A stretch of DNA of 24,690 nt, from the NCBI GenBank assembly GCA_039933075.1, contig JBDTOW010000001.1:1-24690 (forward strand), written 5' to 3'. The position numbers were made by a program, and so were the translations under genes. A model generated the notes under the pieces. The model saw only the letters and a list, made by a program, of their open reading frames with translations. It did not search any database and had not been told where the DNA came from. Source of the stretch: Verrucomicrobiota bacterium (GTDB lineage: Bacteria; Verrucomicrobiota; Verrucomicrobiia; Limisphaerales; JACPZS01). Below, in pieces: positions 1-24,690 of the stretch (positions within the stretch are counted from its first letter, which is position 1; every line of letters begins with the position of its first letter).

Positions 1-2
1 GC

Positions 3-734
3 AGGAACAAAAGAGGCGAACTACCAGCGCTCGGTCAGACTGAAAAACTTGAATTGGCTAAACTCTGTCACATGGCGGAGACCCGGTTCGTTGGGCTGAA
101 TTGCGGGCTGCTGGATCATATCTCCTCGCTGTTCGGCAAGGCGCATCATGCGATGGAGATTGACTGCCGATTGCTGACTATTCAACTGGTGCCAATGATC
201 GGGGAGATCGCGATCGTCGTTTGCAATTCCGGTGTTAAACACGAACTGACCGGGAGCGCCTACAATCAGTTGCGCCAAAACTGCGAAGGGGCAGCGCGGA
301 TTCTGGGAGCAAAGTCTTTGCGGTCGGTCGAAGCAAAAGATCTAACTACCAACAAGGCCAGGCTGAGCGAGCGCCAATACCAATGCGCTTACCACGTCGT
401 CGGAGAAATTCAGCGAGTGGTTTTCGGAGAGCGGGCGTTGCGGGATGGAAATTTCGAGCAGTTCGGTCACTATATGTTTCAGAGCCACGAAAGTTCGCGT
501 GATTTTTTCAAAAATAGCTGTCCCGAACTCGACGTGCTCGTCGAGTTGGCGCGCGATCATGCCGCGTGCTTGGGAGCGCGTCTCACGGGGGGCGGCTTCG
601 GCGGCGCGACGATTAACCTTGTTCGCCGCTCAGAGGAGGAGGATTTTATGAAAAGTGTTGCCGAAAAGTACGAGCGAAAGACGGCTCACCGCATTGAGCC
701 GATGCTTTGTCAGATCGTGGACGGAGCAAGCTGA
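3..734 (+). CDS. galK: Galactokinase (GHMP kinase), C-terminal part; 5' end lies outside the window
   Basis: The frame is open from position 3 (RNKRGELPALGQTEKLELAKLCHMAETRFVG...). It carries GalK motifs E..FVGLNCGLLD, SGVKHEL..SAYN..R..CE, SHESSRD.F..SCPELD and GARLTGGGFGG. Confidence 0.9.
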   Translation, partial: RNKRGELPALGQTEKLELAKLCHMAETRFVGLNCGLLDHISSLFGKAHHAMEIDCRLLTIQLVPMIGEIAIVVCNSGVKHELTGSAYNQLRQNCEGAARILGAKSLRSVEAKDLTTNKARLSERQYQCAYHVVGEIQRVVFGERALRDGNFEQFGHYMFQSHESSRDFFKNSCPELDVLVELARDHAACLGARLTGGGFGGATINLVRRSEEEDFMKSVAEKYERKTAHRIEPMLCQIVDGAS

Positions 735-781
735 CTTTCACCATCTCGAGTCGTCTGGCCACTTCAATCAATCGTTGAACC

Positions 782-1696
782 CTAGGCCATCGCTCGCAAC
801 TCCATCCACATGGCAGCACGAAAGGTCGCCTTCGGCTCCAACAGGATAAGTTCGGGATCTTTGATTCGGCTAAAGGAGTTCGGCAGCGCCGTCCACGGTT
901 CAAGACAATAAAATGGCAGTTGAGTCGATTTGGACCAGATCGCCACGAAGCGATGTTTGGACGCCGCTTCAAAGTTTAACACGACTTCCAGCTCGCTGAT
1001 CGGGTCAATCAAAATGAGTTCGTTTTTCTTGAGATCGGTCAAAAAAATCGTCCCTTCAACGTCTTCCTGCACGCTCCAGTTTTGGCCGGCGAACGGTTTC
1101 AACGTGTAACGATCCCATTGACCTTGAGGCGTCGCGCGCCGGGCGTCCGGGATTTCCACAAAGCAGGCGTCGCGTCGACTCTTGTTGCTCAGCGGCACCT
1201 GCAGGTAAGGATGAAAACCGGTGCTGAACGGGAGCATCGAATCGCCGGTGTTTTCGATCACTTGTTCCCAGTGCAGTTTGCCGAGGGAGAGGCGAAAGCT
1301 GAGCCGCTGCCGGAACGCAAATGGATAATTCACCCGAGTCACTTCGTTGTCGATTAGCTCCATGACTACAGACGCGGGTGTTTGCTCAACGATCGTCCAT
1401 TTGGAACGGCGGGCAAATCCGTGCTGCGGCATCTCGTAGAGGTGGTCATTCCACAAGTAATGATGCTCCTTTTCACCGACGTGATTGTTGCTCACGAGCG
1501 GAAAGAGCACGGGAATGCCGGCATACATCTCGCGCGGGTATCGATCAATCACCGCTTGCGAAAAGTGGAGGGCGTCCACCAGACCGTGGTTCGGCATCGG
1601 CCGCGCGTAACGAAGCAGCCAGCCTCCCAGCTCAGGAGCGACGAAAGCGATCGTTCCATCAGCATCCTGAAGCGATACAAAGTTTTTTCCCGCCAT
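782..1696 (-). CDS. Aldose 1-epimerase / galactose mutarotase-like family protein
   Basis: Motifs GIPVLFP, QHGFAR, FSTGFHPY and FYCLEPWT supply the His/His/Glu catalytic set of the mutarotase fold. The start is taken at ATG 1696 (MAGKNF...); the ORF track extends to 1765. It is convergent with galK. Confidence 0.85.
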   Translation of the reverse strand: MAGKNFVSLQDADGTIAFVAPELGGWLLRYARPMPNHGLVDALHFSQAVIDRYPREMYAGIPVLFPLVSNNHVGEKEHHYLWNDHLYEMPQHGFARRSKWTIVEQTPASVVMELIDNEVTRVNYPFAFRQRLSFRLSLGKLHWEQVIENTGDSMLPFSTGFHPYLQVPLSNKSRRDACFVEIPDARRATPQGQWDRYTLKPFAGQNWSVQEDVEGTIFLTDLKKNELILIDPISELEVVLNFEAASKHRFVAIWSKSTQLPFYCLEPWTALPNSFSRIKDPELILLEPKATFRAAMWMELRAMA

Positions 1697-1849
1697 GAGT
1701 CCGCGATCGACGCAAGGTTTAACGTGCAGTTCCAACACCTGCCTGACACCACGAGGTATCAACACCCCACAATTTAGGTCGAAACAATTTCCATGTCACG
1801 CGATAAGGAAGTCCAGGAAGCGCACATTCGAGGCTCATCAATGTTACTT

Positions 1850-4426
1850 CTAAGCTGGTTCATGCGCGGCAGTAAACAAATCCAGTTGAGGCGGCGGGGG
1901 AAGTTGTTTTAGCTTTTCCCGCTCGGCGCGGTGACGCGACTGCATGCGCACATTCCCTTCGGGCGTAAGTTCCGACTCCTCAAGATTACGAAGGATTTCC
2001 TTGGCGCGATCGAGCACCGTCTTCGGCACTCCGGCCAATCGGGCTACTTGGATTCCGTAACTCTTATCGGTCCCGCCTGGAACGATTTTGCGGAGAAAAA
2101 TGATTTGGTCGTTCCACTCACGGACAGCGACGTTGTAATTGCGCAGCCGCGGAAGCCGGCCGGCCAGCTCGGTCAATTCGTGATAATGCGTGGCAAAGAG
2201 TGTCTTCGCTCCGACCACGTTGTGCAAATGTTCGACGATCGACCACGCGAGGCTAAGGCCGTCAAACGTGCTCGTACCACGTCCGATCTCATCGAGAATA
2301 ATCAGGCTCGATTGGGTGGCGTTGTTGAGAATATTCGCGGTCTCGCTCATCTCCACCATAAAAGTCGATTGACCGCGAGCCAGGTCGTCGCTGGCGCCGA
2401 TGCGCGTAAAAATCCGATCCACCAGGTCGATCCTGGCCTGCGTCGCGGGAACAAACGAACCGGTATGCGCCAACAAAGCGAGCAGAGCGACTTGCCGGAT
2501 ATAAGTGCTTTTCCCGGCCATGTTCGGGCCCGTGATCAAAGTAATCTGTTGGGCGTGCGCATCCAGTTGGGTATCGTTGGGAACAAATCGTTCGTCGCCC
2601 ATCGCCTGATCCAGCACCGGATGGCGCCCCTCACGAATATTCAGAACGCAGTCGTTGTCCACCAGCGGGCGACAGTAATTGTAGAGTCTGGCAGTCTCGG
2701 CGAAACCAGCCAGCACATCCAACTGCGCCAGCGCTCGGGCTGTCTGTTGGATTTCTGACAAGCGCGCAATCACTTCCTCGCGGATGCGCAGGAAAATCTC
2801 ATATTCGAGTTTGACGCTTCGTTCTTCTGCGCCCAGGATTTTTCCTTCCATCTCCTTAAGTTCGGGCGTGATGAACCGTTCGCCATTGGCAATGGTTTGT
2901 TTGCGGATGTAGTGGGCCGGAACTTTATCAAGATTGGATTTGGTAATTTCGATGTAATAGCCGAAGACAGAATTAAATCGCACCTTTAAGGATGTGATGC
3001 TGGTTCGTTCAATCTCGTCCCGTTGCAGTTTGGCAATCCAATCCTTGCCTTCACGCGTGGCGCGGCGTAACTCGTCGAGCGCCGTTTCGAATCCGTCGCG
3101 GATCAAGCCGCCTTCTTTGACCGCGAGGGGCGGTTCCTCGGCAATAGATCGAGCGATCAAGTCGATCACCTCAGGAAGCTCGCACAACTGAGAGCCTAAA
3201 TTCTTCAACAAAGTGCAAACGCACCGCGTGTCGCGGGATTCATCCTCAATCAGGGTCGAGGGAACTTTCGTTTCCACGGAATGCACAATCTCCCTCAGCG
3301 TCGGGATTTGCTCCAGCGCGATCCGCAATGCCAGCAGGTCGCGAGCGTTTCCCGAGCCGAAGCTCAATCGACCGATCGTTCTTTCCAAATCGCGAACTTC
3401 CGTGAGAGCTTGTCGAAACTTTTCCAGCGCCGGAGCATTTTCAATCCACGCCTGCACGACGTCCTGGCGCTGGCGAATTGGTTCCTCCGAAGCGAGCGGT
3501 TGGGTGAGCCAGTCGCGCAATCGTCGCGCGCCCATCGGCGTCACGGTGCGATTCAGCACGCCATAGAGCGAAGCGTTACGAGGCGCGTCGTGGTGGAGCG
3601 GTTCGATAATCTCGAGGTTGCGAAGCGAGGTGATGTCGAGCGTGAGAAACTCGGAACTCTGATAGAAGGAGAGATTCGTCAGATGCGTTACGTCTCGCCG
3701 CAAGTGCTGGCTAAGGTAATGCAGCACGCCACCGGCTGCTCCGATGGCCGTGACGCGGTTCTTCAGACCGAAGCCATCCAGCGCGGCGACTTTGAAATGG
3801 TCACGGACAGTAAACTGGGCGGTCTCAGGCGCGAAAACCCAGTTCTCATACTCGCTGCGAATCGCCGGGTTGTTTTGCAGTAACTTGGCCAGGTTGGGCG
3901 ATTCGCTGGGATAAATAATCTCCGCGGGACGCATGCGCTCCAGTTCGGCAAGCAGCGCTGGTTCGCCTTCGACTTCCGTGGTTTTGAAATCCGCCGTGGT
4001 CAGATCCACGAACGCCAGTCCAAAGATCCGCCCCTGCGCGTAGACCGCCGCCAGAAAATTGTTGCGCTCGGCCACGAGTATTCTTTCATCGAAGTGCGTG
4101 CCCGGACTCAGAATCTGCGTGACTTCGCGTTTGACCAACTGGCCGGGACGCGCGTCCTCCATCTGATCGCAGATGGCGACCTTGCGACCGGCCTTCAGCA
4201 AGCGGCCGATGTAAGTATTCGCAGCGTGATAGGGAATGCCGCACATGGGGACGATGCCACGCTTGGTCAGGGCGACGTTGAGCAACTGGGCGCCGATTTG
4301 GGCATCCTCAAAAAACATCTCGTAAAAATCTCCGAGGCGAAACAACAACAACGCGTCGGCTGGCAGCTCGCTTTTGATGCGCCGATACTGCGTCATCATC
4401 GGGGTAAGTTCTGCGTCATTCGCCAT
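1850..4426 (-). CDS. mutS: DNA mismatch repair protein MutS (MutS1), 858 aa, intact
   Basis: N-terminal TPMMTQY, mismatch-binding GDFYEMF, Walker A GPNMAGKST, GQSTFMVEM, Walker B LIILDEIGRGTST, FATHYHEL and SYGIQVARLAG. Confidence 0.99.
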   Translation of the reverse strand: MANDAELTPMMTQYRRIKSELPADALLLFRLGDFYEMFFEDAQIGAQLLNVALTKRGIVPMCGIPYHAANTYIGRLLKAGRKVAICDQMEDARPGQLVKREVTQILSPGTHFDERILVAERNNFLAAVYAQGRIFGLAFVDLTTADFKTTEVEGEPALLAELERMRPAEIIYPSESPNLAKLLQNNPAIRSEYENWVFAPETAQFTVRDHFKVAALDGFGLKNRVTAIGAAGGVLHYLSQHLRRDVTHLTNLSFYQSSEFLTLDITSLRNLEIIEPLHHDAPRNASLYGVLNRTVTPMGARRLRDWLTQPLASEEPIRQRQDVVQAWIENAPALEKFRQALTEVRDLERTIGRLSFGSGNARDLLALRIALEQIPTLREIVHSVETKVPSTLIEDESRDTRCVCTLLKNLGSQLCELPEVIDLIARSIAEEPPLAVKEGGLIRDGFETALDELRRATREGKDWIAKLQRDEIERTSITSLKVRFNSVFGYYIEITKSNLDKVPAHYIRKQTIANGERFITPELKEMEGKILGAEERSVKLEYEIFLRIREEVIARLSEIQQTARALAQLDVLAGFAETARLYNYCRPLVDNDCVLNIREGRHPVLDQAMGDERFVPNDTQLDAHAQQITLITGPNMAGKSTYIRQVALLALLAHTGSFVPATQARIDLVDRIFTRIGASDDLARGQSTFMVEMSETANILNNATQSSLIILDEIGRGTSTFDGLSLAWSIVEHLHNVVGAKTLFATHYHELTELAGRLPRLRNYNVAVREWNDQIIFLRKIVPGGTDKSYGIQVARLAGVPKTVLDRAKEILRNLEESELTPEGNVRMQSRHRAEREKLKQLPPPPQLDLFTAAHEPA

Positions 4427-4560
4427 CGCGCGACGAGTTTTGACTGAATTGACCGAATTAACAGAAGTTTTTTAGCCAAACGATGCGGGCCGGAACTGAG
4501 AAATCTCACCTGGGCAAACGCCCCATAGCGCCGACGCTCTCTCCGGGCTATCTTTACGGC

Positions 4561-5964
4561 TTGAAAAATAAAAGACTCACGGTTTGGAGTAGTTGTCATC
4601 TCGCGCTGGCATTCGCGCTCTTCCTTCCGCGTCTTGTTTATGCCTCAGGCACGGTCACAAACTGTGATTGGCCCAGCCTGCAAACGGCATTGAACGGCGG
4701 CGGCACGGTGACGTTTGCTTGTGACGGCACGATCACGCTCACCAACACGATCACGATCACGATCACGAATGACCTCGTATTGGACGCGACTGGACACAGC
4801 CTGATCATAGACGGGAACAACTCGGTCCGTCTTTTTTACGTGACGAATAGCGCGACCCTCACGCTGATCCATTTGACCCTCGCGAATGGACGTAATGTTG
4901 GTGCGGACGGAATCCCTGCTGACAATGACAGCGGCAACGGTGGCGCTATTTTCCATGCCAGAGGCGTGCTCGATGTCACCGGCGCAGTCTTCGCCTCAAA
5001 TGTCTCGACAGGCGGATACGGCAAGAACCGCCAAGGACAAATAGGGCCGGACGGTAACGCAAATGGAGGCGGCCTTTGTAATCAAGGAGGAACCGCGACT
5101 GTCCGGGGCTGCACCTTTGCCATGAACCGGGCAAGTGGTGGCTTAATTGGCTCCTTCGGGCTCGGTGATGATGCCAGTGGCGGCGCCATTTACAATCGCG
5201 GACTTCTGTGGATTTCTAATTGCAGCTTCGCGGAGGACGTGGCGCATGGCGGAGACCAACCACCCGGTTACGTTGGTGGCTCTGCGTATGGCGGCGGCAT
5301 CTTTAGTTTGAATGGGATTGTCAGTTTGGTCAACGCCACGTTGATGAACAACGACGCCTTCGCCGGTACCGGCACCAATTTTTTTTCAGGATTAGCAGCA
5401 TCAGCTTTGGGTGACGCCATATTTTCAACCGATAAAACGATGGCCCTGACAAACGCGATTGTCGCCGCCAGCCCCGGCGCCGGAACGAATATCGTCGGTG
5501 CAATCATCGACGGCGGTCACAACATCTGCTCGGACAGCAGCGCGAATTTCACCTCCCCCACGAGCCTGCGCAACACCGATCCGCTGCTCGCGCCATTGGC
5601 AGATAACGGTGGGCCGACCCAAACGATAGCTCTGCTGCCCGGCAGTCCGGCAATTGACGCGGGCGACGATTCCGCCTGCCCGCCGACGGATCAACGCGGT
5701 GTCCCGCGGCCCATTGGCGCGCATTGCGACATCGGCGCGTTTGAATTTGTTCCGGCGCCTTTCCTCATCCGCGGACCCACCGGCAATGTGCGCGTTGAAT
5801 ATGTGTTGCAGCCAGAGCGAATCTACAACGTCCAATCGTCCACCACTTTGGTGGAGTGGATAAATATTGAGAACGCGACTACGGCGACCAATGGCGGGTT
5901 CGAGTTTAAGGATCTGAACGCCATTGGTCTCACTCAGCGCTTCTATCGGCTAAGGACACCGTGA
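4561..5964 (+). CDS. Secreted protein with GGAI/GGG.. beta-helix-like repeats, a choice-of-anchor Q-like domain and a C-terminal RFYR domain
   Basis: The likely start is TTG 4561, giving the signal peptide [28 protein letters not shown]|; the track starts at 4483. Repeats GGAIF, GGGLCN, GGAIYN and GGGIFS are followed by [26 protein letters not shown]...[19 protein letters not shown], and the protein ends [10 protein letters not shown]...FKD...RFYRLRTP. Confidence 0.8.
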
Positions 5965-5991
5965 TGAATGTTTCTCGACCGACGGAAGCAC
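5875..5991 (+). repeat. Diverged direct repeat, copy 1 (3' end of the choice-of-anchor gene plus the following spacer)
   Basis: Hand alignment to 6829-6951 gives anchored blocks of 21/24, 22/28 and 28/32 identical nt. Confidence 0.85.
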
Positions 5992-5995
5992 ACCC

Positions 5996-6793
5996 ATGAA
6001 AAATCCCACCTGCCGGCTGGCCTGCACAATGATCGTGCTGGTGCTGACAACCAGCCGGAGCCTCGCTCAATCGACTTATGAACCTTACGCCTTCACCACC
6101 CTTGCCGGAAACGCCGGATTGGAAGGGCCGGAGAGCTTCGGGCGGTTTAATGTTCCTTCGGGCGTGGCGCTTGACAGCGCCGGTAACTTCTATTTGGCGG
6201 ACAGAGGCAACCACACGATCCGGAAAGTGACACCGGCGGGCGTAGTGACGACGCTGGTCGGACTGGCGGACAGTATCGGCAGCACGGAGGGGACGGGGCG
6301 CGCCCCGCGATTTTATCTTCCTTGCGGCGTGTGTGTGGACAGCGCGGGCAACATTTATGTCGCGGACACCCTCAACGGTACGATCCGTAAAGTGACGCCA
6401 GCGGCAGTGGTAACGACGCTGGCCGGGCTGGCAGGCAGTGATGGTGGCCAGGACGGGACTGGGAGCGCCGCACGGTTTAGTAGTCCTTTCGGCGTGGCAG
6501 TGGACAGCGCGGGCAACCTCTATGTGGCGGACACAGGAAACAACACGATCCGGAAAGGATATTCCGCGGCAGCAACGGGAATTCACTTGTCTGGACCGCG
6601 CCTTGGCTTCGACGGCGGCCACTTCGGCTTCAATCTCACGGGGCCATCAGGGCGATTGGTGGTCGTTGAATCTTCGACTGGTTTGGTGAAATGGCTGCCC
6701 ATCTGGACCAACACCTTTGCCGGTGATCTCATTTTCTGCGACCCGCAGACCGGCGTCTCTGCCACTCGCTTTTACCGCGCTCGCCTGCCGTAG
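5996..6793 (+). CDS. Secreted NHL-repeat protein (three NHL repeats) with a C-terminal RFYR domain
   Basis: Signal peptide ending ...SRSLA|QSTYEP. Three G[VI]xxDSAGNxYxADxxNxTIRK repeats. C-terminus VVESSTGLVKW...FCD...RFYRARLP. Confidence 0.88.
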   Translation: MKNPTCRLACTMIVLVLTTSRSLAQSTYEPYAFTTLAGNAGLEGPESFGRFNVPSGVALDSAGNFYLADRGNHTIRKVTPAGVVTTLVGLADSIGSTEGTGRAPRFYLPCGVCVDSAGNIYVADTLNGTIRKVTPAAVVTTLAGLAGSDGGQDGTGSAARFSSPFGVAVDSAGNLYVADTGNNTIRKGYSAAATGIHLSGPRLGFDGGHFGFNLTGPSGRLVVVESSTGLVKWLPIWTNTFAGDLIFCDPQTGVSATRFYRARLP

Positions 6794-6828
6794 CCGGCGG
6801 CTTGTAGAATTTGAGCCAGCGTTTGAGC

Positions 6829-6951
6829 GCCACCACGGTGACCAATGGCGGGCCGGTTCGAATTCCGAGATCTGAACGCCGTTGATTTCGGTGAGCAGCA
6901 CTTATCGGATAATGACGCCGTGATGGATGTTTCTTTTACCCACTGAAGCAC
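6829..6951 (+). repeat. Diverged direct repeat, copy 2; a frameshifted remnant of an RFYR-domain 3' end (ATTVTNGG / FEFRDLNA / YRIMTP*)
   Basis: Matches 5875-5991 with a 4-nt and a 1-nt insertion. The stop TGA at 6921-6923 is equivalent to the stop at 5962-5964. Confidence 0.85.
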
Positions 6952-7125
6952 GTCAGCGTGTCATACATCTCTTCGTTGCAGTTGGAGTTGGTGGGTGGAA
7001 ATGTTGCAGCGTTTTTTCACCGCGGTTTTTCTCAAACAAAAAACTGGTCAGAAAAAGAATTCTGGTTAAACTCTGCCGACAGAGCAAACAACGCTAACAC
7101 CAAATTGGATCGGAGGTGAACTTCC

Positions 7126-7194
7126 GTGGCCGAAAAAAAGAAAGCAGCAAAGAAACCCGCAATGAAGAAAGCCGCCAAGGGCAAGAAAAAGTAG
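7126..7194 (+). CDS. Small Lys/Ala-rich histone H1-like peptide, 22 aa (MAEKKKAAKKPAMKKAAKGKKK)
   Basis: GTG start at 7126 lies 8 nt after the Shine-Dalgarno GGAGGT (7112-7117); TAG is at 7192-7194. Eleven of 22 residues are Lys. It is below the ORF-track length cutoff. Confidence 0.7.
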   Translation: MAEKKKAAKKPAMKKAAKGKKK

Positions 7195-7218
7195 ACTTCG
7201 TTTTACTTGGCACTCACC

Positions 7219-7265
7219 GCCAGGATAGTAATCCTGGTCCGACAGTTCAGGACTACTATTCTGGC
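7219..7265. other. Long inverted repeat / stem-loop (18-bp arms, 11-nt loop)
   Basis: GCCAGGATAGTAATCCTG (7219-7236) pairs with CAGGACTACTATTCTGGC (7248-7265): 16 Watson-Crick pairs, one G-U pair and one mismatch. The left arm also contains a nested hairpin CCAGGAT-AGTA-ATCCTGG. Confidence 0.7.
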
Positions 7266-7296
7266 TTACTCACGACCGCCTTGATTTGCTTCCGCG

Positions 7297-8013
7297 ATGG
7301 CCACTCTGGTTTTTGACATTGAAACCTCGGCCCTGCCTTTGGAGAACTTTGATGAAGTTCAGCAAGAATACCTTTTTCGTGACGCGGAAAGATTCCCCGA
7401 ACCGACAGCCCGAGATTTGAAGCGGGCGGAGATTCGGCGCCAGTTTAGCCTTTGGCCTTTCACTGCCCACGTCGTTTGCATCGCGATGTTGAATGCCGAC
7501 ACTTCGCGCGGCCAAGTCCTTTTCCTGGCCGATGACTTCGACGACGAAGCCGAAGCCGGTCCGGTTGAATTTGTGTCGTGCGCGGACGAAGTCGAACTTC
7601 TGACTGCCTTCTGGGACGTGGCTAAGCATTACGACAGCATCGTCACGTTCAATGGGCGCGGTTTCGACGTGCCATTTATCTACCTTCGCTCCGCGATCTT
7701 GAACGTCCCAATCAGTCGAAAGGACTGGCTGGGCTATCGTTTTCAAACTGATCCTCACTGCGACTTGGCCGAACAGCTCACCTTCTACGGTGTCAGCGGG
7801 CGCGAAGGGGCCGCACGTCGCTTCAACCTGGATTTTTACTGCAAAGCTTTTCGCATCGAATCTCCCAAAAGCCATGGCGTGACTGGAATGGATGTAAACC
7901 GGCTCTTGGCAGAGGGGAAGCAGCGCGAAATTGCCGAGTACTGTCTTCGCGACGTCCAGGCGACTGTGCTGCTCTACCAGATTTGGAAAGAACGATTGAT
8001 TGGGATAAAGTAA
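7297..8013 (+). CDS. Stand-alone DEDD 3'-5' exonuclease related to the PolB exonuclease domain (RNase H-like fold)
   Basis: Exo I motif LVFDIET, Exo II motif TFNGRGFDVPF and Exo III motif EYCLRDV. Confidence 0.88.
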   Translation: MATLVFDIETSALPLENFDEVQQEYLFRDAERFPEPTARDLKRAEIRRQFSLWPFTAHVVCIAMLNADTSRGQVLFLADDFDDEAEAGPVEFVSCADEVELLTAFWDVAKHYDSIVTFNGRGFDVPFIYLRSAILNVPISRKDWLGYRFQTDPHCDLAEQLTFYGVSGREGAARRFNLDFYCKAFRIESPKSHGVTGMDVNRLLAEGKQREIAEYCLRDVQATVLLYQIWKERLIGIK

Positions 8014-8053
8014 TCGCAGGTCACGAAGCTAACGCTTCTAGACTGGTCGGTTC

Positions 8054-9035
8054 ATGAGCTCCGGAATAAATCGTCAAACGATGTTGATAGTCCTTCTCGC
8101 TGGCAGCGTCGCGGGAATCTTTCTTTTTCCCCACAGGCAGGAGCCTCGGTATGATGGCAAGACAGGGCGGCGATGGCTTACGCAAATCCGGTACGGCCAT
8201 GAGACGGAGGACTCGCAAGTGCAACGAACCACGGTTGCCTTGCGGCAAATGACACCGCAATCGGTGCCTATCCTCATTCGCGAGCTGAGACATCGGGAAC
8301 CGGTGCTGGCTCTTCTATCAGCCAGATACGGATCCCACTTCCCTCCCATCTGGCGCCGCTGGCTTCCGCAAGCGGGCGAAGCACCCGGTCATTCGGGCCG
8401 CCCGCGAAACTCGCCATTCCTGCTCTCACAACAGCCCTGCTGGACGATGCCGAACTCGTTCGCGCCAACGCCGCGGTCGCTCTCGGTCGGATGGGATCTT
8501 TGGCCCATGATGCTGTCTCTCCGCTGGCATCCGTGCTCCGCGAAAGCGAAGCGCAGGTTCGCATCTGTGCCGCCAATGCGTTAGGGAAGGTTGGACCCGA
8601 TGGAAGCAGGGCTGTCACCGGGCTGTCACCTCCCTGGTGGAAAGCTTGAACGATCCTGTTCCCCTGGTCCGAGCGAGCGCTGCCAGGGCCCTGGGAAGGA
8701 TAAATGCGGTGTCGTGGCTGGTAGTTCCTGCCCTAAGCGGAGCGCTGAAGGATTCGGACGAGTTCGTCCGGAGCAGTGCTGTTTCGTCGATCGGAAGATT
8801 TGGCGCGGAGGGAGTGCAAGCGACTCCTGCGTTGGCGAACGCGCTGACCGATCCGAGCTATCCGGTGCGTATTTGTGCTGCCGAAGCGCTCGGGGAGATC
8901 GGTCCACTCTCGAAGCCCGTTCTGCCTGCGCTTATCGAGGCGCAGCGAAATGATCACGCGGGCCTCGGGCGTTTTGTCGCCGCGGCGCTTCAAAAAATCG
9001 AACACCCGCGCGAAGTGGCAGTCGTCGATGAATAA
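8054..9035 (+). pseudogene. Membrane-anchored HEAT (PBS-lyase-type) repeat protein A, frameshifted
   Basis: An N-terminal TM helix and EPRYDGKTGRRWL are in the 8054 frame. The HEAT repeats GPPAKLAIPALTTALLDDAELVRANAAVALGRMG resume in another frame at about 8395-8610. An 11-bp tandem duplication at 8609-8630 then shifts to the 8637-9035 frame (SLNDPVPLVRASAARALG...). Confidence 0.82.
8609..8630 (+). repeat. Perfect 11-bp tandem duplication (GGGCTGTCACC)x2
   Basis: The copies are at 8609-8619 and 8620-8630. Removing one restores ...GSRAVTSLVESLNDP... in frame. Confidence 0.9.
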
Positions 9036-9188
9036 ACGCGCGGACGAGTCCTTTTTTAGTCTTTCACGACCTTCGTTTGCCGGGTCTGCCAGGTTCCTGC
9101 CCGCCTCTCCAAATCCGGAATTGTCAGGCCTGCTGCACCCAAGTTTTTTCTCGCGAATCGAAACGCGATAAACGATCTTAAACCTCGT

Positions 9189-10394
9189 GTGAATAAACGT
9201 TGGATAATCGGGCTGGTGCTGGTGGTCGCATCGTTGGTCACATCGAGACTAGTTGCAAACTGGTTGAAGCCTCAGCCAAGTTATCAGGGTTACTCGGTTT
9301 CGCACTGGCTGAAAAGTCTGAGTTCGACCAATTATCTTGTCCGTGAGCAGGCATTCGAAGCGATTGTCCAGCTTGGACCGGATGCAGCTCTTGCGCTCAC
9401 CCACACCCTAAGAACCAAGCACTCGCGGTATCGAACGGTCTTTTTGCCGCTGCTCCAAAACCAGGCATGGCTCAGACGCGACATTTCTACGGAAGTCCGA
9501 CTCCAAACCCGAGCCGCCAAGGCTCTCGTTGAAATCGGTCCGCCTGCCGTCCCGGCGTTGTTCGAGCTTTTCAAAGACGACGAACGAACCTCCGACCTCG
9601 CCGCGGCTGGTGTTCTGCGGGCAATCGGTCCGGCCATTCTAGCGTCTGTAGTTGAACGCCTGAAGGATCCCGACCGCCGGATTCGAGGGGGGGCTGCGCA
9701 GACGATTTCGAAATTTGGCGGTGAGGCGAAGAACGTGGTTCCGGCGTTGCTCGTGGCGTTGAATGAAGCGGATCCGCGGCTGCGTTGCTACGTGGTGTCC
9801 GCGTTGGCGGAAATCGGCGCCGAAGCGAAGCCGGCCGTGCCGCAGTTGACCAAATTTTTGAATGACGACTTTTACGCCGTGCGTGATGGCGCCATCCGGG
9901 CGCTGGGCGAAATTGGTCCTGAAGCGAAAACGGCAGTGCCCGCACTAGCGTATCTACTTGAGGATCCGGATCAAAACATCCGTTGCACGGCGGCTTTGAC
10001 GTTGGGAAAAATTGGGACTGCAGCTATGCCTGCGGTCCCGAATTTGCGATTGGCGCTTAATGACACGGACAGGAATTTTGCCAGGGACGCAGCGGCGGCG
10101 TTGGCAAAAATTGATCCGCACGCCGAAGACGCGATTGCGCTGTTGACAGACTTTCTCGGCGCGGAGGATCTGGTTTTCCGTTGTCGCACGGCGATGGCTT
10201 TGGGAGAGATCGGTTCGGTAGCAAAAAGTGCGTTACCGGCGTTGATGCGAATGTTAACGAACGTGCCGCCGCAGGACGATCGTTTTGCCTTTGAGGCAAT
10301 CCAGAAGATTGAACCGGAAACTGCGGAGAGGTTTATGGAAGAGTCGATCGCGCGACGGAAACCCGCAGAGAGAATGGCGAAATCGGGGGATTAA
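9189..10394 (+). CDS. Membrane-anchored HEAT-repeat protein B (401 aa)
   Basis: MNKRWIIGLVLVVASLV TM/signal anchor, then QPSYQGYSVSHWL, then about 8 repeats of D.D..VR..A..ALG.IGP.AK.AVPAL. Confidence 0.88.
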   Translation: MNKRWIIGLVLVVASLVTSRLVANWLKPQPSYQGYSVSHWLKSLSSTNYLVREQAFEAIVQLGPDAALALTHTLRTKHSRYRTVFLPLLQNQAWLRRDISTEVRLQTRAAKALVEIGPPAVPALFELFKDDERTSDLAAAGVLRAIGPAILASVVERLKDPDRRIRGGAAQTISKFGGEAKNVVPALLVALNEADPRLRCYVVSALAEIGAEAKPAVPQLTKFLNDDFYAVRDGAIRALGEIGPEAKTAVPALAYLLEDPDQNIRCTAALTLGKIGTAAMPAVPNLRLALNDTDRNFARDAAAALAKIDPHAEDAIALLTDFLGAEDLVFRCRTAMALGEIGSVAKSALPALMRMLTNVPPQDDRFAFEAIQKIEPETAERFMEESIARRKPAERMAKSGD

Positions 10395-10565
10395 CCCTGG
10401 CACCGGGGAACTGCAACTCAGATCCTGATGGTCCGATGGAACAGACTCTACCAGGTTGTGACTCTAGGAGCCATTGAACAATTTCCCGCTTGGCGGCATT
10501 CCGGAGATAGTAGACGCTCGGCCATTCCGTTGACGAGCTCGAGCAAATGGTTGAAGTTGATTCAC

Positions 10566-11753
10566 ATGAGGAAGCTGTCCTTTGCTTTTTTATTCTCTTT
10601 GGTCTTCGCGGTTGGCGGGTTTACCGTAGTTTGGACCCTCAAGTACGTTGAGCCGGTTTATGACGGCAAAACCGCCCTCGGTTGGGCCGCCGACTTGAAT
10701 CGCGCCGACGAAAGTGTGCGGACGCGGGCTTCCGATGCATTGCGAGCAATGGGGCCTACGGCTGTTCGTTCCTTGGTCGCAGGTCTTCGGGAGAAAGATG
10801 TCTTCCCGAAGAAGTTCATTCAAGCTCTGGCGCTTAAACCGCCGGCGGCGATCCGAAGTCGCCTCTATCCGTATTTTAAGCCGGTGGATACTGCCAGCAT
10901 TCGGGCGGGAGCTGCGCGTGGGCTGAGCATTCTCGGTCCCGAGGCTCATGCCGCGATTCCGGCCCTCGGCCACGCGCTGCACGATAATAATCCCGGGGTA
11001 TCGATGAGCGCTGCCGAAGCCTTGGCCCGCATGGGACCGTCTGCTGTGCCGGAATTGATCCAGACCCTTCAGACTGGCGATATCAATGCACGCAACTCCG
11101 CCGCGTATGCGATCGGAGTAATCGGCCCACCCGCAACCAACGCGATCCCGTCGCTCATCCAAACATTGAAGCGCGGGACTACTTACGATGCCCGGCAGGC
11201 CGCTTATGCCCTGGGTAAGATTGGACCCGTCGCGACACCGGGGTTGTTGGGGCTGGTGAAACACCAGGATGGAGCAGTTAGGCGGTTGGCTGCATTTGCG
11301 CTCGGCGTCATAAGTCCGCCTGCAAAACAAGCCATTCCTTCCCTGATAAATGCCCTGGAGGACGACGAGGGGATCGTGCGGCTGCAGGTGGTGGAAAGTC
11401 TCATGGCTATTGGGCCGGGAGACAAGTGGGTAATTAGCGCTCTCGTGGAGCGAATCGGCGATAAAGACGCAAGTGTTCGGTTGGCAGCGGTCCAGGCGCT
11501 CTGCAAAGTCGCTCACGCCGCGAATACGGCAGTCCCTTTGCTGATTAAAACTCTGAAAGACGGACACGCTCCACTGCGTAGCTGGTCGGCAACGCTTTTG
11601 GGTATGATCGGTCCAGCGGCGAAACCAGCGCTTCCGGCATTGAAACAGGCGCTGGAAGATCCTGACGAGAAGGTGCATGCCTGCGTTCGCGAAGCGATGC
11701 AGAAGATCGAATCACGTGCCGACGCTAACGCAGGTGGAGACTCAAAGTTCTGA
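10566..11753 (+). CDS. Membrane-anchored HEAT-repeat protein C
   Basis: The likely start is ATG 10566 (MRKLSFAFLFSLVFAVGGFTVVW); the track starts at 10428. EPVYDGKTALGWA is followed by about 9 HEAT repeats. Confidence 0.88.
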   Translation: MRKLSFAFLFSLVFAVGGFTVVWTLKYVEPVYDGKTALGWAADLNRADESVRTRASDALRAMGPTAVRSLVAGLREKDVFPKKFIQALALKPPAAIRSRLYPYFKPVDTASIRAGAARGLSILGPEAHAAIPALGHALHDNNPGVSMSAAEALARMGPSAVPELIQTLQTGDINARNSAAYAIGVIGPPATNAIPSLIQTLKRGTTYDARQAAYALGKIGPVATPGLLGLVKHQDGAVRRLAAFALGVISPPAKQAIPSLINALEDDEGIVRLQVVESLMAIGPGDKWVISALVERIGDKDASVRLAAVQALCKVAHAANTAVPLLIKTLKDGHAPLRSWSATLLGMIGPAAKPALPALKQALEDPDEKVHACVREAMQKIESRADANAGGDSKF

Positions 11754-11973
11754 GCTCCCCAGTTGCGAGCTCGAGGGGTGGATTTTGCCTTACGCGCCGC
11801 CTTGGCGGACGTGCTTGGTCCGATTTGCTTTGATCTTCATGAACGTCCCAAATTGCCCCATCCTGCCCCGTAACAAGACGGCGCGAGATTCGGGTCGTTT
11901 TCGAATCATCAACTCGCCGTGGTGCTGCGTGTTTTCGACGTGTTGCAGGCGTATCTAGACCAATGCCTGGCGA

Positions 11974-11989
11974 TGGCACTGTCGCTGCT
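11974..11989 (+). promoter_or_regulatory. Putative sigma54 (-24/-12) promoter upstream of the pilin gene
   Basis: TGGCACTGTCGCTGCT matches the consensus TGGCACGNNNNTTGCW with exact GG-N10-GC spacing, about 110 nt upstream of the pilin ATG. Confidence 0.6.
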
Positions 11990-12100
11990 ACAGAAGGCGC
12001 TTGCGGCTTACAGCGGATAATCGGTGGACACTTAATAGTAATCATAGTTAAAAAACCGCTGCATCGTCCACGCCACAAATCACAGGAGAAAACGTTTGTT

Positions 12101-12478
12101 ATGATAAGGAAAGCCAATCGGAAAGCGGGCTTTACATTGATTGAAATCATGATCGTCGTAGCGATCATCGGGTTATTGGCCGCTATCGCAATACCCAACT
12201 TTGTGCGGGCTCGCGAGACAGCACAACTAAACGCAATTGTAAGTAACTTGCGAATCACTGAGGGCGCCAAAGACCAGTGGGCGTTAGAGAACAAAAAGGG
12301 GACCGGTTCTACGCCAGTCGCGAGCGATCTCGCGCCTTACACCAAAAACATTACGTTTCCGGCGACAGGGGTCGTGGGCGAAACCTACAATATCAACGCA
12401 GTTGGTATTCCGGCGACGGCTACCACCCCGGTTAAACTGGGTACATACACCGCCGGAAGCAATGTTACCATCCCCTAG
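12101..12478 (+). CDS. Type IV pilin (PilA-like prepilin, 125 aa)
   Basis: SD AGGAG at 12084-12088 and ATG at 12101. Class III signal MIRKANRKAG|FTLIEIMIVVAIIGLLAAIAIP with G-1, F+1 and E+5. The track's longer start (11963) is unlikely. Confidence 0.95.
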   Translation: MIRKANRKAGFTLIEIMIVVAIIGLLAAIAIPNFVRARETAQLNAIVSNLRITEGAKDQWALENKKGTGSTPVASDLAPYTKNITFPATGVVGETYNINAVGIPATATTPVKLGTYTAGSNVTIP

Positions 12479-12503
12479 CCGGACCCCCGCCACACCACCA
12501 AGC

Positions 12504-12529
12504 AAAAGCCCCGTTAATCGGGGTTTTTT
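12504..12529 (+). terminator. Rho-independent terminator after the pilin gene
   Basis: AAAAG-CCCCG-TTAAT-CGGGG-TTTTTT. Confidence 0.85.
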
Positions 12530-12883
12530 CAGTGTTTTCTCCCGACAAGCTAATCCACGCGGGCAGTAGCAAACAATCCCATTAGCACCGGTTTTTTAGG
12601 ACATCGATCAAATCCTTTGCGGTTTGAGTCAATAGAGTTCGAGGGTTGCCTCACTTACTTCCAAGTATCCGGCGTAAATATTTTGCGTACGCAGCAAAAG
12701 TCGGAACATTTCTGCCATTTCTTCTTGGCCCAGATCGCCAGTGAACTTGCTCGCAGAATACTCCCTCAATGATTCTTTCGATCAAAAAAGGATCTCGAGT
12801 AGCGCAAGTTTATCTCACGTAAGTTGAAGAGACTGAAGAAATTGAATTAGTTTTGCTCACAGCGGCCGAAAATAATGTTCAGC

Positions 12884-12906
12884 AATAGTTTACTAACTGG
12901 TCTAGT
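12884..12906. promoter_or_regulatory. Candidate TetR-family operator 1 (upstream of tetR)
   Basis: Imperfect palindrome with core TTTACTAACTGGTCTA. It is 17/23 identical to the reverse complement of 13592-13614. Confidence 0.55.
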
Positions 12907-12966
12907 TTGATAATTTATCACCATGATTCGGCAAGAGCTGGATCACAAAAACAAAATAATAACGTC

Positions 12967-13574
12967 ATGGGCCGCGTGAGCAATGCCAAAGAGAGACTGA
13001 TGAAAGCTGTCCAGGAGTTGATTTGGACGGGTTCCTACGGCAGTACGACTATTGACCAGATTTGCCAAAAGGCTGGAGTCAAAAAGGGGAGTTTTTACCA
13101 TTTCTTCGACTCAAAGGCGAGCTCGCAGTGACCGCCTTGGACGCCGAATTTAAGAACAAAAGCGCGGAAATGGACTCGCTATTCTCACCGACGGTCCCCC
13201 CGCTAGATCGAATTCGCAACTATTGTGAGTTTGCCTATCGCAAACAGGTTGAAATGAAGAAGCAGTGTGGTTGTGTGCTGGGTTGCCCACTCTTCACTCT
13301 CGGCTCTGAAGTCAGCACTCAAGAGCAGAAGCTGCGATCAAAAATTCAGGAAATCCTGGAATACCACGGGAAGTATTTTGAATCAGCGATTCGTGATGCC
13401 CACTCCACCGGTCTTATTGATGCGCCTGATATCCCTGCGAAGGCGCGGATGATCCGAGCCTATTTCGAAGGCTTGCTAACCCAGGCACGAATCCAAAACG
13501 ACGCCGAAGTGTTGCGTGAAATGGCTAATGGAATCTTCGCAATGCTCGGGGTAAAGGAATCCATCCCCGCATAA
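12967..13574 (+). pseudogene. TetR/AcrR family regulator (NemR/LmrA-like), single -1 frameshift
   Basis: HTH MGRVSNAKERL...TIDQICQKAGVKKGSFYHFFDSKA. One base is missing at about 13119-13120 (aag gcg -ag ctc); the frame then resumes ELAVTALD...GCPLFTLGSE...AMLGVKESIPA*. Confidence 0.9.
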
Positions 13575-13591
13575 GTTTTTTTTACCCTCTT

Positions 13592-13614
13592 ATTTGACTA
13601 GATAGACAACTATT
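13592..13614. promoter_or_regulatory. Candidate TetR-family operator 2 (between tetR and the small ORF)
   Basis: Core TTGACTAGATAGACAA is 12/16 self-complementary and begins with a -35-like TTGACT. It is an inverted match to operator 1. Confidence 0.55.
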
Positions 13615-13625
13615 CACCCAAAAGT

Positions 13626-13949
13626 ATGGAAGACATTTTACAATCGAAAGGGGATCGCGCCGCCACTCCAACTCTCGCAAACGCTTGCCTCACTTCGTGC
13701 CGAAAGCTCATTGCGCAAATCGAGAAGACGAAGGACGGGATCCTCGCACAATTCCGCGAGAAGCTTGAAGCACACGAACACCTGCTTCGCCTCGCGCTAA
13801 ACGAAGCCGAGGCGATCGCCTGGGAGACGGAATTCCCTCATCTCGTCTTCCCAATGCTCGCGACGGAGAAAGCTCAGGACGTAGTCACCTGGTTCGCACG
13901 GCAACGCTCCATCAATCGGCAGGCTTCGGTGCGTACGCCCGTGGGATGA
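13626..13949 (+). CDS. Hypothetical helical protein, 107 aa, inside the efflux operon
   Basis: Intact ORF co-oriented between tetR and the MFP gene, with protein-like composition (LLRLALNEAEAIAWETEFPHLVFPMLA). No family recognised. Confidence 0.7.
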   Translation: MEDILQSKGDRAATPTLANACLTSCRKLIAQIEKTKDGILAQFREKLEAHEHLLRLALNEAEAIAWETEFPHLVFPMLATEKAQDVVTWFARQRSINRQASVRTPVG

Positions 13950-13993
13950 TTCATTCACGTCGATTACCAACCACAACTTCAACTTCGAGAATT

Positions 13994-15171
13994 ATGTCGC
14001 CAAAAACTTTTCTTCACGTGACCTCAGCGACGCTTGGTTTCGTTGCCGCGATCGTCCTGTCAACTGGCTGCAGCCGACACACCACTCAGCAGTCACCGCC
14101 ACCGCCCTCAGTAACAGTGGCATCCAGCGAACAGAAGGAAATCGTTGAGTGGGACGAATTTACCGGCCGGACGGAGCCCGTGCAATCAGTCGAGGTCCGT
14201 CCGCGAGTTTCCGGATACATCCAGGAAGTGCGTTTTCAGTCCGGGCAATTGGTCAAGAAGGGAGACCTGCTTTTCGTCATCGATCCGCGCTGGCACCAGG
14301 CAGAATTCGACCGTCGCCAGGCTGAAGCGGAGCGGGCCAAGGTTCAATTGGAAAATGCCCGGCGAGAAGCCGACCGCACACCTCAACTGCTGGCAAACAA
14401 AGCTCTCTCCACCGAGGAGGCGGATGCGCGCGTAGCCCGGTACCAGGAGGCCAAAGCCGCTTTGCTCGCGGCGGAATCGGTCCGCGACTTTGTGCAGCTT
14501 GATCTCGAACACACAAATGTTCGCGCGCCCATCGCGGGCCGGGTTAGCCGCGCATTCCTGACCGAAGGTAATTACGTCAGCGGGGTCTCAGGCTCAACCA
14601 CATTGCTTACAACGATCGTTTCAGTGGATCCAATCTACGTGCATGCAGACGTTGACGAGGATACGCTCCTGAAGTTTAACGCATTATCGCTCGCCAAAAA
14701 GCTGGAAACCAATGCGGCTGGCAGGATTCCAGTCGAACTGCAACTTGCCGACGAACAAGGCTTCCCGCACCGGGGCCATATGGAGTCGATCGACAACCGT
14801 CTTGATCCCAACACCGGCAGCATTCTCTTGCGCGCCGTGTTTTCAAACAACGACAGCAGCATTGTGCCCGGATTATTTGCGCGTATCCGCGTGCCCTCGA
14901 GCGAACGCCATCCCGCTTTACTCGTGACCGAGCGCGCCATTGGCACCGACCGGCGCAAAAATATGTACTCACGCTAACCGCGTCGAACACCGTTTCGTAT
15001 CAATCGGTGAAGCTCGGTCCGATGATTGACGGCAAGCGGATCGTCTACTCCGGCTTGCAGGGAAGTGAGAAAATAATTGTCAACGGATTACAGCGGGTTC
15101 GTCCGGGAATGATCGTATCGGCCCAAGAAGAAGGGGCGAGCAACGAAGCTGTGGCGGTCGCGAAGCGTTAA
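13994..15171 (+). pseudogene. RND efflux periplasmic adaptor (MFP, AcrA/MexE-like lipoprotein), -1 frameshift near the C-terminus
   Basis: Lipobox-like VLSTGC|S, EWDEFTGR, VEVRPRVSGYI and APIAGRVSR. At about 14951 'gac c-g gcg caa aaa tat' loses one base; the shifted frame continues QKYVLTL...GLQRVRPG... to TAA 15169-15171. Confidence 0.9.
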
Positions 15172-15231
15172 TCGACTCCGCGGAAACCGAGTTCAGGAAT
15201 TTCTCCGCGGCAAATCCAAAGAATTCGATTT

Positions 15232-18200
15232 ATGAACTTTTCAGATTTTTTCATCCGCCGGCCCATCTTCGCCGGAGTGCTCTCGATTGTGGTCTTTCTC
15301 GTCGGTCTGATTGCGATGTGGCGGTTGCCCCATCAGCGAATACCCGGAGGTTGTCCCGCCCACCATCGTCGTGCGCGCGATCTATCCCGGGGCCAACCCA
15401 AAGACCATTGCCGAAACTGTCGCATCACCACTGGAGCAAGCCATCAACGGTGTGGAGGGCTCGCTCTACATGTTTTCGCAGGCAACGAGCGATGGGGTGA
15501 TGACGCTGACCGTGACATTCAAACTTGGCACGGACATTGACAAAGCCCAGGTTCAGGTGCAAAACCGCGTTGCGCAGGCACTCCCGAAAGTGCCGGAGGA
15601 GGTTCGGCGTAGTGGCGTCACGACGACGAAACAATCACCCGATCTTACGATGGTCGTGCATCTATTTTCACCGAATGGCCGCTATGACGAAGTTTACCTC
15701 CGCAACTACGCGACGCTGCAGGTCAAAGACGTGTTGGCGCGCATCCCCGGCGCGGGCGACGTGGAGGCTTTTGGCTCGGGTGATTACGCGATGCGCGTCT
15801 GGCTCAACCCCGACAAGGTCGCCGCCAGAAATCTGACGGCCAGCGACATCGTCACCGCCATCGGCGAGCAGAATGTGCAAGTTGCCGCCGGCGCGATTGG
15901 TCAGCAGCCGATGAGCTGGCCAGTCGATTTCGAGTTGCAGATCAATGCGAAGGGCCGGCTGATTTCCACGGAGGAATTCGGTCAGATCATCATCAAGACC
16001 GGCCCCAACGGCGAAAAGACGCTGCTCAAAGATGTTGCCCGCATTGAACTGAGCGCGGGCAGTTACTCGCTCCGCTCGCTGCTAAATAACAAAACCGCTG
16101 TGGCCTTGCCGATCTTTCAGACACCCGGCGCCAATGCTCTCCAACTTTCCTCTGACGTTCGCCACACGATGGAGGAGTTGAAGAAAAATTTTCCCGACGG
16201 TGTGGATTATTCAGTGGTGTATGACCCGACGGTCTTCGTGCGGCATTCGATTGAAGCCGTGGTTCACACTCTCCTGGAAGCCATCCTCCTGGTCGTCATT
16301 GTCGTCATTGTTTTTCTCCAGACCTGGCGCGCTTCGATTATTCCACTTGCGGCGGTGCCGGTGTCACTCGTGGGCACCTTTGCCGCCATGTTGGCATTCG
16401 GTTTTTCCATCAACAACCTTTCGCTGTTCGGATTGGTGCTAGCCATCGGCATCCTCGTCGATGATGCCATTGTGGTCGTCGAAAACGTCGAGCGCAATAT
16501 TGCGCTGGGCTTGTCGCCCACGGACACGGCCAAACGCGCCATGAGCGAAGTCACGAGTCCGATTATCGCGACAGCGCTGGTGCTTTGTGCGGTGTTCATC
16601 CCGACGGCTTTCATCAGCGGGCTCACCGGCCAATTTTACAAACAGTTTGCCATCACCATAGCCATCTCAACGGTGATCTCGGCATTCAACTCCCCGACGC
16701 TGTCCCCGGCGCTCTGTGCCCTTCTGCTCAAGGACCACAAAGCACCGAAGGATTGGTTCGCGCGGATTATGGAAAAGTCGCTCGGCTGGTTCTTCCATCC
16801 GTTCAACCGGATTTTCGCTTGGGCAAGCAACAAATACTCCGCCGGAGTTGCCACCGTCCTTCGCAAAAGCGCATTGGCATTGGTTGCTTACTGTGGACTC
16901 ACACTTCTCACCGGCTGGAGTTTCAGCAAAGTCCCGGCCGGGTTCGTGCCGGCTCAGGACAAACAATACCTCGTCGCCTTCGCCCAACTGCCCGATGCCT
17001 CGTCGCTGGACCGCACCGAAGCGGTCATCCGTCGCATGTCAGAGATCGGTGCTCACTTTACGTGAATGACTTCAATCGTTTCGGACGCACTTATCAGGTT
17101 ATTGCCCAAGCCGACGCGCAGTTTCGTGACCTCCCCGAAGTCATCACCCGGCTCAAGACCCGCAATGGGAAAGGCCAGATGGTGCCGCTCGGCACTCTGA
17201 TGAAGGTGACAGAAACTCACGGCCCTGACCGGGCGATACGCTATAACGGATATCCCGCGGCGGAAATCAACGGCGCTCCTGCGTCGGGTTTCAGTTCCGG
17301 CCAGGCTGAGGCGTTGATCGCGAAACTCGCCAGCGAAAGCCTGCCCAAAGGCGCCGCCTTCGAATGGACCGACCTGACGTATCAGCGTATCCTTGCCGGC
17401 AATTCGGCAGTATATGTTTATCCGCTCTGCCTCCTGCTCGTGTTCCTCGTGCTCGCCGCCCAATATGAAAGCTTTCGTTTGCCGTTGGCGATCATTCTCA
17501 TCGTGCCGATGTGCCTCCTCTTCGCCATTACCGGCGTATGGCTCAAAGGCAGCGATAACAATATCTTCACCCAAATCGGCCTCATCGTGCTCGTCGGCCT
17601 TGCTTGCAAAAACGCGATTCTCATCGTGGAATTTGCGAAACAAAAACAAGACGAAGGCCTGTCGCCATTTCAGACGGCCATCGCAGCCAGCCGTCTCCGT
17701 TTGCGGCCAATCTTGATGACTTCCATCGCGTTCATCGCGGGCGTTTTCCCGCTGGTGATCGCGCGTGGCGTCGGCGCGGAGATGCGCCAGGCGATGGGCG
17801 TCGCGGTGTTCGCCGGCATGATCGGCGTGACGCTGTTCGGTTTGTTCCTGACACCGGTGTTCTATGTCACGCTGATGAAACTCCGATGGAAGAACAAGAC
17901 TACCCGAGCGACGGAGCCGAAGGGTTCATCGCTCGGCTCGGCGGGAGCAACCGCAGGAGTTGCAGCAGTCGCGTTGCTATTCTCCCCCGTCTCCGCCGAT
18001 GCCGGTCTGCTGACCGTCGGACCTGACTACAAGAAACCGACAAATTCTCTTCCGGAAAACTACAAGGCCTTGCAACTCGGCGCGTGGAAGGAAGGCAGGC
18101 CGCTCGAGAATGTGCCGAAGGGAAATTGGTGGGCAATATTCAGCGACAGTGGCCTGAACGAACTGGAATCGCAGGCAATGAGTGCCAATCAGGAACTGAA

Positions 18201-19418
18201 GGCTGCCGTGGCACGGGTGGATCAAGCGCGAGCTACCGCCCGTGTGGCGCGCAGCGATTTGTTGCCCAGCTTCAACCTCGATCCGAGTTTCAACCGCCAG
18301 CGGTACTCGCCGAATCAGGTGCCCAGCTTTGGTGGCGTGACTGCGAATACATTGCGTGCTCCGCTCGACCTACAGTAAGCTACGAAATTGATCTCTGGGG
18401 CCGGGTTCGGCGCGGATTTCAAAGCGCGCGCGCGGATGCCCAGGCTTCGCTCGCGTCGTTTTACAATGTCCTGCTCAGACTCCAGGGCGATGTCGCGCAA
18501 AACTATTTTGCCCTGCGCGCGCTTGACGCTGAAATCAGCACTGTTGTCGGCACGGTGGGTTTGCGTCAGGAGCAGGTTAGACTTGTGCGCAGCCGCTTTG
18601 AAGGTGGCATAGGCAATGAACTCGACATCGCTCGCGCGGAAACGGAACTCGCAACCACGAAGGCAGAATCCGCCTCGCTCGCCCGGCGCCGCGCCGAACT
18701 CGAGAATGCAGTCGCCATTCTCCTCGGGAGCAATCCCGCTTCGTTTCGGCTGACTGCAACCAGCGCGAACAACTGGAATCCTCAGCCCCCGGTGATCCCG
18801 GCGGGGCTGCCCGCGGATTTGCTCGAACGACGGCCTGATGTGGCGGAAGCAGAGCGCCAGCTTGCCTCGGCCAACGCTCGGATTGGCGTCGCCAAAGCCG
18901 CCTTTTTTCCGGTGCTAACGCTTACGGGTTCGGGAGGCTACGTGAGCGCCGACATTGATACGCTGTTCAAGTGGGATGGCCGCGCGTGGTCAATCGGCCC
19001 GAGTCTCTCGCTGCCGATCTTCGCCGGTGGTCGCAACCGGGCGAATTACAAGCGCTCGCAGGCTTCTTATCAGGAAGCCGTCGCGCAATATCGTCAGCAG
19101 GTCCTCGTCGCCTTCGGTGAAGTGGAAAACAGCCTGTCAGCCATTCGTCATTTGATCAACCAAGCGGCTGCTCAACAGCGCGCTGTCACGAACGCGCGTC
19201 GCGCCGCCGGTCTCGCCACCGACCGTTATCGCTCCGGCATCGTGAGTTACCTCTATGTAGTGGACGCCAGTCGCGACGCGCTTTCGGCCGAGCGCTCGAA
19301 CGCACAGCTTTCCGGTCAACGACTGATTGCCGCCGTTCAACTCATCAAAGCCCTGGGCGGCGGATGGCGGGAAGAGGAACTGTTCGCCCAGGCAAACCGT
19401 TCGGGGGAAAAACCATAG
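15232..19418 (+). pseudogene. HAE1 RND permease (MexF/BpeF-like) fused in frame to a TolC/NodT-family outer-membrane factor; multiple lesions
   Basis: RND motifs FFIRRPIFA, EYPEVVPP, LVDDAIVVVENVER, ACKNAILIVEFA and RLRPILMTS run without a stop into TVGPDY, WW.IF.D..LN.L, YEIDLWGRVRR, LLERRPDV and LIKALGGGW. Lesions: an extra C at 15328-15331, an internal deletion at about 17050 (SEIG|SLYVND) and a net +2 shift at about 18373-18377. Confidence 0.88.
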
Positions 19419-19909
19419 TGAAACAGCTTTCTGAACGTTCGCTCTTGCTGCTACTCGCGGCGGTGCAGTTTACCCACGTCATGGACTTTATGATCATGAT
19501 GCCGCTGGGGCCGCAACTCATGAGGGACTTACACATCGGCCCGGGACGGTTCAGCGCGCTCGTCGCGGCTTACACGATCAGCGCGGGTCTGATTGGCGGG
19601 GAGCGTTCATGAGCCTGGGCGGTTGTGCGCGCGACCTCGCCATGGGAATTGAGGCGAGCATCGGCGGGTGGATCGTAGCCAAACAACCGTCCGGACAAAT
19701 TGACCAACTTTCACCGGCTGGGTTGGATGGCCGTGGCGGCCGGTCTTGTCAGCATCTGGTTGGCGAGCCGGGTGCGAGTCAACGAATCAGGTGCATCGAC
19801 CACAATTCCCGCCAAAACTGATGCCCATGTACTCAACTCATCGACGCACTCGAAAATGGTGAACGCCTTTCCCCTCAATTCTCAATCAGCAACTGACACC
19901 TTAGTATGA
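19418..19909 (+). pseudogene. MFS transporter remnant with most of the gene deleted
   Basis: The GTG start overlaps the OMF stop. The N-terminus LLLLAAVQFTHVMDFMIMMPLGPQLMRDL joins at about 19598 directly to the C-terminal helices GAFMSL...GGWIV...LTNFHRLGWMAV, with another +1 shift at about 19697. Confidence 0.82.
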
Positions 19910-20011
19910 AATCAAGCATTGAGTCGGCCATGAGCGCGTGTTGCGCCTGGGTTTGCGACCACAACCGCGCTCCGGTTAATGGTGGCGCTGGCAATTCATC
20001 CAAGTCCGGCT

Positions 20012-21337
20012 TCAGTCCCTCACCGCTGCCGAGACCATTTCCAGCACTCGACGCAGGCCATCGTCTCCGCTGAGGCTGCCTTCGTTAAACGGCGTTCTCG
20101 GGATGGGCTTCCAGTTGTTGCGAGAGCCGTCATAGTCGAATGATTGTGGCAATCCGGTGAGTGCGGGCTCGTACTGGCCGTTGTTACCGCCGAGTTTGTA
20201 GATGACCAGGTCGAGCGACGGCACGATGAAGATGCCGAAGCCGCCCGCGCCCGATTTGTAGAACGCATCATGCGGCGCACCCGCGACGTGGCCGTCCGAG
20301 TTGTTCTCGAACTGCAGGCTGAAGGGGCAATGCGGATTGTAGGGCGAGGGTTTGTTGCACAGCGCCACGTACTCCGCCGGCACGAGTTGCTTGTCCGCCC
20401 ACTTGCCTTGATGCAGCAAGCAATAGCCGAAACGCAGTGCGTCCGTGGCACGCACCGCGATACTCCCGGCGCCGTTCGCGTGAGGCATGGTGAAATCGCT
20501 GCGGTGCAGGCAATAGGCCCATGCGCCCCAGCCCATCGGTTTGGCCAGCCGTTCGTTGATGTAATCCTGCAACTCCATGCTAGTGACATGACGCAGCACA
20601 ATCGAGGCGATGTGCGGCGCGGGCGATGAGTAGGAATAACCCTCGCCCGGCTTCGTCCACAGCGGAACGCGCAGTGATGACAGATCAAGATCGCGAATAT
20701 TTTGTCCCGGCACCGGCTTCAGCGGCGTCACTTTCCCATCCACAATCCCCACCGGCGACTGGCCTTCGCCCCAGTACCCCGCTGTCATGCAGAGCAATTG
20801 GCCCAGTGTGATCCCGGCCTTGCGCGGATCATCAAGCGGGAATGCCTCCGGCAAATATTTTTCCGTGAATACCTTCGTGTCCAAGCCATCCGGAATCTTG
20901 TCGCGAAACTCGCGGAGCATAATGCCGCACGCGATGCTCGTATAAGCCTTGCCGGTGGATGCCATGTCCGGATTCGCGTTCCGATGCGCCCGGCCAAAAT
21001 ATTTCTCGAACACCAGGTACCCATGGCGCACCACCAGCAATCCGCCATTCTGAGTGCACCGTTGCGTGAAATCGAACGCCTGCTCCAGCCGGCGGAGATC
21101 CATGCCGGACGATTCCCGGATTTGCGCGGCATCCTTTAGCGTCCGCCAGCCTCCTTCGCTGTCGGGCGGTGGAAAGTAGTCGGCAGCCTGAACCACTCGG
21201 AGAGCCGTTAGAACCAAAATGACGACCACAAGAGGCGAGATCAATTGATGTGAAGCAAAAAACTCGTCACCGCGCCCAGGACCCGTGGGATTGCCGGCAT
21301 TCCAGAACTTTTCGACTCGAGAGTGAGGTGTATTCAT
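20012..21337 (-). CDS. Secreted serine hydrolase, beta-lactamase class C / penicillin-binding-protein-like family; start uncertain (21244-21391)
   Basis: GGLLVVRHGYLVFEKY, SxxK as ASTGKAY (Ser at 20959-20957), ITLGQLLCMTAG, YSYSS, FYKSGAGG and VPSLDLVI. A hydrophobic signal-like segment LISPLVVVILVLTALRVVQA| is present. Confidence 0.85.
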   Translation of the reverse strand: MNTPHSRVEKFWNAGNPTGPGRGDEFFASHQLISPLVVVILVLTALRVVQAADYFPPPDSEGGWRTLKDAAQIRESSGMDLRRLEQAFDFTQRCTQNGGLLVVRHGYLVFEKYFGRAHRNANPDMASTGKAYTSIACGIMLREFRDKIPDGLDTKVFTEKYLPEAFPLDDPRKAGITLGQLLCMTAGYWGEGQSPVGIVDGKVTPLKPVPGQNIRDLDLSSLRVPLWTKPGEGYSYSSPAPHIASIVLRHVTSMELQDYINERLAKPMGWGAWAYCLHRSDFTMPHANGAGSIAVRATDALRFGYCLLHQGKWADKQLVPAEYVALCNKPSPYNPHCPFSLQFENNSDGHVAGAPHDAFYKSGAGGFGIFIVPSLDLVIYKLGGNNGQYEPALTGLPQSFDYDGSRNNWKPIPRTPFNEGSLSGDDGLRRVLEMVSAAVRD

Positions 21338-21401
21338 TTGCGTTTCTTGAGTTAGCTTCGGCAGGCGCGCGGTGGTTTGTTGACGATCCATGGAAAGAAC
21401 C

Positions 21402-24400
21402 TCAAGGGCGCGCCCCAGCGCGGGCGCGGGCGATGGCGAAGTCCACCAACTCCTGCGAGTGGAAGAAGCCTTCAAAGAAATTGTGGCCCTGGCCTTCGAC
21501 GACGATGAGTTTCACCAGCGACTCCGCGTCCGCCTCTTTGTAGAGACGCACGAACTCGGCGGAGTTCTCTTTCAACGGCACGACCTTGTCTATGTTGCCG
21601 TGGATAATGGCGGCGGGCACATTCGCCCGGGCGAGCACGCCGACTCGCGTGATGGGATTGAATTCCGCCGCTCGCGCGTCGAGTTCGGCGGGCGTTAATC
21701 CGTAGGCGCGCGCGGCGTTGGTCAGGCCCGGATACGTGCGGAAATCGAACACGGGATAAATGCCGATGATACCCGCGACACGGCCTGGATTTGCGATGGC
21801 CCAACTGCTCACCCACAGGCCGCCGCGGCTGCGTCCGAACAGGCACGGCTTCGACGCAAACCCGCGCCGCTCGGTCAGCTCACGGTAAAGCGCGTCGAAC
21901 AGCGCGTGGCTCTTCGGACTGCCGTAAGCCTCGCCCACGTCCACGCCCGCCAGCGCCAGGCCGGCGGCAAGGAACTGCTCGTGCATCCAGCGTTCTGCTT
22001 CGTCAGGATACGCCGGCAGAGTGGGCGCGTAGAAAATCCACGGTTGCGGCGTCGCGCGTCTGGCCTCCGGCGGGAGGAAGACAAACGCGGGCCGGCCCTC
22101 GACGGTGAAGTTTTCACCAGGCAGGACGAGCTTCGACGGCGGGCCGGCAGCGGCGGGCTTAAATTTCGCGGGCGAAGCGGCGCCGAGTTGGTGGATGGTG
22201 TTGTGCATTGTCCGTGTGAAAGGCGGGCCATCGGCCCCGCTCAGGGAGCAGTTGATTTCCATGCACCACGTCGGGTGGAGTTCGGGGATTTCGAGAAAGA
22301 CGGACCGCTTGTCCGCGGCGAGCGTCGCGTTTGTGACGTTCAAGATGCGCTCGTCGATGTGCTTGGAGCCATAGTCAGCACTGCGTTTGAGCGACCAGAC
22401 TTTGACGGCGTAGTTTTGCGGGGCATTGGCTGAGGCGGGATCGAGTGCGTCAGTGAACCTGATCTCAATTCCGTTTGCGCGGGCATGCAAATCAACGGGC
22501 AAGTTTGCCGCCTTCCCCGTGGCGCGGACGCGATAGAAACCGCCATCAGCCTGGCGGTTGCCGGCCCACGCATACATGCCACAGGCGTAGAGGTCACCGT
22601 TCCCGGGATGAAACCGCCCGCGCATGACGCCGGTTGGGAAGTCGGGAATCGGAAGCTGCACAACGCCACCCTGGAGTTGGTCGCCGATTTTTTCGTGCGG
22701 CACGACGAAGATGCGGCCGGTGCCGTAAGAAAGATTGAGAAGCGAACCTTTGAGGGGCCCCCATTTGTCGCTGGTCACCCAGAGCAATTCGCCCGGCGAA
22801 CGGTCCAGGTCATTGGTAATCCAGACCAGTGGTTGCTCCATGTCGGCGTCGGCGTTGCTCTGCGGATGTTCGTAAGCCCACATATTGCCGTAAAAGCGCG
22901 CTGGTAATCGGACCAGGTTGATCCGGTTCTTCGGCGTCCAGTGACCTTCCTGGTCCGTGACGAAGAACGTGCCGTCATCGTTGACGCACACGCCGTTGGC
23001 AGCGCGAAAGCCGTTCGCGAGAATCTCCGTGCGCGCGCCGTCCCTGGTGACCTTGAGCAACGTGCCGTGATGCGGCACAAGCGCTGGCAGTGCGTGGCGA
23101 GCAGATTTGGCGTAGTAGAAGTTGCCCTCGCTGTCGGTCTGCAAACCCATCGCAAATTCATGAAAGTGTTCGGTGACCTGATGGTCGTTGTTGAAGCACT
23201 CGACAAAGTCGATTTCGTCATCGCCATTCAGGTCGCGCAGCCGGGCAATCTGGTCGCGGCAGGTGACGTAGATGGTCTCATCCACTATTTTGACTCCGAG
23301 TGGTTGGAACAATCCGGAGGCGACACGTTTCCAAACAAGTTGTTCGAGGTTTCCATCAATGCCGCTGACGATCCACACGTCGCCATTCCAGGTGCAAATG
23401 GCGGCGCGTTTGCCGTCGCGAAAGTAATCAAAGCCACCAAAGCGCATCCAGGTGTGCCACGGATTCGCGTCGTCGGGCGGGGGCGTGAGTTCATCGACTG
23501 CGAACGGTCCTTTTTCGCTCCCCAGGTTGCCGCGCGTGGCGAGTGGCGGATTCCAACGAGGCGGTCCACCCTTCGTGAGCGTCGTGAGATCCGCGGCCGG
23601 CGACGTCACAAGCGCAAAGGCGGCCAGTGTGGCTGCGTCCACTCCTTGTCTCGGGCTGGCAGTCAGGAGTTTCAGATTGAGCGGCGTCGCAGCGGCCGGG
23701 ATATGAAGGGCATTAAAACCATTCGTCGTGATGAGATTCGCGGCGCTTTGGCCGACTAGCGCGATGGAAATTTCTTCCGGCGCGACCCGCATCACCAGGT
23801 CGCGCGAGGTCTTGCCAATGTTGAGCGTGCGGGAAAAGGCGGTGGCTTCGCCGCTGCGTTCGTACCCGGGCAGCTCCAGGACATGTGCATCGCCAACCGT
23901 ATAGGCGACGACGACTTTGTTACTGTGGAAATAGACCCCTTCCAAATGCGCCCAGTCGCGCGGCAACGGGCCGTACGGTTTGTCATCCCGTCCGTGAAAG
24001 CGCGGATCCGCGAAGCTGCCGGTTTCGGGATTGGCCCAACCCGGCCCGACCGGATTTACGAAAGCTTTCTCCCCCACGATGCTGGCGTGGGTCTGGTGCG
24101 AACCGTCGAACGCGATGCCGCGCCAGTCCACGAACTCGTCGCCGGTCCACGCAGCAGCCAGGCGCATGGTGTCATGGTCATATAACATCCAGACGTGTCC
24201 CTTCGAGACACCGCCCGAGCCATCGTCGAGACGGATAGCGATGCCCTTGTAAACAATGTTGTTCGTCTCGATCTGCAATGTCCAAAAGAGCGCCGGACCG
24301 AAATCCATCCGTAAATATTTCGGGCCTTTTTCGAACTCGAGCATCTCGGCTGTCTTCGCACCGCGGCCGGAGCCTTTCGGCAGGCCGGCGAGATATTCGG

Positions 24401-24689
24401 GAGTTACCTTGAAGTAGGCGGTTGGGTTGTGCGGCTTGACGAACGTCTCGCGAATGTAGTGAATCGCATCATAGCGCTGCTCGGGCGTGAGAAACGTCCA
24501 GGCCGGCATCTGGCCGAGCCCCAGGCTGAGTGTTTTGTAAAGGCTGAGCGGGTCACCGCCGTTCTTGAATGGCTCCTTCCAAAACGGACGCGAGGTAGGT
24601 AGCGATCCAGCTTGCGTAAGATTTCCGTGGCACGTGATACAGATGCTGTTGTAAAGCTGTTCCCCTCGCGCGAGGCTCTCGGGATTCCA
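21402..24689 (-). CDS. Large multidomain protein: c-type cytochrome, DUF6797-like domain, sugar-dehydrogenase-like beta-propeller and C-terminal alpha/beta hydrolase; 5' end outside the window
   Basis: The frame is open upstream of the track's ATG 24509 to the window edge (WNPESLARGEQLYNSICITCHG...GQMP). CxxCH is at 24641-24627 and the candidate axial Met is in QMP. Propeller motifs are GLFQPLGVK and GFRAANG. The hydrolase triad is GRSRGG (Ser 21830-21828), IHGNIDKVVP and GQGHNF. The DUF label is from recall and is not verified. Confidence 0.85.
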   Translation of the reverse strand, partial: WNPESLARGEQLYNSICITCHGNLTQAGSLPTSRPFWKEPFKNGGDPLSLYKTLSLGLGQMPAWTFLTPEQRYDAIHYIRETFVKPHNPTAYFKVTPEYLAGLPKGSGRGAKTAEMLEFEKGPKYLRMDFGPALFWTLQIETNNIVYKGIAIRLDDGSGGVSKGHVWMLYDHDTMRLAAAWTGDEFVDWRGIAFDGSHQTHASIVGEKAFVNPVGPGWANPETGSFADPRFHGRDDKPYGPLPRDWAHLEGVYFHSNKVVVAYTVGDAHVLELPGYERSGEATAFSRTLNIGKTSRDLVMRVAPEEISIALVGQSAANLITTNGFNALHIPAAATPLNLKLLTASPRQGVDAATLAAFALVTSPAADLTTLTKGGPPRWNPPLATRGNLGSEKGPFAVDELTPPPDDANPWHTWMRFGGFDYFRDGKRAAICTWNGDVWIVSGIDGNLEQLVWKRVASGLFQPLGVKIVDETIYVTCRDQIARLRDLNGDDEIDFVECFNNDHQVTEHFHEFAMGLQTDSEGNFYYAKSARHALPALVPHHGTLLKVTRDGARTEILANGFRAANGVCVNDDGTFFVTDQEGHWTPKNRINLVRLPARFYGNMWAYEHPQSNADADMEQPLVWITNDLDRSPGELLWVTSDKWGPLKGSLLNLSYGTGRIFVVPHEKIGDQLQGGVVQLPIPDFPTGVMRGRFHPGNGDLYACGMYAWAGNRQADGGFYRVRATGKAANLPVDLHARANGIEIRFTDALDPASANAPQNYAVKVWSLKRSADYGSKHIDERILNVTNATLAADKRSVFLEIPELHPTWCMEINCSLSGADGPPFTRTMHNTIHQLGAASPAKFKPAAAGPPSKLVLPGENFTVEGRPAFVFLPPEARRATPQPWIFYAPTLPAYPDEAERWMHEQFLAAGLALAGVDVGEAYGSPKSHALFDALYRELTERRGFASKPCLFGRSRGGLWVSSWAIANPGRVAGIIGIYPVFDFRTYPGLTNAARAYGLTPAELDARAAEFNPITRVGVLARANVPAAIIHGNIDKVVPLKENSAEFVRLYKEADAESLVKLIVVEGQGHNFFEGFFHSQELVDFAIARARAGARP

Positions 24690-24690
24690 T

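Follow-up and report, generated by a model that had tools for sequence, protein, structure and literature searches.

The window examined here, meaning the whole stretch of 24,690 nucleotides, is the entire contig C1 of a metagenome-derived genome (919 contigs, 74% complete) and carries on its forward strand the remains of an efflux locus. In order, this locus comprises a TetR-family regulator (positions 12967 to 13574), a small conserved ORF of 107 aa (13626 to 13949), a periplasmic adaptor or MFP (13946 to 15171), an HAE1-type RND permease (15232 to 17874), and a NodT/OprM-type outer membrane factor (OMF) devoid of a lipobox Cys (18004 to 19418), with the last two connected in frame through a linker of 43 codons (17875 to 18003). 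Lesions were defined by alignment to the genome G001, which belongs to the same family (77% DNA identity) and in which the orthologous locus is intact. The regulator is frameshifted by a 1-nt deletion near 13118, such that its HTH half lies in a frame spanning 12889 to 13131 and its TetR_C_13 half in a frame spanning 13056 to 13574; the intact G001 version has 206 aa, and the DNA alignment displays a 1-nt gap at this point. The small ORF, for which no Pfam match was obtained, has a 117-aa counterpart in the same place in G001. The adaptor, recognized by the HlyD_D23, Biotin_lipoyl_2, and HlyD_3 models, has likewise suffered a 1-nt deletion, near 14952. Its translation keeps the lipobox LSTGC, indicating that the pathway for lipoproteins is still in place. 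It is codirectional with the pump and ends 60 bases before the pump start codon at 15232, an order shared with G001.

The permease remnant is distributed over three frames, as established by tblastn searches, Pfam matches, and the G001 alignment. An additional C in a run of C residues near 15328 shifts the frame early in the gene, and a 466-nt deletion at 17051 removes approximately residues 617 to 763 of the ortholog. A tblastn search with P0001, the G001 protein (1,553 aa from the first ATG), matched the window at 15232 to 15357 in frame 1, 15329 to 17083 in frame 2, 17053 to 18372 in frame 1, and from 18375 in frame 3. Correspondingly, positions 1 to 36, 30 to 585, and 745 to 1020 of the ACR_tran profile are present, and positions 585 to 745 are absent. 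Given its three frames and the lack of a full-length match to the profiles that identify HAE1 RND permeases (TIGR00915, NF000282, or PF00873), the window copy is a pseudogene of the HAE1 family. In the OMF, a 5-nt insertion near 18371 introduces an in-frame TAA; when its two pieces, identified by tblastn and the G001 alignment, are joined with an X, they score 417 bits against TIGR01845 (cutoff, 210 bits), the match beginning at profile position 11 or 12. Downstream lies a putative N-terminal remnant of an MFS transporter (19448 to 19609), recognized through a weak match to positions 1 to 47 of the 347 positions of MFS_1 (E value of 8.6e-4, below Pfam's cutoff), and only about 400 bases are left from it to the convergent gene at 20012. 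In relatives, the 3' neighbor of the fused gene varies, being a thioredoxin gene in G001 and an unrelated gene in G023.

Read support for the lesions was judged from Logan contigs of sequencing runs, which match the window exactly over three of the five (15328, 17051, and 18371). Contigs from X1, a source-like run from a rhizosphere metagenome that contains 72% of the stretch's words at a depth of only 3 to 5x, match exactly over 15069 to 15558 and 18042 to 18415, and one from X2, another sample in the X1 study, is exact across the deletion joint (16968 to 17145). In X5, from a different study, a more distant relative has no such joint at 17051 but proceeds into the sequence found at this point in G001. 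The 1-nt deletions at 13118 and 14952 are bridged by none of the listed contigs. With five disabling lesions relative to G001 (-1 in tetR, -1 in the adaptor, +1 and -466 nt in the permease, and +5 in the OMF), the locus from tetR to the RND-OMF gene is a pseudogene, and its window copy therefore makes no polyprotein and nothing functional. Long flanking genes look intact, for example, one coding for a MutS of 858 aa in which all five domains are present and an ORF exceeding 1,035 aa. An intact second copy of the locus could sit in the absent quarter of this 74%-complete genome.

In-frame junction of the permease and the OMF

The last transmembrane helix of the permease, TM12 (GLFLTPVFYVTL; 17839 to 17874), is included in an ACR_tran match that extends to position 1020 of the 1,021 positions of the profile. 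From there, the translation continues in the same frame through the linker, which begins MKLRWKNK and ends SPVSADA, into the OMF start GLLTVGPDY (18004 to 18030). In the ORF listing, the frame with position mod 3 = 1 (frame 1) stays open between 16465 and 18378, and the ACR_tran segment from 745 to 1020 and the beginning of the OEP match share this single open frame, which bears out the first-pass annotation's account of helix 12 running in frame into the OMF. The same annotation had described all forward frames as free of stops from about 17880 to 18020. This holds for 17879 to 18010, its upper bound being slightly generous: the TGA codons of frame 2 lie at 17873, 17876, and then 18011, and the first stop in frame 0 is at 18024. 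By itself, a stop-free interval of some 130 bases is unremarkable by chance, and the weight accordingly rests on intact orthologs that share the in-frame join.

Two simpler accounts of the junction were considered and rejected. A hidden frameshift, already discounted in the first-pass annotation, is ruled out by the DNA alignment to G001, which has no indel between 17652 and 18371, and by the intact orthologs. Translational coupling of the ATGA type might be suspected from the overlap of the TGA codons at 17873 and 17876 with the ATG at 17875. These codons are in frame 2, and TM12 is in frame 1 up to that ATG; they are not the stop of the pump.

Conservation of the fusion in related genomes

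We searched 301 species genomes of the order, the window's own included, with a query of 301 residues spanning the joint. By our own count from the search table, 69 of the 300 others match the query on both sides of the joint with no stop in between, among them the single-contig (closed) genomes G299 and G149; 42 joints were translated. The corresponding single ORFs have 1,564 codons from stop to stop in G001, 1,654 in G037, 1,536 in G024, 1,645 in G017, and 1,583 in G014. In a collection of 5.8 billion proteins clustered at 90% identity, all of the 120 best-matching clusters contain both PF00873 and PF02321; most of their members are about 1,550 aa long, the shorter ones look truncated, and the contigs encoding them reach 5.9 Mb. 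The few taxon names given among these 120 clusters are Verrucomicrobia, Pedosphaera, and Limisphaerales, and the JGI pipeline labels the fused proteins "HAE1 family protein/NodT family OMF lipoprotein." With clustering at 50% identity, the best 150 matches include at least seven fused representatives of full length, at 31 to 47% identity. Several expectations of the first-pass annotation are thus realized: both domains occur on single ORFs; fusions of this kind were already present in databases for the phylum; the predicted polyprotein of about 1,500 aa has counterparts of 1,536 to 1,654 aa; and a stop after TM12 followed by a separately initiated OMF, which would have spoken against the fusion, is absent from close homologs.

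Profile searches with P0001 covered both halves. The pump half scores 1,442 bits against RND_permease_1 (cutoff, 1,250 bits) and 1,161 bits against TIGR00915 (cutoff, 940 bits), and the OMF half scores 431 bits against TIGR01845 (outer_NodT; cutoff, 210 bits); in Pfam, the ACR_tran match covers positions 1 to 1020 and is followed by two OEP stretches. Both halves are thus complete members of their families. An AlphaFold2 model of the last 554 residues, a check proposed along with the initial observation, returned a confident OMF protomer fold preceded by a linker of low confidence, in which the spacer is coil with a pLDDT below 50 and one short helix forms at the hydrophobic core; this model is uninformative on cleavage. 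Taken together, the fusion is the usual layout, maintained across a clade of such efflux genes in the order Limisphaerales/Pedosphaerales of soil Verrucomicrobia.

Anatomy of the linker

The 43 codons between the two halves in the window can be divided into three parts. The first (17875 to 17940), starting MKLRWKNKTTR in translation, combines the basic C-terminal tail of the permease, which would double as an n-region, with a spacer rich in G, S, and P; the first 16 residues of the linker include six K or R residues versus one E. Next is a hydrophobic core (AGATAGVAAVALLF; 17941 to 17982), a putative h-region and candidate 13th transmembrane helix on the basis of its hydropathy and the low-confidence helix modeled in the ortholog. 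Last is a candidate c-region, SPVSADA (17983 to 18003), with an A-x-A motif that, given the conservation of the linker, puts the predicted site of signal peptidase I between 18003 and 18004. No Cys occurs anywhere in the translation of 17875 to 18003.

We compared 114 distinct linkers from the window's clade, which come from related genomes, so that the following counts are not independent of each other. The permease and the OMF are separated by 43 to 55 residues in the clade, and GPDY is located 48 to 59 residues after TM12. Both the spacer and the core vary in sequence. Nevertheless, the core is constantly hydrophobic (median of 2.3 for the best 15-aa Kyte-Doolittle mean), and the 20 residues after TM12 have a median net charge of +4. 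Conservation is concentrated at the end of the linker, where the consensus [S/P]-A-x-A precedes G-x-L-T-V-G-P-D-Y: Ala occupies position -1 in 113 of the 114 linkers and position -3 in 102, Ser or Pro occupies position -4 in 105, and position -2 is free, accommodating K, R, Q, N, T, or H. A lipobox Cys at this site is found in none of the 114, and stray Cys residues lie within the core in 6. The first-pass annotation had noted that the window reads GLLT-VGPDY where a Cys would be expected. The residues before it are SADA, and in light of these counts, the absence of the Cys is a property of the clade and not a lesion.

In its basic n-region, its hydrophobic core, and its small residues at positions -3 and -1, the linker has the features of a Sec-type signal. 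The pattern is that of a type I signal peptide, with the cytoplasmic tail of the pump also serving as the n-region. Genes for S26 signal peptidases were found in genomes G000 and G001. At about 22 residues from TM12 to the core, this n-region is unusually long. The conservation of A-x-A, the hydropathy, and the charge all support the earlier proposal of an internal Sec signal, and we infer cleavage by signal peptidase I as the best reading of the linker, the position of the predicted site following from the -3/-1 rule and conservation.

A lipobox-bearing sister clade and unfused relatives

A tree was computed from about 260 columns that cover only the end of the pump and the start of the OMF. 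It separates a sister clade of fused genes from the window's clade by a long, fully supported branch and nests the unfused genes of G039 and G016 inside the latter. The tree was used for these two points and not for counting events, because its columns are few and because, in five unfused rows, the two halves resemble the query to very different degrees and may have had separate histories. The sister clade has the same general layout, a single ORF of about 1,500 to 1,650 codons with a basic tail and a core before VGPDY. It differs in that all 17 of its joints have L-[TSNG]-G-C directly before (T/A)VGP(D/N)Y. Such an L-x-G-C motif implies processing by Lgt and LspA and a lipidated OMF, whereas the window's clade has A-x-A and three or four additional residues before VGPDY.

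Both kinds of signal also occur among standalone OMFs. Among the 80 nearest standalone representatives, 72 have a lipobox Cys before (V)GPDY, and a lipobox is also present in the unfused OMFs of G039 and G016. The unfused OMF of G183, in contrast, begins with a Cys-free N-terminal signal, MLKAAIFAASAAAFSIVA, which reads SIVA before GPLTIGPDY and ends at the same position as the linkers of the window's clade. P0126, the nearest standalone representative, similarly has a Cys-free signal peptide with the same end position. The lipobox of the sister clade and the signal peptides of the unfused relatives together suggest an internal, cleavable export signal as the common theme of the fused genes, within which the window's clade appears to have exchanged a signal of the lipoprotein type for one of type I.

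Predicted processing and alternative explanations

In intact members of the clade, a complete HAE1 permease and a complete NodT/OprM-type OMF make up one ORF of about 1,550 codons. The C terminus of RND permeases is cytoplasmic. On the basis of these observations, we propose that the core after TM12 would insert as a 13th span with its N terminus in and its C terminus out, carrying the OMF domain across the inner membrane, and signal peptidase I would cut after the conserved A-x-A. This would release a nonlipidated OMF starting with G-L-L-T-V-G-P-D-Y, which would assemble in the outer membrane, and leave the permease with an additional C-terminal helix. Insertion and cleavage are what we infer from the comparisons above, as would be any benefit of fixed 1:1 synthesis, which had been raised with the initial observation and which we regard as speculation. 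A gene of a fused clade with a Cys-free internal signal, release of the OMF by signal peptidase I, and a dead copy in the window jointly form the best explanation of the data, and we give this combination a probability of roughly 0.7.

Were the polyprotein to remain uncleaved, the core would be a permanent 13th transmembrane helix and the OMF would stay tethered to the pump across the envelope, an alternative that the first-pass annotation had allowed. A continuous ORF, a core hydrophobic enough for a membrane span, and the retention of that core by the RND gene of G016 even though its OMF has been lost would all fit such an arrangement. Geometry speaks against it: the Pro of PDY in the ortholog aligns with Pro5 of mature OprM, whose lipidated Cys1, four residues before it, sits at the outer membrane, and the 6 or 7 residues from the end of the c-region to this Pro are far too few for the periplasm. 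Furthermore, strict conservation of A-x-A combined with freedom at -2 is characteristic of a cleavage site and not of the end of a helix, and the corresponding place in standalone relatives is taken by a removable signal peptide. We therefore regard tethering as very unlikely. Only a little more credible is the idea that separate initiation at the in-frame ATG (17875) yields most of the OMF, as a preprotein with a long n-region, the read-through fusion being a by-product. The nearly invariant Met at this position in the clade and the n-region-like appearance of MKLGxKKK could be taken as signs of an internal start. However, the same Met-bearing tail, LM(K/N)(L/I)G (LMKLGxKKK...), is also found at the end of the RND genes of G039 and G016, which are unfused and whose OMFs have other start sites, so that the Met belongs to the pump, and the lipobox-bearing clade has no Met there (VLRRL...). 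There is no Shine-Dalgarno-like sequence upstream of the ATG, although the other genes examined here lack one too, which deprives its absence of weight, and, with no stop codon in between, all ribosomes finishing the pump must enter the OMF anyway.

Given that the source is a 919-contig, 74%-complete metagenome bin of low depth, in which the same locus carries five real lesions, the join might itself be suspected of being a draft-genome artifact or a by-product of decay through deletion of a stop codon and a lipobox. We find this scarcely credible, since the region between 17652 and 18371 aligns to G001 without an indel and the join is intact in the 69 other species genomes, closed ones included. 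Additionally, X1 has no listed differences from the window at the joint, where the pieces shown omit 17687 to 18041 and the depth is about 2 to 4x.

Relationship to known systems

Textbook tripartite pumps consist of three separate proteins. The order of TetR, adaptor, RND permease, and OMF is that of HAE1 tripartite pumps such as MexAB-OprM, MexEF-OprN, and OqxAB-type systems, and the affinities of the halves agree with this: the pump half scores highest on the RND_permease_1 and OqxB-like models, the OMF half scores highest on outer_NodT, and OprM is the best solved relative of the ortholog's OMF (E value of 2e-63). HAE1 pumps differ in having separate RND and OMF genes and a lipoprotein OMF, whereas here there is neither a stop codon nor a lipobox Cys, and the export signal is internal, sharing its basic n-region with the C-terminal tail of the pump. 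With respect to processing, a parallel is TolC of Escherichia coli, a nonlipoprotein OMF released by signal peptidase I, as is predicted for the OMF studied here. TolC is encoded by a separate gene, and the present OMF belongs by sequence to the NodT/OprM branch, with 431 bits for TIGR01845 versus 117 and 45 bits for the TolC models TIGR01844 and PRK09465. Judged from these comparisons, the fused design is a variant of the tripartite RND pump; the join itself is confirmed, and cleavage is the interpretation that comparison supports.

The general principle that a membrane protein precedes an exported partner within a single chain, with an internal signal between them, has precedents. FbcH of Bradyrhizobium japonicum, a cytochrome b-c1 precursor, is reportedly split at an internal signal peptide, and flavivirus-type polyproteins are cut by the host signal peptidase. 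These proteins are unrelated to RND permeases and OMFs, and in the present case the released partner must go on to the outer membrane. A description of natural RND-OMF fusions was not found in the part of the literature covered, which was incomplete; the fused design is thus present in databases yet apparently undescribed in the literature.

If the proposed processing is correct, a multispan inner membrane protein and an outer membrane barrel can be translated together and targeted in a single event, and the clade would provide a rare bacterial case of polyprotein processing by signal peptidase. The sister designs with a lipobox and with A-x-A would further constitute a natural experiment on whether lipidation of the OMF matters. 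As these are environmental HAE1-type pumps, they are of interest for the biogenesis of the envelope and not for the clinic. The window adds only a decayed copy to this picture, and the intact orthologs are the better exemplars.

Possible transitions between fused and split and between lipoprotein and nonlipoprotein forms

Several loci tentatively point to traffic between the architectures. In G016, the pump keeps the spacer and the hydrophobic core and then runs on, the OMF having been lost from that gene; a pump with this leftover spacer and core suggests fission from a fused ancestor. Two fused joints of the window's clade, those of G095 and G125, retain a Cys resembling that of a lipobox, 13 residues ahead of the G in GPDY; these joints may be intermediates. 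We lean toward a broader picture, held somewhat less firmly than the processing scheme above, in which an efflux polyprotein split by signal peptidase I, with a 13th helix in its pump, has undergone repeated switches between lipoprotein and nonlipoprotein OMFs and between fused and split genes within the order. In at least five unfused loci, pump and OMF occupy the same frame, and the stretch between them holds just one stop codon; in such loci, losing this one codon would be a one-step route to fusion.

Lipobox-like cysteines and unfused pump/OMF loci in relatives

Two fused joints within the Cys-free clade, those of loci L049 (genome G095) and L059 (G125), retain a lipobox-like Cys, as VSGC and VLGC, respectively, placed 13 residues upstream of the G in the GPDY motif of the OMF. 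These two loci may represent intermediates in a switch from a lipoprotein-type to a type I signal.

A different organization is seen in L028, a locus of an unfused relative (G016, contig C232, positions 5558 to 7179). Here TM12 of the pump is still followed by the spacer and hydrophobic core, after which the reading frame continues into about 250 codons of unrelated sequence. The OMF comes 822 bases beyond the point where the match to the pump ends and has a lipobox signal peptide of its own (FTGC). This arrangement looks like a relic of fission. In five further loci, L024 (G022, contig C83) and L045 to L048 (G159, G259, G140, and G183), the two genes share a reading frame and are separated by a stretch with a single stop codon, the loss of which would give one open frame from pump to OMF.

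Decay and gene neighborhood of the efflux locus

The TetR-family regulator encoded upstream of the pump (window positions 12967 to 13574) is frameshifted, with a 1-nt deletion near 13118; decay of the locus is therefore not confined to the structural genes but extends to their regulator. At 17051, the site of the 466-nt deletion in the window's pump, a contig from X5, a sequencing run of another rhizosphere study, that is about 92% identical to the window runs on into the sequence deleted from the latter. Undeleted forms of the pump thus occur in close relatives in nature.

An ORF of 107 aa (13626 to 13949) that yielded no Pfam match separates tetR from the adaptor gene. It has a conserved 117-aa counterpart in the same tetR/adaptor interval of G001, a genome of the same family whose locus is intact, and may act in pumps of this family as an unrecognized component or as a regulator. 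Downstream of the OMF, a transporter gene seems to survive as a stump, with a weak MFS_1 match (19448 to 19609) that does not extend past profile position 47. Farther along, the minus strand of the region from 20012 to 24689 carries an ORF of >1,035 aa, combining DUF6797 with a C-terminal prolyl-oligopeptidase-type hydrolase, which precedes a 487-aa beta-lactamase-family ORF; unlike the adjoining efflux locus, both look intact.
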